This document shows, in pieces, positions 1 through 64,000 of a DNA stretch of 64,000 bases. The first letter of the stretch is position 1, and each line of letters begins with the position of its first letter. The position numbers were made by a program, and so were the translations under genes. Under the pieces are notes generated by a model. It did not search any database. It saw nothing but the letters and a program-made list of their open reading frames with translations, and had not been told where the DNA came from. The stretch comes from Candidatus Micrarchaeota archaeon (GTDB lineage Archaea; B1Sed10-29; JAJRYS01). The stretch spans positions 9,819 to 73,818 of the forward strand of contig CAZBZN010000001.1 in assembly GCA_964496415.1 (NCBI GenBank). The letters run 5' to 3'.

Positions 1-382
1 CCTTTTGCTTTAGGAAGTTCTTTTTCCTTAACAATTATCTTTGTTTCTATTTCCTTAGCTATTGGCCTAAAATCAGTCCTCTCAACTTTGACTTCAATTA
101 TCTCTTTCACTTTTTCTTTTTTCTCTTCAAGAATTTCAGGAGTTATTATCGTAGAATCTGAGGAAAGAATCTTAGTCATTAGTTCATCAAAATCAGAGTG
201 CCTTCTTATGATTTCAAGAGCCTCTGGAGTGATTAAGTAACCTTTTTCAGTTATTTTTTTTATGAACTCATCCATTAGACCACTCTCTCCAGGCAGCCCG
301 CGGGCTTCGCACGCCTTCATTTCGCTGAACTGCCTTGTAAAAAACAAGGCTGTTAATTTTTGGAATGTCAAAGTATAAATTG

Positions 383-1396
383 TTATGCTCTTTCAAAAGT
401 TTTTAATAAGTCAGGATTCTTTTCAAAGTACTCCCTAATTGGTTTAAGTATTTTTATTAAGTATTCTGCAGTGGCATTTTTTAAGTCAAGAGGATGAATC
501 TCACCATTAAGATACTTTTGCTCTAATTCTTCTGGACTGTTAATAATTAAATCACCACCATATTTTTCAGGCCTTTTAATTACTATTTTTTCTTCTTTTT
601 TCATTATCAAATACTTCATGTATTCAAACACAGGATTTCCTTCAATTTGTTTTTGAGGACAGTATGCTTTCATTATTTTTTGTCTTATTTCTTCCTCAGA
701 GGCAAAAAGCTCAAGCCTGCCTTGTTTTTTAGAAGCATCCATTTTTTTAGCGCCTTCAAGCCCAAGTCCTAAAGGCGTTAGTAACACTGACGGTTTTTTA
801 AAACCCAATTTTGGGAAAATTTCTCTTGTAAGCATGTAAACATGGCGGTTGTCAATCCCAGCATAAGCAAGATCAATATCTAAAGCCCAGCAGTCAAGAC
901 TCTGCATTAATGGGTACACTATTGATGACACTTTAGCGTTTTCCATGTTCCTACATACTTCAGAGGCAGCTCTTGCAGCTCTTTTAACTGTGACATAAGG
1001 CATCATTCTCAATAACTGCTTGTAGTATTCTTGATCAAGTTGAAAATCAGTACCAAACTTATAGGTTACATTTTTTCCTTCAAGCCCTATCAATTGCAGG
1101 CATTTTTTGTAAATCTCAGCCCGGTTATTAATTTCCTCCCACGGGGATTTCATATCATCCATGTAAGCATGCAGATTAGCGATTAGAATGGTATGGTCAA
1201 ACCCTGCTTTTATCAAATCAAACTGTTTTGCTATAGTCCTATAATACCCAATATGAGGTGGTCCTGAAGGAGCTATCCCCCAATAACTTTTTGCAGTCCT
1301 TTGTTTCAGTATTTCAATTAATTCTTGTTCTCCGATTAATTCTAAAGCATCTTGTTTGATTAGTTTTATTTTTTCATCAACATTCATTTTTTTCAC
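383..1396 (-). CDS. tyrS: tyrosyl-tRNA synthetase (archaeal type)
   Basis: The PSGPPHIGYY motif is a class I HIGH-type signature. The C-terminal region KMDASKKQGRLELFASEEEIRQKIMKAYCP...IKRPEKYGGDL...HPLDLKNATAEYLIKILKPIR aligns closely with archaeal TyrRS of the M. jannaschii type. Confidence 0.9.
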   Translation of the reverse strand: MKKMNVDEKIKLIKQDALELIGEQELIEILKQRTAKSYWGIAPSGPPHIGYYRTIAKQFDLIKAGFDHTILIANLHAYMDDMKSPWEEINNRAEIYKKCLQLIGLEGKNVTYKFGTDFQLDQEYYKQLLRMMPYVTVKRAARAASEVCRNMENAKVSSIVYPLMQSLDCWALDIDLAYAGIDNRHVYMLTREIFPKLGFKKPSVLLTPLGLGLEGAKKMDASKKQGRLELFASEEEIRQKIMKAYCPQKQIEGNPVFEYMKYLIMKKEEKIVIKRPEKYGGDLIINSPEELEQKYLNGEIHPLDLKNATAEYLIKILKPIREYFEKNPDLLKTFERA

Positions 1397-1659
1397 TCTT
1401 TTATTTCTTCTTTTATTCTTTCAAGCTCAGATATTATGTTCCATATTTCTGTCCTTGTATGAAAAGGCATGTTAATGTCATTGACAATTTCATCTAATGA
1501 GTAAATCGCACCCATGATGTTTACTTTAAGGTCTCCGCTGCTTAGGATTTTTTCTTTAGCTTCGTTTACTACTTTTTTAATGTTTCTTGGTACAGAATTA
1601 TCTTCAAGAATGCTATCCATTAATTCTGCTACTTGCTGGAGTTCTTCTTCAGGCTTCAT
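1393..1659 (-). CDS. UPF0147 family small archaeal protein
   Basis: 88 aa. Carries the VPRNIKK and NMPFHTRTEIWNIISELE motifs recalled from the archaeal UPF0147 family. There is a 4-nt overlap with tyrS. Confidence 0.55.
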   Translation of the reverse strand: MKPEEELQQVAELMDSILEDNSVPRNIKKVVNEAKEKILSSGDLKVNIMGAIYSLDEIVNDINMPFHTRTEIWNIISELERIKEEIKE

Positions 1660-1723
1660 TTTATCACCTTCAAAAATAGTGGTTATTGTTCTTTTAGAAA
1701 GTTTGTTTTTAAAAGAGTTTCTT

Positions 1724-2635
1724 TTACTTTTCAGAGAATTTTATTATCTCTTTCACTAATTTTTCAACTTCTTTTTCTTCAAGTAAGTTCAAGTGCATGT
1801 CTGCTTTCTCATATTTTTCAGTGCATAAGTCTTTTTTAGTGGCAACTATCATCAACTTGGGTTTTAGCCTTTCTTTTATTCTCTTCAGCAAGTTCTCTTG
1901 TTCCTTTAAAGAAAATCCACAGGTTTCTGAAGGGTCGATTACAAAAATTACTTTATCTGTTAAGTGTTTCAATGCGGCTATTGCTTTTTTTTCTGTCTTG
2001 TTCATTTTTGAAAAGTCCCTGTCAAGTAATCCAGGAGTATCTATTAGTTGAATTTCATGGTAAGGAGTTCTAATGAATCCTATTAGAAGCTTTTTCGTAG
2101 TAAAAGGATATGGTGCTGTTTTTACTTTTACCCCACTTACTCTTTTTAACAGTTCTGATTTCCCAACGTTTGGGCAGCCTGCTATTATTATCGTAGGAGT
2201 GTCTTTTATCCTTGGAAGGTTTCTCAATGCTTTTTCATAAGCTTCTAATGCTTCAAAATCAATGCTTTTAATTAAAGAAGCTATTCTTCCATAGAACTGC
2301 TTTCTTTTTTCAGCAGCTTTTTTCAAGTTCTCAGCGTACTTTGTCTTAATGTAGTACTCTTTTTCCAGTTTCTTTATTATCTCAGCGCAGTCCTTTGCTT
2401 TTTTTGCTTCTTTTTTAGCTTTTTTAACGTCAGTAAGAGTCTCTATTAGTTCTTTTTCAAACTCAGTTAACTGTTTTCTAACCTTACTTGAGGCTTTCAA
2501 AAGCTTTTTTACAGCAAGCTGAGAAGCAGTCTTAACCTTAAAAGCTTCCTTTTCTTTCCTTGTCTTAAACCTCTGCGACCCCGCTGTCTTTTTAGTTTTG
2601 ACAATTATCTGTTCAACAATTTCTTCTGCCTTCAT
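1724..2635 (-). CDS. NOG1-family GTP-binding protein
   Basis: P-loop GCPNVGKS and a G3 motif DTPG, preceded by a K-rich coiled-coil N-terminal region typical of archaeal Nog1-like GTPases. Confidence 0.75.
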   Translation of the reverse strand: MKAEEIVEQIIVKTKKTAGSQRFKTRKEKEAFKVKTASQLAVKKLLKASSKVRKQLTEFEKELIETLTDVKKAKKEAKKAKDCAEIIKKLEKEYYIKTKYAENLKKAAEKRKQFYGRIASLIKSIDFEALEAYEKALRNLPRIKDTPTIIIAGCPNVGKSELLKRVSGVKVKTAPYPFTTKKLLIGFIRTPYHEIQLIDTPGLLDRDFSKMNKTEKKAIAALKHLTDKVIFVIDPSETCGFSLKEQENLLKRIKERLKPKLMIVATKKDLCTEKYEKADMHLNLLEEKEVEKLVKEIIKFSEK

Positions 2636-2664
2636 TTTCTCCTCTTTCAGTTTTCATTTTTCAT

Positions 2665-3057
2665 TCACAGTTTTTCAAGAGCTTTTCTTTCTTTTTCAAG
2701 TATCATGAGTTTTTCTCTTAACTTTTCAATTTCCTTGCCCATTTTTTCTATTTCTAGTTTTTGCTGTTGAGTCAGCCCTCCTCTTATGCTAGCGTATTCT
2801 CCGTAAGCATCAATGTTTCTCAAAAGCAGGTTTATTCTTTCTTCTATTTTCTGTTGTTCTTGGTTAAGCCTTTGCAGGGCTTTTTCTTTTTCTTTCTGAA
2901 TTTTCATTATTCTCTTTTCAGCTTCTTGCCTGGCTTTTTCTATTTTCTTTTCTATCTGTTTTATTCTTTTGTTCTTAGGACCTAATATTTCCATCCATAT
3001 TTTTTGTTTTTCTTTTTTCCATCCTTTTGCAGCGCTTCTTCTTGCCATGAACATCAC
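2665..3057 (-). CDS. hypothetical K/E-rich coiled-coil protein
   Basis: 130 aa with strongly charged heptad-like repeats. I recognised no catalytic motif. Confidence 0.35.
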   Translation of the reverse strand: MMFMARRSAAKGWKKEKQKIWMEILGPKNKRIKQIEKKIEKARQEAEKRIMKIQKEKEKALQRLNQEQQKIEERINLLLRNIDAYGEYASIRGGLTQQQKLEIEKMGKEIEKLREKLMILEKERKALEKL

Positions 3058-3124
3058 CTTCCAATAACTTAGCTTTTTTGAATTATAAAAACTTTTTTAA
3101 GCTAGAAGTGAGTTGTTTTAAAAC

Positions 3125-3814
3125 ATGAAGTACAGGTCATTAATCATTGCATTAGTGTTAAGTTCAGTTGTTTTAGCATCTTGTCAGGACTATGCAAAAT
3201 TAGCTGAAGAAAGAACACTTCCACCTTATCCTAATTATTTTGGAGCAGCTGGAGAATTTCAGCATGCTGCTGACTGCTATTACTCAATAGGTGAAGAAGC
3301 TTTAGCTAAAGAGTATTACGCAAAAGCAGCAGAGTATTATACTGTTGCGGTTACTCAGTTGGTTGAAGGCGGGGATAATTACTTGAGAGGAAAGAGTTAT
3401 GAGCTTGCCGGTGATTCTTATTACAAGGCAGGAATGATTTCACAAGCAATTCAGGCATATAACAAGTCTTTCACTGTTTTTTCATCAAATGGGTATGATG
3501 CTGAAGCGCAACAGGTAATGAAAAAACTAGAAGCTCTTACTAAAAGAGTTGACCTTTCTCCTTATGTTGGATTGATTTCTTTAACAGCATTATTTTTCAG
3601 CTTGTTTTCTTTAGTTTATGTCTGGAGTTATTCAAGAAAAAACCAGCAGCCGTTAGTAATAGAAAAAAAGATAATTAAAAGAGAAGTAGTTGAAAAACCA
3701 ATAAAAAAGATTGAATTTAAGAAGAAAGAAGAAGTTCCAGTAAAAAAGAGAGAAGTGATGAGTCCTAAAGAAAAGCTTGCTAAGAAGCTTAGGGAAAAAT
3801 ACATGCCTAAGTGA
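3125..3814 (+). CDS. membrane-anchored TPR-like repeat protein (putative lipoprotein)
   Basis: N-terminal signal peptide with LASC (lipobox-like). Tyr/Ala-rich TPR-like repeats. One C-terminal TM helix followed by a K/E-rich tail. Confidence 0.45.
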   Translation: MKYRSLIIALVLSSVVLASCQDYAKLAEERTLPPYPNYFGAAGEFQHAADCYYSIGEEALAKEYYAKAAEYYTVAVTQLVEGGDNYLRGKSYELAGDSYYKAGMISQAIQAYNKSFTVFSSNGYDAEAQQVMKKLEALTKRVDLSPYVGLISLTALFFSLFSLVYVWSYSRKNQQPLVIEKKIIKREVVEKPIKKIEFKKKEEVPVKKREVMSPKEKLAKKLREKYMPK

Positions 3815-5499
3815 GGCTGGTTGCTTTGAATTTTTTTGAAATAAAAAGCCATGACCTGGCTGCTAGGATAACAAAGCTTAAGACAAACCATGGGACAATA
3901 ACTACTCCTACGATTCTTCCAGTCATAAACCCAAAAGCACAGGTTATTCCTGCTTCTGAAATGAAAGAGTTCGGAGTAGAAGCAGTGATTACTAATGCGT
4001 ACATTCTTTGGAAGGACTTAAGAGAAGAAGCATTAGATAAAGGCGTGCATGATTTGATAGGGTTTAACGGTCCAGTGATGACTGACTCTGGAGCTTACCA
4101 GTTAATGGAGTACGGCGAGATAAGCGTAAGCAATAGGGAAGTAATCGACTTCCAGAAGAAGATAGGTGTTGATGTTGGAGTAATTCTCGACGTTCCAACA
4201 AGCAGCAGCGACGAAGAAGCAGTGAAAGCAAGCGTTGCAGAGACCATTACACGCGCAAAGGAAGCAAAGCAATGGGCTGATGATTCTCTTTTGTGGGCTG
4301 GGCCTGTGCAAGGCGGGACTAACTTAAAGCTGTTGAAGAAGTCTGCGATGGTCATGGATTCTCTTGGATATGACATCCTGCCAATTGGTTCTGTTGTTCC
4401 TTTGCTTGTGAAGTATGATTTCGCTTCAGTCGTGAGGATGATTAAGACAGTAAGAGAAACCACTGAAAAGCCTTTGCATTTGTTCGGCGCAGGTCATCCT
4501 ATGTTCTTTTCTTTTGCAGTAGCTCTTGGAATTGACTTGTTTGACTCAGCTGCTTATGCTTTGTATGCTAAGGAAGGAAGGTACTTGACTCCTCTTGGCA
4601 CGAAACACTTGTCAGAACTTAAAGAACTCCCTTGCTCCTGTCCAGTATGTTCTAACACTCCTTTAAAAGAAATGGACGAGGAGAAGCTTGCAAGGCATAA
4701 TCTTTTCGTAACAATGCAGGAGATAAGAACTGTAAGACAAGCTATAAGAGAAGGGGAATTGTTTGACTTGTTGTGCCAGAGAGCTGCTTCCCATCCTTCT
4801 CTTTACAAGGCAATGAAACAACTTGTCAAATACAAGGATTTCTTTGACAAAAGAGACCCCATTACTAAGAAGCACTTCTTTTACTCCTCTGAGTTTTCAA
4901 AGCACAGGGTAGAAGTAATAAGAGTCAAGGAAAGGCTTTCAAGAATAAAGTCAAAGCAAAAGCAAGACATAGGACTGTTCAAACAAGTTCCAATAACACT
5001 AACAGAATGCTATCCTTTCACTCAGTATGTTGACGGGGAGGAGAGAAAGCTGAAAAAAGCTCCAAATGGTTTTGAGAAGATAAGAGACGCAAGCTTGTAC
5101 TGGTTTGGAGTGAATTTGTTCAAGCCAACGGACACTGTAAAAGTGTCAAGAAGCACTGGGAAGATAAGAGCAGTGTACAGGAAAGGAGAGTTGTTAGCTG
5201 TTTTCAGAGCATCAGACTTTATGATAATGCTTCATGCTGCTTCAAGAGACCTGCATGAAAAAACAAGACCACCCGAACATAGAGTGATAGTAAGAAAAGA
5301 CGTTGCTGAATTCATCAAGCAAGGGAAGAGCGTGTTCGCAAAACATGTTATTAACTGTGGTAACATAGTGCCAGGCCAACAAGTACTGGTAGTCACAGAA
5401 GACGACGAGCTTTTAGCATCAGGAGACGCTTTGCTTAACTCTTCTGAAATGCTTGCAATGAAAAAAGGCCCTGCAGTAAGCGTGAGATGGCATGCGTAA
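3811..5499 (+). CDS. tgtA: archaeosine tRNA-guanine transglycosylase (ArcTGT) with C-terminal PUA domain
   Basis: N-terminus has the TGT fold (HGTITTPTILPVINP). Zn site CSCPVCS. About 560 aa with C-terminal PUA-like beta domains. Confidence 0.9.
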   Translation: MRLVALNFFEIKSHDLAARITKLKTNHGTITTPTILPVINPKAQVIPASEMKEFGVEAVITNAYILWKDLREEALDKGVHDLIGFNGPVMTDSGAYQLMEYGEISVSNREVIDFQKKIGVDVGVILDVPTSSSDEEAVKASVAETITRAKEAKQWADDSLLWAGPVQGGTNLKLLKKSAMVMDSLGYDILPIGSVVPLLVKYDFASVVRMIKTVRETTEKPLHLFGAGHPMFFSFAVALGIDLFDSAAYALYAKEGRYLTPLGTKHLSELKELPCSCPVCSNTPLKEMDEEKLARHNLFVTMQEIRTVRQAIREGELFDLLCQRAASHPSLYKAMKQLVKYKDFFDKRDPITKKHFFYSSEFSKHRVEVIRVKERLSRIKSKQKQDIGLFKQVPITLTECYPFTQYVDGEERKLKKAPNGFEKIRDASLYWFGVNLFKPTDTVKVSRSTGKIRAVYRKGELLAVFRASDFMIMLHAASRDLHEKTRPPEHRVIVRKDVAEFIKQGKSVFAKHVINCGNIVPGQQVLVVTEDDELLASGDALLNSSEMLAMKKGPAVSVRWHA

Positions 5500-5646
5500 T
5501 TACATTTCCCAGGGTTCTTTTTGACGTTGGTTCATTTTCATTTCTTGAAGTTCTGCAAGTCTTTTTTCAAGCTCTATTCTGGCAATATGTGACTTTACTT
5601 GCTGTAGTTTTCTTCTCACAAGCTCTATTTCAGCATCAATATCCAT
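5500..5646 (-). CDS. putative 48-aa coiled-coil small protein co-transcribed with trmI
   Basis: Not in the ORF track because it is under 60 aa. The ATG lies 13 nt after the trmI stop and is preceded by GAGGTGA 7 nt upstream. Translation: MDIDAEIELVRRKLQQVKSHIARIELEKRLAELQEMKMNQRQKEPWEM. No homolog recognised. Confidence 0.3.
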   Translation of the reverse strand: MDIDAEIELVRRKLQQVKSHIARIELEKRLAELQEMKMNQRQKEPWEM

Positions 5647-5659
5647 TCTCTTTCACCTC

Positions 5660-6379
5660 TTATCTTTTTCTAGCAAATATGAAAAAGCCTGGAAAGCCAA
5701 GAAGCCCTTTCACACGAGCATATTTCTTGACTATCACTTCTTTGTTGTCAAACTGAATCCCACGTATGTCAAAGTAGTTAAGTGCTTCAAAAGCCCTCCA
5801 AACTGGTTTTATGCTGTCCATTACTGGGGAATAAACCCCAAAGAAGCCACCTGGTTTTAAGCAGTAGTCAAGAGCTTTCACTGCTCTTTCAGGTTCTTGC
5901 ATGTCAATGAATACTGCGTCAAAGAATTCTTTTCTAAGCTTTGCAGTTAACACGTCCTTGTTGTACAAGTGCACGTTTTTCAATCCTTTAAGGTTCTCTT
6001 TTGCTTTCTCATAGAACCTTTCTTCTTTTTCATAAGAGTAAACCTCTGCGCCTATCTGCGAGAAATAATAAGCAGTCCCGCCTGTTCCTGTTCCTGACTC
6101 AAGCACTTTTGAGCCTTTTTTTATGCTAAGCATTGCTGCTATTATTCCTGCATCATAAGGGTATATTGGTCTTGAAGCCATTTTGAAATTTTCAACTTGG
6201 TCCTGAATGCTTGACTCGTAGGCTAAGAACACATATCCTTTATGCGTTTTAACTTCTTTTCGTTTACCAACAGCTTTATTAAGCTCTCTGGTTTTAATAA
6301 CCCCGTAATGAGTGTTTATTAATTTGGGGGTTTTCCTTATCACGAGCTTGTTTCCATGAGCATCAATTAAGGTGTACAT
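5660..6379 (-). CDS. trmI: tRNA (adenine57/58-N1)-methyltransferase TrmI
   Basis: The SAM-binding motif VLESGTGTGG and overall layout match Gcd14/TrmI m1A methyltransferases. Confidence 0.75.
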   Translation of the reverse strand: MYTLIDAHGNKLVIRKTPKLINTHYGVIKTRELNKAVGKRKEVKTHKGYVFLAYESSIQDQVENFKMASRPIYPYDAGIIAAMLSIKKGSKVLESGTGTGGTAYYFSQIGAEVYSYEKEERFYEKAKENLKGLKNVHLYNKDVLTAKLRKEFFDAVFIDMQEPERAVKALDYCLKPGGFFGVYSPVMDSIKPVWRAFEALNYFDIRGIQFDNKEVIVKKYARVKGLLGFPGFFIFARKR

Positions 6380-7352
6380 AATGGGAATTTACGATTCAAA
6401 ACATTATAAACTATTACTATTGATTCCTATTACTATCTTAGTGTTTGCATTGTATTTTTCTACAAAAGTTGAGCCAGGCATAGACCTGCAAGGCGGGACT
6501 TTGGTTACTGTTTCTGCTGGCTCAGAGGTAAACGCAGATCAATTAAAGCAAGAGCTTGAGAAAAATTTTGAATTAGAAGATTTGAAAGTGAGAAGCATTA
6601 GTGGTGGAACAACAGGTGTTTATATTGAATTTAAAGGGGAGAAAAACTTGCTTGAAATGCAAAAGTTGATTAATTCAGGCAAGTATCATGAGCTTTCTTC
6701 TTACTGCGGTTATGACGTTAATTCAAAGGATGCTGCTGACAAGTGTTTTTCTCAGAAAAGAGAGGAATTTAAAAATGCTTTTGTAAAGCTTGTTTCAAGG
6801 GAGACTGGTGCTTCTTCAGATGCTTTTTCTATTCAGGAAGTAGGGCCTTCACTTGGCAAGGTGTTTTTGGACCAAGCAAGAAATGCTATAATAATTGCTT
6901 TTGTTTTAATCATTTTCCTAATCTTTTATTACTTCAGGACTCCTGTCGTCTCTTTTGCAGTAGCGCAGTCCGCTTTCTTTGATGTTCTTGTTGCTTACTC
7001 TTCTTTAGGTTTTTTAGGTATTCCATTATCATTATCAACAATCGCTCCTTTATTAATGCTTATTGGTTATTCTGTTGATACTGACATAATGCTTACTGAC
7101 TGGCTTATTTCAAGAAAAACAAAATCACCAACAGATAGGGCTTATAAAGCAATGAAAACTGGTTTGACAATGACTGGTACTACTCTAACAGCACTCACTG
7201 TAATGCTGTTGGTAGCTTATTATGCTCACATAATCACTATTATGAACATAGCTTTAGTGTTATTATTTGGATTGCTTGCTGACTTAGTAGGTACTTGGTT
7301 TACTAACGCAGTAATAATTTTATGGCATCTTGAAAAGAAGGTGAAAAAATGA
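6372..7352 (+). CDS. secF: protein-export membrane protein SecF
   Basis: N-terminal TM helix, GIDLQGGT motif and a C-terminal six-TM bundle. The archaeal secF-secD gene order is present. Confidence 0.8.
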   Translation: MYIMGIYDSKHYKLLLLIPITILVFALYFSTKVEPGIDLQGGTLVTVSAGSEVNADQLKQELEKNFELEDLKVRSISGGTTGVYIEFKGEKNLLEMQKLINSGKYHELSSYCGYDVNSKDAADKCFSQKREEFKNAFVKLVSRETGASSDAFSIQEVGPSLGKVFLDQARNAIIIAFVLIIFLIFYYFRTPVVSFAVAQSAFFDVLVAYSSLGFLGIPLSLSTIAPLLMLIGYSVDTDIMLTDWLISRKTKSPTDRAYKAMKTGLTMTGTTLTALTVMLLVAYYAHIITIMNIALVLLFGLLADLVGTWFTNAVIILWHLEKKVKK

Positions 7353-8899
7353 CTCTATCAAAGATATTTAAAAACAGGAAAGTTAAGATTTCCTTAGCAT
7401 TATTTCTTTTGATTGGTGTTTTTCCTTTAATGTTTAAAGGCTTACAGTTTGGGATGGATTTTAAGGGAGGAACTTTAATTCAAGTAAGTCTTGTAAAAGA
7501 AGAGAATACTTCTTTTGACATTTCTTCAGTGATAAAAGTAATGCAATCAAGGCTTAATGCTTATGGGTTAAAGGATGTCTCTGTAAAGCCTTATGGTAAT
7601 GAGTATGTGATAATTGAGATTGCTGAGACAGATCCTAAAGTTGTTAATCAAATCCAGTCTTTGCTTGGTCAGCAGGGAAAGTTTGAAGCATTATTTGAAG
7701 GAAAGGTAGTGTTGACTGGTTCTGATATTCAGTCAGTAATCACAGATCCTCAGCAGGGTTATGGGATCAGAGGGTCTCAGGGGAATTACGAGTGGATAGT
7801 TCCTTTTAGGATAACTTCTCAGGCTTCTGAGAGAATAGCTAAAGAATTTGAAGGAAAGTGCAGTACTCCTCAAGCACAGACTTGTCCTGAAAAATTATAC
7901 ATGTTTATAGACAGACCATCAAATGCAGTCATAGTTATTCCAACTAATTTAGCTAATGAAGAAGCATACATTTCTGAGACCCTTGAAAAAACACAGGAAG
8001 CCCAATCAACTATTCCTTTAGAAGAACTGGTAAGAGAGTCAGGTGAGGAGCTTATAATAACTAATTCCATTACTGATGAGGTCATTGATAAGGTTAAAGG
8101 CAAGACAGTTATCATTCCTGAAGGGTATTATTCTGACAACGAGGTTGCTTTGCTTAATTCTTCAGCTTCCAAATTGTTGGTTAAAGCAAAAGCAGAAGAC
8201 TATTGGATTGTTAGTGCTTTGAATTTAGAGAATATAGTTCACTTAACTCCAGGAGTGACTGCAGGAGTACCTGTTACTACTCCAAGTATCACTGGTCATG
8301 CTGCTGATTATGAAAAGGCAAATGAAGAAATGAATAGAGTGGTGATCTTGCTTAAGTCAGGAAAGCTTCCTGTTTCTGTTTCAATAGCAAGCGTGTCTAC
8401 TATCTCACCTGTTTTTGGAACAGAGTTTGTAAGGTATAGTTTGTTTGCTGGCTTGCTTGCAGTGTTAAGCGTCGGAGCTTTCATAACTGCAAGATATAGG
8501 AAGCTTGTCATAGCTTTTCCAATAATGGCTACCATGCTGATGGAAGTGATAATGATTTTAGGCATGGCTGCTTTGATAGGCTGGCAGCTTGACTTAGCAG
8601 CTATTGCAGGAGTTATTGCTGCTGTTGGTACAGGGGTCGATCATCAGATTCTGATTACTGATGAGGTTTTGAGAGGAGAAGAAGATGAGGAAGTTCAGAG
8701 GTCAAGACTTGGTAAGATTAAGAAAGCTTTTTCAATAATAATGCGTTCAGCTACCACCACTATCGTTGCTTTGATTCCTTTGTTCATGATAGGGCTTGGT
8801 GCTTTGAAAGGATTTGCGCTTACAAGCATTTTAGGCATACTTATAGGAGTTTTTATTACAAGGCCTACTTATGCTGCCATTATTAAGGAGTTAGTTTGA
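7349..8899 (+). CDS. secD: protein-export membrane protein SecD
   Basis: GMDFKGGT motif, a large extracytoplasmic domain and a C-terminal six-TM bundle. There is a 4-nt overlap with secF. Confidence 0.8.
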   Translation: MTLSKIFKNRKVKISLALFLLIGVFPLMFKGLQFGMDFKGGTLIQVSLVKEENTSFDISSVIKVMQSRLNAYGLKDVSVKPYGNEYVIIEIAETDPKVVNQIQSLLGQQGKFEALFEGKVVLTGSDIQSVITDPQQGYGIRGSQGNYEWIVPFRITSQASERIAKEFEGKCSTPQAQTCPEKLYMFIDRPSNAVIVIPTNLANEEAYISETLEKTQEAQSTIPLEELVRESGEELIITNSITDEVIDKVKGKTVIIPEGYYSDNEVALLNSSASKLLVKAKAEDYWIVSALNLENIVHLTPGVTAGVPVTTPSITGHAADYEKANEEMNRVVILLKSGKLPVSVSIASVSTISPVFGTEFVRYSLFAGLLAVLSVGAFITARYRKLVIAFPIMATMLMEVIMILGMAALIGWQLDLAAIAGVIAAVGTGVDHQILITDEVLRGEEDEEVQRSRLGKIKKAFSIIMRSATTTIVALIPLFMIGLGALKGFALTSILGILIGVFITRPTYAAIIKELV

Positions 8900-8909
8900 A
8901 GGGTGGCTT

Positions 8910-9605
8910 ATGGAGAGAATAAAGACAGGTGTGGAAGGGCTGGATTACTTGCTTGAAGGAGGCTTTCCTCATCCTTCCTCTGTCCTGATTACAGGGCCTC
9001 CTGGTTCAGGTAAGACCATTTTAGGATTACAATTTCTTTACGAAGGAGCTTCAAAGTATAAAGAACCAGGATTGCTGATTAATATGGAAGGTTTTCCTAA
9101 TGAAATTTCTTGGTATGCTGAAGTTTTTGACTGGGATTTGGGAGCATTACAGCAGAAAGGATTGCTTATTTTTTCCTCTTATGATCCTGCAGAGTTTGAA
9201 AAGTTTGAGCTTAGGACTCTTCATTCTGAGATAATAATCCAGCTGCAGAGAGTGATAAAACAGATTAAAGCTAAAAGAGTGGTTATTGATTCTATTACTC
9301 CTTTAGGCCAAGCTTTAAAAGATAAAGCTAAGTTTAGGACTTTACTTTATTACCTTTCTAAAGCACTTAAGGAGAATGGTTGTACTTCTTTGTTTATTGC
9401 TGAAAAAGTTGACGAAAAGGATACTGAGTTTCAGGTGGAATCCTTTTTGATGGATGGCGTTATAGAACTTAATTTTACTGCTCGTGCAGATGTTTTGGAG
9501 AATACTTTAATGATTAAGAAGATGGTTGCTACTAAGTTTCCAAGGTCAAAATACTTGATTGATTTTTCAGAAAAAGGAATAAGGCTTGCTACTGGGTATT
9601 ATTAA
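8910..9605 (+). CDS. KaiC-like RecA-superfamily ATPase (single domain)
   Basis: Walker A GPPGSGKT. A RecA/KaiC-like fold of about 230 aa, typical of archaeal KaiC homologs. Confidence 0.75.
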   Translation: MERIKTGVEGLDYLLEGGFPHPSSVLITGPPGSGKTILGLQFLYEGASKYKEPGLLINMEGFPNEISWYAEVFDWDLGALQQKGLLIFSSYDPAEFEKFELRTLHSEIIIQLQRVIKQIKAKRVVIDSITPLGQALKDKAKFRTLLYYLSKALKENGCTSLFIAEKVDEKDTEFQVESFLMDGVIELNFTARADVLENTLMIKKMVATKFPRSKYLIDFSEKGIRLATGYY

Positions 9606-10109
9606 TTACCATGGTACTTTTTTTAGTTTTAGTAAATAACCGATGAAATTAACGGTTAAGTGCGCTGCAGGGGTTATTATTAGTAAAAAACAGAACTGGT
9701 TTAGGGTTATTGGTTTTATCAGCATGCCTAAGCATACTGCTCCTATTAAGAAATCAATCTGGTCAAGGATTGGAACTGGCTGACCGCTTTTTACCCCCAC
9801 TTGTCTTTTTAAGAAGCTTCCCGCAAAGTCTCCTAATACTGCTCCAAGAGACAAGAAAAATGCTAAAATAATTAATGAAAAATCTGCTGTAAACGTGGCT
9901 AGTAATGCTCCTGTAAGAGTTCCAAAGAAAATACCGCTTGCTGTTCCTCTTATTGTTTTCCCTTTTCCAAGAATTCTTTTTCCTCTTATTGTTTTTCCGA
10001 AGTCAATGCTTTTTCCTCCTCCGAATAACGCTGCTGAAGAATTACAAATGTACGCTGGGAGGATGTATATTAACGCCTGAACCATTGTTGAGGGATTCAT
10101 TTTTATCAC
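9606..10109 (-). CDS. carS: CDP-archaeol synthase
   Basis: 167 aa, multi-TM. Motifs GKSIDFGKT and GKGKTIRG, and a C-terminal KVPW, match CarS (DUF46) such as A. fulgidus CarS. Confidence 0.85.
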   Translation of the reverse strand: MIKMNPSTMVQALIYILPAYICNSSAALFGGGKSIDFGKTIRGKRILGKGKTIRGTASGIFFGTLTGALLATFTADFSLIILAFFLSLGAVLGDFAGSFLKRQVGVKSGQPVPILDQIDFLIGAVCLGMLIKPITLNQFCFLLIITPAAHLTVNFIGYLLKLKKVPW

Positions 10110-10790
10110 TTATAGTAACGCTCCTACGAGCATTCCTATTATGGCTCCAACTGTTGTTGCTGCAAGGTTTGTTGAGGAATTCCCAATTATTTTTTTATTT
10201 TCAAGTAAAGCTCCGACTAATGAGTCAGTAAGGTTTCCAGCAAGACCTGCTACTATTGCTATTATTATTGCTTTGACACTTGGAAGGATTATTAGAGAAG
10301 AGACACCTATCATTAAAGAAGCTATTACCCCTAATATTGTTCCTGTGAGTGTTACTCCTCCATTTACTCCTGGATTTACTTTTTTGAAGTTTGTTATCAT
10401 TCTTGGAGTTTCTTTTGAAAGAACTCCTAGTTCAGAAGAAGTTGTATCTGCTGTTGCTGTTGCTATTGCGCCGATGAACCCGTAAGTCCCTGCAGGCCCT
10501 CCTAGTAAAGCCATTAGCATTGCTATTCCGCCGTTGGATACTACGTTTCTTGACCCTCTTATCTTTTGCAGTACTTTGAGCTTTCTTTTTTTATCCCATC
10601 CATATCTTGTAACAAGGTTTCCTATTATGAAAAACAAGAACATTATTAAGAACCATTTTATTCCCTGAGTTAACAGAATAATGTATGCTAAGAATAATGC
10701 TGAAAGTGCTCCTGGAAAGTTAAGGGATTTTTTTTCTATTCCAAGCACGACAATAAAAAGAGGAAGAGAGTAAATAGCTAACTCATTCAT
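10110..10790 (-). CDS. DUF92/TIGR00297-family integral membrane protein
   Basis: 226 aa polytopic membrane protein with Gly-rich loops. The family assignment is from memory. Confidence 0.5.
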   Translation of the reverse strand: MNELAIYSLPLFIVVLGIEKKSLNFPGALSALFLAYIILLTQGIKWFLIMFLFFIIGNLVTRYGWDKKRKLKVLQKIRGSRNVVSNGGIAMLMALLGGPAGTYGFIGAIATATADTTSSELGVLSKETPRMITNFKKVNPGVNGGVTLTGTILGVIASLMIGVSSLIILPSVKAIIIAIVAGLAGNLTDSLVGALLENKKIIGNSSTNLAATTVGAIIGMLVGALL

Positions 10791-11371
10791 TGCCTACCAC
10801 TTATTAACTTGCATTTTCCAAATTCAATTCTTTTTATTGGGACTATTTTTTTAACTTCTTTGAAGAGTTCTCCAGCATAAGTTCCGAACACGCATTTTTG
10901 AATAAAAGCATCAAAGTTTTCTTCTTTTGCTTTATTTTCTACGAATTCTTCCATTATTTTTCTTATTGCTGACTTTTTGCTTGTTTCTATTCTTCTTGCA
11001 GTGAAAGTATAAACTGTTACTCTTATTTTTTTACCGTCCTTTGTTTCAGCATTTTTGACTAGCTTAACCATACTCCTTCTTCTTCTGACGTTTCTCCTAA
11101 GGTATTCTTCTGAAAGTTCAAATCCTTCAAGCTGAGTGTACGCGCTTTTTCCTTTCACTTCTTTTATTCTTAAAGTTAGTTTTACAAATTGATGACTCAG
11201 GTTGTTAGTAATTTCTTTTAATGGGCACCTGTAAATTCTTCCTATTAATTTCTTTTCATCATCAGCAACAGTGATCCCGACTGCTTTTTCTTCAAAAGAT
11301 TTTGGAGAGTAAATAGTGTATTTTTCTTTCTTTTTCCAAGTGTCTGTCTTTTTTCTTTTTTTAACAGCCAT
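10787..11371 (-). CDS. rps3ae: 30S ribosomal protein S3Ae (eS1)
   Basis: The N-terminus MAVKKRKKTDTWKKKEKYTIYSPKSF and the length match archaeal S3Ae. Confidence 0.9.
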   Translation of the reverse strand: MAVKKRKKTDTWKKKEKYTIYSPKSFEEKAVGITVADDEKKLIGRIYRCPLKEITNNLSHQFVKLTLRIKEVKGKSAYTQLEGFELSEEYLRRNVRRRRSMVKLVKNAETKDGKKIRVTVYTFTARRIETSKKSAIRKIMEEFVENKAKEENFDAFIQKCVFGTYAGELFKEVKKIVPIKRIEFGKCKLISGRQ

Positions 11372-11377
11372 CTTTTA

Positions 11378-11833
11378 TCACTCTCTAATCAAAAGTTTGA
11401 CTTTTTCAGGATCATAGTACCAGTCTTTAGCCACTACTCCTTTCCTCTTGTAGTATTTTACGAGTCTTCTTATTTTTGACTCTGTTAATTGTAGAGCGCG
11501 TCTGTTATGAATATCCTTCTTATGCTCTTCTAAGTGTTTTCTTAATCTAATTGCTTTTTTGAATAAGTTCATTAAATCTTCAGGCCATTCAGGCAATAGG
11601 TTTTCTTCTTTTAAGATTTGTGAAACTGATTTTCCAACTATTGCCTTTACACTTGGAATCCCATATTGGTCTCTTAAAACAAGACCTATCATTGAAAGAC
11701 TTTTTCCTTCTTTAAAGAGTTTAATGACTAATTCTTTTACTTCTTCTTTTGAATAATTTACCCAGTCAGGGGCTACCTTTTTAGGTCTTTTTGACCCTGA
11801 CTTCCCTCTTTTCCTAGCATGCATTCTTGCCAA
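11378..11833 (-). CDS. rps15: 30S ribosomal protein S15 (uS15/S13e)
   Basis: [18 protein letters not shown]-terminus. The apparent start codon is TTG, preceded by GAGGGAT. Confidence 0.9.
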
Positions 11834-11847
11834 TTTTATCCCTCTTT

Positions 11848-11895
11848 AACGCGTCAGGCACGGGCTTGTTTGGACCCGTCCTCTTCCCGCGTTTT
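11848..11895. ncRNA. GC-rich nested hairpin in the bud32-S15 intergenic region (S15 5' leader)
   Basis: aacgcg...cgcgtt forms an outer stem that encloses acggg/cccgt. It stands out as GC-rich in a 30% GC background. There is no oligo-T on either strand. Confidence 0.3.
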
Positions 11896-11975
11896 GAACT
11901 TAATTAGAAACAACCCTATTTAAAGGGTAGAATTGTAGTGTTATTTTATTATTTGGGGTTTATAAAAGCTTCGTT

Positions 11976-12563
11976 TTAAGCATACCTTGCTCTTTTTTCT
12001 ATTTCTTCTAACTTTTTTTCAACTTCTTTGTTTTTATAAGCTTTTAAGATATTTTTCCAGATTTTTTCAAAGTTTTTCCAATGAGTGCTTTTCAGCATTT
12101 TTTTTAAGACTAATAAGTCAACTGCTTTGTCTTCTATTCTTTTTGATTTTGAAGCAAGCCCGAAGTCAATTAAGTAGATTTCCCCATCTTTTTCAATCAT
12201 GTTTGAAGTAGTAAGGTCATTATGGATTATGTTATTTTTATGAAGTTTTTTTACCATCAAACCTATTTTTTTACCGTATTCTTCAGGCGCTTTATCAATT
12301 ATCTTTTTTAATTTTTTCCCATTTATGTATTGCATTGTTATTGTTTTTTCTTTTAAGTCAACGTCAAAAACATAGGGGGCTTTTATTATCTTTTTAACTT
12401 CGTTTAGCATTAATGCTTCTCTTTTTATCCTTTCGTTTCTTACTTTTTCATCTATTTCCTTTATTCTATAAGCTTTCCTTATTCTTTTTTTTATTACTGA
12501 TGGGTAAGACAAGTATTTTGATTTGTATAATACTGCTTCTGCTCCGCGGTAAATTAGTTCCAT
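11976..12563 (-). CDS. bud32: KEOPS complex kinase Bud32 (PRPK)
   Basis: The MELIYRGAEAVLY N-terminus and the catalytic HNDLTTSNM...DFGL motifs belong to the small atypical Bud32 kinase. Confidence 0.8.
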   Translation of the reverse strand: MELIYRGAEAVLYKSKYLSYPSVIKKRIRKAYRIKEIDEKVRNERIKREALMLNEVKKIIKAPYVFDVDLKEKTITMQYINGKKLKKIIDKAPEEYGKKIGLMVKKLHKNNIIHNDLTTSNMIEKDGEIYLIDFGLASKSKRIEDKAVDLLVLKKMLKSTHWKNFEKIWKNILKAYKNKEVEKKLEEIEKRARYA

Positions 12564-12608
12564 AGTTATGTTTTTAAGCTTCCTTTTTATTAAAAACTAT
12601 GTGATAGA

Positions 12609-13433
12609 ATGCCTGTTATCTCGTTAGAAGAGTATGAGTTTTTGTTAAGCAGACTTAATGATTTGCATGATGTAGAGTTTGTTCATGAAAGAACAGGGTA
12701 TCCTTTTGAAATGCTTTTGAATATTCTTGCTAAGAAGATAACTAGGAATACTTTAAGAAATTATTATGTAGTGAAAAAAAAGTCAAAGATTTTGAAACAA
12801 AGGTGGCTGCTTGGAGAGTCAATAACTTTTATTGCTAAGAAAGAAAATTTTCCTCCAGTGCTCATTGCTTCTTTTATCATGAGTGAGTTAGGATACTCAA
12901 AGAGAAAGATAAAAGAGTTCATTAGAAATCCTGAATTAGTTGAAGATAAAAGGTTAAGGTTGGAGCTTGAGAAAGCTGTTCAGGAGGATTTTGTTTATTC
13001 TCCTGCTTCTTCAGAAGCTCAAGCTAAAAATGGGAGAAGGGCTGAGGATTTTATCGCTGAATGGCTTGACAAAAATAAAGTGCCTTATCAGACAGAAGTT
13101 GAGAGCAGGGAAAAAGGGCTTTCTAAAACTCCTGACTTTCTTCTGAAGAAGAAGATTCTAATCAAAGGAAGAGAAGTTAATTGGATTGAAAGCAAGTCAA
13201 GCTTTGGTGACCCATACGAAGTTAGGAGGAACAGTAGGCTTCAGCTTTCTTATTATGTTAAAATGTTTGGTCCTGGAGCAGTGGTTTATTGGTATGGTTA
13301 TGTTGAAGGCTTAAAACCAAGGGGATTCATCTTACTGACGAAAGAAGACCTTAAGCAGAAAGACCTGATTAAGAAAATTTCTTTAACTCGACGCCAAGCC
13401 CATAAACCTCGTCGCAGTAAAAAGGCACGGTGA
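12609..13433 (+). CDS. TPD-motif (CDIN1/C15orf41-like) predicted PD-(D/E)xK nuclease with N-terminal helical domain
   Basis: A KTPDF motif followed by EVNWIESK gives a D...ExK arrangement, consistent with the TPD sequence-motif family. The call is tentative. Confidence 0.4.
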   Translation: MPVISLEEYEFLLSRLNDLHDVEFVHERTGYPFEMLLNILAKKITRNTLRNYYVVKKKSKILKQRWLLGESITFIAKKENFPPVLIASFIMSELGYSKRKIKEFIRNPELVEDKRLRLELEKAVQEDFVYSPASSEAQAKNGRRAEDFIAEWLDKNKVPYQTEVESREKGLSKTPDFLLKKKILIKGREVNWIESKSSFGDPYEVRRNSRLQLSYYVKMFGPGAVVYWYGYVEGLKPRGFILLTKEDLKQKDLIKKISLTRRQAHKPRRSKKAR

Positions 13434-13761
13434 AGTTTATTTCTTTTTTTACCAACAAGTTTTTCTCTAAGTCTTCAAGCTCAATTACTGTTAGCCCTAA
13501 TTTTTCTCCTTTAGAATTTATTGCGCTTATTTCAACTTCAGCGTGTTTCGCATATTCTCCTTTGTTGACTAATTCTATTGTCCCATTTATGAAGCATTCT
13601 TTTACTTCTGGGTATTGTGTTTTAGTAATTGTTTGGTTTACTATTACTATTTTAGGCGGCTTTGTAAGATTAATTTGAAAGTTAAACAAGGTTACTAAGA
13701 CAACTATTGCTGTGCTTACCACTAAGATTATGCTTACTTTTTCATAAGGAGTAAGTTTCAT
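13369..13761 (-). CDS. small N-terminally membrane-anchored hypothetical protein
   Basis: 130 aa with a single N-terminal TM helix and an extracytoplasmic beta-rich region. Its 3' end overlaps the convergent gene by 65 nt. Confidence 0.35.
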   Translation of the reverse strand: MKLTPYEKVSIILVVSTAIVVLVTLFNFQINLTKPPKIVIVNQTITKTQYPEVKECFINGTIELVNKGEYAKHAEVEISAINSKGEKLGLTVIELEDLEKNLLVKKEINFTVPFYCDEVYGLGVELKKFS

Positions 13762-13793
13762 GCTTCTAAATAATGCTTTTCCTTTTTAAAAAC

Positions 13794-14753
13794 TTACCAC
13801 TCAACTTCATCAGTACGCCATCTTGGTTTTATGTCTATTTCAGGAAGTTTCTTTTTTTCAGTTAAGGCAATGACTCCGGCCCAAGCTATCATTAACCCGT
13901 TATCTCCACAGACTTCTTTTTTTGGAACTAAGAATTTTGCGTTGTGTTCTTCGCTCATCTTTTTAAGCATTTCCTGAAGTCTTTTGTTTTGAGCAACTCC
14001 ACCTGTTAGTATTACTTCTTTTTTTTCAGAATGCGCTAAAGCCCTCTCAGTAACTTCAACTAACATTGAAAAAATAGTTTCTTGGAAAGAATAGCATAAG
14101 TCTTCTATTTTTGCTTTTTTCTTTAAAGCAGCAGTTACTACTCCTGAAAATACGAGGTCCATTCCTTTCACGGTGTAAGGAAGAGGAATATATTCTTTTC
14201 CTTTTTTAGCAAGTTTTTCTATTTTAGGCCCTCCAGGAAAACCAATTCCTTTTTCTCTTGCAAATTTGTCAATAGCATTTCCTATGCCTATGTCAAGAGT
14301 TTCTCCAAATACCCTGTATCTTCCAGCTTCATACCCTATTATTTGCGTGTTTCCTCCTGAAACATAAACTGTTAGTGGGTCTTTCATTTTTCCATAGAGT
14401 TTTGCTATTTCAATATGAGCTATGCAGTGGTTTATCCCTATTAATGGTTTTTTGCTTTCTTCTGCTAGTTTTTTTGCTATTTTTATTCCTTCAAGCAAGC
14501 ACGGAGGAAGCCCTGGACCTATTGATATTGCAATACCATCTACTTCTTTGAGGGTTATTCCTGCTTTTTCCAGAGCAGAAGAAATCACTTCTTCACTTAC
14601 TTTTTTATGATGTCTTGCGGCGTCAGATGGGATTATACCCCATCCTTCTTTTGGCTTATAAATGTCTCTTTCGTTTGCTAGTTCTTTTCCTTTTTCAGTG
14701 ATTATTCCAACACCAAAAGTATGGGCAGTGCCTTCTATCCCAAGCACGATCAT
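13794..14753 (-). CDS. kae1: tRNA N6-adenosine threonylcarbamoyltransferase Kae1
   Basis: The [18 protein letters not shown]-terminus and the ASKH fold of 319 aa match the Kae1/TsaD family. Confidence 0.9.
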
Positions 14754-15259
14754 ACCGAATACACCAAAAGTATCATTATTAAATTGTATAATACGTGGGT
14801 GAGGGCTGGAGTGAACAAATTTTTTCTTTTCATGAACTCTATCCCTAAGATTAATCCTAAAAAGAAAGCGCCTATTACCTCTGAAAGTGAGCCATAAATT
14901 ATGTGAAAATAACTAAAGATGAAAGAGGACATTAGAAGGTTTGTTTTCTTTAATAAGTATCCTCTGAAAAAAGCTTCTTCTACAATTGACCCAACTACTA
15001 TTATTGAAAGGACTTCTTCCAAGCTTATTGATTTTATTATTTCAGGTACTTTTGCAGTATCTGATGCCATTCCAAAAGAATAAAAGATTACTCCAATTAA
15101 GATTGTCACTGCAAGCATTAAAAATAAATAAAATACTGCGTGGATGGTTTCTTCTAGTAAGTCTGTTTTTTTGAAGCCTAATTTTTTCAGTTTGTTTTTC
15201 CCAAGGCTAATGTATAGAAAAAAAAGCATTAATCCGTATAAGAGAAAAGAAGCGTTCAT
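14750..15259 (-). CDS. CPBP (CAAX/Abi) family intramembrane metalloprotease
   Basis: EEAFFRGY and FSYFH motifs within a multi-TM protein. Confidence 0.7.
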
Positions 15260-15260
15260 T

Positions 15261-15406
15261 TACTTCTTCCACCTGGTGTAACCGCATTTCCCGCATTGGA
15301 ACCTGTCTGCATGTTCAGCCATGAAGACTCCTGCCCCGCACTTTGGACAGGTTTGTTTTTTTCTAATTAGTTTTCCATCCTTTATTTCATAAGCGTCACT
15401 TTTCAT
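15261..15406 (-). CDS. rps27ae: 30S ribosomal protein S27ae (eS31), interrupted by a frameshift
   Basis: The N-terminal frame gives [16 protein letters not shown]. The downstream frame gives [32 protein letters not shown], a C4 zinc ribbon. The two are joined only by a shift inside the A6 run (plus 15357-15362). ATGA start/stop overlap with S24e. Confidence 0.6.
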
Positions 15407-15750
15407 TTTTCATCACCTGCTTTTTCTTCCGTTTGTTGTTCTGGTTGCTGTGTTTGTGATTCTTTTTCTTCAGTTTCTTCTCCTTTTGTTCTTTTTATTT
15501 TATGTTCATTTTCTATTTTTAAGCTTTCTTCTGTTTCATATACTTTAATGTAAGCATAGCATTCAGGTTTTCCAAAGCACTGGTCAATCCTGTCAATTAC
15601 TGTCTTGTTTAAGTCAGCACCTGCTTTTGCAGTAAATGCTGAGAGCACTTGTTGTCTTGAAGGGGTTTCGTTGAATTCGCTTATCTTAACTTTGTATTCT
15701 TTCCTGTTTAGTAGTTTGTTTTCTTTTTCTTCGATTATTTCTATTTTCAT
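15403..15750 (-). CDS. rps24e: 30S ribosomal protein S24e
   Basis: [35 protein letters not shown] matches S24e. It has an acidic C-terminal tail. Confidence 0.85.
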
Positions 15751-15760
15751 TTTCTCACCT

Positions 15761-15952
15761 TTATTTGCTTACTCTTAATGCGTATTTTCCAGGTACTTTT
15801 ATTCCAAATTTTTCAGCTATTTTTGATTTTTCAGGATTTAAAATTAAAGTGAATCCTTTCCAGTTTGCAGTTAATTCTGAAGTCTTACAGATTGGGCAGA
15901 TATCTCCTGTTACTATTAAGTGACAGTTTTTGCAAGCTTTTTCAGTTGTCAT
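15761..15952 (-). CDS. spt4: transcription elongation factor Spt4 (RpoE'')
   Basis: 63 aa. Zn ribbon CKNCH...CPIC plus KVPGKYALRV. Confidence 0.8.
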   Translation of the reverse strand: MTTEKACKNCHLIVTGDICPICKTSELTANWKGFTLILNPEKSKIAEKFGIKVPGKYALRVSK

Positions 15953-16524
15953 TTCTTCCCACCTTTTTTCTTATTTTTTTCAGTTGTTTTTTTCTTTTTC
16001 AACCATTCTTTTTTACCAAGACCTTCTTGTCTCATGGTTAAATTTATCTTACTATCAGTGATTTTGTCTTTTAATGAAATTGCAGTTATTCTTGCAAGAA
16101 CAATATCATCCTTTTTCAAACTCTTCTTTGACTGTTTTCCTGATAATGCTCCTGTTTTTGGATTGTAACTCATAAAGTCATCTGTTACTTGTGATACGTG
16201 AACTAATCCATCTATTGGCCCAAACCTTATGAATGCCCCAAATTCTGTTATGTCATTTACTTTTCCACGGACTATTTCATGGAGTTCTGGTTTAAAGACA
16301 AGTGCTTCAAACTTTACTTTGTGATATGTTGCTCCATCTCCTAAGATTATTTTTCCAGGAGCTATTTCATCTGCTTTAGTTACAGCGACTATTACTCCTG
16401 TTTTCTTGCTTATGAAACCTTCGTATTGCTGCCTTAGTGCCTCTATTACTGATTTTTCTAAGTTTTCTGAAAAAAGCTTTGGAGGAATTCTAACAGTATC
16501 TTCTATCTTCATTAACTTATACAT
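15949..16524 (-). CDS. rpoE: DNA-directed RNA polymerase subunit E' (Rpb7-like, S1 domain)
   Basis: Rpb7 N-domain plus an S1 domain with a K-rich tail. Conserved position next to spt4. Confidence 0.85.
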   Translation of the reverse strand: MYKLMKIEDTVRIPPKLFSENLEKSVIEALRQQYEGFISKKTGVIVAVTKADEIAPGKIILGDGATYHKVKFEALVFKPELHEIVRGKVNDITEFGAFIRFGPIDGLVHVSQVTDDFMSYNPKTGALSGKQSKKSLKKDDIVLARITAISLKDKITDSKINLTMRQEGLGKKEWLKKKKTTEKNKKKGGKK

Positions 16525-17051
16525 TATTTCATCTCCTTATATCTTTTTAGACATTCTCTTATTATTTCTTTAGCATGTTCTACGTCTAAGAACCCATGGA
16601 CTTTAGCCCATTTTCCAGGCTCGAGTTTTTTATAGTTAAGCATGAAATCTTGGATTTCTTTCTTTACATGATTTGGAAGGTCTTTTATTGATTTTATTTC
16701 AGATTTTCTTGGTTCAATACTGCTTATTGGAACTGTTATTATTTTGATGTCATTTCCTGCTTGGTCCTCCATTTTTAAAGCGCCTATTATTCTTGTTTTT
16801 ATAACGCATCCTGGGAAGGTTGGTTGTTCTGTTAGTACAATAGCATCTAATGGGTCCATGTCTTCTGCTCTTGTTTGAGGGATAAAACCATAATCAAATG
16901 GGAAGAACATTGCTGAGTGAAGAGCTCTATCAAGTCTGAAAACTTCTAGTTTTTCATCATACTCATACTTGTTGCTGCTTCCTTTTGGTATTTCTATTAT
17001 TACATTTAAACCTTCAAGGCTTCCGTGACTGATGTCAACAAGGTTTTTCAT
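16524..17051 (-). CDS. ppa: inorganic pyrophosphatase (family I)
   Basis: IEIPKGSSNKYEYD...DPLDAIVL motifs. The likely start is MKNLVD; the longer ORF (to 17120) runs into the PIN gene. Confidence 0.85.
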   Translation of the reverse strand: MKNLVDISHGSLEGLNVIIEIPKGSSNKYEYDEKLEVFRLDRALHSAMFFPFDYGFIPQTRAEDMDPLDAIVLTEQPTFPGCVIKTRIIGALKMEDQAGNDIKIITVPISSIEPRKSEIKSIKDLPNHVKKEIQDFMLNYKKLEPGKWAKVHGFLDVEHAKEIIRECLKRYKEMK

Positions 17052-17413
17052 TCCAACCCCCTTATTTTTATTATTCTCTTTTTTCTTACAAACATTACAG
17101 GTATTCCTTGTTTGATGCATTTGTTTTTAAGTTCTTTGTCATTTGTGAATACTACTGCCTTTAGTTTTTTAGCAGTTTCTATTATTTTTTCATCAACATT
17201 TCCTTCTGTTGGGATTATTCTCACATTATGGATTTTTAATAGTTCAAGCCCAACTTTTGCAGCTTTTTTGTCTTTTATTTTTTTAAGTTCATCTATTACT
17301 GTTGAAAGGGTAAGTATTTCTGGGTTTGGTATGAGTTTTTTGATTTCTTCAAATATGTCTATTTTTAGTTGTTCTGGCACTGCAAGTGCGTTAGTATCTA
17401 AGAGGACTTTCAT
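17048..17413 (-). CDS. PIN-domain protein
   Basis: The [11 protein letters not shown]-terminus gives the first acidic residue of the PIN fold. This is the conserved neighbour of eIF2gamma in archaea. Confidence 0.6.
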   Translation of the reverse strand: MKVLLDTNALAVPEQLKIDIFEEIKKLIPNPEILTLSTVIDELKKIKDKKAAKVGLELLKIHNVRIIPTEGNVDEKIIETAKKLKAVVFTNDKELKNKCIKQGIPVMFVRKKRIIKIRGLE

Positions 17414-18639
17414 TCAACCACTCCGTACCCTATAAGGCACCATCTTGTCGGAGATTTTCTGGAAATAGCTATTTTTGCTTTTTCTTCAACGCAAATTGGT
17501 TTTTTTAAGCTTATTTTTGCTTTTCCTTTTTTGGTTTCCTTTACGACTCCAAGAGTGGTTGCTGTTCCTGCGTTTATTACTAATAATTCCCCTTGTTTTA
17601 AGTCTTCAACTTTGTCAAGTCCTATTACTTTATCAAACAAATGAACAGTGATTGTTATTTCATTTCTTACTGGTGGAAGAGTTCCTGGCTTTCCAACAAC
17701 ACTTCCTATTAGATTATCTCCTTTAGTAAAAGAGGGGTCTAACCCTGTGCCTATTCCAACTAATCCTCCTGGCCTGGCTTCTTTGATTAAGCCTTCTTTT
17801 ATTGAAAGACTTTTTACTTTTGTTTTTATAGGCTGGGTTTCTCCGTTTTCTTTTATTAGTCCTGGCAGGATTTCTATTTCATCCCCTACTTTTACTACTC
17901 CTTGAATTATTGACCCTCCAACTACTCCTCCTTTTAGTTTTTCTATTGGAGTGTTTGGTTTGTTAATATCAAAGGATCTTGCTACAAGCATTCTAAAAGG
18001 CTTTTTTTCATCTCTTTTAGGAGTTTTTATAGTGTTTTGAATTGCTTCTACTAAATCACTAATGTTTATAGGGTAATGAGCAGCAAAAGGAATTATCGGC
18101 GCGTTTTCGGCTATCGTGCCCTTTACAAACTCTTTTATTTGTTTGTAGTGTTCTATTGCTTTTTCTTTTGAGACAAGGTCTATTTTGTTTTGAACTATCA
18201 CTATGTTTTTTATTCCTGCTATTTGAAGGGCTCTAAGGTGCTCTGCGGTTTGTGGTTGTGGGCAAGGCTCATTGGCGGCTATTACAAGCATGGCGCCGTC
18301 CATTATTGATGCTCCTGCGAGCATTACTGCCATCAGGCTTTCATGTCCTGGACAGTCAACAAAAGATACTTTTCTTAAGAATTTTGTTTCATGTCCTTTG
18401 TCACAAGTAGGTGTTGTGTAGTACTTCTTACATTTTTCACAATAATAAAAGCTTGCATCCGCGTATCCTAATTTTATTGTTATTCCTCTTTTAAGTTCTT
18501 CAGAGTGTTTGTCTGCCCACTCATTAGTAAGTGCTTTCACTATTGTTGTCTTGCCATGATCTACGTGTCCTACTACTCCGATGTTTACTTCAGGCTGCTT
18601 TGGTATTTTCATCACCCTCTTTTGTTTCTTCTTTTCCAA
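17410..18639 (-). CDS. eif2g: translation initiation factor 2 subunit gamma
   Basis: [16 protein letters not shown]1 motif, Zn knuckle CEKC...C. The probable true start is MKIPKQ at 18612. Confidence 0.9.
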
Positions 18640-19009
18640 AGATTTCAGCTAATTTTTTACTGCCTTCTTTTGTTACCACTGTATTTACTTGTGCGATGTG
18701 CTCTGAGATAGTATTTCCTCTTACTGTTTTTTTCCTTCTTTCTCCTTTTCTTTTTTTCCTTATTCCTGGCCCGCTTCCTATCAGGATGCTTTTTCTTTCA
18801 GGTCCATGCACGTCTGGCCTCATTGGAAAACCGTCTTTGTCTGTGCCTCCTGTTATTTTTAGTTTGTAGCCATTAAGTCCGAAGAGTGCTCCGTCAATTT
18901 CTTCTCCAATTTTCATGCCAATCAGTGGCTTGCTTTTGTTTTCATCAATTTCTGTTTGATAGCTTCTGCCTGTTTTTGGGTCAGATATCACTATCTTCAT
19001 TTTTTGCAC
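18590..19009 (-). CDS. rps6e: 30S ribosomal protein S6e
   Basis: [20 protein letters not shown]...[14 protein letters not shown]. Confidence 0.85.
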
Positions 19010-20751
19010 CTCTCTTTTATTTTTCTTATTTCTTTTATTAATTCTTGATCTTCAAAAAATTCAATCAGCTCATATAATTGCTCGTAAGGGACATTAGTAT
19101 ATAGAAAGCCGCCTTCTTTGATGTTTCTTCCAACAACACCGTTGTCTATTGATATTGCTACTTTTTCTCCTTTTTCAGCTTTTCCCACTGCTTGGTTTTT
19201 ACTTTGGATTCCAAGGATTTTCCCAACAGGACTCCCTTTTTCATTCATTAGAGGGTACTTTGGTTTTATCACGCCGCTTATTACTTCAACTCCTATTATT
19301 GCTGGCTTGCTTGCTCTGAAAACAAACCCTGGGAGGACTTTAAGTTTTGCAGGAAACACGTATTTTTCGAGTTTTTTCTCTTTTTCCTCTTCTTCTTTTT
19401 TCTTTTTCCATTCTAAATAATCTTCTTCAAGTTTGTAGATTACTTTTGATTCAAAGATTGGTATTTCTTCTTTTTCAGCTTCTTCTTTTGCGTCATCATT
19501 AATTTGGGTGTTGAAGGCAATTATTACGCCAAGAAGGGGGTTTTCTTTTTTTACTGAAGCTGCTTCAAGCACGTCTTTTTTGGTAACTACTCCCACATCT
19601 GCTTTTTTTACAGGAACTTTTAATTGTTCAAATAGTTTAACTAATGCTTCTAAAGAACCTAACGCATCTGCTTTTATTATTATCCCCAAGCTTTCTTTTT
19701 CTATTATTACGTCTTCTACTTCTGCTTTTATTTCTTTTATTACTTCTTGTTCGTTTCCTCTTATTACTCTTAAAGGAGATCCTGCTAAAGCATTTTCAAG
19801 TCCAGGAGCTGCAATTTTTAACCCAGCAGCAGCGTATACTTTTTCAACTGTTTTAAATTTTTTCTTTGTTTCTCTAATTTCTTCTAAAGGTTGTGGAAGA
19901 AGAAGGGCTCTTATTTTTGTTTTTATTATTCCATTTTTTCCAATTAGTGCTATCTCGTCTCCTTTTTTTATACAACCCTCATAAATTATTGCGTCTATAG
20001 TCATCCCAAGCCCTTGTACTTCTTTTACTTCTAACACGTTTCCTTTTGCTGGTTTTTCCAAATCAATTTCAAGTTTTTTCTTCATAAATTTTTGAGCTAA
20101 TCCAGAAACAAAGAGAAGGAGTTCTTGTATTCCTTCACCTGTTTTTGCAGAGACTGGGATGATTATTACTTCTTTAGTGAAGTCTTTTACTCTGTCAAAT
20201 CTTTCAGCATTAAACCCCTCTTCTGATAATTGAGCTATTAATTCATAGATTTTTTGTTCCAGTAAGTCAATTACATGCTGTCTTTGTTCTTGTGATGTAT
20301 CTAAAAAGCATTTGTTTTCTTTAGGAAGCCATCCGTTGATTAGGTCTATTTTGTTAGCAGCTACAATAAAAGGAACTTTGTTGATCTTTAGAATTTCTAT
20401 TGCTTCTTTAGTTTGTGGTTGGATTCCTTGAGTTATGTCTATTACTAAGATTGCAATGTCTGCTATTGACCCTCCTCTTTTTCTTAGGTTAGTAAAAGCT
20501 TCATGTCCAGGGGTGTCGATGAAAAGTAATCCTGGAATAGTGAGTTCAAACTTGTATTTTTTTATTAAGTCAGCGCATTTCTTTTTTATCACTTCTATTG
20601 GAATAAAGCTTGCACCAACATGCTGGGTTATTGCTCCTGCTTCTCTTTCTGCTACACTTGTTCCTCTTATTCTATCAAGTAGTAAAGTCTTTCCATGATC
20701 CACGTGACCTAATACAGCTACTATTGGAGATCTTAAGGTTATTTTTATCAC
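18997..20751 (-). CDS. infB: translation initiation factor aIF5B (IF-2)
   Basis: [19 protein letters not shown] and DTPGHEAF GTPase motifs. About 584 aa. Confidence 0.9.
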
Positions 20752-20797
20752 CTTTTTGAAAGAGTCTTCTCAGCTTTTGCCGAGAAGCATTTCTATA

Positions 20798-21457
20798 TCA
20801 TTCTTTTATTATTCTGATTATTTTTTCAAGCATTACTTCTATTGGAATGTCTATTTCACCTTCAGGGACTAGTTCTTTTTTCCATTCAACTGTATACAAC
20901 CTGCCGTCTTTTTTATAGTAATCTAAGACTTCCTGTGCTGTTTCCCTGTATTTTTCAAGCCTTTTTCTTATAGCTTCTTCTTTGTCATCTTCTCTTTGAA
21001 TTAGCTTAGCCCCGCACTTGTCGCAGATGCCTTCTACTTTAGGCTTTAATGTTAAGATATTGTATACTGCTCCGCAGTTTGGGCAGATTCTTCTTGAAGA
21101 AAGTCTTCTTATTATCACTTCTTCAGGTACTTCAATATTTAGTGCTTTGTCTATTTTTGCAAACTCATCTAATGCTTTTGCTTGGTTTAATGTTCTTGGC
21201 ATTCCGTCAAGGATAAATCCATTTTTGCAGTCTTCTTGAGAAAGTCTTTGTTTTGTTATTTCAATTACTATTTCATCAGGAACGAGCTCTCCTTTTTCAA
21301 GGATTGGCTTTATCTTTTTGCCAAGTTCTGTTTCTTTCGCTACGTGTTCTCTAAAAATGTCTCCTGTAGAGATATGTGGGATTCCTAAGATTTTTGAAGC
21401 TCTTGAAGCGTAAGTTCCTTTTCCTGACCCTGGTGCTCCGAAGAATGTTATTTTCAT
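20798..21457 (-). CDS. adk: adenylate kinase (long form with Zn lid)
   Basis: [10 protein letters not shown]-loop. Lid CPNCG...CDKCG. Confidence 0.9.
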
Positions 21458-21633
21458 TTTTTCTCCTTCTTTTTTTGTTTTTTAACCCATTTTACTTTTG
21501 CTGGCTTTCTTTTGAGTTTTAGAAGGTTTTTTTCACATTTTGATGAGCAAAAATAGTACCTTGTGCCATCTTTTAAAGCATAAATTTTTCCAGTTCCAGG
21601 GATTATTTCTTTTCCACAGAAAGAACACTTCAT
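21454..21633 (-). CDS. rpl24e: 50S ribosomal protein L24e
   Basis: Not in the ORF track (59 aa). Translation [63 protein letters not shown] overlap with adk. Confidence 0.8.
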
Positions 21634-21637
21634 TAGC

Positions 21638-21847
21638 TCACCTTACTTTTATTGGCTTTGCTTCTGTTTCAGTATCTAATAACATTAAAATGTCCCCGAT
21701 TCTTACAGGTCCTTTTACATTTCTTCTCATTATTCTACCTTTGTCTCTTCCTTCAAGGATTTTTACCATCACTTGCCAGATTTCTCCATGTACTCCTGTT
21801 TTTCCAATGATTTCAACTATTTCTGCTGGAGTTGCTTCTTCACTCAT
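21638..21847 (-). CDS. rps28e: 30S ribosomal protein S28e
   Basis: [40 protein letters not shown]. Confidence 0.85.
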
Positions 21848-22223
21848 TAGCTTTCACCTGTTTTTTCAGTTCTTCCATTTTTGTAGCTATGTCTTTTATT
21901 AAGTCTTTGGCATTTCCTGGTTCTACTATTGCTACCGCGCTTGAAGCTACTTTTATTCCAGCAGCTTCTCCGAGTTCTTTTTTACCAGGAACAAAGACGT
22001 ATGGGATTCCTTTTTCATCACATAATACTGGCAGAAAAGCAACTATTTCTGGTGGGTTGACATCTTCAGCGATTATTACTAACTTTGCTATCTCTCTTTC
22101 AACTGCTTTTGTTGTTTCGTTTATTCCTTTTCTTATTTTTCCAGAAGATCTTGCCATTTCAACTGCTTGGTATGCTTCGTCAGCTAATTCTTTTGGAACA
22201 TTTATTTTTGCAACCATTTTCAT
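21840..22223 (-). CDS. rpl7ae: 50S ribosomal protein L7Ae (K-turn binding)
   Basis: L7Ae/L30e fold. KELADEAY...[22 protein letters not shown] lies before the start. Confidence 0.9.
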
Positions 22224-22324
22224 ACCTCCTTTGTCACAGTTGCTTGCGCAACTCCTTCATTGGGTTTAAAAAAAGTAATAGTATTCTGAAATTGATAGTA
22301 TTTAAAGCTTTACACTATGTTTTG

Positions 22325-23542
22325 TCATTCCTTAAAGGTGGGTTTTTTCCTTGCTTTTTTATCAGCTGCTTCTATCATTGACCAAGTAAGGGTCACATTG
22401 TTCTTTTTTACCCCAAGATCCCAGATTAATTGTTTTATTCCCTCAGCAGAGATCCCTCTCTTCCTAAGTCCTCTGATTGTTAATAGCCGTGGGTCATCCC
22501 AGCCAGAATATTCCCCTTGTCTTATTTTTTCAGCCATCCATGAGCAGCTTAGTTTTGCTCCCTCAACATTGACTTTTCCTGTTACTATTGTTACAGGATA
22601 CTCCCATCCAAAGTGGTTGTATAAGTATTTTTGCTGTAATTCAGTGAAATCCAAGTCTCTTCCTCTTATGATATGAGTGGTTCCAAGTAAGTGGTCGTCA
22701 ATTGCTGAGTTAAAATTAAGCAACGGCCACACAACTGCTTTTTTATTTCTTGGATGGTCATGGTTTTTTACAATCCTAAAACCAGGCCAGTCTCTTAACG
22801 CAGGATTAGGGTCTTTCAAGTTTGTTTTTACTCTGAATACTGCTTCTCCTTCATCATACTCAGTGAACATCTTCTCCCAGCGCTTTAATTGTTCTTCAAC
22901 AGGAAGCTCCCTGCATGGGCATGGCTCTCCTTTCTTCTTAAGCTCTTTGAAATATTCTGGGTTGCAAGTGCATACGTAAGCTTTTCCCATTTTCAAGAGC
23001 TTTTCAGCGTACTCGTAGTAAATTTCAAGCCTGTCAGAAGCATAGATTACTTTGTCTGGTTTTATCCCAAGCCATTCAAGGTCCTCAAGCCACCACTCAT
23101 AAGCTTCTTTTAAAGGAGGCTTTACTTTTGGGTCAGTATCGTCAAATCTTAAAATGTACTTCCCGTTATATTTTCTTACGTAAAACCAGTTGAGGAGGGC
23201 TTGTCTCGCATGACCTAAATGCATTGGTCCGTTAGGATTTGGAGCCATCCTCATTATTACTTTTCCTTCTACTGCTTTTTCAAGTTCAGGAAGAGCATGT
23301 CTTTCTTCATCTTTTTTTTCTAATGCTTCTGGCCATAACTCCTTAAGTTTTTCTCTTATTTCTTCGATGCTCATTTTATTTACTTCTTCTACTACTTTCT
23401 TCACCGTAATGCCTAGTTTTTTCATGTCTTTCTTAAGCTCAGGAGCTTCTCCGAGAACACCATTAATTACAGCTCCTGCAAGTGCTTTCCCTTCATGCTG
23501 GTATGCGTTTTTTAATGCATGTTTTAGAATAAGTTCTTCCAT
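22325..23542 (-). CDS. gltX: glutamyl-tRNA synthetase-like protein: catalytic domain only, with N-terminal helical extension
   Basis: Class I motifs PNPNGPMHLGH and a KLSCS-like KMSKS equivalent. GWDDPRLLTIRGLRKRG is the GluRS/GlnRS signature. The ORF ends about 35 aa later, with no anticodon-binding beta-barrels. A 95-aa N-terminal helical domain is present. Confidence 0.8.
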   Translation of the reverse strand: MEELILKHALKNAYQHEGKALAGAVINGVLGEAPELKKDMKKLGITVKKVVEEVNKMSIEEIREKLKELWPEALEKKDEERHALPELEKAVEGKVIMRMAPNPNGPMHLGHARQALLNWFYVRKYNGKYILRFDDTDPKVKPPLKEAYEWWLEDLEWLGIKPDKVIYASDRLEIYYEYAEKLLKMGKAYVCTCNPEYFKELKKKGEPCPCRELPVEEQLKRWEKMFTEYDEGEAVFRVKTNLKDPNPALRDWPGFRIVKNHDHPRNKKAVVWPLLNFNSAIDDHLLGTTHIIRGRDLDFTELQQKYLYNHFGWEYPVTIVTGKVNVEGAKLSCSWMAEKIRQGEYSGWDDPRLLTIRGLRKRGISAEGIKQLIWDLGVKKNNVTLTWSMIEAADKKARKKPTFKE

Positions 23543-23586
23543 GACTTTATTTAGTTTGAGAGGGTATAAATTCTTGTAGGTCTTTT

Positions 23587-24390
23587 TTACTCAAAGATTA
23601 TTGAAGCATAGCCAACTACTTTAAAATAATCTCCATTTATGTCTCCGCTTGTTGAGTACTTGAGGAGTTTTGCTTTTTTTACATCTCTTTGCTTTGAAAA
23701 AATCATAGCACTTAGTATACATCCATATCCGCATATTGACATCTCTTTTTCTTCAACTAATTTATAGAAGCCTTCGTCGTCTAATTGTTCTATTTTTTTA
23801 ATGGCTTCATTGTCTTTTTGAAAAGCAGACTCCTGTGGCTCGTAGTGAGTGAAGTCAGAGGAGGCAATGATTATGTCATTTTTTTCAAGAACTTCTGCTA
23901 AAGAGCTTCCAAGTTTTTTCATTGTTTGATATGATTGATCCATCACGCATATTGGAAGTATTTTAAAGTTTTCAAAGATTACTTGTAAGAAAGGTAACTG
24001 TACTTCTATGGAGTGTTCATATTCATGAGCTATTTGGTCGATTGCAAAACCTTTTTCAGCAAGAAAATTAGCTTTTTCTTTGTCAGTTTCTATTATGCCT
24101 AAAGGAGTTTCCCAGTCTTGAGTTGATATTGAGACAAGACTTCCCAGGCCAGTGTGGTTTGGACCAATTATTACAATAGTCCTTGGATCAGTGTTTTTTA
24201 ATGCAGAGTAAGAATAAGCTGCAGTTTGCCCTGAATAAATATACCCAGCATGAGGGCTTACTGCTGCTTTTGGTTTTGCTTTTATTTCACCAGCTTTTTC
24301 TAAGAACGAGGATATCATCTCTTTTAGTTCATCTTTGTCTGCAGGGTAGAACTGTCCAGCCACAGCTGGTTTTCTAACCATTTTTGTCAC
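23587..24390 (-). CDS. AmmeMemoRadiSam system protein B (MEMO1-like)
   Basis: AVAGQFYPAD...SPHAGYIYSG...GPNH are Memo family motifs. Confidence 0.8.
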   Translation of the reverse strand: MTKMVRKPAVAGQFYPADKDELKEMISSFLEKAGEIKAKPKAAVSPHAGYIYSGQTAAYSYSALKNTDPRTIVIIGPNHTGLGSLVSISTQDWETPLGIIETDKEKANFLAEKGFAIDQIAHEYEHSIEVQLPFLQVIFENFKILPICVMDQSYQTMKKLGSSLAEVLEKNDIIIASSDFTHYEPQESAFQKDNEAIKKIEQLDDEGFYKLVEEKEMSICGYGCILSAMIFSKQRDVKKAKLLKYSTSGDINGDYFKVVGYASIIFE

Positions 24391-25031
24391 TTTATTGGTT
24401 TTGTTTCAAACTCACTTACTGGTACTTCAAATTCTTTGTCATTTTTTAAGTAGCCTCTTTCTTTTAGAACCTCTCTTGTAAGTAACCAGTAAATCAGGGC
24501 TAAAGCTTTTTTTCCTTTGTTATTAGTTGGGATTATCAAATCAATGTTTTTAGTCAAGCTGCTTGTGTCACATAAGGAAATTACAGGTATTCTTGCTTTT
24601 TTTGCTTCTTTTATTGCTTGCCTGTCAATTGGAGGGTCTGAAGTTATTATGAGCTCTGGTTCTACAAAGTTTTCTGAGTTTGGGTTGGTTAATGTTCCTG
24701 GAATAAATCTTCCAATTACTTCCATTGCTCCTATTCTTTTAGCAAATTCATGAGCAGGTTTTCTAGCATATGCTCTGTTAGCTACTACTAAGATTTTTTC
24801 AGGGTCATATTGTGCTATAAATCTTGCAGCTACTTTTATTCTTTCATTTAAAGAGTTAATGTCAAGTACGCATAATCCGTCTGTTCTTATTTTGTAAATG
24901 AATTTTCTCATTGTTCCTGACTTGAATTTTGAGCCTATATGAACTCCAGCTTCTAAGTATTTTTCAAGAGGGACTAAGGATCTTTTAACTTCTTGCTTTG
25001 AAGATTCTTCTTTCCCTTTTCTTTTTTTCAT
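24387..25031 (-). CDS. rps2: 30S ribosomal protein S2 (uS2)
   Basis: LEAGVHIGSK...ILVVANR...PVISLCDT. Confidence 0.9.
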   Translation of the reverse strand: MKKRKGKEESSKQEVKRSLVPLEKYLEAGVHIGSKFKSGTMRKFIYKIRTDGLCVLDINSLNERIKVAARFIAQYDPEKILVVANRAYARKPAHEFAKRIGAMEVIGRFIPGTLTNPNSENFVEPELIITSDPPIDRQAIKEAKKARIPVISLCDTSSLTKNIDLIIPTNNKGKKALALIYWLLTREVLKERGYLKNDKEFEVPVSEFETKPIK

Positions 25032-26220
25032 GTTTTATCACCTTTTGAATTTTCATTAGCCTTTTTATTTTTATTACTCTTTCTTTTCCTATGATCCCTA
25101 TTTTCATGTAAGGAATGTTAAGCCCTACTGCAAGGTCTGAGATGAGGTCATCCATTGTTTCTCCTGACCTATGAGATATTATTGGAGTGTACTGGTTTTC
25201 AAAAGCTTTTTTTACTACGTTAAGAGTTTGAGTTATTGTTCCCGCTTGATTTGGCTTTATTATTATAGAGTTTGCTGCTTTTAATTTTATTCCTTTTTCA
25301 AATCTTTTTTCATTTGTAGCAAATAAGTCGTCCCCGCATATTAGCCTGTCAGGAAATTTTTCAGCCAGCCATTTGAATGATTTAAAGTCATCTTCATGAA
25401 AAGGATCCTCGATGTAATAAAGGTCATATTCTTCTATTAGTTCAGCCACGTATCTTCTTTGTTGCATGGTGCTTAATTCTTTGTCCTTATAAACATATTT
25501 TTTCCCATTGTAAAAACTGCTTGCTGCGAAGTCAACTCCTATTGCTATTTCAATTTTTCTTTTTCTGCTCAGTTTTTCAGCTTCTTCATTTAGAATTTTT
25601 AATGCGATTTCGTTTGGAATTTCAGCAACCCATCCTCCTTCATAGTCAAGTTTTTTTGACCCAATTTTTTTACCTATCCTTGCATGGAGTTCTTTACTAA
25701 TCTTAAAGGCTTTTTTAATTGACGAAGTTAGGGGAATTGCAAGGAATTCTTGAATTTCTGTTGAGTTCTCAGCGTGTTTTCCTCCGCCTATCATCTTGTT
25801 AATCATTAAAGGGATTGATGGGTTAGATTCTTTTGCTAAATATTTGTATAGTTCTTTCTTTTTTGACTTAGCAGCTGCTTTTAGGCAAGCAGCAGAGATT
25901 GCAATTGCAATATTCCCGCCTATTGCTGAGAAATTATTTGTATCATCAACTTTTCTTATTATGCTGTCAATTTTTTCCTGGTCAGTGACTTCAACACCTA
26001 TGAGCTTAGGGATAAGGGTCTTTTCAGCTCTTTTTATTAACAAATCTATATCTCTTGGAAAAGCTATTGCCTCATACTTGCTTACAGAGGTTCCAGAAGG
26101 AGCTATTGCTACTGCTTTTGAATTTTTTGTTTTTACTATTGCCTTCACTGTTGGCTCGTTTTTTGAATTCCTGTCTTTTTTGATTTTAATGCTCTTTATT
26201 TTTGCCAACTTCTTCACCAA
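24985..26220 (-). CDS. eno: enolase
   Basis: SHRSGETMDD, IKPNQAGTITQTL and an N-terminal PTVKAIVKTKNSKAVAIAPSG. Its start overlaps the rpoN 3' end. Confidence 0.85.
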   Translation of the reverse strand: MVKKLAKIKSIKIKKDRNSKNEPTVKAIVKTKNSKAVAIAPSGTSVSKYEAIAFPRDIDLLIKRAEKTLIPKLIGVEVTDQEKIDSIIRKVDDTNNFSAIGGNIAIAISAACLKAAAKSKKKELYKYLAKESNPSIPLMINKMIGGGKHAENSTEIQEFLAIPLTSSIKKAFKISKELHARIGKKIGSKKLDYEGGWVAEIPNEIALKILNEEAEKLSRKRKIEIAIGVDFAASSFYNGKKYVYKDKELSTMQQRRYVAELIEEYDLYYIEDPFHEDDFKSFKWLAEKFPDRLICGDDLFATNEKRFEKGIKLKAANSIIIKPNQAGTITQTLNVVKKAFENQYTPIISHRSGETMDDLISDLAVGLNIPYMKIGIIGKERVIKIKRLMKIQKVIKHEKKKRERRIFKARS

Positions 26221-26422
26221 GAGTCTTTATTCTTTTGAACTTTATTATCTCGTCAATGTAGTCTTTGTGAGTTAAGAGCATTCTTCTGCAGCAGTACCTT
26301 TTTATTCCAAGCTCGTCCATTACTTTTCCGGGTTCTTCTCCGTTTTTCACTCTTTCAGCATATTCTTCCCAGTATTGTCCAATAGGTTTTCCACAGGAAA
26401 AACATCTTATTGGGATTATCAT
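26186..26422 (-). CDS. rpoN: DNA-directed RNA polymerase subunit N (Rpb10)
   Basis: MIIPIRCFSCGKPIG...RYCCRRML. There is an 18-aa C-terminal extension relative to the usual ~65 aa. Confidence 0.85.
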   Translation of the reverse strand: MIIPIRCFSCGKPIGQYWEEYAERVKNGEEPGKVMDELGIKRYCCRRMLLTHKDYIDEIIKFKRIKTLGEEVGKNKEH

Positions 26423-26426
26423 CTTT

Positions 26427-26858
26427 TCACCTGAATGATTTTATTGGTTTAGCTCTAGCTCCTTTTCTAAGGAACTTCTTAGGTTCTTTTCTTCTAACAT
26501 CATCAATTATCAATGACCTATCATATTCTAAGAACTTATTTTTCAAGTCCTCGCTTTCACTCCATTCAACAAGTGCTTTTCCTATAGCTGTTCTTACTGC
26601 AAATGCCTGTCCTGATACTCCTCCTCCTTTAACATTAGCTCTGATGTCAAGAGTATTAATGAAGTTGTCTCCGAGGACTTTTTTAGCAATAGTGATTGGT
26701 TCCATTATTATTTCTCTCACATGAGCTGGTTCATAAGCATCAATTGAATAGCCGTTTATCTTTATTGTTCCATGCCCTTCTCTTATTCTTACTCTAGCTA
26801 CTGCTGCCTTTTTCTTTCCTTTAGTGAACACGATTTTTTCTTTCTTTTTTGAAGTCAT
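26427..26858 (-). CDS. rps9: 30S ribosomal protein S9 (uS9)
   Basis: GGGVSGQAFAVRTAIGKAL. The C-terminus ends in R. Confidence 0.9.
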   Translation of the reverse strand: MTSKKKEKIVFTKGKKKAAVARVRIREGHGTIKINGYSIDAYEPAHVREIIMEPITIAKKVLGDNFINTLDIRANVKGGGVSGQAFAVRTAIGKALVEWSESEDLKNKFLEYDRSLIIDDVRRKEPKKFLRKGARAKPIKSFR

Positions 26859-26861
26859 TTT

Positions 26862-27275
26862 TCATCCCTTCCATCCAAGTCTTTTACAGAGTTCTTCAAT
26901 TGTTATGTATTTTTTTGCTTTTGTTTCAGGAATGATTTTTTCAGCTTTTCCAGAATACTCTTCAGGAACCCCTATGAATGCTTTAACTCTTCTCATTGCT
27001 TCCATTCCTCTTTTTGTTTTTCTTGGAACCATGCCTCTTATGGTTCTTTTTACAAACAAGTCAGGCCTTCTTGAAAGCTTAGGACTTTTTATTGGTTTTG
27101 CGATATCTCTTATTTCAAACTTTTTCTTCCACTCTTCATAAACAGATTCAGGATTGCCTGTTATTACTGCTTTTTCAGCATTAACTATTATCACAGTTTC
27201 ACCATTCAACAGTAATTTTGCTGTTTCTGAAGCAAGTCTTCCAAGCGCTGTTTTTTCAGCATCTATTATTTTCAT
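26862..27275 (-). CDS. rpl13: 50S ribosomal protein L13 (uL13)
   Basis: MKIIDAEKTALGRLAS...RTIRGMVPRKTKRG. Confidence 0.9.
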   Translation of the reverse strand: MKIIDAEKTALGRLASETAKLLLNGETVIIVNAEKAVITGNPESVYEEWKKKFEIRDIAKPIKSPKLSRRPDLFVKRTIRGMVPRKTKRGMEAMRRVKAFIGVPEEYSGKAEKIIPETKAKKYITIEELCKRLGWKG

Positions 27276-27281
27276 ATCTCC

Positions 27282-27626
27282 TCACTGAATGATTTTTAAG
27301 TTTTTCACTTCTCCCATGTTTACCAATTCTTCTAAACTAATTGCTTTTGACCCGTTTTTTTCTATTTTTTCTTTAGCTTTTTTTGAGAACTGGTAAGCAG
27401 CAATCGTTACTTTTTTACTTAGGTTGCCTTCTGAGAGCACTTTTCCAGGAACAACTACTGTTTCTTCTTCTTTAGCATATTTCTGAATTTTAAATAAGTT
27501 AACTTCAGCCCTTTTTCTTGAAGGCTTTTCAAGTTTTTCAGCTACCGCTACTAATGCTGGCTTTTTTGTTTTTTTAAGGCTAATGATAAGCTTCCTGAGG
27601 TTTTCATTCGTTGTTCCTCTTTTCAT
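27282..27626 (-). CDS. rpl18e: 50S ribosomal protein L18e
   Basis: 114 aa. NENLRKLIISLKK...AVAEKLEKPSRKRAEVNL. Confidence 0.85.
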   Translation of the reverse strand: MKRGTTNENLRKLIISLKKTKKPALVAVAEKLEKPSRKRAEVNLFKIQKYAKEEETVVVPGKVLSEGNLSKKVTIAAYQFSKKAKEKIEKNGSKAISLEELVNMGEVKNLKIIQ

Positions 27627-27661
27627 AATACCACTCAGTATTTTTAGTCGCTTGTTGCTTT

Positions 27662-27701
27662 CAGGCGATTGAGAACCACGTTAGTGGTTCGATGTCGCCT
27701 G
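27662..27701. repeat. HP element copy A (extended hairpin, L18e leader)
   Basis: caggcga-ttgagaaccacgttagtggttcgatg-tcgcctg. Outer 7-bp stem, internal loop, inner 7-bp stem gaaccac/gtggttc, GTTA loop. The outer stem differs from the other copies by compensatory changes. Confidence 0.6.
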
Positions 27702-27723
27702 CCCGCAAGCCGTATGCGGCTCT

Positions 27724-27762
27724 AGGGGATTGAGAACCACGTTAGTGGTTCGAACATCCCCT
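27724..27762. repeat. HP element copy B
   Basis: aggggattgagaaccacgttagtggttcgaacatcccct. Identical to the copies at 30277 and 63719. Confidence 0.6.
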
Positions 27763-27785
27763 GTCCGTAAACCGCACGCGGTTTA

Positions 27786-27923
27786 TGCAGGGGACGAGAT
27801 TTGAACTCGCGTGGGCACTAAGCCACAGGGCCCTCAACCCTGCCCGTTTTCCGGGAGGCCCCGCCTCTTATTACTTTTATTAACAGGAGGCAGGGGCCAC
27901 CGTCCAGGCTCCGGCACCCCTGC
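27786..27923 (-). tRNA. tRNA-Leu(GAG) with ~51-nt intron in the D-loop
   Basis: Minus strand. Acceptor GCAGGGG/CCCCTGC with A73. Anticodon arm CAGGG-TTGAGGG-CCCTG. 15-nt variable arm. T-arm GCGAG-TTCAAAT-CTCGT. It is collinear with the intron-less Leu(TAA) at 63802, apart from a GC-rich insertion between GCCTGGA and AAAACGG. Confidence 0.7.
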
Positions 27924-27990
27924 GTAGTTTTCATAGCATAGGGGTTGCGGGGAAGCTTTGCTTACCCAAGTACCCCTGCATAGTAATCCA

Positions 27991-28557
27991 TTATAACTGT
28001 TTTTCAAGCTCTTCAGCTTTTTCTTTTAATATTTCTACTGCTTTTTTAAGCAGTTCTTTTGGTTCAAGGTTTCCAAATGATTCTATTTCAAAGTCAAAGT
28101 TGTTTTCATTGGTTTTATGAACATTATATGATGCAATGCATGGTTGGAATTTAGCATGCTGTTTTCCAGTTCCCATTATTGCTGTGGCTTCAAGTCTTAG
28201 GTTTTGTTCTTCTCCTAACTTTATTATTGGTATGTTGTCATACACTGGCTTTACGTTTGATTTTGTTTTTAAGTCTTTTGAATAGACCACTGTTGGCCCT
28301 TTTGCTTCAAGGTGAAATGTGGCTTTTGATTTTGAGGTTGCTGTTTTAGGAGTTACGAGGGGGATTAGCCCAAGTCTATGAGCTATGAACTCGTCAAAAA
28401 GGTTTGAAGTGTTTTCAAAAAAGTCCACTTCATCTATTGCCATTATTGGTACTTCTGACATTAATGCCCTTCTAAGTGCGTTTGCTTTTGGGTACGAAGC
28501 TTCTTTTAAAGTGAATTTCAAGTAATTCCCATCAACTTTTAAGTTCTCTATTTTCAT
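27991..28557 (-). CDS. rpoD: DNA-directed RNA polymerase subunit D (Rpb3-like)
   Basis: 188 aa with an Rpb3/AC40 dimerisation fold. Conserved position after S11. Confidence 0.8.
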   Translation of the reverse strand: MKIENLKVDGNYLKFTLKEASYPKANALRRALMSEVPIMAIDEVDFFENTSNLFDEFIAHRLGLIPLVTPKTATSKSKATFHLEAKGPTVVYSKDLKTKSNVKPVYDNIPIIKLGEEQNLRLEATAIMGTGKQHAKFQPCIASYNVHKTNENNFDFEIESFGNLEPKELLKKAVEILKEKAEELEKQL

Positions 28558-28567
28558 TTTTCATCAC

Positions 28568-28963
28568 TTATACTCTTCTTCCTCTTTTCCCACCTTTTCT
28601 TCTTGTAGTGTCATGAGGAATAGGAGTGACGTCTTCAATTCTTCCTATTCTAAGCCCGCTTCTTGCAAGAGCTCTAATTGCTGCTTGGGCTCCTTGTCCA
28701 GGAATTTTTGACCTATGACCACCAGGAGCTCTTACATGAATGTGAACTCCTACTACTCCTTTGTTTTTAAGTTCTTCAGCTACTCTTTGAGCAGCCATCA
28801 TTGCAGCGTAAGGTGAACCTTCTTTTCTATCAGCGTCAACCACCATTCCTCCAGAGCATTTTGCCAGAGTTTCTGCTCCTGTCAAATCAGTAACAGTAAT
28901 TATAGTGTTATTCTTTGAAGCATAAATGTGTGCTATTCCCCACAGTTCTTCTTTCATTTTCAT
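28568..28963 (-). CDS. rps11: 30S ribosomal protein S11 (uS11)
   Basis: [19 protein letters not shown]...HVRAPGG. Confidence 0.9.
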
Positions 28964-29601
28964 TCACCTAAATTTTCAGCTGCTTCTTTCAGTTCTTCTT
29001 CCTCTTTTTCAGCGAGTTCCTGTTCTTTTTCCATGATTTCTTTTTCTTCTTCTTTTTCCACTTCTTTTGCAATTACTTCTAATCCTGTTTCCTGCTTTGG
29101 TTCTTCAATTGCTATTTTTAAAGGTTCCTTATACCAGCCAACAGTTTTTTCAGTTTCAAGGTCAATGATCATTGAAGGAGCAGTAGTCTTTATCCCATTG
29201 ACAGCAATATGCCCGTGAGTTATAAATTGTCTTGCTTGTTTTATTGTTCTCGCAAGACCCTTTTTCCATACGATTGTTTGAAGCCTTCTTTTTAACAAGT
29301 CTTCTGTTTTTAATGATAAAACATCATCAAGGCTGCTGTTTTCAGGAAGAATTCCATATCTTTCAAGTTTATTAAGTAAAGCTTTTTCTTTTTCTTCTCT
29401 TTCTTCAGGAGCAAGCCCAACCAGTTCTCTAGCCATGTGCCTGTACTTTCTTATTTGAGTTTTAGCTCTCCAGATTTCTTTTTTGTTTTTTAACCCATAC
29501 TCTTTCATTAGTTTCTTTTCTTCTAAGATTCTTTCTTTCTCCCAAGGATGTGATGGAGGTTCATATTTTTTCTTTAGTCTTCTCGGATCTCCCATTTTCA
29601 A
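28960..29601 (-). CDS. rps4: 30S ribosomal protein S4 (uS4) with acidic C-terminal extension
   Basis: The uS4 core followed by about 55 aa of E/K-rich tail. Confidence 0.9.
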
Positions 29602-29605
29602 TCAC

Positions 29606-30091
29606 TTATTTTTTCTTTTTAGCAGGCTGCTGTTTTTTCCTTTGCACTCCTACGGTTACTCCTGTTCTTCCCATTGTTCTTGTTCTCTGCCCTCTTACTG
29701 GCAGTCCAAACATGTGTCTTACTCCTCTGTATGAACGCATGTTCATTTCTCTTTTCTTGTCATTTTGAATGGCAAATTCAAGATCTGAACCAACTAAATG
29801 AATATCTCTTCCACTTTCAAAGTCCTTTCTTCTATTAAGCATCCATGTTGGAATGCCAAATTCTCCAGGAGAAGCTATTATCTTTTCTAATTTTTCTAAT
29901 TGTTCATCAGAAAGATAACCTATTTTTGTGGACTTTTTAACTCCTTCTGTTTTTTCAAATTCCCCAGCTATTGCTTCCGCTAACCTTTGTCCTATTCCTT
30001 TAACCATTCTTAAGGCTTTTATCATGTCGTAGTTTCCATCAACTTCGTAGCCTGAAAGCCTTAATCTTCCCTTGAATTCTGCTTCAGTCAT
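29606..30091 (-). CDS. rps13: 30S ribosomal protein S13 (uS13)
   Basis: VKGIGQRLAEAI...MRSYRGVRHMFGLPVRGQRTRT. Confidence 0.9.
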   Translation of the reverse strand: MTEAEFKGRLRLSGYEVDGNYDMIKALRMVKGIGQRLAEAIAGEFEKTEGVKKSTKIGYLSDEQLEKLEKIIASPGEFGIPTWMLNRRKDFESGRDIHLVGSDLEFAIQNDKKREMNMRSYRGVRHMFGLPVRGQRTRTMGRTGVTVGVQRKKQQPAKKKK

Positions 30092-30226
30092 TCATTCACC
30101 AGAATTTTTTATTTCCCTGTAGGTCACAGCCTTAGCGGCTCGCCAGGATTTGGTTTTTTATAACAAGTGTTATGATTTGTGAACTCTTTTGTTTATAAAC
30201 CTTATGGAAACAGCCGCACCACTGGG

Positions 30227-30275
30227 TTGAGGTCCGTAGGACCGAAGTCCTGTAAATGCAGGCTTTTTGAAGCCT
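30227..30275. repeat. E element (inverted copy), a hairpin-rich module in the S13 leader
   Basis: Reverse complement of 63638-63689, with a compensatory change gcaggctt/aagcctgc versus gcaagctt/aagcttgc. Confidence 0.5.
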
Positions 30276-30276
30276 T

Positions 30277-30315
30277 AGGGGATTGAGAACCACGTTAGTG
30301 GTTCGAACATCCCCT
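30277..30315. repeat. HP element copy C
   Basis: aggggattgagaaccacgttagtggttcgaacatcccct, 3' of the tRNA at 30340-30507. Confidence 0.6.
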
Positions 30316-30339
30316 GTCCGTAAACCGCACGCGGTTTAA

Positions 30340-30507
30340 CGCGGCGGGGGAGATTCGAACTCCCGTGCCCCGAAGGGCACCAGCTCTCCAGGCTCACCTC
30401 ACTTTGTTTAAGTTCACTTTTTAAGCAAAGTGAACTGGCGCAATACCATTGCACCCACAAGGGTGCAAACCAAATGGCTTGCCATTTGTGGTCTATGCGA
30501 CCGCCGC
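30340..30507 (-). tRNA. intron-containing pre-tRNA, most likely tRNA-Ser(GGA) with two introns (D-loop and anticodon stem)
   Basis: 168 nt, GC-rich. Acceptor GCGGCGG/CCGCCGC with G73. T-arm GGGAG-TTCGAAT-CTCCC. A class II variable arm TGCCC-TTCG-GGGCA. Joining ...GCGCCAG to CCTGGAGAGCTGG gives the stem CCAGC/GCTGG around the loop CTGGAGA. A D-stem GCA/TGC is separated by about 50 nt of hairpins. Confidence 0.45.
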
Positions 30508-30513
30508 ATGTTT

Positions 30514-31347
30514 TTATTTGATAACTTTTTCTGTTTTTATCATTTTTCCTTTTTTCGAATTTATTATTGTTTTTTTATCATAGAGAGCTGTTCCTATGGC
30601 TATAAGTTCTTGCTTTTCATTGATTATGGCTATTGGTGATCCTTTTACTATGTGTCCTTTTAGTTCTATTATTCCTGATCTGAATACTGGCGCTCCTTTT
30701 AGTATGTTTTTTTCAGCAGTTTCTTTTACTATTGCTTTTGGCATTAGTTTTACAGCGTACTCTAAGGGTTTTATTACTTCTTTTAGTAGCTTTGGATTTT
30801 CTTTTTCTAATGCTACCGCGTCTTTTAGTTTTGTTATGGTAATACATTCTTCTTCAGTGAATGGTCCTGAGCGGGTTCTTCTTAGTTGCAGCATTGTTGT
30901 TTTTGTTCCTAAGACTTTTCCAAAGTCTTCAACTAATTTCCTTATGTATGTTCCATGCTGGCAGCTTACTCTGAAAAGATAGTAGTTTTTTTTCTTTTGA
31001 ATTAGTTCAAGCTCGTATATTCGTCTTATCCTTATTTTTTTCGAAACAGCTGAAAGTTCAGGTGGTTTTTGGTAGATTTTTCCAGTGAATTCTTTAAAAA
31101 GAGTGTTTATTTTTTCTTCAGGAATTTCTTCTTCTATTTTCATTAGGCAGACGTACTCTTTGTCATGTTTTTGCAGGTATTCTATTAGTTTTCTGCCTTT
31201 TCCTACTAGTATTGGCAGGACTCCTGTTACTTCAGGGTCAAGAGTGCCGCAGTGCCCTGCTTTTTCATTAAGGATTTCAGATACCCATTGAGTGACTTGG
31301 GCACTTGTAGGCCCTCTTGGTTTGTCAATTAAAATCAGAGCATTCAT
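30514..31347 (-). CDS. cbf5: tRNA pseudouridine synthase Cbf5/TruB with PUA domain
   Basis: LILIDKPRGPTSAQV...GTLDPEVTGVLPI catalytic motif. C-terminal PUA domain. Confidence 0.85.
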   Translation of the reverse strand: MNALILIDKPRGPTSAQVTQWVSEILNEKAGHCGTLDPEVTGVLPILVGKGRKLIEYLQKHDKEYVCLMKIEEEIPEEKINTLFKEFTGKIYQKPPELSAVSKKIRIRRIYELELIQKKKNYYLFRVSCQHGTYIRKLVEDFGKVLGTKTTMLQLRRTRSGPFTEEECITITKLKDAVALEKENPKLLKEVIKPLEYAVKLMPKAIVKETAEKNILKGAPVFRSGIIELKGHIVKGSPIAIINEKQELIAIGTALYDKKTIINSKKGKMIKTEKVIK

Positions 31348-31577
31348 TTTTTCTCCTTTTTCTCTTCTTTACTTTTTTTGGTTTTTTCTCTTGGTTTTGG
31401 TATTTCTTTCGCTTTTGAACTTAAGAGTTCTATGTGTTTTATGTTTATTCTTCTTTCTTTTACTTTTTCACCTACTATTTTTACAAAGTTTTCATCAATA
31501 ACGTCAACTATTACTGCTTTTTTTCCAGCATCTGATCCTTTAACTATCACGCATTCTCTTCCTTTTTCAAGCAGCAT
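31344..31577 (-). CDS. rpl14e: 50S ribosomal protein L14e
   Basis: 77 aa. GRECVIVKGSDAGKKAVIVDVID. KOW-like. Confidence 0.8.
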   Translation of the reverse strand: MLLEKGRECVIVKGSDAGKKAVIVDVIDENFVKIVGEKVKERRINIKHIELLSSKAKEIPKPREKTKKSKEEKKEKK

Positions 31578-32106
31578 TATTTACCACCTCTTTTATTACT
31601 TTTGTTATTTCTTCAGGAGTTAGTTTTGTTGTATCTATGATCATGTCATACAATTCTTTGTCTTTCACATAATCAATTCCGTACAATTCTTTAAATTCTT
31701 TTCTTTCTATTTCTTCTCTTTCTTTTATTCTTTTTAATGCTTCTTCAACATTTATTTTTTCTCTTTTAGCCACTCTTTTTGCTCTTTCTTTTAGTTCAGC
31801 AGTAAGAAGAATCTTTAAGTCAGCGTTTTTTATTTGAAAAGCACTTAGCTTTCCGTTTATTATGACGTTTCCCTTTTCTGCTTCTTTTTTCTGCAGTTCA
31901 TCTAATTTTTGATGGAATTCTTTTAGTTTTTGTTTATCTTGTCTTATTCTCTTCCAGTGTTCTTCAACTGTTAAGCCTTTTTCTTTAGCAATTTTTTTAT
32001 GTAATTCACCAACTGTCACTAATTTTAAACCAAGTTCTTTTGCAAGCATTTTTGAAATAGTGGTGCTTCCAGCTCCAGGTTCTCCGCTTATGGTAATGAT
32101 CATCAT
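31567..32106 (-). CDS. cmk: cytidylate kinase (archaeal type)
   Basis: IITISGEPGAGSTTISKMLAKELG P-loop. About 180 aa. Confidence 0.85.
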   Translation of the reverse strand: MMIITISGEPGAGSTTISKMLAKELGLKLVTVGELHKKIAKEKGLTVEEHWKRIRQDKQKLKEFHQKLDELQKKEAEKGNVIINGKLSAFQIKNADLKILLTAELKERAKRVAKREKINVEEALKRIKEREEIERKEFKELYGIDYVKDKELYDMIIDTTKLTPEEITKVIKEVVNNAA

Positions 32107-32111
32107 GAGTT

Positions 32112-32423
32112 TTATTTTTCAACAAACTTTCTATACTTTGGTTCAACTTCTTCTATTTTCATTTCTCCTGCTTTTATTCTTGCTTTTAATCTTATCACTC
32201 TTTCAGCACAAGAATGGCATAGATTTCCAGAGTATTTTCTTCCCGGCTTTTTCTGAGTTTTTGACAGCTTTTTATCAGTGCTTACTCCGGTTAGTTTTTT
32301 CCCACAGATTTCACAGGAAGCATGAGTACTTTTTCTTCTTTTGTAGAAAGTTTTAACTTCTCCTTTAGGTGTTCTTTTCTTTATTCTTCTAAGACTTCTG
32401 CTTCTTTTTCTTGGTTCAACCAT
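32112..32423 (-). CDS. rpl34e: 50S ribosomal protein L34e
   Basis: CEICGKK...CHSCAE zinc motif within a basic protein. Confidence 0.85.
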   Translation of the reverse strand: MVEPRKRSRSLRRIKKRTPKGEVKTFYKRRKSTHASCEICGKKLTGVSTDKKLSKTQKKPGRKYSGNLCHSCAERVIRLKARIKAGEMKIEEVEPKYRKFVEK

Positions 32424-32862
32424 TATTCTTCCCCCTATCTTTTGCCTTGTAAGCTATTTCAAGTATTATCGTTGTTATTAACGAAGATAGAATGTATAAT
32501 CCAAGCCACCCGAACTTACTGTGGAAAGGTAATGGGATTTCAGCTATTACTCCAAGGCTTCCATATCTCATGCTCATGAACCCAATTATTATCAAAATTG
32601 GGATGGTGGTATACATTAATGGTTTCATGCTCATATTTGTTTGCTCTTTCATTAAATCCAATAGTTCTTTATTTATCTCCTGTAATCTTTTATTTCCTGG
32701 GTCGCCTTGCATTTTCTTTAATTCTTTTTGAAGCTCTTTTTGTCTCTTTCTTATTTCTTTTAATTTTTTCTGGTCAACGAGTCTTTTATTTGCAGCAAAA
32801 TTTATGAGTGAAATCAACACTCCTAAGGTTATTATTTCAATTCCAGCTTGAGTTATCATCAT
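32416..32862 (-). CDS. DUF106 (EMC3/YidC-like) membrane insertase homolog
   Basis: 148 aa with 3 TM helices and a K/E coiled-coil loop. The position after secY is the conserved one for the archaeal DUF106 gene. Confidence 0.65.
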   Translation of the reverse strand: MMITQAGIEIITLGVLISLINFAANKRLVDQKKLKEIRKRQKELQKELKKMQGDPGNKRLQEINKELLDLMKEQTNMSMKPLMYTTIPILIIIGFMSMRYGSLGVIAEIPLPFHSKFGWLGLYILSSLITTIILEIAYKAKDRGKNNG

Positions 32863-32863
32863 T

Positions 32864-34225
32864 TTATCCCCCTATTAATCCTTTAAGCATTGGCATTAAT
32901 TCTGCGGCTTGTTGTGCTGCTAATTCTTCATACATCCTGTATAGTATTCCTACTGTTAATAATATTCCAGTACCTGTTCCTAATGCTCCTGTTAGGTCTG
33001 CTATTACAGCAATTATTCCTACTGTAGCAGAACCAAGAACAGTTATTGCTGGGATGTATCTTTCTAATACTCTTTCTATTATTCTTGGGTCTCTTCTGAA
33101 TCCAGGCACATGCAGGCCTACTTGTTGGAGTTGTTTTGCTACGCTTTTTGAGTCCATACCACTTAGTTCTACCCAGAACTTCCCGAAGAGTATGCAGAAA
33201 ATTATCATTGCAAGAGTATAAATTAGTATGTGAAGTACCATTCCAGGGCTTGTTAGTGTGTTAATCATTTGAGTAGGAGTTGATAATGCTCCATAGGGTG
33301 CTTTTAGATAGTAAGCTATTCCACTTACTGGCTGGTTTTCTACGAAGTTTCCAAGTAGTGGTAGTCCTATTTTCTGTAAGGCAACACCCCATAATTGGAC
33401 ATTGGCAAATAATGCTGCTGTGAATATTACTGGGATGTTTGAAACGTATAAGAATTTCAAAGGCCATCTTGCTCCGAAGCCTTTTATTCTTCCAAATGTT
33501 AATGGGATTTCTATTTTCATTGATTCAGCATATACGACAAATAAGAATACTAAGATTGTGAAAATTAGTGGGAATAATGCTGTTTCAGGGATTTGTCCAT
33601 TAATTAATCCTTGAAGTAATTGTGGGACTAGCCCAACATAGGTTCCTGAGGTTGGAACCCATGATAATGCTCTCCATATTATTGTAAATGATACCCCTGC
33701 TGCTATGAATAATCCTACTCCAGAACCTATTCCGTATTTTGAAACTACTTCATCTAAGTACATTATCATTAAAGCTGCGAAAGCTAATTGCAGCATTACT
33801 AAGACTTTATTAAAACCAACTGCTGGAACGAAGCCGCTTATTACGTAGACCCCTGCTTCAAAAAAACAGAAGAATATGGCCATGAGTTTTTGAAGTGATT
33901 GATAATATGCTTTTTGTTTTGGGTCATGAACGTCTATTTTTATTATCCCTGCACCCATTAGTAATTGTAATACTATTGAACCCATTACTATTGGTCCTAT
34001 TCCAAGTGTTGCAAGAGTTCCTATTTTTGATGCTGTTACAAGTTGAAGATTTTTAAGAAAATCTGATTGCCTTGTGGCAGTCATTCCAACAGGTGTTATT
34101 ACTCCAAGAATGGCAAAAATAAGTAATGCTATTGCAGTCCATTCTAATCTTCTTTTAAGGCCTGGTTTTCTTTCAGGAGTTTTTACTTCTGGAATGAATT
34201 TCATCAAGGAATTAACAATACTCAA
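32864..34225 (-). CDS. secY: preprotein translocase SecY
   Basis: 453 aa, 10 TM, standard SecY topology. It follows L15. Confidence 0.9.
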   Translation of the reverse strand: MSIVNSLMKFIPEVKTPERKPGLKRRLEWTAIALLIFAILGVITPVGMTATRQSDFLKNLQLVTASKIGTLATLGIGPIVMGSIVLQLLMGAGIIKIDVHDPKQKAYYQSLQKLMAIFFCFFEAGVYVISGFVPAVGFNKVLVMLQLAFAALMIMYLDEVVSKYGIGSGVGLFIAAGVSFTIIWRALSWVPTSGTYVGLVPQLLQGLINGQIPETALFPLIFTILVFLFVVYAESMKIEIPLTFGRIKGFGARWPLKFLYVSNIPVIFTAALFANVQLWGVALQKIGLPLLGNFVENQPVSGIAYYLKAPYGALSTPTQMINTLTSPGMVLHILIYTLAMIIFCILFGKFWVELSGMDSKSVAKQLQQVGLHVPGFRRDPRIIERVLERYIPAITVLGSATVGIIAVIADLTGALGTGTGILLTVGILYRMYEELAAQQAAELMPMLKGLIGG

Positions 34226-34629
34226 CTTTCTTCACCTATGAGAAAGGCTTTGCCTCCTGCTTTTTCTATTTTTTCTTTAGCTTTTTCAGTAAAGTAATGT
34301 GCTTTTATTGCTAAGGGTTTTGAAATTGTTCCTGCGCCAAGAACTTTCTCATAACCATGTTTTGTGACATCAACTTCTAATGACCCTTCTTTGACTAGTT
34401 TTTCCAATTCTTTTAAGTTTATTGCTTTTGGTTTTTTCTTCAAGCTGTGAAATCCTTTTTTGTATAATCTTTCTGGCTCGTATTTTATTATATGGAGTTT
34501 GTTTCTTTGCCCTCTTTTCACAGAGCCTCTTCCCATTCTGCTTCCTTTTCCTCTTTTGTTTTTAGTATTTCCTTTACCGCAAGTTCTTGTTCCACGTTTT
34601 TTTGTTATCTTTCTTTTATGCCTTATCAT
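34222..34629 (-). CDS. rpl15: 50S ribosomal protein L15 (uL15)
   Basis: RTCGKGNTKNKRGKGSRMGRG. Confidence 0.9.
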   Translation of the reverse strand: MIRHKRKITKKRGTRTCGKGNTKNKRGKGSRMGRGSVKRGQRNKLHIIKYEPERLYKKGFHSLKKKPKAINLKELEKLVKEGSLEVDVTKHGYEKVLGAGTISKPLAIKAHYFTEKAKEKIEKAGGKAFLIGEES

Positions 34630-34650
34630 TCTTACACGCCTCTTGCATTT

Positions 34651-35109
34651 TCATATCATTCTTTCTAATAATTCGTTTATTTTTTCACCTCTGTACCCGA
34701 GGTCTCCTTTCATTGTAAACGGTCTTTTTATTGACTTGTATCCTTTTCTTGGTGGGTGAAGCCTGAAAGGTTGTTTTATTCCGACATCCTTGAATTTTAC
34801 TTTTAATGAGTACAAGTCATCTACTGTTATTCCTTTTTCTTTTAAGTATTCTGGAGTTACTTTTTTATCTCCTTCTATTCTTCCCCATTTGAACAGAAGT
34901 TTTTCAAACACATCTTTGCTTATTTCTCCAAAAGTAGCATAGTCTTTTATTTTTTGAAGCATTCCCTTGTAATATTTATTATAAGGAACTATCACACAGT
35001 TGTTTACTTTTTTAAGTTTAAGCAGTTGCATTGTTCTTTCTATTGGCTCTCTTACACCTACATTTCCTCTTATTCTTATTACTGCCATTGGTTTTACTTC
35101 CTCATTCAT
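34651..35109 (-). CDS. rpl30: 50S ribosomal protein L30 (uL30)
   Basis: MAVIRIRGNVGVREPIERT. Confidence 0.9.
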   Translation of the reverse strand: MNEEVKPMAVIRIRGNVGVREPIERTMQLLKLKKVNNCVIVPYNKYYKGMLQKIKDYATFGEISKDVFEKLLFKWGRIEGDKKVTPEYLKEKGITVDDLYSLKVKFKDVGIKQPFRLHPPRKGYKSIKRPFTMKGDLGYRGEKINELLERMI

Positions 35110-35714
35110 TCATATCCCTTCATTTTTCTTGTATTTTTTAATGCTTCATAGGTTGCTTTTGCAAAGTTGAAGACAGTGCTTGTTTTTCCATAGCTTTTTG
35201 ACCAAACATCTTTGATTCCTGCTAATTTAAGTACTTTTGCAGCAGTGCTTCCTGCAACTATTCCAGTTCCTTTTGGTGCTGGCATTAATTCAATTGTTAC
35301 TGAGGAGCATGAGCCTTTTACCTTGAATGGGATTGAATGGTTTTCGTTACATCCGCATTGCCAGCTTCCACATCCTCTTCTAATACTTATCATGTTCTTT
35401 TTTGCTTCTCTTACTGCCTTTTCTATTGTTGGTCTTACTTCTTGGCCTTTTGCAGTTCCTATGCCTATGCATCCGTCTTGGTTTCCTACTGCTACCGTTA
35501 TCATGAAAGAACCTTTTCTTCCTGAGTCTGTTGTTCTTTGAACCATTTTTATTTGGAGCACTTCTTCTTTCAGGTTTGGTACTAAGTAATCTATTATTTC
35601 AGGTTCTAGAATTGGCAGATTTCTTTCATAAACCTGCTCAAGGCTTGTTATTTCTCCGCTTTTTACAAGTTTTCCAAGCTTTGTTTTTGGAATCCATTCT
35701 TTTTCTTCTTCCAT
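35106..35714 (-). CDS. rps5: 30S ribosomal protein S5 (uS5)
   Basis: RGCGSWQCGCNE...GTGIVAG. Confidence 0.9.
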   Translation of the reverse strand: MEEEKEWIPKTKLGKLVKSGEITSLEQVYERNLPILEPEIIDYLVPNLKEEVLQIKMVQRTTDSGRKGSFMITVAVGNQDGCIGIGTAKGQEVRPTIEKAVREAKKNMISIRRGCGSWQCGCNENHSIPFKVKGSCSSVTIELMPAPKGTGIVAGSTAAKVLKLAGIKDVWSKSYGKTSTVFNFAKATYEALKNTRKMKGYE

Positions 35715-36202
35715 TATTTCACCTTTTGTATTTCTTCAATTATTTTTTCTATTTCCCTTTTCTTTATTTTTTCATCATTTGGGAATACTTTTTCATCATG
35801 AGGGATAAGCATGCCTGCTTCAACAGCTCCTCTTAATGCAGCAAATACATTGGATCCTTTTACAGGAGTCCTTAGTCCGATGTCTAATACTGCTTCTTTT
35901 ATTTGTTTTGCCAGGGCTTTTTTGCCACAGAGCATTCCTGTGAGATATGCTGCTGAAGCATTTCCTTTGTGTCCTGAGTACCCGTACTTTTTCAGTTCAT
36001 GAGAAGTTGTATTCACTATTGTTTCATCTCCTTTTGGGTTATATTTTATTATTTGAGCGACTATTTGATTGTTTCCGATTCTTACAACTAATCTTGGCTT
36101 TTTTGATTTAAGCAAAGCAAGTCTTTTTTCTTTGTTTGTTTTTCCTTCCCTTCTTCTTCTTTCTTTTACTTTGTAAGTTGTTTTATGTGCCATTTTCTTC
36201 AC
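35714..36202 (-). CDS. rpl18: 50S ribosomal protein L18 (uL18)
   Basis: AHKTTYKVKERRRREGKTN...RLVVRIGNNQIVAQ. Confidence 0.9.
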   Translation of the reverse strand: MKKMAHKTTYKVKERRRREGKTNKEKRLALLKSKKPRLVVRIGNNQIVAQIIKYNPKGDETIVNTTSHELKKYGYSGHKGNASAAYLTGMLCGKKALAKQIKEAVLDIGLRTPVKGSNVFAALRGAVEAGMLIPHDEKVFPNDEKIKKREIEKIIEEIQKVK

Positions 36203-36636
36203 GCCTTTTCTTCTTTCAATAATTTTCTTTCAGTAACATAAAGTTTTAAGTGTGATTTGCTTCTAAAGTACCCTCCTTTTATCATCTTATAAAGTCTTTT
36301 ATAGTCAGCTGGCTCAAGTTTTGGTTTTAGCTCTCTTAATTGTTTTCTTAAAGCTCTTACTTTTTTCATCCATTCTTCTTTAGTTCCTTTCTTTGTTTTT
36401 TTCCTGCTTCCAGGACCTCTTCTTCTTCCTTTCTTTTTCTGTTCTTCTATTTTTCTTGCTCTTGCTCTGCTTGTTCCTTTTTCTGGTTTTTTACTTATGG
36501 CTCCTTTTTCAACGAGCTTTCTTACGTCTTCTCTTGTCATTGCTTGCGCTGCTTCTTCTGGTTTTTTTACCACTACTCTTGAAATTCCTACCTTTAGTAC
36601 CTTTGAGGCTATTCTTTTTACTTGGTTAAGCTCCAT
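36199..36636 (-). CDS. rpl19e: 50S ribosomal protein L19e
   Basis: MELNQVKRIASKVLKVGISRV. Confidence 0.9.
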   Translation of the reverse strand: MELNQVKRIASKVLKVGISRVVVKKPEEAAQAMTREDVRKLVEKGAISKKPEKGTSRARARKIEEQKKKGRRRGPGSRKKTKKGTKEEWMKKVRALRKQLRELKPKLEPADYKRLYKMIKGGYFRSKSHLKLYVTERKLLKEEKA

Positions 36637-36983
36637 TTCACTCCCTTATTTAGAATTTTTATTCCAAGTTCTTCAGCTTTTTTTATTATCTCAATTCTTT
36701 TTTTCTTTCCAACTGTCGCTCTTATTCTAGCAGCATGAGTTTTAGGATTTATTTTTTCAAGGTCATTAACATTACTTACTAATACTTCATAATAGCCTGA
36801 AGGGTGTTTTCCTCTTACTTCTTTTGGTTGTCTGAAGCCAACAGTTGGCCTTTTACCATAAGATTTTTCTTTTTCTCTTTGATGAGAATATCTTCCTCTT
36901 GGCTTTCTCCAACTATCACTTACTCTTTTCTTTCTATGTGAATTTTGCCTGTGGAACTTTGGCTTTTTTCTTTTTTTCAGCAT
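36618..36983 (-). CDS. rpl32e: 50S ribosomal protein L32e
   Basis: KPKFHRQNSHRKKRV...SWRKPRG. Confidence 0.9.
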   Translation of the reverse strand: MLKKRKKPKFHRQNSHRKKRVSDSWRKPRGRYSHQREKEKSYGKRPTVGFRQPKEVRGKHPSGYYEVLVSNVNDLEKINPKTHAARIRATVGKKKRIEIIKKAEELGIKILNKGVKWSLTK

Positions 36984-36987
36984 TTCT

Positions 36988-37506
36988 TCACCCTTTCTTT
37001 ATTATGAATATCCCGTCTTGGAATACTCTTATGTCTCTTCCTCTTACTCTTGTGGCTTGTTCAATGTTTGCTGCTGTCTGACCGACTATTTCTTTATTTA
37101 TTCCTTTTACTTCAATTATTTCTCCTTTTATTTGAACTTCTGCTCCTGGAAGGATTTTAGCATATCTTGGTTTTTTCTCTCCGTAAAAGTTTTTTATTAC
37201 TACTTGGTTTCCTTCTACTGATAAGTTTATTGGAAAGTGCTTGTAAACTGCTTTTAATTTGTAAGTGTATCCTTCAGTTACTCCTTTTATCATATTTCTG
37301 ATGTGTGCTGCTATTGTTCCAAGGATTGCTTTTTCTTTCCTTCTTGCATTTTCTTTTGAAAGGATTATTTTACCATCTTCTTTTTTTACTTCATACTCTA
37401 AATCAAAGCTTCTTTTTAACTCTCCTAATTTTCCTTTTACCACTACTTCTTTTCCTTTGAATTCTACAGTTACTTCTGGTGGCACTATTATCTCAAACTC
37501 TGCCAT
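36988..37506 (-). CDS. rpl6: 50S ribosomal protein L6 (uL6)
   Basis: Two uL6 repeats. IIVPPEVTVEFKGKEVVVKGKLGEL. Confidence 0.9.
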   Translation of the reverse strand: MAEFEIIVPPEVTVEFKGKEVVVKGKLGELKRSFDLEYEVKKEDGKIILSKENARRKEKAILGTIAAHIRNMIKGVTEGYTYKLKAVYKHFPINLSVEGNQVVIKNFYGEKKPRYAKILPGAEVQIKGEIIEVKGINKEIVGQTAANIEQATRVRGRDIRVFQDGIFIIKKG

Positions 37507-37517
37507 TCAAATCACTC

Positions 37518-37901
37518 TTAATAAACATAAGCTAATAGCTTTCCACCTATCTTGTTTTCTTTTGCTTCTTTGTGGCTCATTACTCCTTTTGAGGTTGAGA
37601 CTATCAGGATTCCAAGGTGTCTTGATGGTAAGTATCTTTTCTCCCATTCCATGAACTCGTCTTTTCCAACAGAGTATCTTGGTTTTATTGCTTTACAGTC
37701 ATTTATTTTCCCTATTAATTGAACTTTGTATTTTCCACCTCTGCCATCATCAATGAATTCAAATCCTCCAATGTAATTGTATTTTTGCATTACCTTTAGA
37801 ACGTTACCAATGAGTTTTGAAGCTGGCTTTATGAAGCATTCTTTTTTACCAACTGCCTCGTTATTTTTCAAGTTTATCAAAGCATCTGCTAAAGTATCCA
37901 T
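37518..37901 (-). CDS. rps8: 30S ribosomal protein S8 (uS8)
   Basis: [15 protein letters not shown]... The longer ORF (to 37976) is an out-of-frame N-terminal extension across S14. Confidence 0.9.
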
Positions 37902-37905
37902 TTTC

Positions 37906-38076
37906 TCACCCGTACTTTTTGAATCCAAGGGATGCTGCTTTTTCTCTGAAGCATTCTCTGCAGATGAGCAGCCCATATTTTCTTATGAGAGCATCATTTC
38001 TACCGCAGAAAATACAGGCTCTTCCAGGCTCTCCTCTTCTTGGGTACTTGTATTTTTGCTCTGGTTTTACTTTCAT
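37906..38076 (-). CDS. rps14: 30S ribosomal protein S14 (uS14, Zn type)
   Basis: Not in the ORF track (56 aa). Translation [60 protein letters not shown] overlap with L5. Confidence 0.85.
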
Positions 38077-38570
38077 TCTACTTCAACTCCGAATTCTTTT
38101 TTTATGAATTCAATTGCTTCTTCTTTTTTTACAGAATGCCTTTTTGGGTATTTGCTTTTCTTTATTTTTCTTCTTTTTACACGGTATCCTTGTTTTCCTA
38201 TAGTAACGCAAACATCAAATCCAAACATTCCTATTTCAGGATCGTATTTTTCTCCAGGTAGTTCAATGTATTCTTTTATTCCAAATGAGAAATTACCATT
38301 AGCATCAAAGTTTGATTCTTTGATTTTGTTGTCAACTGCTTCCAAGCATTTTTTCAGGAATTCTTTTGCTTTTTTTCCTCTTAGGGTTACTTTTGCTCCT
38401 ATTGGAAGTCCTTTTCTTATCCCCCAGTTTGGTATTCTTTTTTTGCTTACTGTTTCAATAGGCTTTTGCCCAGTGAGTTTTTCAAGTAGTTTTTTTGCTT
38501 TTTCAAGTCTTTCTCCAGCAGCTCCTGCGCCAATGTTTATTGTGACTTTTTCAACTTTTATCATTAGCAT
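38073..38570 (-). CDS. rpl5: 50S ribosomal protein L5 (uL5)
   Basis: KVEKVTINIGAGAAGERLEKA. Confidence 0.9.
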   Translation of the reverse strand: MLMIKVEKVTINIGAGAAGERLEKAKKLLEKLTGQKPIETVSKKRIPNWGIRKGLPIGAKVTLRGKKAKEFLKKCLEAVDNKIKESNFDANGNFSFGIKEYIELPGEKYDPEIGMFGFDVCVTIGKQGYRVKRRKIKKSKYPKRHSVKKEEAIEFIKKEFGVEVE

Positions 38571-38573
38571 CCC

Positions 38574-39290
38574 TCAAATTTTTACAGCAGGTTCTTCTTT
38601 TCCAATCACGAACACGTAATCTTTTATTGTGTTGAAGGTTTCTTTTTCTGATTGAAGCACTACTTCTGGTTTTCTTGTCATAGTACCTTCTTTTATTCCT
38701 ATTATTTTCCCGATTTTTCCAGCGTGTTTTCCGTTAATGACATATCCGAGGTTTCCTGGTTTTAACTCAAATCTTTCAACTATCTTTTGTTCTGGGACAG
38801 TTATCTTGAATACTTCCCCTACTTTGTATTCTTGGTCTTTGTCAAAAGTAAGGTTTCTTCCATCATGAGTGGTCAGCAGGATTTTTCCTCCTTTTATTTT
38901 TCTTTTTTTATTCACTCTTACTAGTTTGAAGTTTGCTTCAGTTTCTATTTCTTCTACAATTATTCTTCCTTTTTTGTCAAGCATTACTCTGTAGTTTTTA
39001 CCAAGTTCTGGGATTTGGATTAAATCCATGAATCCTACAGGGAATTTGTGATCAGTTACTTTTCTTCCGTCAACAAGGACTTTTCCTTGTTTTATTATCT
39101 TTTTTGCTTCTTTTGCTGTGTCAGCTAGTTTTAGATAATCTCTTATTATGACTAGTAATGCTACTGCTTCTTTTGGAGAGTGAGGTCCTGTTCTTGGTTT
39201 TGTGAGCCAAGTGCTTATTTTTTTAAGTACCTTTACTTTTCTTCCTGATGCGATTCTTTTAAGTTGTTTTGTTTCTCCTTTTTTACCCAT
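38574..39290 (-). CDS. rps4e: 30S ribosomal protein S4e
   Basis: GPHSPKEAVALLVIIRDYLKLA. KOW plus S4 domains. Confidence 0.9.
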   Translation of the reverse strand: MGKKGETKQLKRIASGRKVKVLKKISTWLTKPRTGPHSPKEAVALLVIIRDYLKLADTAKEAKKIIKQGKVLVDGRKVTDHKFPVGFMDLIQIPELGKNYRVMLDKKGRIIVEEIETEANFKLVRVNKKRKIKGGKILLTTHDGRNLTFDKDQEYKVGEVFKITVPEQKIVERFELKPGNLGYVINGKHAGKIGKIIGIKEGTMTRKPEVVLQSEKETFNTIKDYVFVIGKEEPAVKI

Positions 39291-39295
39291 TTACA

Positions 39296-39658
39296 TCACT
39301 TTCTCATCAAGGCTTTTTTCCTTTTTTCATCACTTAAGTTAAGGCTTGTGATCATAAGGTTTGACGGTTGTAATGGTACTAATTTTTCCTCTCCCTTCTG
39401 ATTTTTCACAGTGATTCCTTTTACGTAGACTAATGCTTTGGTGTGGCTTACTTTTGCTACTTCTCCTTCTTTTCCCTTAAAGTCTCCTCTCATGATTTTT
39501 ACTTTATCCCCCTTTCTTATGGGGAAGTTTCTTTTCCCATATTCTTTTTGCAGTTCTTTACTTAGTCTTGCACTTAGGAGTTTCCTCTTTTTATGAAGAG
39601 GAAGATTGTACAGTTTTTTTCTTTGTTTTCTTGGTTGTTTTGATACCATTTGCCTCAC
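39296..39658 (-). CDS. rpl24: 50S ribosomal protein L24 (uL24)
   Basis: KOW motif RKGDKVKIMRGDFKGKEGEV. Confidence 0.9.
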   Translation of the reverse strand: MRQMVSKQPRKQRKKLYNLPLHKKRKLLSARLSKELQKEYGKRNFPIRKGDKVKIMRGDFKGKEGEVAKVSHTKALVYVKGITVKNQKGEEKLVPLQPSNLMITSLNLSDEKRKKALMRK

Positions 39659-40053
39659 ACTATGTTTTTTGAAATTGTAGAGATTTTAGGGAATCTTTCA
39701 GCAACTTCTTTTGCTACTACTCCTTTAATTTCAGATGCTTTTGGCTCGTTTTTGTCAGTGATGAGCACGCAAGCATTATCTTCAAATTTTATCCTTTCCC
39801 CACTTGCTCTTCTATATTCTTTTTTTTGCCTTATTAGAACAGCTCTTACTACTTTTTTTCTTAGGTCTTTTTTCCCTTCTATTACTGAACCTATGAGGAT
39901 ATCTCCAACACTTATTGTTGGGAGTCTTCTTCTTCTCCCTTTATAGCCTTCTTTTGCTATTACTCTTATTTTTTTAGCTCCTGAATTATCATCTACTTTT
40001 ACAACAGAGCCTATTGTTACTCCTCCACTCATTTTTGAGCTTACTGCTTTCAT
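39655..40053 (-). CDS. rpl14: 50S ribosomal protein L14 (uL14)
   Basis: [18 protein letters not shown]. Confidence 0.9.
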
Positions 40054-40343
40054 TTTTTCTGCACCTTTTCGATTACTACGAAGCTTTTAGTCTTGCTTAT
40101 TTTTTTACATTCTCCTATTTTTACCTTGTCTCCAACGTTTATTTCCATGCATTCAGGTTTGTGAGCATTAATTCTTGATTTTCTTCTTTCATATCTTTCA
40201 TACTTTGGAACAAAGTGTAAGTATTCTCTTTCAACTACTACTGTGTTTTTTGGTTTGTTACTTACCACTACTCCTTCAAGTATTATTCCCCTTACTTTTA
40301 GATTTCCGTGGATTGGACAGTTTTTGTCTTTGCATTCTTGCAT
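40050..40343 (-). CDS. rps17: 30S ribosomal protein S17 (uS17)
   Basis: [16 protein letters not shown]...VVS. Confidence 0.9.
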
Positions 40344-40611
40344 GGAATTTCCTCCAATATTTTTTTATTCTTTCTTCTGGTCTGAAGAGGATTTCTTCCC
40401 CTTTTATTGTGACTCCTTCAATCATGAACGTGTTGTGTTTTTTGTTTATTTTTTTTATTTCACCGTTTTCCTCTTCTATTATTAACAGTTTCATTGTTTC
40501 GTCGATGATCTTTCCTTCTTTGCCTATAAGGCTTTTGTCAGGGCTTTTTATTACCCTGACTTTTTTTCCTATTAGTTCTCCCATCAAGAGCATTGGTTTT
40601 TTGTTTTTCAT
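40276..40611 (-). CDS. rnp1: RNase P protein component 1 (Rpp29/Pop4)
   Basis: [33 protein letters not shown] Sm-like barrel. The basic C-tail overlaps the S17 start by 68 nt. Confidence 0.75.
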
Positions 40612-40910
40612 ATGACGTCAATTTGATCTTCATGATAGTTCATTTTTAGCATGATTTGTTTTACTTTTTCTTTATGATCCCCTTGAAGGATTATTTTCCC
40701 GTCTTTTGCAGTTCCACCGCATGCGAGTTTCTTTTTTAATTCTTTTGCGAGACTTGAAAGTTCTTTTTGGTTGTCTATCCCTTCAATGGTGGTGTATATT
40801 TTTCCGAACTTTCTTTTTTCAGTTCTTATTTTTATCTTTTGAGTTGTTTTTGAGATTTCTTTGCACACGCAAAGTTCTTTTGGCAGCCCACATACTGGAC
40901 AGATTTCCAT
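40608..40910 (-). CDS. eif1: translation initiation factor 1 (SUI1/aIF1)
   Basis: MEICPVCGLPKELCVC Zn knuckle. ...KKKLACGGT...IILQGDH SUI1 motif. Confidence 0.85.
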   Translation of the reverse strand: MEICPVCGLPKELCVCKEISKTTQKIKIRTEKRKFGKIYTTIEGIDNQKELSSLAKELKKKLACGGTAKDGKIILQGDHKEKVKQIMLKMNYHEDQIDVI

Positions 40911-40913
40911 TTT

Positions 40914-41126
40914 TTAGCTAACACCTCTTTCTTTTTTTATTGTTAGTATCCTTGCTATTGTTTTTCTCATTTCTCTTATTTTTCCAGGGTTTTCTGGTTT
41001 TGCACCGCTTTTTACTGCTGATCTTTCTCTTGCTATTTCTCCTCTTAGTTCTTTTTCTATCTTTTCAAGTTCTTCAGTTGTTTTTTCTCTCAGTTCTTTT
41101 ATTCTGTAAATTGCCATAAGCATCAC
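40914..41126 (-). CDS. rpl29: 50S ribosomal protein L29 (uL29)
   Basis: LREKTTEELEKIEKELRGEI. Confidence 0.9.
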   Translation of the reverse strand: MMLMAIYRIKELREKTTEELEKIEKELRGEIARERSAVKSGAKPENPGKIREMRKTIARILTIKKERGVS

Positions 41127-41968
41127 TTATGCACTCTCTTATGAGCTGAGAGCCCTCTTTTGGAATTAAACTCTTTTCCACAGATCTCACATTTGAACAC
41201 TTGCTTTTTTTCAGTTTCTTCAGCTATCTCTTTTATTACTTCCTTTGCAGTTTCTTTTTCAGGTTTTTCAGGAATCACTTCTTCACTTAGCTCTTTTATT
41301 CCTGTTTCTTTTATTTCTTCAGCTGCTTTCTTTTCTTCAGGAAGCACTGTTGTTTCTTCAGCTATCTCTTCTATGCCTGGTTTTTGAATTTCGATTTTGT
41401 CAGGGAATTTAAGTTCTCTTGGAACAATTCTAACAGTTATCCCAATTACTCCTTGTTTTAGGAAAGCCTGCATTTTTGTTTCTTTTATCTGATTAACAGG
41501 ATCACCTGCTTTTTTCAAATAGCCTCTTGCTACTCTTTCTTTTCTTGATCTTGCTCCTTTACTTTGAGTACCATCAGCTATTATTTCAACACCTATGGCT
41601 CCAGCATCCATTACTCTTTTTGCAGCTTTTTTAATTGCTATTCTTGGTTTTGTTCCTCTTTCAATCATTCTTTTTACCCATCTTGCGATTACTGTTGGTT
41701 CAAGGTCTGGGTTTTGTACTTCAATAACTTCAAGTTGAGGATTTTCTATTCCAAGTTCTTTTTCAAGTCTTTCGTTAAGTTCTTTTATGTTTGACCCTTT
41801 TCTTCCAATTACTAATGCTATTCTTTCAGCTATTATTCCTATTCTTGTTGAGATAGGGGTTCTTTGAATTTCAACGTCAACTATTCCGGCTCTTTCTAAT
41901 TCTTTTTTTATGAATTCCCTTGTCTTAAGTCTTTTTACTGCTTCTTCAACGAATTTTCTTTCAATCAT
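41123..41968 (-). CDS. rps3: 30S ribosomal protein S3 (uS3) with E/K-rich linker and C-terminal C2H2 zinc finger
   Basis: KH domain GRKGSNIKEL and a uS3 C-domain in residues 1-210. Then about 55 aa of acidic repeats. The ORF ends FKCEICGKEFNSKRGLSAHKRVHK (C-x2-C-x12-H-x4-H). Confidence 0.9.
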   Translation of the reverse strand: MIERKFVEEAVKRLKTREFIKKELERAGIVDVEIQRTPISTRIGIIAERIALVIGRKGSNIKELNERLEKELGIENPQLEVIEVQNPDLEPTVIARWVKRMIERGTKPRIAIKKAAKRVMDAGAIGVEIIADGTQSKGARSRKERVARGYLKKAGDPVNQIKETKMQAFLKQGVIGITVRIVPRELKFPDKIEIQKPGIEEIAEETTVLPEEKKAAEEIKETGIKELSEEVIPEKPEKETAKEVIKEIAEETEKKQVFKCEICGKEFNSKRGLSAHKRVHK

Positions 41969-41971
41969 TTT

Positions 41972-42436
41972 TCATACCTCTTTTACTACTATTTCTACAT
42001 TGGCTAGTTCAATGTTATGCATCATTCCACTAGTGTATGAAAATCCTCCTCTTGAGCCTGTCTTTGGTTTTACTCTTTCAAGGGTTATTGTCTTGTAAGC
42101 AGTAGCATGAATTATTTTGAGTTTTTCAGTGTCAAGACCCTTTTGTTCAGCATTGTTTTTAGCATTTTCAAGTATTTTTTTAATTATTTTTGCTGCTTTT
42201 ACAGGATATCCTCCTGGAATTCCTCCTTTTCTATGTGCTATGCCTGTATTATATCTTCTGTAAGGAACGAATTCTTTTCTTTGCATTACTTTTTCAAGGT
42301 ATTCTATTGCTTTGTTTAGTTTCATGTTTTTTATAGTGTAACAAATCTCATTGCATTTTTTCCATGATACATTAAGGTCTTTTCCTAATGCTCTTGCTGT
42401 TTTTTCTAAGTCACCTTGGTATGAGTATCCTTTCAT
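41972..42436 (-). CDS. rpl22: 50S ribosomal protein L22 (uL22)
   Basis: VSWKKCNEICYTIKNMKLNKA. Confidence 0.9.
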   Translation of the reverse strand: MKGYSYQGDLEKTARALGKDLNVSWKKCNEICYTIKNMKLNKAIEYLEKVMQRKEFVPYRRYNTGIAHRKGGIPGGYPVKAAKIIKKILENAKNNAEQKGLDTEKLKIIHATAYKTITLERVKPKTGSRGGFSYTSGMMHNIELANVEIVVKEV

Positions 42437-42442
42437 TTTTCA

Positions 42443-42829
42443 TCACTTCATTGAAGCAAACTTAGTGCTCCTAGTAGCCCCTATTCCAGGGCCAGAGTGA
42501 ATCACTCTTTTTCTGGTTATTGCGAATTCTCCTAAGTAATGCCCAAGCATTTCAGGTTTTATTTCAACAACATTCCATTCTTTTCCGTTGTGGATTGCTA
42601 TTTTTTTACCAAGCATTTCTGGAATGATTATCATGTCTCTAACATGAGTTCTTACTATTTTTTTATCTCCTTTTTTCCTTAGTTTTTTAAGCAAGGTTTT
42701 TTGAGGTTCTTTAAATCCTCTTTTAATAGTTCTTCTTGCTCTTGCAGTAAGCAATTCTGCAAATTCTTCCAGACTCATTTTCTTAAGTTCTTCTACTGTT
42801 TTTCCCTTAAACTTAAACTCTTTTGCCAT
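42443..42829 (-). CDS. rps19: 30S ribosomal protein S19 (uS19)
   Basis: [11 protein letters not shown]...[12 protein letters not shown]. Confidence 0.9.
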
Positions 42830-42835
42830 GTTTCA

Positions 42836-43552
42836 TCACGCGCGTTTTCTTCTTCCAGTTCTCCTTGCTCCGAAGGAACCAACGTGTTGTCCAGGTGATC
42901 CTCCCTTTCCTTTCTTTGTCTTTGCTCCATGATGTTCTTTTCCACCGAAAGGATGTTCATAAGCAGCCATTTTTACTCCTCTTACTGTTGGGTATCTTTG
43001 TCCTTTTGCTTTCTTTCTTTTGTAATTATTTCCTGCTTTTAACAGAGGCTTTTTTGTTCTGCCTCCCCCTGAAGCATTACCAATAGTTGCAAAGCATCTT
43101 GGGTCAAATGATTTTACTTTTTTAGAAGGAAGTCTTAATACTACTTCTTTTTCACTTTTGCTCATTATTAGGCATACTGCTCCTGAAGCTCTTGCAAGGT
43201 TTCCTCCTTTTCCTGGTTTTACTTCAACATTGAATACTGGAAATCCTTCAGGGATTTTTCCTAATGGCAGTATGTTACCTATTTCTGGTTTTGCTTCTTC
43301 ACCATGATGAATTATTTTTCCAACGCTTAATCCCTCAGCACTTGGAACATAAGCTTCTTTTCCATCTTCGTATAATAGTTTTGCAAGAACAACAGTTCTT
43401 GCAGGGTCATCTATTAAGTCAACTACTTGTGCTTTCATTGTTTTTCCTTGTGGGATTGACCTATAAACAGCATCTGCTTTGAACCTCGTATGATTAGCTT
43501 GAAATGTTGGGCTTCCTTTTCCTCTTCTTTGAGTTATTAATGGTTTTCCCAT
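42836..43552 (-). CDS. rpl2: 50S ribosomal protein L2 (uL2)
   Basis: GGGRTKKPLLKAGNNYKR...HPFGGKEHHG. Confidence 0.9.
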   Translation of the reverse strand: MGKPLITQRRGKGSPTFQANHTRFKADAVYRSIPQGKTMKAQVVDLIDDPARTVVLAKLLYEDGKEAYVPSAEGLSVGKIIHHGEEAKPEIGNILPLGKIPEGFPVFNVEVKPGKGGNLARASGAVCLIMSKSEKEVVLRLPSKKVKSFDPRCFATIGNASGGGRTKKPLLKAGNNYKRKKAKGQRYPTVRGVKMAAYEHPFGGKEHHGAKTKKGKGGSPGQHVGSFGARRTGRRKRA

Positions 43553-43558
43553 TTTTCA

Positions 43559-43807
43559 TCACATTAGTTTAAGTTTTGTAGCTAAGTCCAAAGCACTTGA
43601 TTCTTTACTTAGTTTTACAAGTGCTTTTTTAGGTCCTTTTATTGTTCTTATAGTGTTCACTTTTTCTACTTTTACTCCGTAAAGTTCTTCTATTGCTTTT
43701 TTTATCTGTGCTTTAGTAGCTTCTTTTTCAACTACAAAGATGATTTTATTTTCTTTTTCAATCATTCCTACTGCTTTTTCAGACACGACTGGGTAAAGGA
43801 TAACCAT
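43559..43807 (-). CDS. rpl23: 50S ribosomal protein L23 (uL23)
   Basis: 82 aa. ILYPVVSEKAVGMIEKENKIIFVV. Confidence 0.9.
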   Translation of the reverse strand: MVILYPVVSEKAVGMIEKENKIIFVVEKEATKAQIKKAIEELYGVKVEKVNTIRTIKGPKKALVKLSKESSALDLATKLKLM

Positions 43808-43813
43808 TATTTT

Positions 43814-44614
43814 TCACCTGAACTTTTGTCCTATTTCTTTTAAAGCACTCTCAGTGAATACAGTTAATCTTCCAGGGTCTCCTCCAGGGGCAAGGTGGTC
43901 AATGTTTAATTCTTTTACAGTGCATACTTCAACTCCAGGGATGTTACTTCCTGCTTTTTTGATTCCTTTGTCTTCTTTTATTACTATTAAAGGACCTTTT
44001 TTCTTCTTGTATTTTCTTCCTCTCATTTTTCCTTTTCCTGCTTTTATTTTCTTCTTTTCACATCTTTTTAGTTCTTCTTTTAATCCTAAGTTTTCAAGAA
44101 GTTTTCTTACTTCTTTTGTTTTTTTGAGTTCTTCTGCTTTGTCTTCTAAAACTATTGGAAGAGTGTTTAGTTTTGTTACTTTATGCCCTCTTTTTTCAGC
44201 TAGTTCTTTTTTTGCAGTTGCTGCTATAGCTGATTTCATTGCCTTGGCTTTTTCTTTCTTGTTAATTTTTTCAATTATTTTCTTTTCTGTTTTTGGAGGA
44301 TGAGCTCTTCTACCTCCTTTTGCTTGCGGGACTCTTTTTACGTCTCCCCATCTTCCTTCAGGGAGTTTTTCTCTTGGAAGCCTTGCTCTTCCAATGTTAA
44401 TACTTGTTCTATAAACTTTATGCCTTCTTCCAACGTATTCTGCTGAAGTCATTAATCCAGCAAGTTTAAAAGCTCCTTTTATCTGGTATAATTTTGACCT
44501 GAAAGCATGAAAAGCTCTTCTTATGATATCCTTTCTTAATTCTTCGTTGAATACTTCTGGAAGTTGTATTTCTTTTATTGGTTTTCCTTCAAGGTCAAAT
44601 ACTTGTGTTTTCAT
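43814..44614 (-). CDS. rpl4: 50S ribosomal protein L4 (uL4)
   Basis: RRHKVYRTSINIGRARLPRE. Confidence 0.9.
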   Translation of the reverse strand: MKTQVFDLEGKPIKEIQLPEVFNEELRKDIIRRAFHAFRSKLYQIKGAFKLAGLMTSAEYVGRRHKVYRTSINIGRARLPREKLPEGRWGDVKRVPQAKGGRRAHPPKTEKKIIEKINKKEKAKAMKSAIAATAKKELAEKRGHKVTKLNTLPIVLEDKAEELKKTKEVRKLLENLGLKEELKRCEKKKIKAGKGKMRGRKYKKKKGPLIVIKEDKGIKKAGSNIPGVEVCTVKELNIDHLAPGGDPGRLTVFTESALKEIGQKFR

Positions 44615-44620
44615 TTTTCA

Positions 44621-45607
44621 TCATCCTTGTTGTGATTTTGTTATTATTTGTTCAATACTTGGTAATGGAAGATCTTTGTTTTTCCTTAGAGCTTCTCTTA
44701 TTACTATTGTTCTCTTCTTAGGTCCTGGAACTGATCCTTTTATTAAGATGTAGTCTGCTTTTACTTCACCGTAATTTACAAATCCTCCTTTTGGAGTGAC
44801 TTCTTTTCCATCTGTTCCTATTTTAAGAATTCTTTTGTTAAGCTCTGTTCTTCTTTGGAATCCCATTTGACCAGTCATTGGAACAGTGTAAAGGACTCTG
44901 GCAGGATGCCAGGCGCCTATTGCTCCAGGCATTCTTCTATGTCCTTTTGCTTTCCTTGTTTGGATTTTTATTCCAAATCTTTTTACAGGCCCCTGGGTTC
45001 CTTTTCCTTTAGTTACTCCTATAACGTCGACCCATGCTCCTTCTGTGAATATGTCACTTATTTTTACTTCTTTTCCTAAAAGTTCAAGGCCTTTTTTCCA
45101 TGCTTCTTCAACACTTCCTCCTATCTTAAGTTCCATTATTTCAGGAGTCTTCTTAAGTCCTATCTTATCAGGCTGAGTGTGAATTATTGCTCTTACTTCT
45201 TTTACTTTTGAAAGCATGCCTTCAATTTCTTTTATTCTTTTTTTATGATCGTAATTTTTTGGTAAGATTATTTTTCTTCCAACATTTTTGCTTAGTTTTT
45301 CAGCCCATACTTCTGTAAGTGTTTTTAGCCCTTCAGGTGTTTTTTCATAGACTCTTATTCCAAGTACTACAATTGGCGGGCATTCAAGAACAGTGACTGG
45401 AATCGCTATTTTTTTTCCAAAAGCTGGAGACTTCTCGTAAGTCTCAGTGGCTATTATTTGGGTCATTCCAGCTTTGTATGCTGGAAACCCAAGAATTTTA
45501 GGTTCAGCTGTTTCTTTGAAGCTTTTAACATCTGGGTAAATCCTCTTTGCTCTTTTACGAGGATAGAATGCAAGTGATCCTCTTCTTGGTCCGCTTCTTT
45601 TTCCCAT
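44621..45607 (-). CDS. rpl3: 50S ribosomal protein L3 (uL3)
   Basis: GSLAFYPRKRA...GKGTQGPVKRFG. First gene of the L3 operon. Confidence 0.9.
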   Translation of the reverse strand: MGKRSGPRRGSLAFYPRKRAKRIYPDVKSFKETAEPKILGFPAYKAGMTQIIATETYEKSPAFGKKIAIPVTVLECPPIVVLGIRVYEKTPEGLKTLTEVWAEKLSKNVGRKIILPKNYDHKKRIKEIEGMLSKVKEVRAIIHTQPDKIGLKKTPEIMELKIGGSVEEAWKKGLELLGKEVKISDIFTEGAWVDVIGVTKGKGTQGPVKRFGIKIQTRKAKGHRRMPGAIGAWHPARVLYTVPMTGQMGFQRRTELNKRILKIGTDGKEVTPKGGFVNYGEVKADYILIKGSVPGPKKRTIVIREALRKNKDLPLPSIEQIITKSQQG

Positions 45608-45807
45608 TGTGATTCACGTCTTAAAGTTAATTTTAGGTGATTATGAAAGGCAAAAACCCGCCTTCAGGCCATAAAAACCAAAGGCCTTCAAGTGCCGCCG
45701 GACATATTTTCAAATAAAAAGCAAGTATAATTCTTATCAAAACAATATATAAATGTTGTGGTAAGGTTTTTGGTTAAAGTTTAAATACTCTTATTGTTTT
45801 TTAGTTT

Positions 45808-47712
45808 TTGATGAGGATTCTTAAAAAAGTTGACGTGCTTGAAAAGAAAGGTAAGAAAGTGGTATTATTAGGAAATGAAGCTATTGTCAGGGGAGCGTTA
45901 GAAGCAGGAGTAGGAGTTGCTACTGCTTACCCAGGAACTCCTTCTTCTGAAGTTCCAATGACTTTTTCAAGAATAGCCAAGCAAGCCGGAGTGTATTTTG
46001 AGTATTCCACTAATGAAAAAGTTGCTTTTGAAACAGCTGCTGGAGCAGCTTATTCAGGTGTTCCAGCTATCGTTTCAATGAAGCATTTTGGGCTTAATGT
46101 TGCTTCTGATTCAGTAATGCCTGTTATTTATACTGGTGTCAAGGCTCCTTTGATTATAATGGTTGCTGATGATCCTCAAGGTTGGAGTTCAGCCCAGTCA
46201 GAGCAAGATTCAAGGTTTTACTCAAGATTAGGCCATATCCCAACAATAGAGCCAGCTAATCCTCAAGAATGTAAGGACTTCACAGTCCTTGCTTTTAAGA
46301 TTTCAGAGGAATTCAACATCCCTGTAATGCTTAGGACTACTACTAAAGTGAGCCATTCTATTGGAACAGTAAAGCTTGGTGAAGTCAAGAAACCAAAAAG
46401 AAAAGGAAAGTTTGTGAAGGATAAAAAGGTTTACTATAACATAAGACCTAATCTTCAAAAGCTTCATGAGCTTTTGCTTGAAAAAAATGAAAAAATAAGG
46501 AAAAAATATTCTGAAAAGTTAGTTGATGTTATCCCAGGTTCAAAAAATCTCGGCGTGATTTGTTCAGGAGTTTCTTATGAATACGTGCTTGAAGCAGTTA
46601 AGGAAATGAAAGTAAAGCCAAGGATTTTAAGAATTAAGATGACTTATCCTCTTCCAGTAAAAATGATTTCAAAGTTTATCAAAGACCTTAAGTCAGTGGT
46701 TGTTGTTGAAGAACTTGAGCCAATAATAGAAGAAGAAGTTAAAGCCATAGCTAAGGAGGTTAACCCCAAACTTGTTGTTCATGGAAAGGATTTATTACCT
46801 TCAGTAGGAGAGTATAACACTGAAGACATTATTTCTGCTTTTGAGAAGCTTTACAAAAAGAAGTATCATATTGATTTTAAGAAACATTTAAGGAAAGCAG
46901 AAGCCATGGTTAAGGACTTACCTCCAAGAAAGCCCTCTTTCTGTCAAGGATGTCCTCATAGGTCAACTTTTTACGCGGTCAAGAAAGTACTTGGAAGCAA
47001 GACAATTTACGCAGGAGATATTGGTTGTTATATTTTGGGAATTTTTGAGCCTTATGAAATGCAGGATTTTATAATAAGCATGGGGGCCTCTGAAGGAATA
47101 ACTCATGGGATTATGAAGTCAACAAAGCAAAAGCCAGTAGTGTTCATAGGGGATTCTACTTTTTTCCATGCAGGAATGCCTGGGTTGGCTAACTTTCATT
47201 TTAACAAGACAGACGCATTAGTAATCATTCTTGACAATTCAGTTACTGCAATGACAGGACATCAACCTCATCCAGGTACTGGGAGAACAGGAATGAATGA
47301 ATCAGTACCAGCTTTAAAACTTGAAGAAATAGCCAAAGCATTAGGAGCTGACAACGTAAGAGTAGTTAATTCTTTCAACCAAAAAGAAGTTCAAAAGGCA
47401 GTTAAGGAATTGTATTCTAAGCCAGGTGTGAATGTTATTGTTTCAAGAGGAGAGTGTAGGCTTTTGTTCATGAGAGAAATGAAAAAAGAGCAAATTCAAG
47501 TTCCAAAGTTCCAGATTGATCCTGAAAAATGCGTTAAGTGTGGGGTGTGCACTGATGAATTTGCCTGCCCTGCGATCATAAAAGAAGGTAAAGGAAAGAA
47601 TGCCAAATATTATATTAACGAGGACATGTGCTGGGGTTGTTCTGTCTGCGCTCAAATATGTCCTTATAATGCAATAAAACCAGCAAGGCTGGTTAAGAGG
47701 GATGATTTATGA
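45808..47712 (+). CDS. iorA: indolepyruvate:ferredoxin oxidoreductase subunit alpha
   Basis: LLGNEAIVRGALEAGVGVATAYPGTPSSE TPP/PFOR N-terminus. Two C-terminal 4Fe-4S CxxCxxCxxxCP motifs. 634 aa. Confidence 0.85.
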   Translation: MMRILKKVDVLEKKGKKVVLLGNEAIVRGALEAGVGVATAYPGTPSSEVPMTFSRIAKQAGVYFEYSTNEKVAFETAAGAAYSGVPAIVSMKHFGLNVASDSVMPVIYTGVKAPLIIMVADDPQGWSSAQSEQDSRFYSRLGHIPTIEPANPQECKDFTVLAFKISEEFNIPVMLRTTTKVSHSIGTVKLGEVKKPKRKGKFVKDKKVYYNIRPNLQKLHELLLEKNEKIRKKYSEKLVDVIPGSKNLGVICSGVSYEYVLEAVKEMKVKPRILRIKMTYPLPVKMISKFIKDLKSVVVVEELEPIIEEEVKAIAKEVNPKLVVHGKDLLPSVGEYNTEDIISAFEKLYKKKYHIDFKKHLRKAEAMVKDLPPRKPSFCQGCPHRSTFYAVKKVLGSKTIYAGDIGCYILGIFEPYEMQDFIISMGASEGITHGIMKSTKQKPVVFIGDSTFFHAGMPGLANFHFNKTDALVIILDNSVTAMTGHQPHPGTGRTGMNESVPALKLEEIAKALGADNVRVVNSFNQKEVQKAVKELYSKPGVNVIVSRGECRLLFMREMKKEQIQVPKFQIDPEKCVKCGVCTDEFACPAIIKEGKGKNAKYYINEDMCWGCSVCAQICPYNAIKPARLVKRDDL

Positions 47713-48305
47713 CTGATGTCTTGCTTACTGGTATTGGAGGTCAGGGGGTTTTAAGCACTTCAGCAGTACTTGCAAGAGCTGCTCAACTTGATGGTTTTTT
47801 TGTCAGAGGCGTCACGCTTCATGGTCTTGCTCAAAGAGGAGGCTCAACTCATACTTTCATCAGGTTTTCCAAGGATAAAGTATTCTCACCATCTGTTTTA
47901 ACTGCTAACGCTGATTTGATTCTTGCTTTTGAGCCTTTAGAAGCATTACGAGTTTTGAAATACGCGTCTAAAGAAAAAACAGCAATAGTGGTTAATGATT
48001 ATCCTTTGACTCCAATTTATTCTAACGTGCTGAAAATACCTTATCCTAAAAAGGAAGAAATAATGTCAAAGCTTAAGAAGTTTTCAAAAGAAGTAGTAGT
48101 CTTTAATGCTTTTGGAAAAACAAAAGAAGAATATGGCAATATTCTTTATGGCAATTTAATGCTTCTAGGAATCAGCATTGGAAAAGGATTTTTAAATCTT
48201 TCTGAAAAAAATGTTGAAAAAGCAATACTCTGCACGATAAAGTACGACTTGGATAAAAACTTAAAGGCCTTCAGGGAAGGCGTGAGCCTTGGTAAAAAAT
48301 TATAG
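47709..48305 (+). CDS. iorB: indolepyruvate:ferredoxin oxidoreductase subunit beta
   Basis: TGIGGQGVLS PFOR gamma-like domain. There is a 4-nt overlap with iorA. Confidence 0.8.
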   Translation: MTDVLLTGIGGQGVLSTSAVLARAAQLDGFFVRGVTLHGLAQRGGSTHTFIRFSKDKVFSPSVLTANADLILAFEPLEALRVLKYASKEKTAIVVNDYPLTPIYSNVLKIPYPKKEEIMSKLKKFSKEVVVFNAFGKTKEEYGNILYGNLMLLGISIGKGFLNLSEKNVEKAILCTIKYDLDKNLKAFREGVSLGKKL

Positions 48306-48310
48306 GCTGC

Positions 48311-49738
48311 TCATCCTTTAATACAGCCTATTGGTCTTACTCTTACTACTTTTTTAGCTAACCCGGCATTGTGCACTGCGTCAACTACTTCTGCTACGTC
48401 CTTGTAAGCTTCAGGAGCTTCTTCAGCTACTCCTGCGTAAGAATGTGCTTTAACTATGATTCCTTTTTCCCTTAGTCTGCGGATTATTTCCTCTCCTCTC
48501 CAGGAATGTTTTGCTTTTGTCCTGCTCATTCTTCTTCCACCGCCATGGCAAGCGCTTCCAAAAGTCTTACTGGTTCCGGTTTCTGTTCCAACTAATATGT
48601 AAGAGTATGTTCCCATGCTTCCTCCTATGAGTACTGGTTGTCCTACTTCCATGTAATCTTTTGGCAATTCTTTCCTGCCAGGACCAAAAGCTCTAGTAGC
48701 TCCTTTTCTATGAACATAAAGTTTTCTCTTCTCCCCGTCAACGTCATGCTCTTCTATCTTGCACGTGTTATGTGAGATATCATAAAGTGTTTCCACTTTT
48801 GCTTCTGGAAGTACTTTTTCAAAAGCAGTCCTTGCCAAGTGAGCTATTACTTGCCTGTTCGCTAACGCGCAGTTTATTCCAGCATTCATTGCACCCCAGT
48901 AATCCTGTCCTTCTTTTGATTTTATAGGAGCACATACGAGTTCCCTGTCCCTTATAGGAATCCCGTACTTTTTTGAAGCCTGCGCAAGGATTGGAAGGTA
49001 ATCCATTCCTATCTGATGCCCAAGAGCTCTTGAACCACAGTGAAATGATATTAAGACATCTCCTTTTTCCACTTTGAACACTTTTGCTGTTTTTTCATCA
49101 AACACTTCATCAACTACTTGAATTTCTAAGTAGTGGTTTCCTGAACCAAGAGTCCCTACTTGCTTGTACTGCCTTTTTTTTGCTTTGTGTGATACTTTTG
49201 AAGCATCAGCTCCGTCAACTCTGCCGAATTCTTCTATGAATTCAAGGTCTCTTTTTGTCCCATACCCTTGTTCAACAGCCCAAACAGCTCCTCCTTCTAG
49301 CACTTCATCAATTCCCTGTTCAGTTAGCTTTATTTCACCAGTGCTTCCAAGACCAGCAGGTACTGTTCTAAACAATTCGTTTACTACCTCCTCTATTTTT
49401 TCCTTTACTTGTTCTTCTTTCAGGCCAGTCCTCATTGTTCTTACTCCGCAAGAAATGTCAAACCCTACTCCTCCTACTGAAAGTATTCCTTCATCTTCGT
49501 CAAAAGCACCTACTCCTCCTATTGGGAAACCGTACCCCCAGTGAGCGTCAGGCATTGCCATTGCTGCTTTAACAATGCCTGGAAGGCTTGCCACGTTCAT
49601 GAGTTGTTCTCTTACTTTTTCATCCATTTCTGTAACTAGTTTCTCGTCAGCGTAAATCCTTGCAGGAACATTCATTTCACCAGTTTTTTCAATTTCCCAT
49701 TCATAGTCACTTATCTTTTTCAAAGCTTTAATATCCAC
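48311..49738 (-). CDS. rtcB: RNA-splicing ligase RtcB
   Basis: GSACHGGGRRMSR...and metal-binding His motifs. 475 aa. Confidence 0.9.
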   Translation of the reverse strand: MDIKALKKISDYEWEIEKTGEMNVPARIYADEKLVTEMDEKVREQLMNVASLPGIVKAAMAMPDAHWGYGFPIGGVGAFDEDEGILSVGGVGFDISCGVRTMRTGLKEEQVKEKIEEVVNELFRTVPAGLGSTGEIKLTEQGIDEVLEGGAVWAVEQGYGTKRDLEFIEEFGRVDGADASKVSHKAKKRQYKQVGTLGSGNHYLEIQVVDEVFDEKTAKVFKVEKGDVLISFHCGSRALGHQIGMDYLPILAQASKKYGIPIRDRELVCAPIKSKEGQDYWGAMNAGINCALANRQVIAHLARTAFEKVLPEAKVETLYDISHNTCKIEEHDVDGEKRKLYVHRKGATRAFGPGRKELPKDYMEVGQPVLIGGSMGTYSYILVGTETGTSKTFGSACHGGGRRMSRTKAKHSWRGEEIIRRLREKGIIVKAHSYAGVAEEAPEAYKDVAEVVDAVHNAGLAKKVVRVRPIGCIKG

Positions 49739-49757
49739 AGGACTCCCTCCTTAAGAC

Positions 49758-50174
49758 TCATACGTCAACAATGCATTGAGCAATCCAATGATCATTTGTT
49801 TTCTCAACTTTTACCTGTGAGTAAGTGGCTGCTTTTACTTCTGTCTTAGGATGGTGCTTTTCAGGGTTAAATTCTTCTCCGAGAGCGATAGCGGTTAGTT
49901 TGTTATCGTTTATGGTTACTTTAAAATCTTTGAAGACAATTCCTTCTAAGTCCATTTCTGTAAGCAGCTCGTTGAGGAATGATACGAGAAGACTTTCAAG
50001 GTCTGTTGACTCGCAGGTTATTTTTATTTCTTTGCAGGGGGTTATGTTTTCTAAGTCAAACATTATTGAAAACATTGCCTTGGCACATTCAGTAAAAGCT
50101 TCTTCAACTGTTTTTCCAATTCCTCTTACTCCTATGTCAGCAGTGTGTTCAAAAGTTTCGAACAACTTACTCAC
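49758..50174 (-). CDS. archease (RtcB activator)
   Basis: FEHTADIGVRGIGKT...EVKAATYS is the archease signature. Located upstream of rtcB. Confidence 0.85.
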   Translation of the reverse strand: MSKLFETFEHTADIGVRGIGKTVEEAFTECAKAMFSIMFDLENITPCKEIKITCESTDLESLLVSFLNELLTEMDLEGIVFKDFKVTINDNKLTAIALGEEFNPEKHHPKTEVKAATYSQVKVEKTNDHWIAQCIVDV

Positions 50175-50244
50175 TCCTTATTAGTGATCTAAGCATAGTT
50201 TAAGCAATTAAGTTTATAAGGTTTTTTTGTTTTAAATTTGTTTA

Positions 50245-50547
50245 ATGAAGAGAAGAAATCCTAACAAGGCTAAAAAGAAAGTTGAGGAAAAGAGAGCTGA
50301 GAAAGCTGCTGTTGATTCTTTGATTAGCGTTATAAGGTCAAGGATTACTTTTTTGACTCCTGAGGAGAAAAAAGCTGATAGGATTTTTAAAGAAATTGAA
50401 AGAGACCCGTCATTGGTTGATAATCTTTCAGCAAGAGACATAGATTGGCTTATGGAAGTTGCAGAAAAACGTGAGCATGAAATGAGTATTTATTTAAATG
50501 TTCTTCCTCTTTTAGAGAAAAGACGTGAAGAGTTAAAGAAAAAATAG
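50245..50547 (+). CDS. hypothetical K/E/R-rich helical protein
   Basis: 100-aa charged ORF, apparently leaderless, with a TATA-like tttataagg upstream. A competing antisense ORF (50232-50441) is hydrophobic and low-complexity. Confidence 0.35.
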   Translation: MKRRNPNKAKKKVEEKRAEKAAVDSLISVIRSRITFLTPEEKKADRIFKEIERDPSLVDNLSARDIDWLMEVAEKREHEMSIYLNVLPLLEKRREELKKK

Positions 50548-50552
50548 TTGGC

Positions 50553-50861
50553 TTATTCAAGTTCTATTTCTATGTGGACTTGGTCTGGGATTTGCACTCT
50601 CATTATTTGCCTTAATGTCCTTTCATCTGCTTGGATGTTTATCAGTCTTTTATGGATTCTCATCTGCCATTTTTCCCATGTCTTGCTTCCGTCACCGCAA
50701 GGAGTCTTAAGTGTTGGTACAGTTAGTTTTTTCGTAGGAAGAGGAATGGGGCCTGATACTCTTGCCCCTGTTTTTAAAGCTACTTCTTTTATTTCTTTGC
50801 ATACTTCTTCAAGTTTCTTGTAGTCAGGGCTTACAAGTTTTATGCTTGCGGTTTGAGTCAC
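50553..50861 (-). CDS. rps10: 30S ribosomal protein S10 (uS10)
   Basis: IKLVSPDYKKLEEVCKEIKEVALKTGARVSGPIPLPTKK. Confidence 0.9.
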   Translation of the reverse strand: MTQTASIKLVSPDYKKLEEVCKEIKEVALKTGARVSGPIPLPTKKLTVPTLKTPCGDGSKTWEKWQMRIHKRLINIQADERTLRQIMRVQIPDQVHIEIELE

Positions 50862-50899
50862 TTTTTTTCACCTTAAATTAAAATAAAAAAGGAAAGGTT

Positions 50900-52171
50900 T
50901 TATTGTTTTTTCTTAACGTCTATCACCATTCCTGCTGCTACTGTTTGACCCATGTCTCTTACTGCGAACCTTCCAAGTGGTGAGAACTCGTTTGCTTTTT
51001 CAATGACCATTGGCCTTGTTGGCTTGAATTTTACTATTGCAACGTCTCCTGTCTTAATGAATTCAGGGTTTTCTTGTTCTACTTGTCCTGTTTTTGGGTT
51101 GATTTTCTTTACAAGCTCAGTTATTGTACAAGCTACTTGTGCAGTGTGCGCATGGATTACTGGCTGGTATCCTACTGTTATTGCTGTTGGGTGGTTTAAT
51201 ACTACTATTTGAGCAGTGAATTCTTCTGCCACCGTTGGTGGATTGTCAGGATGACCTACTACGTCTCCTCTCTTTATGCTTTTCTTGTCAACCCCTTTGA
51301 GGTTGAATCCAATGTTGTCTCCTGGTTCTGCTTCCTGTAATGGCTGGTGGTGCATTTCTATTGATTTTACTTCTCCAACCACTCCTGATGGCATTACTAT
51401 TACTTTGTCTCCTACTTTGAGTTTTCCGGTTTCAACTCTTCCTACTGGCACTAATCCTACTCCTGTAATTGTGTATACGTCTTGTACTGGTAGTCTTAAT
51501 GGTTTGTCTACTGGTTTTTCAGGTACTTTAAAGTCGTCAAAAGCTTCTACTATTGTTTTTCCTTTGTACCATGGAGTTTTATCTGACTTTTTAGCTACGT
51601 TGTCTCCGTAGTAAGCTGATACTGGAATGAATGGAATTTCATCTGTCTTGTATCCTATGGTTTTCAGTAAGTTTTCTACTTGTGATTTTACTTCGTTGAA
51701 TCTGTTTTCATCATAGTTTACTGTGTCCATTTTGTTTATTGCAACTATGAGTTGTCCTACTCCAAGAGTTCTTGCTAAGAAAGCATGCTCTTTTGTTTGT
51801 GGTTGTGGTCCTTCTTTAGCTGATACTACTAAAACTGCAGCGTCTGCTTGAGAAGTACCAGTAATCATGTTTTTAACGAAGTCTCTGTGTCCTGGAGCGT
51901 CTATTATTGTGAAGTAGTATTTGTTTGTTTGGAAGTCTTTGTGCATTACGTCTATTGTTACTCCTCTTTCCCTTTCTTCTTTGAGTTTGTCCATTACGAA
52001 TGCAAACTCAAAAGTTGCTTTTCCAAGCTTTGCTGCTTCTTCTTTGAGTTTTCTTAGTTCAACATCACTGAGTGCTCCTGTGTCGTAGAGGATTCTTCCA
52101 ACCAAGGTTGACTTTCCATGGTCTACGTGTCCTATGAACACCAGGTTAAGGTGTGGTTTTTTGTCTGCCAT
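50900..52171 (-). CDS. tuf: elongation factor 1-alpha
   Basis: [20 protein letters not shown] and DAPGHRDF motifs. 423 aa. Confidence 0.95.
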
Positions 52172-52267
52172 TTCTTCTTACCTCCGTTTTTAATTAATAT
52201 GAAGTGGTTAGTTTGATTTTTAATACTTTTGTTTTTTAAGCCTAATAAACTTTTCTCTTCTCGTTTT

Positions 52268-54460
52268 TCATGCTAGTAACTCTTGTGGGGTTGGTGGCTG
52301 TGGTTTTAATCCTTTTCTTTCTCTTACTTTTTTAATTATTTCTTCTTGTAAGCTTTTTGGAACCATTTCATATCCTAAGTATTCAGTGCTCCATAGTGCT
52401 CTTCCCTGAGTAGCTGACCTTATTGCTGCAGCAAATCCAAACATTTCAGCTACTGGTACTTTTGCGATTATTGTTAATGCGTCTTCTTCTTGATTCATTT
52501 CAAGTATTTGCCCTCTTCTTCCTTGTATTTCTTTTGTTACCGCGCTCATGTATTCTTGTGGTATTGAGATGAATAGTTTTTGTTTTGGTTCCATGAGGAC
52601 AGCGTCTCCTAACAGCATTGCTGCAAGGATTGCTCTTTTTACTGCTGGGATTACTTGAGCAGGCCCTCTGTGAACAGCATCTTCATGGAGCACTGCGTCA
52701 TGAAGTTTTACTATCATCTTTATTCCTTTTTCCTGGGCTAAAGGCCCTGCATTCATTGCTTCTATAAATGCTTGGATTATTAGTTCTTTTGCTTCGTTTA
52801 AGTATTGTACTCCTTTAGTGACGTCTATAAGCATGCAGTTATTGTGAATATACCATACTTTTTTGGATTCTTCAGCATCCATGCCAAGGTTTCTTAGTTT
52901 TTCTGCTAATGCTTTTTGGTCTTTTACTTTTCCTTCTTTTATTTCCCCTTCTTTTATTGCTTTGTGGATTTCATCGCTCATTGGTTCTACTGTTAAATAA
53001 AATTTATTGTGTTTGTTTGGGGATTTTCCTTCTACTTGTTGTGATTGACTTGCAACGCTTTCACGGTAAACTACTATTGGCTGTGATGAGGTTATTTCTA
53101 CTCCTTTGTCTTTTCTTAGTACGTGTTCAAGGATTTCTAAGTGAAGTTCTCCCATTCCAGATAGTAAGTGTTCTCCTGTTTCTTCATTTATTTCTACCCT
53201 TACTGTTGGGTCTTCTTTTGCTAATTGTCTTAGAGCTTCGATGAGTTTTGGAAGGTCTTTTGGGTTTTTTGCTTCAATTGATTTTGTAACTACTGGTTCT
53301 GAATAGTGTTTTATTGATTCAAATGGCTCTATTTTTTCTTCGCATGCTGTTTCTCCTGCAAAAGCATCTTTCAAGCCTGTTATTGCAGCAATATTACCAG
53401 CAGGAATATCAGGCAACTGAATTCTTCCATCATTCATGTATATTGCTACTTGTTGCACTGTTGCTTCTCTTGCAGAGTTGATTAAGTATAATTTTTGTCC
53501 TTTTTTCACCGTTCCTGAGAAGACTCTGCCTGTGGCTACTTCTCCAGCATGAGGGTCTATTGAAATATTGGTTATCATTATGGTTGTTTTTCCGTCTTTG
53601 TCGCAGTTTATCATTTGTTTCCCTACTTCACTTTCAGGGTCTCCGTTCCAAATGTTTTCAATCCTGTATTTTTGAGCTTCTTTTGGGCTTGGCAGGTGTT
53701 TTACTACCATGTCTAAGATTACTTGATAGGCTGGGATTTTTTTAGCTAATTCTTTTTGTTTTTCTTGTTGGGAGTATTCATAGATTTCTTTGAAACCAAT
53801 GCCTGTTTTTTTCATGAATGGAACTGAAATAGCCCAGTTATGATAAGCAGAGCCAAAAGCAACAGACCCATCTTGCACTCTTACCTGCCATTTTTCTTTG
53901 TATTCAGGTGGGGCATATTTTCTAATAAGTTCGTTTACTTTTGTTATTATTTTAGTAAGTCTTTTTTGAAGTTCTTCAGGCCCTACTTGCAATTCATTGA
54001 TTAACCTGTCTACTTTGTTTATGAAGAGTACTGGTTTTACTCTTTCTTTTAGAGCTTGTCTTAATACTGTTTCTGTTTGAGGCATTACTCCTTCAACAGC
54101 GCAAGCTACTACTATTGCTCCGTCTACTGCTCTCATTGCTCTTGTTACTCCTCCTCCAAAGTCAACGTGTCCAGGGGTGTCTATTAAGTTGATTAAGTAA
54201 TAATCATTTTCAAAGTTGTATACCATTGAAATGTTTGCAGAGAAAATTGTTATTCCTCTTTCTGCTTCTAGTTCATACGAGTCTAATTCACAGGCTTTTC
54301 CAGCTAGTTCTTCACTCATCAATCCTGCTCCAGCGATTAGGTTGTCTGATAAAGTTGTTTTTCCATGGTCAATATGAGCGACTATTCCAATGTTTCTTAT
54401 TCTTTCAGGCATGTACATTAGTTCATGAACTTTTTGTGCCATTTGTTCTATTCTTCCCAT
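52268..54460 (-). CDS. fusA: elongation factor 2 (aEF-2)
   Basis: [19 protein letters not shown]. 730 aa. The diphthamide-region motif HRGPAQ is present. Confidence 0.95.
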
Positions 54461-54495
54461 TAACTACCACCTTTTCAGAAACAAGTTTTTAAGTC

Positions 54496-55098
54496 TTACC
54501 TGCTGCTCTTTGCTATCCTCTCTACTTCTATTTTTCTTGAAATAGCATAACTTTGTGAATCATTATTAGCTGCTAAGATTAGTTCTTCTGCTAAGGCTTC
54601 TTCAGCTGATTTTTTGTTGTCAAATGATCTTATCGCTACCGCCCTTCCTATGTTTCTTAGGGCGAAATCAACTCTTCTTTGAGGAGAAGTATCAACAGCT
54701 ATCGGGGTGACTATCCCACCGTATTTCACTCTTGTGGTTTCTTCCCTTGGGGCTGAGTTTTCAATTGCTTTTACTAGTATTTGAATAGGGTTTTGTTTTG
54801 TCTTTTTATGCACTATTTCAAAAGCTTTTTCAACTATTTTTGTCATTTTTGCTTTTTTTCCACAGCCTCCTCTTCCTCTTATTACTCTTCCACCTATTTT
54901 TCTTCCAGTTCCCCCTATCATTAATGAGTTGATTAGTCTTTCAACAATATGAACTTTGCTTTTACCACCTTCTTTTTTCACGTGCCTTCCTTGATTATTC
55001 ATTGTGATTCTTGGCTTTAAGCTTATGTACTTCCTTAACCCTGGGTCTGTGACTTCTGCTTTTGATTCCCATTTTCCGAAAATTAAAAAGTCATCCAT
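54496..55098 (-). CDS. rps7: 30S ribosomal protein S7 (uS7)
   Basis: LINSLMIGGTGRKIGG...AIENSAPREETTRV. Confidence 0.9.
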   Translation of the reverse strand: MDDFLIFGKWESKAEVTDPGLRKYISLKPRITMNNQGRHVKKEGGKSKVHIVERLINSLMIGGTGRKIGGRVIRGRGGCGKKAKMTKIVEKAFEIVHKKTKQNPIQILVKAIENSAPREETTRVKYGGIVTPIAVDTSPQRRVDFALRNIGRAVAIRSFDNKKSAEEALAEELILAANNDSQSYAISRKIEVERIAKSSR

Positions 55099-55106
55099 TA
55101 ATCATT

Positions 55107-55535
55107 TCACCTTTTTGGCTTTTCTTTTCTTCCTGTTCTTAATTCTTCTAAGCTTACTCCGTTTACTTTTATTACCTTATATTTTATTCCCCACATTGAT
55201 CCTATAGCTCCTCCTTGTGAGCCTCCTAGTCCTTCTATTAGAACTTCATCGTGCTCGTCAACAAATTTTGAAGCATTTTCTCTTGGAAGATGAGCAGTAA
55301 CCATTTTTCCATTTTTTATTAATTGTACTCTTACGCATTTTATTAATCCTGAGTGTGGTTGTTTTTGTTCCCTAACAGTCTTTTCAGTGACTATCCCAGA
55401 AGCTTGAGGAGCACCTTCTAACGGATCTGTAAGTCTTCCTGCTTTTCTTCTCATTCTTGTTACATACTTTACTTGTTTCCACCTAAACCTCTGCCTGTCT
55501 TTTTTCAGTTTTCTAGCAGCAAATTCTCCTGGCAT
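55107..55535 (-). CDS. rps12: 30S ribosomal protein S12 (uS12)
   Basis: [36 protein letters not shown]. Confidence 0.9.
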
Positions 55536-55536
55536 T

Positions 55537-55937
55537 TCACATCACGGTTATTTTGTTTATTTTATAATGTCTTCCAACTATTTTTTTTACTTGGTTTATT
55601 TTTTTCCCTTCTTTCCCTATTGCTCTTTTTTTGTGTTTTGGGTCAATATATACTTTTGCTTCTGAACCGTTTATCTCGATTTTGTTTACTTTTAGTGGGT
55701 AAAGAAGGTTTTTTATAAATCCTTCAGGGGTCTTATCAAACTCATAAACATGAATTTCTTTTCCTATCTCTTTTTTTATTTTGTTTATTATGCTTCCGTT
55801 TTTTCCTATTGCAAATCCAATGTATCCTTTGTCAACGATTATTGTTATGTCGTCGCCTTCTATAAGGCAGTCTACTACTTTTGTTTTGGTTTTTGCTTCA
55901 AAAAAGTTTATTAGTCTCATTTCGTCTGCTGTGAGTT

Positions 55938-55941
<4 letters not shown>
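55537..55941 (-). CDS. nusA: transcription termination/antitermination factor NusA (archaeal two-KH form)
   Basis: Two KH motifs, GFAIGKNGS and AIGKEGKK. 134 aa. Confidence 0.8.
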
Positions 55942-57358
<1,417 letters not shown>

Positions 57359-59884
57359 TTAGATTTTTTGAGGATTAAAGCAATCATCCCCATAAGTGAA
57401 CTGTACTATTGAGTCAGTAGCATCTCTTACTGTTCCATCATTTTCTATGGTGACGTCTATTAAAGCGTTGATTAATCTTCTTTGCATGTATCCTGATACT
57501 GAAGTATTAATTCCCTTGTCTATCAGAGTGTCTCTTCCACTCATTGCATGTAAAAAGAATTCAGTTGGAGTAAGGCCTTCAATAAATGAACTTCTTACAA
57601 AGCCTCTTGCTTTTGCTCCAATATCTCCTTCTTTAAAGTGAGGTAAGGTTTTATTTCTGTATCCTCTTGTAATCCTTTTTCCTCTCACACTTGTCTGACC
57701 AATACAACCAGTCATCTGTACTACGTTTAGAATATTTCCTCTTGAACCAATCCTACTCATTATTACTGCTGGGTTGTTTTTACCAAGGTCTCTTTCAACA
57801 ATTATTGCTACTTCTTTTCTTGCTTTTTCAAGAATCATCATCGCGTGGTCTTCAAGGGTCTGTTCAAGGGTCTTTCCAGGAGTCTTTTCAAGCTGGCCTT
57901 TTTTGTATTTTTCGATTAATTCCTCTACTTCTTTTTCAGCTCTTGTAAGAGCAAGTGAAGCTTTTCTTAATGCTTCTGAAGACAGCTCATAATCACTTAC
58001 TCCAATAGTATATCCTTTAAGCATTATTGCGTATAATGCTAGTTTTGTCATTTTGTCAATGTAATCTCTTGTTGCTTCTGGCCCGAATTGTAAGAAGATT
58101 TGTTTGACTAAATCTTTTGAAGTAGCTACTGCGTCCATTGCTCCGCAGATTATTTTTCCATCAACTATTTTCACATAGGCGTCAAATTCGCATTTTTCTT
58201 TGTCACATGTTCCGCAGTTTCTACAGAGTTTTGACTTGTATTCTGCATTAAGTCCTTTTGGCAGGATCATTGAGAAAATGTCCTTTCCTAAGTATTTTCC
58301 TTTCTTTTCTTCAGGCAGTTCATGGATTCCTACTTGTGCTAAAAGCCATAATGCTTCTTCTTTAGTGAATGAAGTGTTAAAAGCAGTTAGTAAGTATGAT
58401 CCTGTCACGTGGTCATGATTTCCTCCTATTAATGGATTGCCATGTCTTATGGAAACTATGTGCTTTTCTACTGCCATTAGTTCTTTTGCTTCTGTTATTG
58501 CCTCTTCAGTTTGTGGAATGTGGAGGTTCATTTCGTCTCCATCGTAGTCAGCGTTGTATGGGGTTGAGACAGCATCATTCATTCTAAAGGTTTTTCCAGG
58601 AAGTACTTTTACTTCATGAGCCATCATTGAAACCCTATGAAGTGATGGCTGTCTGTTGAAGATAGCAATGTCTCCATCAATTAATTGTCTTTCAACCACG
58701 TATCCTGGTTGAAGTTCTTCTGCTATTTCCTCAGCATTAAGTTCAGTTACTTTCTTTCTTCTACCATCAGGTCTTATTACATAATTTGCTTTTGGGTATG
58801 AGGTTCTTTTTACTAATTTTTTCATCTCTTTTAAGTTTGTTTCTGTTACTGTTACTGGAACAGTTAGTTCTTCTGCTATTTCCTGAGGAACACCCACTTC
58901 TTTAATTGATAATGCTGGGTCAGGGGATATTACTGTTCTTGCTGAGAAGTTAACCCTCTTACCTGACAGGTTGTACCTGAACCTTCCTTCTTTTCCTTTA
59001 AGCCTTTGGAATAATGTTTTTAAAGCTCTTCCTGACCTGTGTTTTGCAGGAGGTATTCCTGATACTTCATTGTTAAAGTAAGTAGTTACGTGGTATTGCA
59101 GTAAGTCCCATAAGTCTTCTATTATTAGTTGAGGAGCTCCTGCTGAAATGTTGTCTGCTAACCTTTGATTTATCCTAATAATGTCCACGAGTTTATGAGT
59201 AAGGTCATCTTCACTTCTTTCTCCTGTTTCAAGAGTAATAGATGGTCTTGCAGTTACTGGAGGAACTGGCAAGACCGTTAGTACAGCCCATTCAGGTCTT
59301 GCTACCGTTGGTTTTATTCCAAGAAGCTCTAAGTCTTTGTCAGGAATTCTTTCAAGCCTTTCTCTTATTTCTGATGGAAGGAGTCTTACATCATCTTCGT
59401 AAAAAGTAGTTGGTTTTAGTAATTTTATTTTACCTTGTTTTGCACCGCAATGAGGGCATTTGCTTGCTTTTTTAGCTTTTTCAATCAAGTCAAGAGTTTT
59501 TGTTTCCTCTTCTTCTTTTTCTTCTTTAAGCATTAATTCTCTTAGGGTTTCAAGTTCTTCAGGGCTTGCTAAGATCCTCCCACATTTGCTGCAGGTTGCT
59601 TTTAGTAAGGTAAGGATCATTTTGACGTAACCAACATGAATGACTGGTCTTACTAGTTCTATTGAACCAAAATGCCCTGGACAGGAGTTCATTTTTCCTC
59701 CGCAGGTTTTACATCTTAGTCCAGGGTCTATTACTCCCATTCTTAGGTCCATTAATCCGCCTTCTATTGGATAACCATCATCACTATAAGTGTCAGGAGT
59801 AACTACTCTTACTGCAGACATTTTCCTAATTGTTTCAGGGCTAAGTAACCCGAATTCTATTGACTTAATTGTTTTTCCTATCAC
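57359..59884 (-). CDS. rpoA1: DNA-directed RNA polymerase subunit A'
   Basis: Zn motifs CKTCGGKMNSCPGHFG. NADFDGDEMN active site. Confidence 0.95.
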   Translation of the reverse strand: MIGKTIKSIEFGLLSPETIRKMSAVRVVTPDTYSDDGYPIEGGLMDLRMGVIDPGLRCKTCGGKMNSCPGHFGSIELVRPVIHVGYVKMILTLLKATCSKCGRILASPEELETLRELMLKEEKEEEETKTLDLIEKAKKASKCPHCGAKQGKIKLLKPTTFYEDDVRLLPSEIRERLERIPDKDLELLGIKPTVARPEWAVLTVLPVPPVTARPSITLETGERSEDDLTHKLVDIIRINQRLADNISAGAPQLIIEDLWDLLQYHVTTYFNNEVSGIPPAKHRSGRALKTLFQRLKGKEGRFRYNLSGKRVNFSARTVISPDPALSIKEVGVPQEIAEELTVPVTVTETNLKEMKKLVKRTSYPKANYVIRPDGRRKKVTELNAEEIAEELQPGYVVERQLIDGDIAIFNRQPSLHRVSMMAHEVKVLPGKTFRMNDAVSTPYNADYDGDEMNLHIPQTEEAITEAKELMAVEKHIVSIRHGNPLIGGNHDHVTGSYLLTAFNTSFTKEEALWLLAQVGIHELPEEKKGKYLGKDIFSMILPKGLNAEYKSKLCRNCGTCDKEKCEFDAYVKIVDGKIICGAMDAVATSKDLVKQIFLQFGPEATRDYIDKMTKLALYAIMLKGYTIGVSDYELSSEALRKASLALTRAEKEVEELIEKYKKGQLEKTPGKTLEQTLEDHAMMILEKARKEVAIIVERDLGKNNPAVIMSRIGSRGNILNVVQMTGCIGQTSVRGKRITRGYRNKTLPHFKEGDIGAKARGFVRSSFIEGLTPTEFFLHAMSGRDTLIDKGINTSVSGYMQRRLINALIDVTIENDGTVRDATDSIVQFTYGDDCFNPQKI

Positions 59885-59894
59885 TATCCCACCT

Positions 59895-61712
59895 TCAAGC
59901 TTTATCTTCTATCTTTAGTTTAGGATACACGCACATTGCTTTTATTTCGTTAAGCAGTAGTTTGAAAGCGTAACTCATCTCAATTTCATGCACGTCAGTG
60001 CTTCCGCATACTTTGCAATACCTCTTTTTACGGATTTTATCATCAATGGCTATCATTCCACAGTTGTTGCATACTAATTCTACTACTTTGTCTGATTCTT
60101 CTAACAGCCTTTCAAGCAAAAGCATTGAAGTACCATGTCCTATTAAGCAGTCTCTTTCCATTTCTCCAAACCTCAATCCTCCTTCTCTAGCTCTTCCTTC
60201 AGTTGGCTGTCTTGTGAGTATTTGCACTGGCCCTCTTGCTCTTGCATGAATCTTGTTAGCTACCAAGTGTTTTAGTTTTTGATAGTATACTATTCCAACA
60301 AATATCTCTGCTTCCATTTTTCTTCCAGTGATTCCATCATAAAGAATTTCTTTTCCAGTTGACTTGAAACCATAACTTTCAAGCACTTTTCTTAACTCTT
60401 GTTCTTTGTCCCCGTCAAACGCAGTTGCGTTTATGAATTCTCCTTTTAATGCTCCTGCTTTTGCTCCTAAGCATTCAAGAATATACCCTGCAGTCATCCT
60501 GGAAGGAATAGCATGAGGATTCATGCACATGTCAGGAATTATGCCGCTTTCAGTGAAAGGCATGTCTTCATTTCTAACTATTAATCCAACTACTCCTTTT
60601 TGCCCGTGTCTTGCAGCGAACTTATCTCCAATTTCAGGAATCATGGTGTCTCTTACTTTTACTTTGACAAGCCTGTTACCGCCAACAGTTTCAGTTATTA
60701 TTACTGTGTCAACAAATCCTTTTTCCCCTTCCTTCACAGGCAAAGAGTTTTCTCTTCTTTTTTCTTCCATTACTCCTATCTCAGATATTTCTTCTAAGAA
60801 TCTTGGAGGAGAGGTTTTTCCAACAAGCACGTCCCCGCCTTTTACTTTAACTTCTGGTTCAATTATTCCATCTTCATCAAGGTATTTATAAGCTTCTTCG
60901 CCGCGGTAGCCTATTATTTCAGGAGGAACCTGCCCAATCTTGTCTTTTTGACCTCCAGGGTATTTTCTTTCTTCAGTTGAGTAGGACCTGTAGAAAGTGC
61001 TTCTTCCAAGTCCTCTGTCAATGCTTGCTTTGTTTAACACTATTGCATCATTGATGTTATAACCATAATAAGGAACTACTGCTATTACAAAGTTCTGTCC
61101 TGCTGCTCTTTCATCAAGTCCTATTATCTTGTTGTATCCTGTTTTTGCGATTGGTACTTGAGGATAAAATAGTAAATGGCTTTGAGTATCTGTTCTTAAT
61201 AAGAAGTTTGAAGAGTACAAGCCAAGTGCTTGCTTAAGCATTTGTGAACTCATTGTTACTCTTGGAGCTGAGTTGTATTCAGGGAACGGTGAAACTGAAG
61301 CAACTATTCCAAGAATAAGGGATGGGTGTAATTCTAAGTGAGTATGCTCAGGAGTCAGGTCTTCTTCTTTCACAGCAATGTAAGCGTTTTCTTCTTCTTC
61401 AGCATCAAGGAACTCTATTATTCCATTCTTTACTAAGTCAGAGAAGCTCATTTTTCCTTCTTTAATCATCTTTAAATGTTCTTTTGTTAGCTTGCTCTTC
61501 CCGTTTTCGACAACTATTAAGGGCCTTAATGCTCTTCCCTCATCTGCATTAATATACACCTCATTCATGTCTTTGTAATACCCGACAGTTAATTCTACTG
61601 GAAGCTCTCCTCTTCTTCTTTTTTCTTTAATCATTTGGATTAATTCTTCTGGTTTTTCATGGAATCCTATCAAGCTTCCATTCAAGTAAACACTTGCCAT
61701 TTTTTCAGTCAT
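59895..61712 (-). CDS. rpoB1: DNA-directed RNA polymerase subunit B' (C-terminal half of split RpoB)
   Basis: GQKGVVGLIV and GEMERDCLIGHG motifs. C-terminal Zn ribbon CNNCG...CKVCG. Confidence 0.95.
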   Translation of the reverse strand: MTEKMASVYLNGSLIGFHEKPEELIQMIKEKRRRGELPVELTVGYYKDMNEVYINADEGRALRPLIVVENGKSKLTKEHLKMIKEGKMSFSDLVKNGIIEFLDAEEEENAYIAVKEEDLTPEHTHLELHPSLILGIVASVSPFPEYNSAPRVTMSSQMLKQALGLYSSNFLLRTDTQSHLLFYPQVPIAKTGYNKIIGLDERAAGQNFVIAVVPYYGYNINDAIVLNKASIDRGLGRSTFYRSYSTEERKYPGGQKDKIGQVPPEIIGYRGEEAYKYLDEDGIIEPEVKVKGGDVLVGKTSPPRFLEEISEIGVMEEKRRENSLPVKEGEKGFVDTVIITETVGGNRLVKVKVRDTMIPEIGDKFAARHGQKGVVGLIVRNEDMPFTESGIIPDMCMNPHAIPSRMTAGYILECLGAKAGALKGEFINATAFDGDKEQELRKVLESYGFKSTGKEILYDGITGRKMEAEIFVGIVYYQKLKHLVANKIHARARGPVQILTRQPTEGRAREGGLRFGEMERDCLIGHGTSMLLLERLLEESDKVVELVCNNCGMIAIDDKIRKKRYCKVCGSTDVHEIEMSYAFKLLLNEIKAMCVYPKLKIEDKA

Positions 61713-61717
61713 TTCAA

Positions 61718-63196
61718 TCAGTCCTTTATCATTTTTACGCCAAGCTTTTCAAGCTCTGGTTCAAGCCCTTCAATCTCATGAGAGGAAATAACACACCCTA
61801 TTGCAAGGTTTTTAACTAATCCTACTCTTTGCCCTTCAGGAGTTTCATGAGTGCATATTTTTCCAAAGTGAGTTGGGTGGAGGTCTCTTGCTTCAAAGTG
61901 CTGTTGAGTTTTCATTAAAGGTGAGTTAACTCTTCTTAAGTGAGACAAAGTAGCCATGTAACATAGCCTGTCAAGCAATTGAGATACTCCTGTTCTTCTT
62001 CCACCAAGCCACATTCCAGTGCCCATTGCAAACATTATCCTATCAGTTAATGCATCTGGTCTTACTAAAGTTTTTACTTGCATTTTTCTCCCACGAGTAG
62101 CTGCCCTGTCAATCTGGTATTTTAAGTCTTTTATGAAGTGACCTAAAGCATACCTAAAGAGTTCTTCCATTAGCACTCCTGAAATTCTAAGCCTTTTGTT
62201 AGCATAATGGTCTCTGTCATCTTCTTCTCTTTTACCATAAGCTACTTCAATCATTCTTTCAATCATTCTCGCAATGTAATGAGCTTTCTTAAGCCTGTCC
62301 TCAGGCTTTACTCCAACATGAGGAAGTAAATAGTTGTCAAGAATGTAAGCTGCTCTGTTTTTTCTAAATTCTTCTGACTGTCCTGCAGCTACTCTTTTTC
62401 CAAGGTAATCTAAAGCTTCATCCATGTTTTTAGGTTCTATTGCTTCAAGGTTAAGAAGCACGTCATTAATGACTTCAAGCTTATCTGAAAAAGCATTAAG
62501 TATTTTATTTTTTGATTCAAGACCAAGAGCCCTCATTATTATGAAAGCATTAATGTTATTCGGTGATGATGGAAATGAAATGTAGAAAATGCCATCAGGT
62601 CTTCTTTCAACAGAAACCTTGGCTCTAAAACCTTTCCTTACAGAGAACAAGCTAGCAGTAATTACTTCTCTTCCACTCACAGTATCTTTTGATACTATTA
62701 CCCTATTAGGTGCTAAGTCTTCAATTGTCACAAGAACCCTTTCAGAACCAGACACTATAAAGTATCCTCCAGGATCGTTTGGGTCTTCTCCTTTTTCAAT
62801 TAATTCTTCTTTTGAAAGGCCTTTCAAATAACACAAGTCTGATTTAAGCATTACAGGAAGTTCTCCTATGTACACTTCTGCTTTGTCCTTTTCAGCTCCT
62901 TCTTCAAGAATACTGATATTAGCATAAATAGAAGCAGAATAAGTCCTGTCTCTTATTCTTGCCTCTATTGGAAGCAAAGGTTTTCTACTTCCATCAGCCT
63001 CTACTACCACAGGCTTTTCAAGCCTAATGCTGTTGAACCTTATAGTGTACTTGCTTAAGCTTGCAGCTTCACTTTCATTCACTTCTTGAATTATTTCATA
63101 AATCTTCTTGTTAACAAATTCATTGTAAGAATCTAAATGCTGTTTTACAGGAGAGTTTTCTTTAAACATTGCTTCAACTAACTCCCAGTGATACAT
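61718..63196 (-). CDS. rpoB2: DNA-directed RNA polymerase subunit B'' (N-terminal half of split RpoB)
   Basis: N-terminal lobe and protrusion domains of Rpb2. Adjacent to B'. Confidence 0.95.
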   Translation of the reverse strand: MYHWELVEAMFKENSPVKQHLDSYNEFVNKKIYEIIQEVNESEAASLSKYTIRFNSIRLEKPVVVEADGSRKPLLPIEARIRDRTYSASIYANISILEEGAEKDKAEVYIGELPVMLKSDLCYLKGLSKEELIEKGEDPNDPGGYFIVSGSERVLVTIEDLAPNRVIVSKDTVSGREVITASLFSVRKGFRAKVSVERRPDGIFYISFPSSPNNINAFIIMRALGLESKNKILNAFSDKLEVINDVLLNLEAIEPKNMDEALDYLGKRVAAGQSEEFRKNRAAYILDNYLLPHVGVKPEDRLKKAHYIARMIERMIEVAYGKREEDDRDHYANKRLRISGVLMEELFRYALGHFIKDLKYQIDRAATRGRKMQVKTLVRPDALTDRIMFAMGTGMWLGGRRTGVSQLLDRLCYMATLSHLRRVNSPLMKTQQHFEARDLHPTHFGKICTHETPEGQRVGLVKNLAIGCVISSHEIEGLEPELEKLGVKMIKD

Positions 63197-63197
63197 T

Positions 63198-63446
63198 TCA
63201 CACCACTACTCTATAGTAATAAGATTCTCCTATGAAAGGGCTTTTGCGTTTTATTCTTATTATGTCTCCTTTTTTTGCATTAATTGCTTTCACTACAGGA
63301 TCCTTTTCACTTATCTTAGGAAGCTGTTCTTTCTTTACTCCGAACTTTTTAAGAATAAGCTGTGCTTCTTCTTTGCCAAGTACTTCGTGTACTGGCACTA
63401 ACTCGTGGTTTAAGATTATCTCTTTGTTCAAGAGGTATGCCTCCAA
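63198..63446 (-). CDS. rpoH: DNA-directed RNA polymerase subunit H (Rpb5)
   Basis: 82 aa. HELVPVHEVL...GDIIRIKRKSPFIGESYYYRVVV. A TATA-like tatttatatga sits about 40 nt upstream. Confidence 0.85.
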   Translation of the reverse strand: MEAYLLNKEIILNHELVPVHEVLGKEEAQLILKKFGVKKEQLPKISEKDPVVKAINAKKGDIIRIKRKSPFIGESYYYRVVV

Positions 63447-63511
63447 AAACAGCTAAAATAAGCTAAGTGAAGATTACGCATTTTCTCATATAAATACTTA
63501 ACTGTTTGAAG

Positions 63512-63639
63512 CGCCCCAGCCGGGATTTGAACCCGGGTCTCGGCCTCGACAGGGCCGAATCCTAGACCAATCTTCCACCTTTCTCAAGTTTTCTTTGGTG
63601 CAGCTTTCTTCTTAAGAAAGGTGCCTAGACTACCGGGGC
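63512..63639 (-). tRNA. tRNA-Asp(GTC) with ~55-nt AT-rich intron in the D-arm
   Basis: Minus strand. Acceptor GCCCCGG/CTGGGGC with G73. Anticodon arm CGGCC-CTGTCGA-GGCCG. T-arm CCGGG-TTCAAAT-CCCGG. The D region is interrupted by gcacctttcttaagaagaaagctgcaccaaagaaaacttgagaaaggtggaagattg, flanked by GTCTAG direct repeats. Confidence 0.65.
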
Positions 63640-63689
63640 AAGCTTCAAAAAGCTTGCATTTACAGGACTTCGGTCCTAACGGACCTCAA
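63638..63689. repeat. E element (direct copy), a hairpin-rich module at the tRNA-Asp 5' flank
   Basis: gcaagcttcaaaaagcttgc plus aggacttcggtcct, with an alternative pairing ggtcctaacggacc. It is the reverse complement of 30227-30275. Confidence 0.5.
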
Positions 63690-63718
63690 TCCAGTATCCG
63701 TGAGCCGTATGAGGCTCT

Positions 63719-63757
63719 AGGGGATTGAGAACCACGTTAGTGGTTCGAACATCCCCT
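63719..63757. repeat. HP element copy D
   Basis: aggggattgagaaccacgttagtggttcgaacatcccct, 3' of tRNA-Leu(TAA) after two GC hairpins. Confidence 0.6.
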
Positions 63758-63801
63758 GTCTGCCAGCTGCACGCAGCTGTCCGCAAGCCGCGCGCGGCTT
63801 A

Positions 63802-63886
63802 TGCAGGGGAAGGGATTTGAACCCTCGTAGGCACTAAGCCACAGGATCTTAAGTCCTGCCCGTTTTCCAGGCTCCGGCACCCCTGC
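63802..63886 (-). tRNA. tRNA-Leu(TAA), intron-less
   Basis: Minus strand: GCAGGGG-TG-CCGG-AGCCTGGAAAA-ACGG-G-CAGGA-CTTAAGA-TCCTG-TGGCTTAGTGCCTAC-GAGGG-TTCAAAT-CCCTT-CCCCTGC-A. Class II cloverleaf. Confidence 0.8.
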
Positions 63887-63946
63887 GTAGTTTTCATAGC
63901 ATAGGGGTGCCGGGAGAGCTATGCTTGCCCGAGCACCCCTTTGAAG

Positions 63947-64000
63947 TCCCGCCGGGGAGATTCGAACTCCCGATCCCCCGGTGACAGCACCCTTTTGCTG
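63947..64000 (-). tRNA. partial tRNA-like 3' portion truncated by window edge
   Basis: Minus strand ...GGGAG-TTCGAAT-CTCCC-CGGCGGG-A. The 5' part lies beyond 64000, so identity is unresolved. Confidence 0.35.

What the first reader, a model, noticed from the sequence alone, without database searches (positions are those of the whole stretch)
41123..41968. Ribosomal protein S3 fused to an acidic low-complexity linker and a C-terminal C2H2 zinc finger
After the conserved uS3 KH and C-domains (to about residue 210) the ORF continues through roughly 55 residues of E/K/I repeats. It ends with FKCEICGKEFNSKRGLSAHKRVHK, a textbook C2H2 finger (C-x2-C-x12-H-x4-H). I have not seen this architecture described for archaeal uS3, whose C-terminus sits at the mRNA entry channel. 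A nucleic-acid-binding finger there could contact mRNA or rRNA, or it could moonlight as a DNA-binding module, as eukaryotic uS3 does. uS4 (28960-29601) likewise carries a ~55-aa acidic tail, suggesting lineage-specific elaboration of the proteins lining the mRNA entry site.
Basis: seen in the sequence. Interest (0 to 1): 0.55.

Follow-up and report, generated by a model that had tools for sequence, protein, structure and literature searches.

The report
Ribosomal protein uS3 carrying a zinc finger
A small archaeon (probably Micrarchaeota) has a real, conserved zinc finger tethered to ribosomal protein uS3, and because relatives carry the same finger on the neighbouring protein uS4, it most likely works where mRNA enters the ribosome.

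Summary
Window 41123-41968 (-) is one uninterrupted 281-aa ORF. It holds a bona fide archaeal uS3 core (residues 1-~196), a 60-residue acidic linker predicted to be disordered, and a terminal classical C2H2 finger. It is not an artefact: two other assemblies give identical DNA. Eight further 90%-identity cluster representatives (52-63% identical) and one fragment keep the finger with all four zinc ligands invariant.

New here:
- The same finger family (FK[ST]x[RK]GL..H) sits at the C-terminus of uS4 in related archaea.
- It was either/or in the three genomes I could check.
- A nested sister clade has a K/T-rich basic tail in its place.
- 31 Aenigmarchaeota uS3 representatives carry a related finger on a much shorter linker.
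- Two other archaeal uS3 proteins carry a helix-hairpin-helix domain instead.

uS3 and uS4 ring the incoming mRNA. I therefore read the finger as a tethered, non-sequence-specific nucleic-acid (probably RNA) binder at the mRNA entrance. An extraribosomal DNA-binding role for uS3 looks unlikely. I found no description in the literature searched. Zinc binding, ligand and position on the ribosome are untested.

The parts
41123..41968 (-). Complete uS3 gene (281 codons plus TGA stop)
   Evidence: ORF list and sequence. NCBIfam PRK04191 201 bits, TIGR01008 184 bits. Identical protein and identical tail DNA in assemblies ENA ERZ27248007 and Logan SRR35108318.
41381..41968 (-). uS3 core, residues 1-196 (KH type-2 domain 16-88 = 41705-41923; S3 C-terminal domain 99-181 = 41426-41674)
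   Evidence: Pfam KH_2 55.1 bits and Ribosomal_S3_C 47.1 bits. AlphaFold pLDDT above 90 up to about residue 190. Aligns to Pyrococcus uS3 6sw9_Z (210 aa) over residues 2-203.
41201..41380 (-). Linker, residues 197-256: acidic (net -10), E/K/I-rich, predicted disordered
   Evidence: Composition. AlphaFold pLDDT about 46-53 with no regular secondary structure. Pairwise identity among finger-bearing homologues is 0.43 against 0.67 for the core, and length varies 58-81 residues.
41126..41200 (-). C-terminal classical C2H2 zinc finger, residues 257-281 (ligands C260, C263, H276, H280; motif at 41129-41191)
   Evidence: Pfam zf-C2H2 and zf-C2H2_4. Motif coordinates. Beta-beta-alpha fold with pLDDT about 94. 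Ligands and hydrophobic core invariant in 8 sequences. Pairwise identity 0.63, close to the core's 0.67.
40914..41123 (-). uL29 gene directly downstream; its ATG overlaps the uS3 stop codon (TGATG)
   Evidence: Sequence. Called genes in L008 place uS3 at 1858-2703 and uL29 at 2703-2912. Pfam Ribosomal_L29. In relatives uL29 follows between 8 nt of overlap and a 25-nt gap. The finger is therefore encoded inside the conserved operon.
41972..42436 (-). uL22 gene directly upstream (operon context uL2-uS19-uL22-uS3-uL29-aIF1)
   Evidence: Pfam Ribosomal_L22; gene order in L008 and L009.
28960..29595 (-). uS4 gene (211 aa from the ATG) with an acidic C-terminal tail of about 50 residues (28963-29118) and no finger in this genome
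   Evidence: Pfam S4 and Ribosomal_S4; translation; tail composition. Related genomes carry the same finger family at this position of uS4.

Best explanation
**What it is.** This is a genuine, inherited domain fusion. A normal archaeal uS3 is extended by a flexible, mostly acidic, disordered tether of about 60 residues. The tether ends in one classical zinc-binding beta-beta-alpha C2H2 finger with net charge about +5.

**How it most likely works.** The finger belongs to a family found in DPANN archaea that is attached to either uS3 or uS4. These two proteins, together with uS5, ring the mRNA as it enters the small subunit. I propose the finger is a ribosome-tethered, non-sequence-specific nucleic-acid binder acting at the solvent-side mouth of the mRNA entry channel. 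There it gives an extra hold on incoming mRNA, or on neighbouring rRNA. A lysine-rich tail or a helix-hairpin-helix domain would do the same job in related lineages.

**Shown:**
- the ORF is continuous and the sequence is reproducible;
- the domain make-up and the predicted fold;
- conservation of the finger;
- its placement on uS3 or uS4, one or the other;
- its replacement by basic tails in a related clade.

**Inferred:** zinc binding, incorporation of the tail into ribosomes, the site of action, and the ligand.
For: **Real and reproducible.** The identical protein and tail DNA appear in two other assemblies. The gene sits between uL22 and uL29 with a stop/start overlap.

**Under selection.** Eight further 90%-identity cluster representatives, 52-63% identical, and one fragment keep the finger. 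In the alignment of eight sequences all four ligands and the F/L core are invariant. Finger identity (0.63) is close to that of the core (0.67) and well above the linker (0.43), whose length varies.

**Fold.** AlphaFold predicts beta-beta-alpha with pLDDT about 94 after a disordered linker. An Aenigmarchaeota counterpart gives the same fold at pLDDT about 85.

**Site of action.**
- Ten uS4 cluster representatives from related archaea end in the same finger.
- uS3-versus-uS4 finger identity is 0.61. That equals the within-group values (0.66, 0.67) and exceeds identity to Krueppel-type fingers (0.43-0.46).
- The window genome has the finger on uS3 only. So, judged by matching contig length, does the JAJRYS01 contig.
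- The 568-kb JGI contig has it on uS4 only; its uS3 is 239 aa with no finger.

**Generic nucleic-acid binding.**
- A clade with 300/300 bootstrap support, nested among the finger forms, keeps the linker but ends in a K/T-rich basic tail.
- Two other archaeal uS3 proteins end in a helix-hairpin-helix domain (HHH_5, 56.6 bits in P0322; precomputed HhH Pfam hits for P0338).
- 31 Aenigmarchaeota uS3 representatives carry a related finger only 16-63 residues from the core. Linkers that short limit its reach to the neighbourhood of uS3.
- Across the three groups the linker charge runs from -22 to +10. The finger, not the acidic linker, is the constant element.
Against: - Nothing here shows zinc binding, RNA binding, or that the tail is present on assembled ribosomes.
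- The isolated finger matches DNA-binding Krueppel-type fingers best. It falls below the gathering score of the dsRNA-binding zf-C2H2_jaz model (21.0 vs 22.6).
- C2H2 fingers can also mediate protein-protein contacts.
- The strongly acidic 60-residue tether in this genome should be repelled by rRNA. It could hold the finger away from the ribosome surface.
- The either/or pattern rests on three genomes only.
- The K-tail clade has no finger on either protein, so the finger is dispensable.
Confidence: 0.45

Rival explanations
1. Structural docking module. The finger folds back onto a fixed site on the small-subunit head or beak (rRNA or a neighbouring protein). It acts as a built-in extra ribosomal protein, stabilising the reduced DPANN ribosome rather than touching mRNA.
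For: - The finger is conserved while linker sequence and length drift, as expected for a tether to a fixed site.
- In Saccharolobus a small zinc-binding protein, aS34, sits against h33, uS3 and uS14 at the position of eukaryotic eS10 (PMC11698992). Small zinc modules therefore do dock next to uS3.
- Both uS3 and uS4 C-termini could reach one shared site.
Against: - A specific docking site is hard to reconcile with replacement of the finger by a low-complexity K/T-rich tail or by a helix-hairpin-helix domain.
- Linkers up to 90 residues are far longer than docking near the anchor would need.
- AlphaFold gives no contact between the finger and the core, though a monomer model cannot show rRNA contacts.
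Confidence: 0.25
2. Transcription-translation coupling. The finger on its long tether reaches from the mRNA entrance to the DNA or the RNA polymerase just ahead of the leading ribosome. It helps keep the two machines together.
For: - The finger is of the classical DNA-binding type by sequence.
- It is anchored at the mRNA entrance. From my own knowledge of bacterial expressome structures, which I did not read or check here, that is where RNA polymerase meets the small subunit.
- The tether of 67-90 residues in the Micrarchaeota uS3 forms is long and acidic, suited to reaching a partner off the ribosome surface.
Against: - A single finger without flanking basic segments binds DNA weakly.
- The usual base-contact positions are S/T, G and A/T/I/L.
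- Aenigmarchaeota linkers are as short as 16 residues.
- No polymerase or Spt5 feature was found to co-vary, and I did not test for one.
Confidence: 0.1
3. Extraribosomal moonlighting. Free uS3 uses the finger to bind DNA as a regulator or repair factor, by analogy with eukaryotic uS3.
For: Eukaryotic uS3 has documented DNA-related activities outside the ribosome (abstract of PMC5397187, listed). The finger resembles DNA-binding fingers.
Against: - The same finger sits on uS4 instead of uS3 in a sister lineage. The carrier is therefore interchangeable and the shared feature is the ribosomal location.
- A nested clade replaced the finger with a lysine-rich tail.
- The finger is always single.
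- The eukaryotic activities reside in the uS3 core, not in an added domain.
Confidence: 0.05
4. Artefact or selectively neutral appendage. Either two ORFs were joined by an assembly or sequencing error, or the tail is a harmless low-complexity extension with a chance C2H2 pattern.
For: - C-terminal K/E-rich tails of very variable length are common in DPANN uS3.
- A loose C2H2 pattern occurs once more in the window by chance.
- The Pfam score in the full protein is only just above threshold.
Against: - The DNA is identical in independent assemblies.
- The ORF is continuous in every homologue.
- Ligands and core residues are invariant at 56-64% overall identity to the window protein.
- The finger is as conserved as the uS3 core.
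- The fold is confidently predicted.
- About 50 cluster representatives in three settings keep it.
Confidence: 0.03

Closest known systems
Archaeal/eukaryotic-type ribosomal protein uS3 (TIGR01008, PRK04191; e.g. Pyrococcus abyssi uS3, PDB 6sw9 chain Z, 210 aa)
   Same: KH type-2 domain plus S3 C-terminal domain. Equivalog-level score. Same operon position between uL22 and uL29. Aligns over residues 2-203.
   Different: Most solved archaeal uS3 chains are 186-229 aa and end near the window protein's residue 205. One matched chain of unidentified source (9o17, 318 aa) is longer. The window protein has about 76 further residues: a disordered acidic linker and a C2H2 finger.
Classical (TFIIIA/Krueppel-type) C2H2 zinc finger, Pfam PF00096
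   Same: Exact consensus F-x-C-x2-C-x3-F-x5-L-x2-H-x3-H, including the CGK turn. Passes the Pfam gathering score. Predicted beta-beta-alpha fold. Best matches among solved chains are ZNF568, Aart and the 1MEY consensus finger.
   Different: It is a single finger rather than a tandem array, with no TGEKP linker. It is attached to a ribosomal protein in an archaeon. It has its own signature, FK[ST]x[RK]GL..H, with an invariant glycine at helix position +3.
uS4-C2H2 and Aenigmarchaeota uS3-C2H2 fusions
   Same: Same finger family, tethered to the C-terminus of a protein at the mRNA entrance, and encoded inside the ribosomal operons.
   Different: The carrier protein is uS4, or the linker is short (16-63 residues), the spacing is H-x4-H and further tail follows the finger (Aenigmarchaeota). 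Most of these score below the Pfam gathering score. That may explain why the architecture is not annotated.
Zinc-binding ribosomal proteins and the archaeal protein aS34 next to uS3
   Same: Small zinc-stabilised modules are common on ribosomes. aS34 binds h33, uS3 and uS14 near the entry side (PMC11698992).
   Different: From general knowledge, those are Cys4-type ribbons or knuckles and are separate proteins. Here it is a C2H2 beta-beta-alpha finger covalently tethered by a long disordered linker.
Eukaryotic uS3 C-terminal tail
   Same: It is a C-terminal extension beyond the conserved core. It is reported to contact mRNA 3' of the A site and the entry-channel latch (PMC6868437).
   Different: There is no sequence similarity. 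Alignments to eukaryotic uS3 stop at window residues about 182-219. The eukaryotic tail is short and has no zinc finger.
Archaeal and archaeal-virus C2H2 proteins (e.g. AFV1p06)
   Same: They show that C2H2 fingers exist outside eukaryotes and can bind nucleic acid as single fingers (PMC3541406).
   Different: AFV1p06 is a free viral DNA-binding protein in which a glutamate replaces the fourth ligand. It is not part of a ribosomal protein.

Membership tests
Ribosomal protein uS3, archaeal/eukaryotic type | KH type-2 domain followed by the S3 C-terminal domain | tested here: met
   Pfam KH_2 55.1 bits (residues 16-88) and Ribosomal_S3_C 47.1 bits (99-181), both above their cutoffs.
Ribosomal protein uS3, archaeal/eukaryotic type | Full-length equivalog model score above the curated cutoff | tested here: met
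   PRK04191 201.1 bits vs 147; TIGR01008 183.7 bits vs 150.25. The bacterial model TIGR01009 scores 69.5 bits, below its cutoff of 114.5.
Ribosomal protein uS3, archaeal/eukaryotic type | Position in the conserved operon between uL22 and uL29 | tested here: met
   Gene order uL23-uL2-uS19-uL22-uS3-uL29-aIF1 in the window and in L008/L009.
Ribosomal protein uS3, archaeal/eukaryotic type | Incorporated in the 30S head at the mRNA entry channel | not testable with these tools
   Needs a ribosome structure or proteomics from this organism.
Classical C2H2 zinc finger (PF00096) | Ligand spacing C-x2-4-C-x12-H-x3-5-H with conserved aromatic and Leu core residues | tested here: met
   F-K-C-E-I-C-G-K-E-F-N-S-K-R-G-L-S-A-H-K-R-V-H. 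C260, C263, F267, L273, H276 and H280 are invariant in 8 sequences.
Classical C2H2 zinc finger (PF00096) | Pfam gathering score | tested here: met
   25.6 vs 25.2 bits in the full protein (marginal); 32.2 bits for the isolated finger.
Classical C2H2 zinc finger (PF00096) | Beta-beta-alpha fold | tested here: met
   AlphaFold gives strands at 258-259 and 266-267, a helix at 270-280, and pLDDT about 94. This is a prediction only.
Classical C2H2 zinc finger (PF00096) | Binds one zinc ion | not testable with these tools
   Needs metal analysis of recombinant protein.
Classical C2H2 zinc finger (PF00096) | Sequence-specific dsDNA recognition through helix positions -1, 3 and 6, usually in tandem arrays | tested here: not met
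   It is a single finger. Positions -1, 3 and 6 are S/T, G and A/T/I/L across the family. Binding itself was not tested.
dsRNA-binding U1-like/JAZ C2H2 fingers (PF12171, PF12874) | Family model score and a longer inter-histidine spacing | tested here: inconclusive
   For the isolated finger, zf-C2H2_jaz scores 21.0 against a cutoff of 22.6, and zf-met scores 21.9 against 21.2. The H-x3-H spacing is the classical one. One uS4 finger (P0400) passes zf-C2H2_jaz at 23.4 bits.
Eukaryotic uS3 C-terminal extension | Sequence similarity of the tail to eukaryotic uS3 tails | tested here: not met
   phmmer alignments to eukaryotic uS3 chains end at window residues 182-219.

The most novel reading that the evidence does not exclude
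A C2H2 finger specific to DPANN archaea is a mobile ribosomal accessory module. It has moved between the genes for uS3 and uS4 and can be swapped for lysine-rich or helix-hairpin-helix tails. It equips the mRNA entrance of these reduced ribosomes with a tethered arm that captures or holds nucleic acid: mRNA, or the DNA/polymerase ahead of the ribosome. This would be the first C2H2 finger known as an integral part of a universal ribosomal protein. It would be a prokaryotic example of this fold working in translation rather than transcription.
Probability: 0.3. Interest if true: 0.8.

Novelty: new variant of a known kind. Interest (0 to 1): 0.62.

Why it matters
Ribosomal proteins uS3 and uS4 are universal and highly conserved. 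C2H2 fingers are described as almost exclusively eukaryotic (PMC3541406). A conserved C2H2 finger on either protein, in at least two DPANN phyla, would mean that the mRNA entrance has been remodelled repeatedly in these small-genome, host-dependent archaea. A 2026 preprint reports a DPANN-specific uS5 insertion at the same channel, which fits that picture.

The finding gives a concrete, testable object for asking how reduced ribosomes recruit or hold mRNA. It is also a natural 'Rosetta stone' fusion: any free-standing homologue of this finger would become a candidate new ribosome-associated protein. On the practical side, most of the Aenigmarchaeota and uS4 fingers tested score below Pfam thresholds, so the architecture is invisible to routine annotation.

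Tried and rejected
1. **Assembly chimera or missed stop.** Rejected. The DNA is identical in ENA and Logan assemblies, and the ORF is continuous in all homologues.
2. **Linker as a tandem repeat.** Rejected. TRF finds nothing relevant, and the alignment of the two halves is no better than shuffles (88/500).
3. **A motif shared by the uS3 linker and the uS4 tail in this genome.** Rejected. z = 0.7 in the window, -0.1 and 1.6 in two other genomes. Only one related contig shows a truly shared segment (z = 17.9).
4. **A solved structure of a long uS3 as precedent.** PDB 9p8h chain SD (454 aa) is just the mammalian-type uS3 sequence twice in one record. 9o17 (318 aa) was not pursued.
5. **Other C2H2 genes in the window as a source of the finger.** None found. 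None in the related loci either, apart from uS3 and uS4.
6. **Literature.** Five searches found no description of uS3 or uS4 zinc-finger fusions. The one paper containing all of 'ribosomal protein S3', 'C2H2' and 'DPANN' uses them in unrelated passages.
7. **Monophyly of the finger-bearing uS3.** Not supported (29/300 bootstraps). Support for the alternative topology is only moderate, so gain-and-loss history remains open.
8. **Searching with the finger alone** for free-standing homologues. Not attempted, because eukaryotic multi-finger proteins already swamp the profile search.
9. **Taxon names via cluster look-up.** This added nothing beyond 'archaeon' and 'Aenigmatarchaeota'.
Full report

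Window 41123-41968 on the minus strand is a single 281-codon ORF with no internal stop.
- NCBIfam identifies it as 30S ribosomal protein S3 of the archaeal/eukaryotic type (PRK04191, 201 bits vs cutoff 147; TIGR01008, 184 bits).
- Pfam places a KH type-2 domain at residues 16-88 and the S3 C-terminal domain at 99-181.
- Pfam also places a C2H2 zinc finger at 258-280. It scores 25.6 bits against a gathering score of 25.2 in the full protein, and 32.2 bits when the 24-residue finger is scanned alone.
- The stretch between, residues 197-256, has 20 Glu, 10 Lys and 7 Ile out of 60 and a net charge of -10.

The finger is C-x2-C-x12-H-x3-H, not H-x4-H. The linker is low-complexity but not repetitive.

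**2. Is it an artefact or chance?**

No. The exact 281-aa protein occurs on contigs from two other assemblies, ENA ERZ27248007 and Logan SRR35108318. Their DNA over the linker, finger and junction with the next gene is 100% identical to the window.

The gene lies in the usual operon, uL2-uS19-uL22-uS3-uL29-aIF1. Its TGA stop overlaps the ATG of uL29 (TGATG). In relatives uL29 follows between 8 nt of overlap and a 25-nt gap.

A loose C2H2 regular expression does hit one antisense ORF elsewhere in the window, so the pattern alone proves little. The following results do carry weight:
- Eight other 90%-identity cluster representatives, 52-63% identical to the window protein, and one fragment end in the same finger.
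- In these proteins the two ligand cysteines are the only cysteines; one protein has a third.
- In an alignment of eight of them, K259, C260, C263, G264, F267, G272, L273, H276 and H280 are invariant.
- Mean pairwise identity is 0.67 in the core, 0.63 in the finger and 0.43 in the linker. Linker length varies from 58 to 81 residues.
- AlphaFold2, run on a 95-sequence alignment, gives pLDDT above 90 for the core up to about residue 190. It gives about 50 with no regular structure for 195-255, and about 94 for a beta-beta-alpha finger at 258-280.

**3. Who has it?**

Nearest relatives in the GTDB genome set are labelled 'Candidatus Micrarchaeota archaeon' or just 'archaeon'. The window is 34-40% G+C. 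I take the organism to be a member of the Micrarchaeota (DPANN), by similarity only.

Relatives fall into three types:
- linker plus finger, as in the window;
- the same linker (…EEVKPTKAEEKTTKEALKEVAE…) followed by a K/T-rich basic tail instead of the finger;
- shorter tails of mixed charge.

In a bootstrapped neighbour-joining tree of the core, the K-tail forms are one clade (300/300). The long-linker group as a whole has 181/300. Monophyly of the finger forms gets only 29/300. This suggests, without proving, that the finger is ancestral to the long-linker group and was replaced once by a basic tail.

**4. A second and a third home for the finger**

*Aenigmarchaeota uS3.* An exhaustive profile search of 1.8 billion representatives returned two more distant uS3 proteins with a finger in the tail. 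Following one of them up showed 31 Aenigmarchaeota uS3 cluster representatives with CPYCGKVYDKERSLKIHIGQKH or close variants. The spacing is H-x4-H. The finger lies 16-63 residues from the core, and 6-100 further residues follow it. These fingers score below Pfam's threshold (15-22 bits). AlphaFold nevertheless predicts a beta-beta-alpha fold with pLDDT about 85. One subgroup (CPECGREFGSKRGLSIHMSQKH) is strikingly like the window finger.

Ten related uS4 cluster representatives end in the same kind of finger, for example KCPECGRVFKSKRGLKIHMRVHK. Their Pfam zf-C2H2 scores are 18-30 bits, and four of the eight tested pass the gathering score. These genes sit in the uS13-uS4-uS11-RpoD operon and overlap the uS11 start.

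*One family.* Finger identity between the uS3 and uS4 groups is 0.61. That equals the within-group values (0.66, 0.67) and is well above identity to 17 Krueppel-type fingers (0.43-0.46). Both groups share FK[ST]x[RK]GL..H with glycine at helix position +3. I read this as one finger family.

**5. Either uS3 or uS4**

| Genome | uS3 | uS4 |
|---|---|---|
| Window | finger | acidic tail, no finger |
| JAJRYS01 (uS3 and uS4 paired by matching contig length, 23,181 bp) | finger | acidic tail, no finger |
| JGI1358J11329_10000001 (568 kb) | 239 aa, no finger | finger |
| CAZXTN01 (K-tail clade; paired by matching contig length, 239,374 bp) | no finger | no finger |

On the 568-kb contig the two genes are about 21 kb apart. 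That uS3 core is 84% identical to P0018, a member of the short-tailed clade that is sister to the long-linker group.

On one related contig (Ga0114934_10000056) the uS3 and uS4 tails share a nearly identical 55-residue segment (z = 17.9 against shuffles). This is direct evidence that tail segments can be copied between the two genes. No such similarity exists in the window genome (z = 0.7).

Among the 34 ORFs of the window's ribosomal cluster, only uS3 and uS4 have long acidic tails.

**6. What it most likely does**

uS3 sits on the solvent side of the head at the mRNA entry channel. uS3, uS4 and uS5 are described as forming a ring around incoming mRNA that serves the ribosome's helicase activity. 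The eukaryotic uS3 C-terminal tail is reported to contact mRNA 3' of the A site (PMC6868437).

Four observations bear on function:
- The carrier of the finger can be either uS3 or uS4.
- Some linkers are as short as 16-30 residues.
- The finger can be replaced by a lysine-rich tail.
- In two other archaeal uS3 proteins the C-terminus carries a helix-hairpin-helix domain: HHH_5 at 56.6 bits in P0322, and precomputed HhH Pfam hits for P0338.

The simplest reading is a tethered, non-sequence-specific nucleic-acid binder working at the mouth of the entry channel. This fits the finger's own features. It is single and has net charge +2 to +5. The basic residues in the CGK turn and between the histidines are kept. 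Small or hydrophobic residues occupy the classical base-reading positions.

Linker charge varies from -22 to +10 across the three groups. The acidic character seen in this genome is therefore not the conserved feature.

I put this model at about 0.45. Everything beyond anatomy and distribution is inference. That covers zinc binding, presence on ribosomes, position and ligand.

**7. Rivals**

- *Fixed docking site on the head or beak (about 0.25).* This is plausible because a separate zinc protein, aS34, binds next to uS3 in Saccharolobus (PMC11698992). It is harder to square with replacement by low-complexity basic tails.
- *Contact with DNA or RNA polymerase for transcription-translation coupling (about 0.1).* This suits the DNA-type finger and the long tether. 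Nothing further here supports it.
The uS3/uS4 interchange weakens it.
- *Artefact or neutral appendage.* Effectively excluded.

**8. Comparison with what is known**

The core is an ordinary archaeal uS3. Most solved archaeal uS3 chains are 186-229 aa and end about where the window's linker begins; one matched chain of unidentified source is 318 aa.

The finger meets the sequence and predicted-fold criteria of the classical C2H2 family. It does not look like a tandem-array DNA reader. It is borderline for the dsRNA-binding C2H2 subfamilies.

From general knowledge, zinc modules on ribosomal proteins are common but are Cys4 ribbons or knuckles. C2H2 fingers are known in archaea and their viruses as free DNA-binding proteins (PMC3541406).

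Five literature searches found no description of a C2H2 finger on uS3 or uS4. [quoted passage not shown] Remodelling of this site in DPANN has thus been noticed for uS5, but not for uS3 or uS4.

**9. Verdict**

It is a new variant of a known kind: a universal ribosomal protein with an added domain. It belongs to a pattern, in which a finger alternates between uS3 and uS4 and related lineages carry alternative basic modules. That pattern points to function at the mRNA entrance. Interest is moderate to high. It is surprising to a ribosome specialist and directly testable, but the mechanism rests on inference.

Noticed in passing
Related proteins P0365, P0374, P0376, P0378, P0379, P0384, P0387, P0390, P0400, P0407; loci L010-L014 (uS4 at about 10001-10690, or 8609-9244 in L014): uS4 of related DPANN archaea ends in the same C2H2 finger family as the window uS3. 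The gene lies inside the uS13-uS4-uS11-RpoD operon. The window's own uS4 (28960-29595) has only an acidic tail.
   Followed up: yes
P0183, P0242-P0272, P0174 (Aenigmarchaeota uS3): 31 cluster representatives of Aenigmarchaeota uS3 carry a related finger (CPYCGKVYDKERSLKIHIGQKH, H-x4-H) on a short linker, followed by more tail. The four scanned with Pfam score below the Pfam threshold, so they are not annotated as zinc fingers.
   Followed up: yes
P0322 (292 aa) and P0338 (289 aa), uS3 from unnamed metagenome contigs: These uS3 proteins carry a C-terminal helix-hairpin-helix domain (HHH_5, 56.6 bits in P0322; precomputed HhH Pfam hits for P0338) after a K/E-rich linker. This is another nucleic-acid-binding module at the same position. 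The lineage was not determined.
   Followed up: partly
P0013 (uS3) and P0382 (uS4), both on contig Ga0114934_10000056 (L015): The tails of uS3 and uS4 in one genome share a nearly identical 55-residue segment (GIKEVAEEIKPT.AEEKTTKKALKETAEKIIEKKEDKKTKPKKKTTSKK; z = 17.9 against shuffles). This suggests recent copying between the two genes. An assembly error was not excluded.
   Followed up: partly
P0174, P0267, P0268, P0270-P0273 (Aenigmarchaeota uS3): A further conserved C-terminal module of about 45 residues (…AQLLEGNV.DVKKKIEDARRPD..LL..EKEGKNRKGVV.YLE…) has no Pfam match in the two of these proteins that I scanned (P0267, P0273). It occurs with or without the finger.
   Followed up: no
window 40276-40343 (-): The RNase P subunit Rpp29 ORF (40276-40611) and the uS17 ORF (40050-40343) overlap by 68 nt. 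In the identical ENA contig the Rpp29 gene was not called. In relative L003 the two genes overlap by only 4 nt.
   Followed up: no
L012 9282-9989: uS13 of this uS4-finger genome is 235 aa, with an N-terminal extension of about 75 residues compared with the window's 161-aa uS13.
   Followed up: no
window 40608-40910 (-): aIF1/SUI1 lies between uL29 and Rpp29 and begins with a cysteine cluster (CPVCGLPKELCVC), a probable small zinc knuckle. It is the only other obvious metal-binding motif near uS3.
   Followed up: no
window 63802-63886 (-): This is the only Rfam match in the 64-kb window, a tRNA. There is no rRNA in the window, so the organism could not be placed by 16S.
   Followed up: no
PDB entry 9p8h chain SD: The deposited '40S ribosomal protein S3' sequence of 454 aa is a mammalian-type uS3 sequence present twice in tandem. 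It is an oddity of the record, not a long uS3.
   Followed up: yes

Follow-up and report, generated by a model that had tools for sequence, protein, structure and literature searches.

Non-canonical tRNA introns, among them D-loop introns in relaxed splicing motifs, are already documented in archaea, Micrarchaeota-like lineages being rich in them, and the gene described here adds one to the known kind. [quoted passage not shown] 2011, PMC3241643). In Methanopyrus kandleri, pre-tRNA-Glu(UUC) carries a D-loop intron at 20b/21 within a relaxed HBh' motif where the 5' site alone lies in a proper bulge, and full excision is obtained only with a broad-specificity EndA; according to the same work, EndAs that bear a loop are common in DPANN archaea, as are disrupted tRNA genes that have escaped identification (PMC5829648). 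The relaxed HBh' bulge-helix motif has been published (PMC4090602, PMC3239211).

The closest named lineage to the host of our gene, by the RpoB'' matches listed, is Candidatus Micrarchaeum acidiphilum ARMAN-2. According to Fujishima et al. (2011, PMC3239211), this archaeon possesses an epsilon2 EndA of broad specificity that acts on relaxed motifs, and disruption affects 56% of its tRNA genes; the non-canonical examples that these authors name in the text consulted lie in the T-loop, at 53/54 and 59/60, and none of them is a D-loop intron at 15/16 like the one studied here. Disruption of tRNA-Asp(GUC) itself is also known, from A. pernix and Thermosphaera aggregans, where it is late and patchy among close relatives (Chan et al. 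2011, PMC3218864). In these species the gene is split at the canonical 37/38 position and trans-spliced, whereas the present one would hold a single cis intron.

In this study we analyse a stretch of 64,000 nucleotides, hereafter the window, at one end of which lies what is most probably a functional, syntenic tRNA-Asp(GUC) gene with one D-loop intron of the archaeal endonuclease type at 15/16, the splicing, the enzymes and the 3' cut being predicted. It shares the D-loop location with the A. pernix intron and with that of M. kandleri, to whose relaxed HBh' motif its predicted fold bears a likeness. It differs from the A. pernix case by an HBh'-like motif with a 3x2 loop, by a DPANN host, by its tRNA, which is Asp, and by splicing that is predicted. 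The intron leaves the current view of archaeal tRNA splicing unchanged, and the new points are modest: a recurrent 15/16 site with a sequence rule, a 32-nt duplication inside the intron of a relative, and a window intron that is out of register. A full-text search of the literature retrieved no paper naming an archaeal position 15/16, in a search whose matching the slash form may have escaped, and we make no claim of novelty for the position itself.

The tRNA-Asp gene, its neighbours and its host

We imposed the cloverleaf structure on 14 archaeal tRNA-Asp genes that lack introns and built a covariance model, R1, from them. In a default search all 75 positions of the model align to window 63512-63639 (minus strand), with 75.2 bits and an E value of 4e-15. 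The alignment covers both strands of the D-stem (GUCU/GGAU) as well as the acceptor stem and the anticodon and T arms, and contains one insertion, located in the D-loop, with a local length of 61 nt. The covariance check suggested by an earlier note, made from the letters of the window, thus returns the gene at full length with a single D-loop insertion. With filters off and in local mode, R1 recovers exon 2 alone (51.6 bits). The parts of the gene, whose D-loop is interrupted between nucleotides 15 and 16 by an insert of about 55 nt, are as follows.

63512-63639, minus strand: tRNA-Asp(GUC) gene
63625-63639, minus strand: exon 1, tRNA positions 1-15, GCCCCGG UA GUCU AG (acceptor 5' strand, U8, A9, D-stem 5' strand, A14 and G15), from the sequence and aligned by R1 to model positions 1-15
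63627-63630, minus strand: D-stem 5' strand GUCU (positions 10-13), predicted to double as the 5' strand of helix H in the precursor
63624-63626, minus strand: 5' splice-site bulge A14 G15 / G16, unpaired in the minimum-free-energy fold
63570-63624, minus strand: predicted intron, 55 nt, 40% GC, GCACCUUUCUUAAGAAGAAAGCUGCACCAAAGAAAACUUGAGAAAGGUGGAAGAU, placed by homology, the R1 insertion and spacing
63611-63623, minus strand: 5' arm of the intron hairpin (helix h'), CACCUUUCUUAAG, from the fold
63576-63588, minus strand: 3' arm of the intron hairpin (helix h'), CUUGAGAAAGGUG, from the fold
63570-63573, minus strand: intronic AGAU, a mimic of the D-stem 3' strand, predicted to pair with GUCU as helix H
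63512-63569, minus strand: exon 2, tRNA positions 16-73, UGGUCUA GGAU U CGGCC CUGUCGA GGCCG AGAC CCGGG UUCAAAU CCCGG CUGGGGC G, from the sequence and the full-length R1 match
63559-63562, minus strand: D-stem 3' strand GGAU (positions 22-25), the D-stem partner in R1, identical in orthologs
63548-63550, minus strand: anticodon GUC, from the sequence

Read along the minus strand from 63639 to 63512, the precursor consists of exon 1 ending in GUCU AG, the intron gcaccuuucuuaagaagaaagcugcaccaaagaaaacuugagaaagguggaagau, and exon 2 beginning with UGGUCUA GGAU; CCA is not encoded in exon 2. The acceptor stem (GCCCCGG/CTGGGGC, with the discriminator G at 63512), the anticodon arm (CGGCC-CTGTCGA-GGCCG) and the T arm (CCGGG-TTCAAAT-CCCGG) are all present on this strand, in the canonical form in which the earlier note had read them. 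The AT-rich insert with its own hairpin, also claimed there, is borne out: GC content is 0.40 in the intron against 0.67 in the exons, the intron value being near that of the genome (about 0.35), the hairpin CACCUUUCUUAAG/CUUGAGAAAGGUG comprises 13 bp, and the intron alone folds at z = -5.1 relative to shuffles. The insert had been located between position 9 and the anticodon stem; the D-arm assignment holds and is refined to D-loop 15/16.

In-silico removal of 63570-63624 yields a 73-nt product that ARAGORN names tRNA-Asp(gtc). This product is identical to the intronless tRNA-Asp of locus L085 at 70 of 73 positions and to that of L096 at 69 of 73, and the D-arm GUCU-AGUGGUCUA-GGAU is the same in all three. 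The two G-U pairs of the D-stem GUCU/GGAU, on which the rebuilt D-stem had been said to rely, are indeed there; they occur in every relative examined, and thus give no sign of decay. The R1 score, the Asp call by ARAGORN and the identity to L085 together indicate that the joined exons give a complete canonical tRNA. On this sequence evidence the locus is a real tRNA-Asp(GUC) gene with a non-canonical D-arm intron of about 55 nt, as first proposed from the letters and now backed by the R1 match, the in-silico splicing and the orthologs, and this intron is predicted to be of the archaeal protein-spliced type.

The gene at 63512-63639 escapes both default ARAGORN and the Rfam tRNA model; under the latter, the intronless tRNA-Asp of L085 reaches 53.9 bits. 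The window gene has the only Asp-type anticodon arm in the 64-kb window, and it would fill the place of a tRNA-Asp that automatic annotation would report as missing from this DPANN genome. Its recovery bears on completeness estimates and on claims of 'missing' tRNAs in ultrasmall archaea.

The RNA polymerase operon lies directly downstream, with rpoH starting about 65 nt after tRNA-Asp, followed by split rpoB'' and rpoB', rpoA' and rpoA''. Among the matches listed, the best named homologs of RpoB'' come from Micrarchaeota and Diapherotrites MAGs, at 55-70% identity. Judged by these homologs, the host is a low-GC (about 35%) DPANN archaeon related to Micrarchaeota/Diapherotrites. An RpoB'' scan of genome contigs gave mostly distant archaea among the matches listed, and the loci L004-L006 alone were useful. 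A tRNA cluster (Thr/Pro/Tyr/Asp/Lys) upstream of rpoH is kept across archaea, as the Methanobacteriales loci L034, L038 and L060 exemplify, and this indicates that the window gene is the ancestral, syntenic tRNA-Asp.

Locus L001 equals the window sequence over their overlap and reaches past the window end, where the order of the cluster can be read: tRNA-Thr(UGU) with two introns (D-loop and 37/38), a 103-aa ORF, tRNA-Tyr(GUA), tRNA-Leu(UAA), a structured repeat region and tRNA-Asp. The 3' part of tRNA-Tyr(GUA) occupies window 63947-64000 (minus strand), runs off the window end and is continued in L001:974-1087; it carries an intron of 41-42 nt at the canonical position, whose central helix has one U-U mismatch. 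An ORF of 103-104 aa is conserved within the tRNA cluster, where tRNA-Thr lies on one side of it and either tRNA-Tyr or tRNA-Pro on the other, at L001:659-970 (just outside the window), L004:2583-2896, L084:2897-3211 and L085:2676-2990. It has no Pfam match, and in the source genome tRNA-Tyr starts 3 nt past its stop codon.

Predicted precursor fold and splice junction

In the most stable fold of the precursor, GUCU pairs with the intronic AGAU (precursor positions 67-70) with a probability of 0.87-0.99. In this minimum-free-energy fold A14-G15-G16 are unpaired between helix H and the 13-bp helix h'; the 5' bulge AGG faces two unpaired bases, GA, and forms with them a 3x2 internal loop, unlike the four sister introns described below, and no second bulge is seen. 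Enumeration of all junction pairs revealed no strict hBHBh' motif (two 3-nt bulges, a 4-bp helix and outer helices) at the junctions that rebuild the tRNA; all hits fell at junctions from which no tRNA results. Folding for a BHB motif, which had been recommended as a check, thus fails to give the strict motif and gives instead the AGG bulge between H and h', opposite two unpaired bases.

From this fold a splicing route can be proposed. In the precursor, GUCU would pair with the intronic AGAU instead of GGAU and so form helix H, while the body of the intron would fold into the 13-bp hairpin h'. A14-G15-G16, bulged between the two helices, would constitute the relaxed HBh' version of the bulge-helix-bulge. 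EndA would cut after G15 and then in the unpaired stretch 3' of helix H, an RtcB-type RNA ligase would join the exons, and GUCU would re-pair with GGAU to give the mature D-arm with the D-loop AGUGGUCUA. An EndA-like ORF was not found in the 64-kb window by a motif scan, by phmmer with an approximate query or by a Pfam check. Neither a C box (RUGAUGA) nor a D box (CUGA) is present in the Asp intron, and a guide RNA of the kind found in archaeal tRNA-Trp introns is thus not indicated. As for a group I or group II intron, whose catalytic core spans hundreds of nucleotides, the insert measures just 55 nt, and Rfam gives no match at the gathering threshold or at E<=10.

On the accepted view archaeal EndA uses the 4-bp central helix as a ruler, and the usual rule places the cut 2 nt 3' of helix H. 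Applied to the favoured fold, this rule leads to a cut at 63568/63567 and to a mature D-loop AGGUCUA without the G18-G19 pair; a cut two nucleotides past H therefore does not leave the correct exon 2 in the window Asp intron. Homology and conserved spacing lead to a 3' cut at 63570/63569, with the D-loop AGUGGUCUA and the junction AG/UGG, at which ...GUCUAG would be joined to UGGUCUAGGAU. The spacing is the same as in the four sister introns, that is, 1 nt from the 5' cut to h' and 6 nt from h' to UGG, these six nucleotides being GAAGAU in the window intron versus AGAYAA in the conforming layout. The AGAU mimic sits 2 nt further 3' than in the four conforming introns, and a helix H in the positional register would have 2 of 4 pairs only.

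The predicted 5' cut after G15 (63625/63624) is firmly placed. The 3' cut is uncertain by 1-3 nt (down to 63568), because the pairing helix H is out of register. The earlier note had ascribed an ambiguous junction to GTCTAG on both sides of the insert; the ambiguity stands at that scale, but its cause is the register of helix H, and orthologs point to AG/UGG. A junction made between the two GTCTAG copies would cost the tRNA its U16 and G18.

Another conformer, of 'hBH' type, was considered, in which intronic ACC/UUUC pairs with GAAG(AUU)GGU and a closed 3-nt bulge holds AU/U precisely where homology sets the junction. Being about 13 kcal/mol less stable than the favoured fold (-40.9 versus -53.8 kcal/mol), this conformer is not retained as the main route. 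If the cut at AG/UGG is accurate, the EndA of this DPANN lineage might measure the 3' cut from h' or from the tRNA body and not from the 4-bp central helix, a notion that we regard as doubtful.

Introns between D-loop nucleotides 15 and 16

Five genes have an intron after A14-G15: the window tRNA-Asp, the window tRNA-Ser(GGA), the tRNA-Thr of the same genome (L001:485-624), the L004 tRNA-Thr and the L084 tRNA-Asp. All but the window tRNA-Asp share one layout, which reads D-stem 5' strand, A14 G15 / N, h'...h', an H 4-mer, and AA / U16 G18 G19. Their helices are the following.

L084 tRNA-Asp: H GUCU/AGAC, h' of 7 bp
L004 tRNA-Thr: H GCAC/GUGC, h' of 7 bp
window tRNA-Ser: H GCAU/GUGC, h' of 6 bp
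same-genome tRNA-Thr: H GCAC/GUGA (3 of 4 pairs), h' of 2 bp

Three of the four pairs between the intronic 4-mer and the D-stem show covariation, AGAC going with GUCU and GUGC with GCAC or GCAU, which is the signature of a required pairing. In these four introns the 3' cut falls exactly 2 nt 3' of helix H, and their geometry agrees with that of canonical anticodon introns in the source genome (exon H strand, 3-nt bulge, cut after the second base). The 3' site of these four introns has no closing outer helix, which makes the motif a relaxed HBh'. The insertion site recurs in orthologs and paralogs and the intron sequence diverges. Taken from these alignments and folds, position 15/16 is a recurrent intron site in the Micrarchaeota-related clade. 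The simple rule that its introns share, a D-stem mimic followed by AA/UGG, could be used in gene finders; a loose regular-expression scan of the collected loci for further 15/16 introns gave mostly noise.

The tRNA-Ser(GGA) gene (window 30340-30507, minus strand) is missed by ARAGORN and Rfam, and contains two non-canonical introns. Its D-loop intron at 15/16, of 44 nt, has a perfect HBh' (AG/A CCACAA...UUGUGG GUGC AA/UGGUA); the other, some 41 nt long, interrupts the top of the anticodon loop near position 31/32. This gene fits the other non-canonical intron that the earlier note had mentioned in the window, and is probably the one meant.

Among relatives, tRNA-Asp is intronless in L005, L085, L086, L088, L089, L095, L096 and L097. 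L004 and L006 have a single T-loop intron after UUCAAA, and L084, whose RpoB'' is 70% identical, has a 64-nt intron at the same D-loop site together with an anticodon-loop intron. The geometry of the L084 D-loop intron is perfect, with H GUCU/AGAC, the bulge AG/U, an h' of 7 bp and then AA/UGG. Comparison with related genes, as the note had advised, therefore gives a same-site intron in the L084 tRNA-Asp, intronless orthologs that match the spliced product, and intact exons in the window. The patchy state of tRNA-Asp among close relatives (D-loop intron, T-loop intron, two introns or none) is a compact body of data on how introns are gained and lost. A metagenome pattern scan for close relatives returned the same species only (L087), and none that could inform on covariation within the window Asp intron.

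As a separate observation, the 64-nt intron of L084 (L084:3378-3441) consists of a 32-nt unit duplicated in tandem (UGCUUGUC...GCAGACAA), and either copy makes a complete HBh' intron by itself. This suggests that introns of the 15/16 type can grow via duplication.

Several other readings of the window locus have to be weighed. With introns allowed (-i), ARAGORN miscalls it as tRNA-Pro(tgg), the insert being forced into the anticodon loop as a 41-nt intron. Apart from this output, a tRNA-Pro(UGG) needs a 3-bp D-stem and takes the true anticodon arm for a long variable arm, and the same-locus orthologs are tRNA-Asp; since the spliced product is called Asp and R1 matches at full length with 75 bits, we consider this reading refuted and give it practically no weight. 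An assembly chimera or sequencing artefact, for which nothing speaks beyond the odd structure, is equally far-fetched: the gene and its intron are identical in four independent assemblies (L001, L002, L003 and L087; one from ENA, two from Logan and one from JGI, of different samples), and the intron is thus not an assembly artefact. It is improbable, to a lesser degree, that the locus is a tRNA-Asp pseudogene broken by a small mobile element with a GTCTAG target duplication. Consistent with such an event are the GTCTAG on both sides of the insert, the inverted insert ends, the helix H out of register, and the short hairpin repeats and partial tRNA-gene duplications that are common near tRNA genes in this lineage. 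However, GTCTAG also occurs twice in intronless orthologs (GTCT-AGTGGTCTA-GGAT; L085, L089, L095 and L096 read GTCTAGTGGTCTAGGAT), and the second copy does not abut the insert. The pair is thus intrinsic to the tRNA and is no target-site duplication or insertion footprint; the direct repeats reported by the earlier note exist on both sides, but not as a flanking duplication. Furthermore, BLAST against the window and the fetched loci finds no second copy of the Asp intron and no similarity to other introns or repeats, the exons are undecayed by their identity to L085, the same site holds spliceable-looking introns in the L084 tRNA-Asp, in tRNA-Thr and in tRNA-Ser, and the only Asp anticodon arm of the window stands at the ancestral locus.

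The remaining reading accepts splicing but lets EndA measure from the favoured helix H, so that the cut falls at 63568/63567 or 63569/63568 and the D-loop becomes AGGUCUA or AGGGUCUA; in a variant of it, splicing is inefficient or heterogeneous. The high pairing probability of GUCU/AGAU, the cut exactly 2 nt 3' of helix H in the four conforming introns, and the fact that ARAGORN still accepts the shorter products as tRNA-Asp all argue for it. Nevertheless we hold it to be unlikely, since every ortholog has an AGUGG(U/C)(C)UA D-loop with G18-G19 and a 7-nt loop loses the G18-G19 pair, and since h' and UGG are separated by 6 nt exactly as they are in the other four introns, which favours the homology junction. 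The preferred reading remains a functional tRNA-Asp(GUC) gene whose intron would be removed at AG/UGG.

Repeats near tRNA genes

A hairpin module of about 45 nt, ACAGGGGAUGUUCGAACCACUAACGUGGUUCUCAAUCCCCUAGAG, occurs at window 63702-63759, 27708-27765, 27667-27700 and 30276-30318, always on the minus strand. It trails three tRNAs with long variable arms, Leu(UAA), Leu(GAG) and Ser(GGA), with a GC hairpin, AACCGCGUGCGGUUU, ahead of every copy. The copy at 27667-27700 is a tandem variant with compensatory stem changes (GGCGA/UCGCC). The module has no Rfam match, and may serve as a terminator or processing signal or represent a small mobile repeat. In L004 and L084 a similar hairpin, then CCCUAGAAAU, follows tRNA-Asp. 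The tRNA-Leu(GAG) gene itself (window 27786-27867, minus strand) is found by ARAGORN; when the whole window is scanned with Rfam, it stays below the gathering score of the tRNA model.

A second module of about 54 nt, CTGGATTGAGGTCCGTTAGGACCGAAGTCCTGTAAATGCAAGCTTTTTGAAGCT, is present at window 63641-63694 (minus strand) and 30221-30273 (plus strand). It adjoins the 5' side of tRNA-Asp, its last hairpin overlapping G1-C2 of the tRNA, and recurs inverted after tRNA-Ser. Region 63640-63800 as a whole folds at z = -6.2. L087 has two SNPs in the CTGGATTGAGGTCCGTTAGGACCGAAGTCCTGTAAATGCAAGCTTTTTGAAGCT region, one of which turns a G-U pair into A-U.

In L004, L084 and L085, GCTGGGGCG recurs without change 90-290 nt downstream of the complete tRNA-Asp gene, just before the rpoH promoter (L004:3636-3650, L084:3646-3656 and L085:3659-3668). 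This 9-mer corresponds to the 3' acceptor strand and discriminator of tRNA-Asp; it is conserved in the downstream copy, where the T-stem part has decayed. The tRNA-Met of L004 (L004:2056-2140) likewise has its own 3' end copied after it, over 22 nt. Integration or recombination at tRNA 3' ends may have left such copies as footprints (cf. PMC3293823), or they may be a functional element. Finally, in L088:1-190 a duplicate of the promoter region and of the initial 18 nt of tRNA-Tyr stands about 150 nt upstream of the full gene; the duplicated start is followed by a CCCCTTTCTTTTTTCAAAAAAAGAAAGGGG hairpin, and the full tRNA-Tyr has a T-loop intron.
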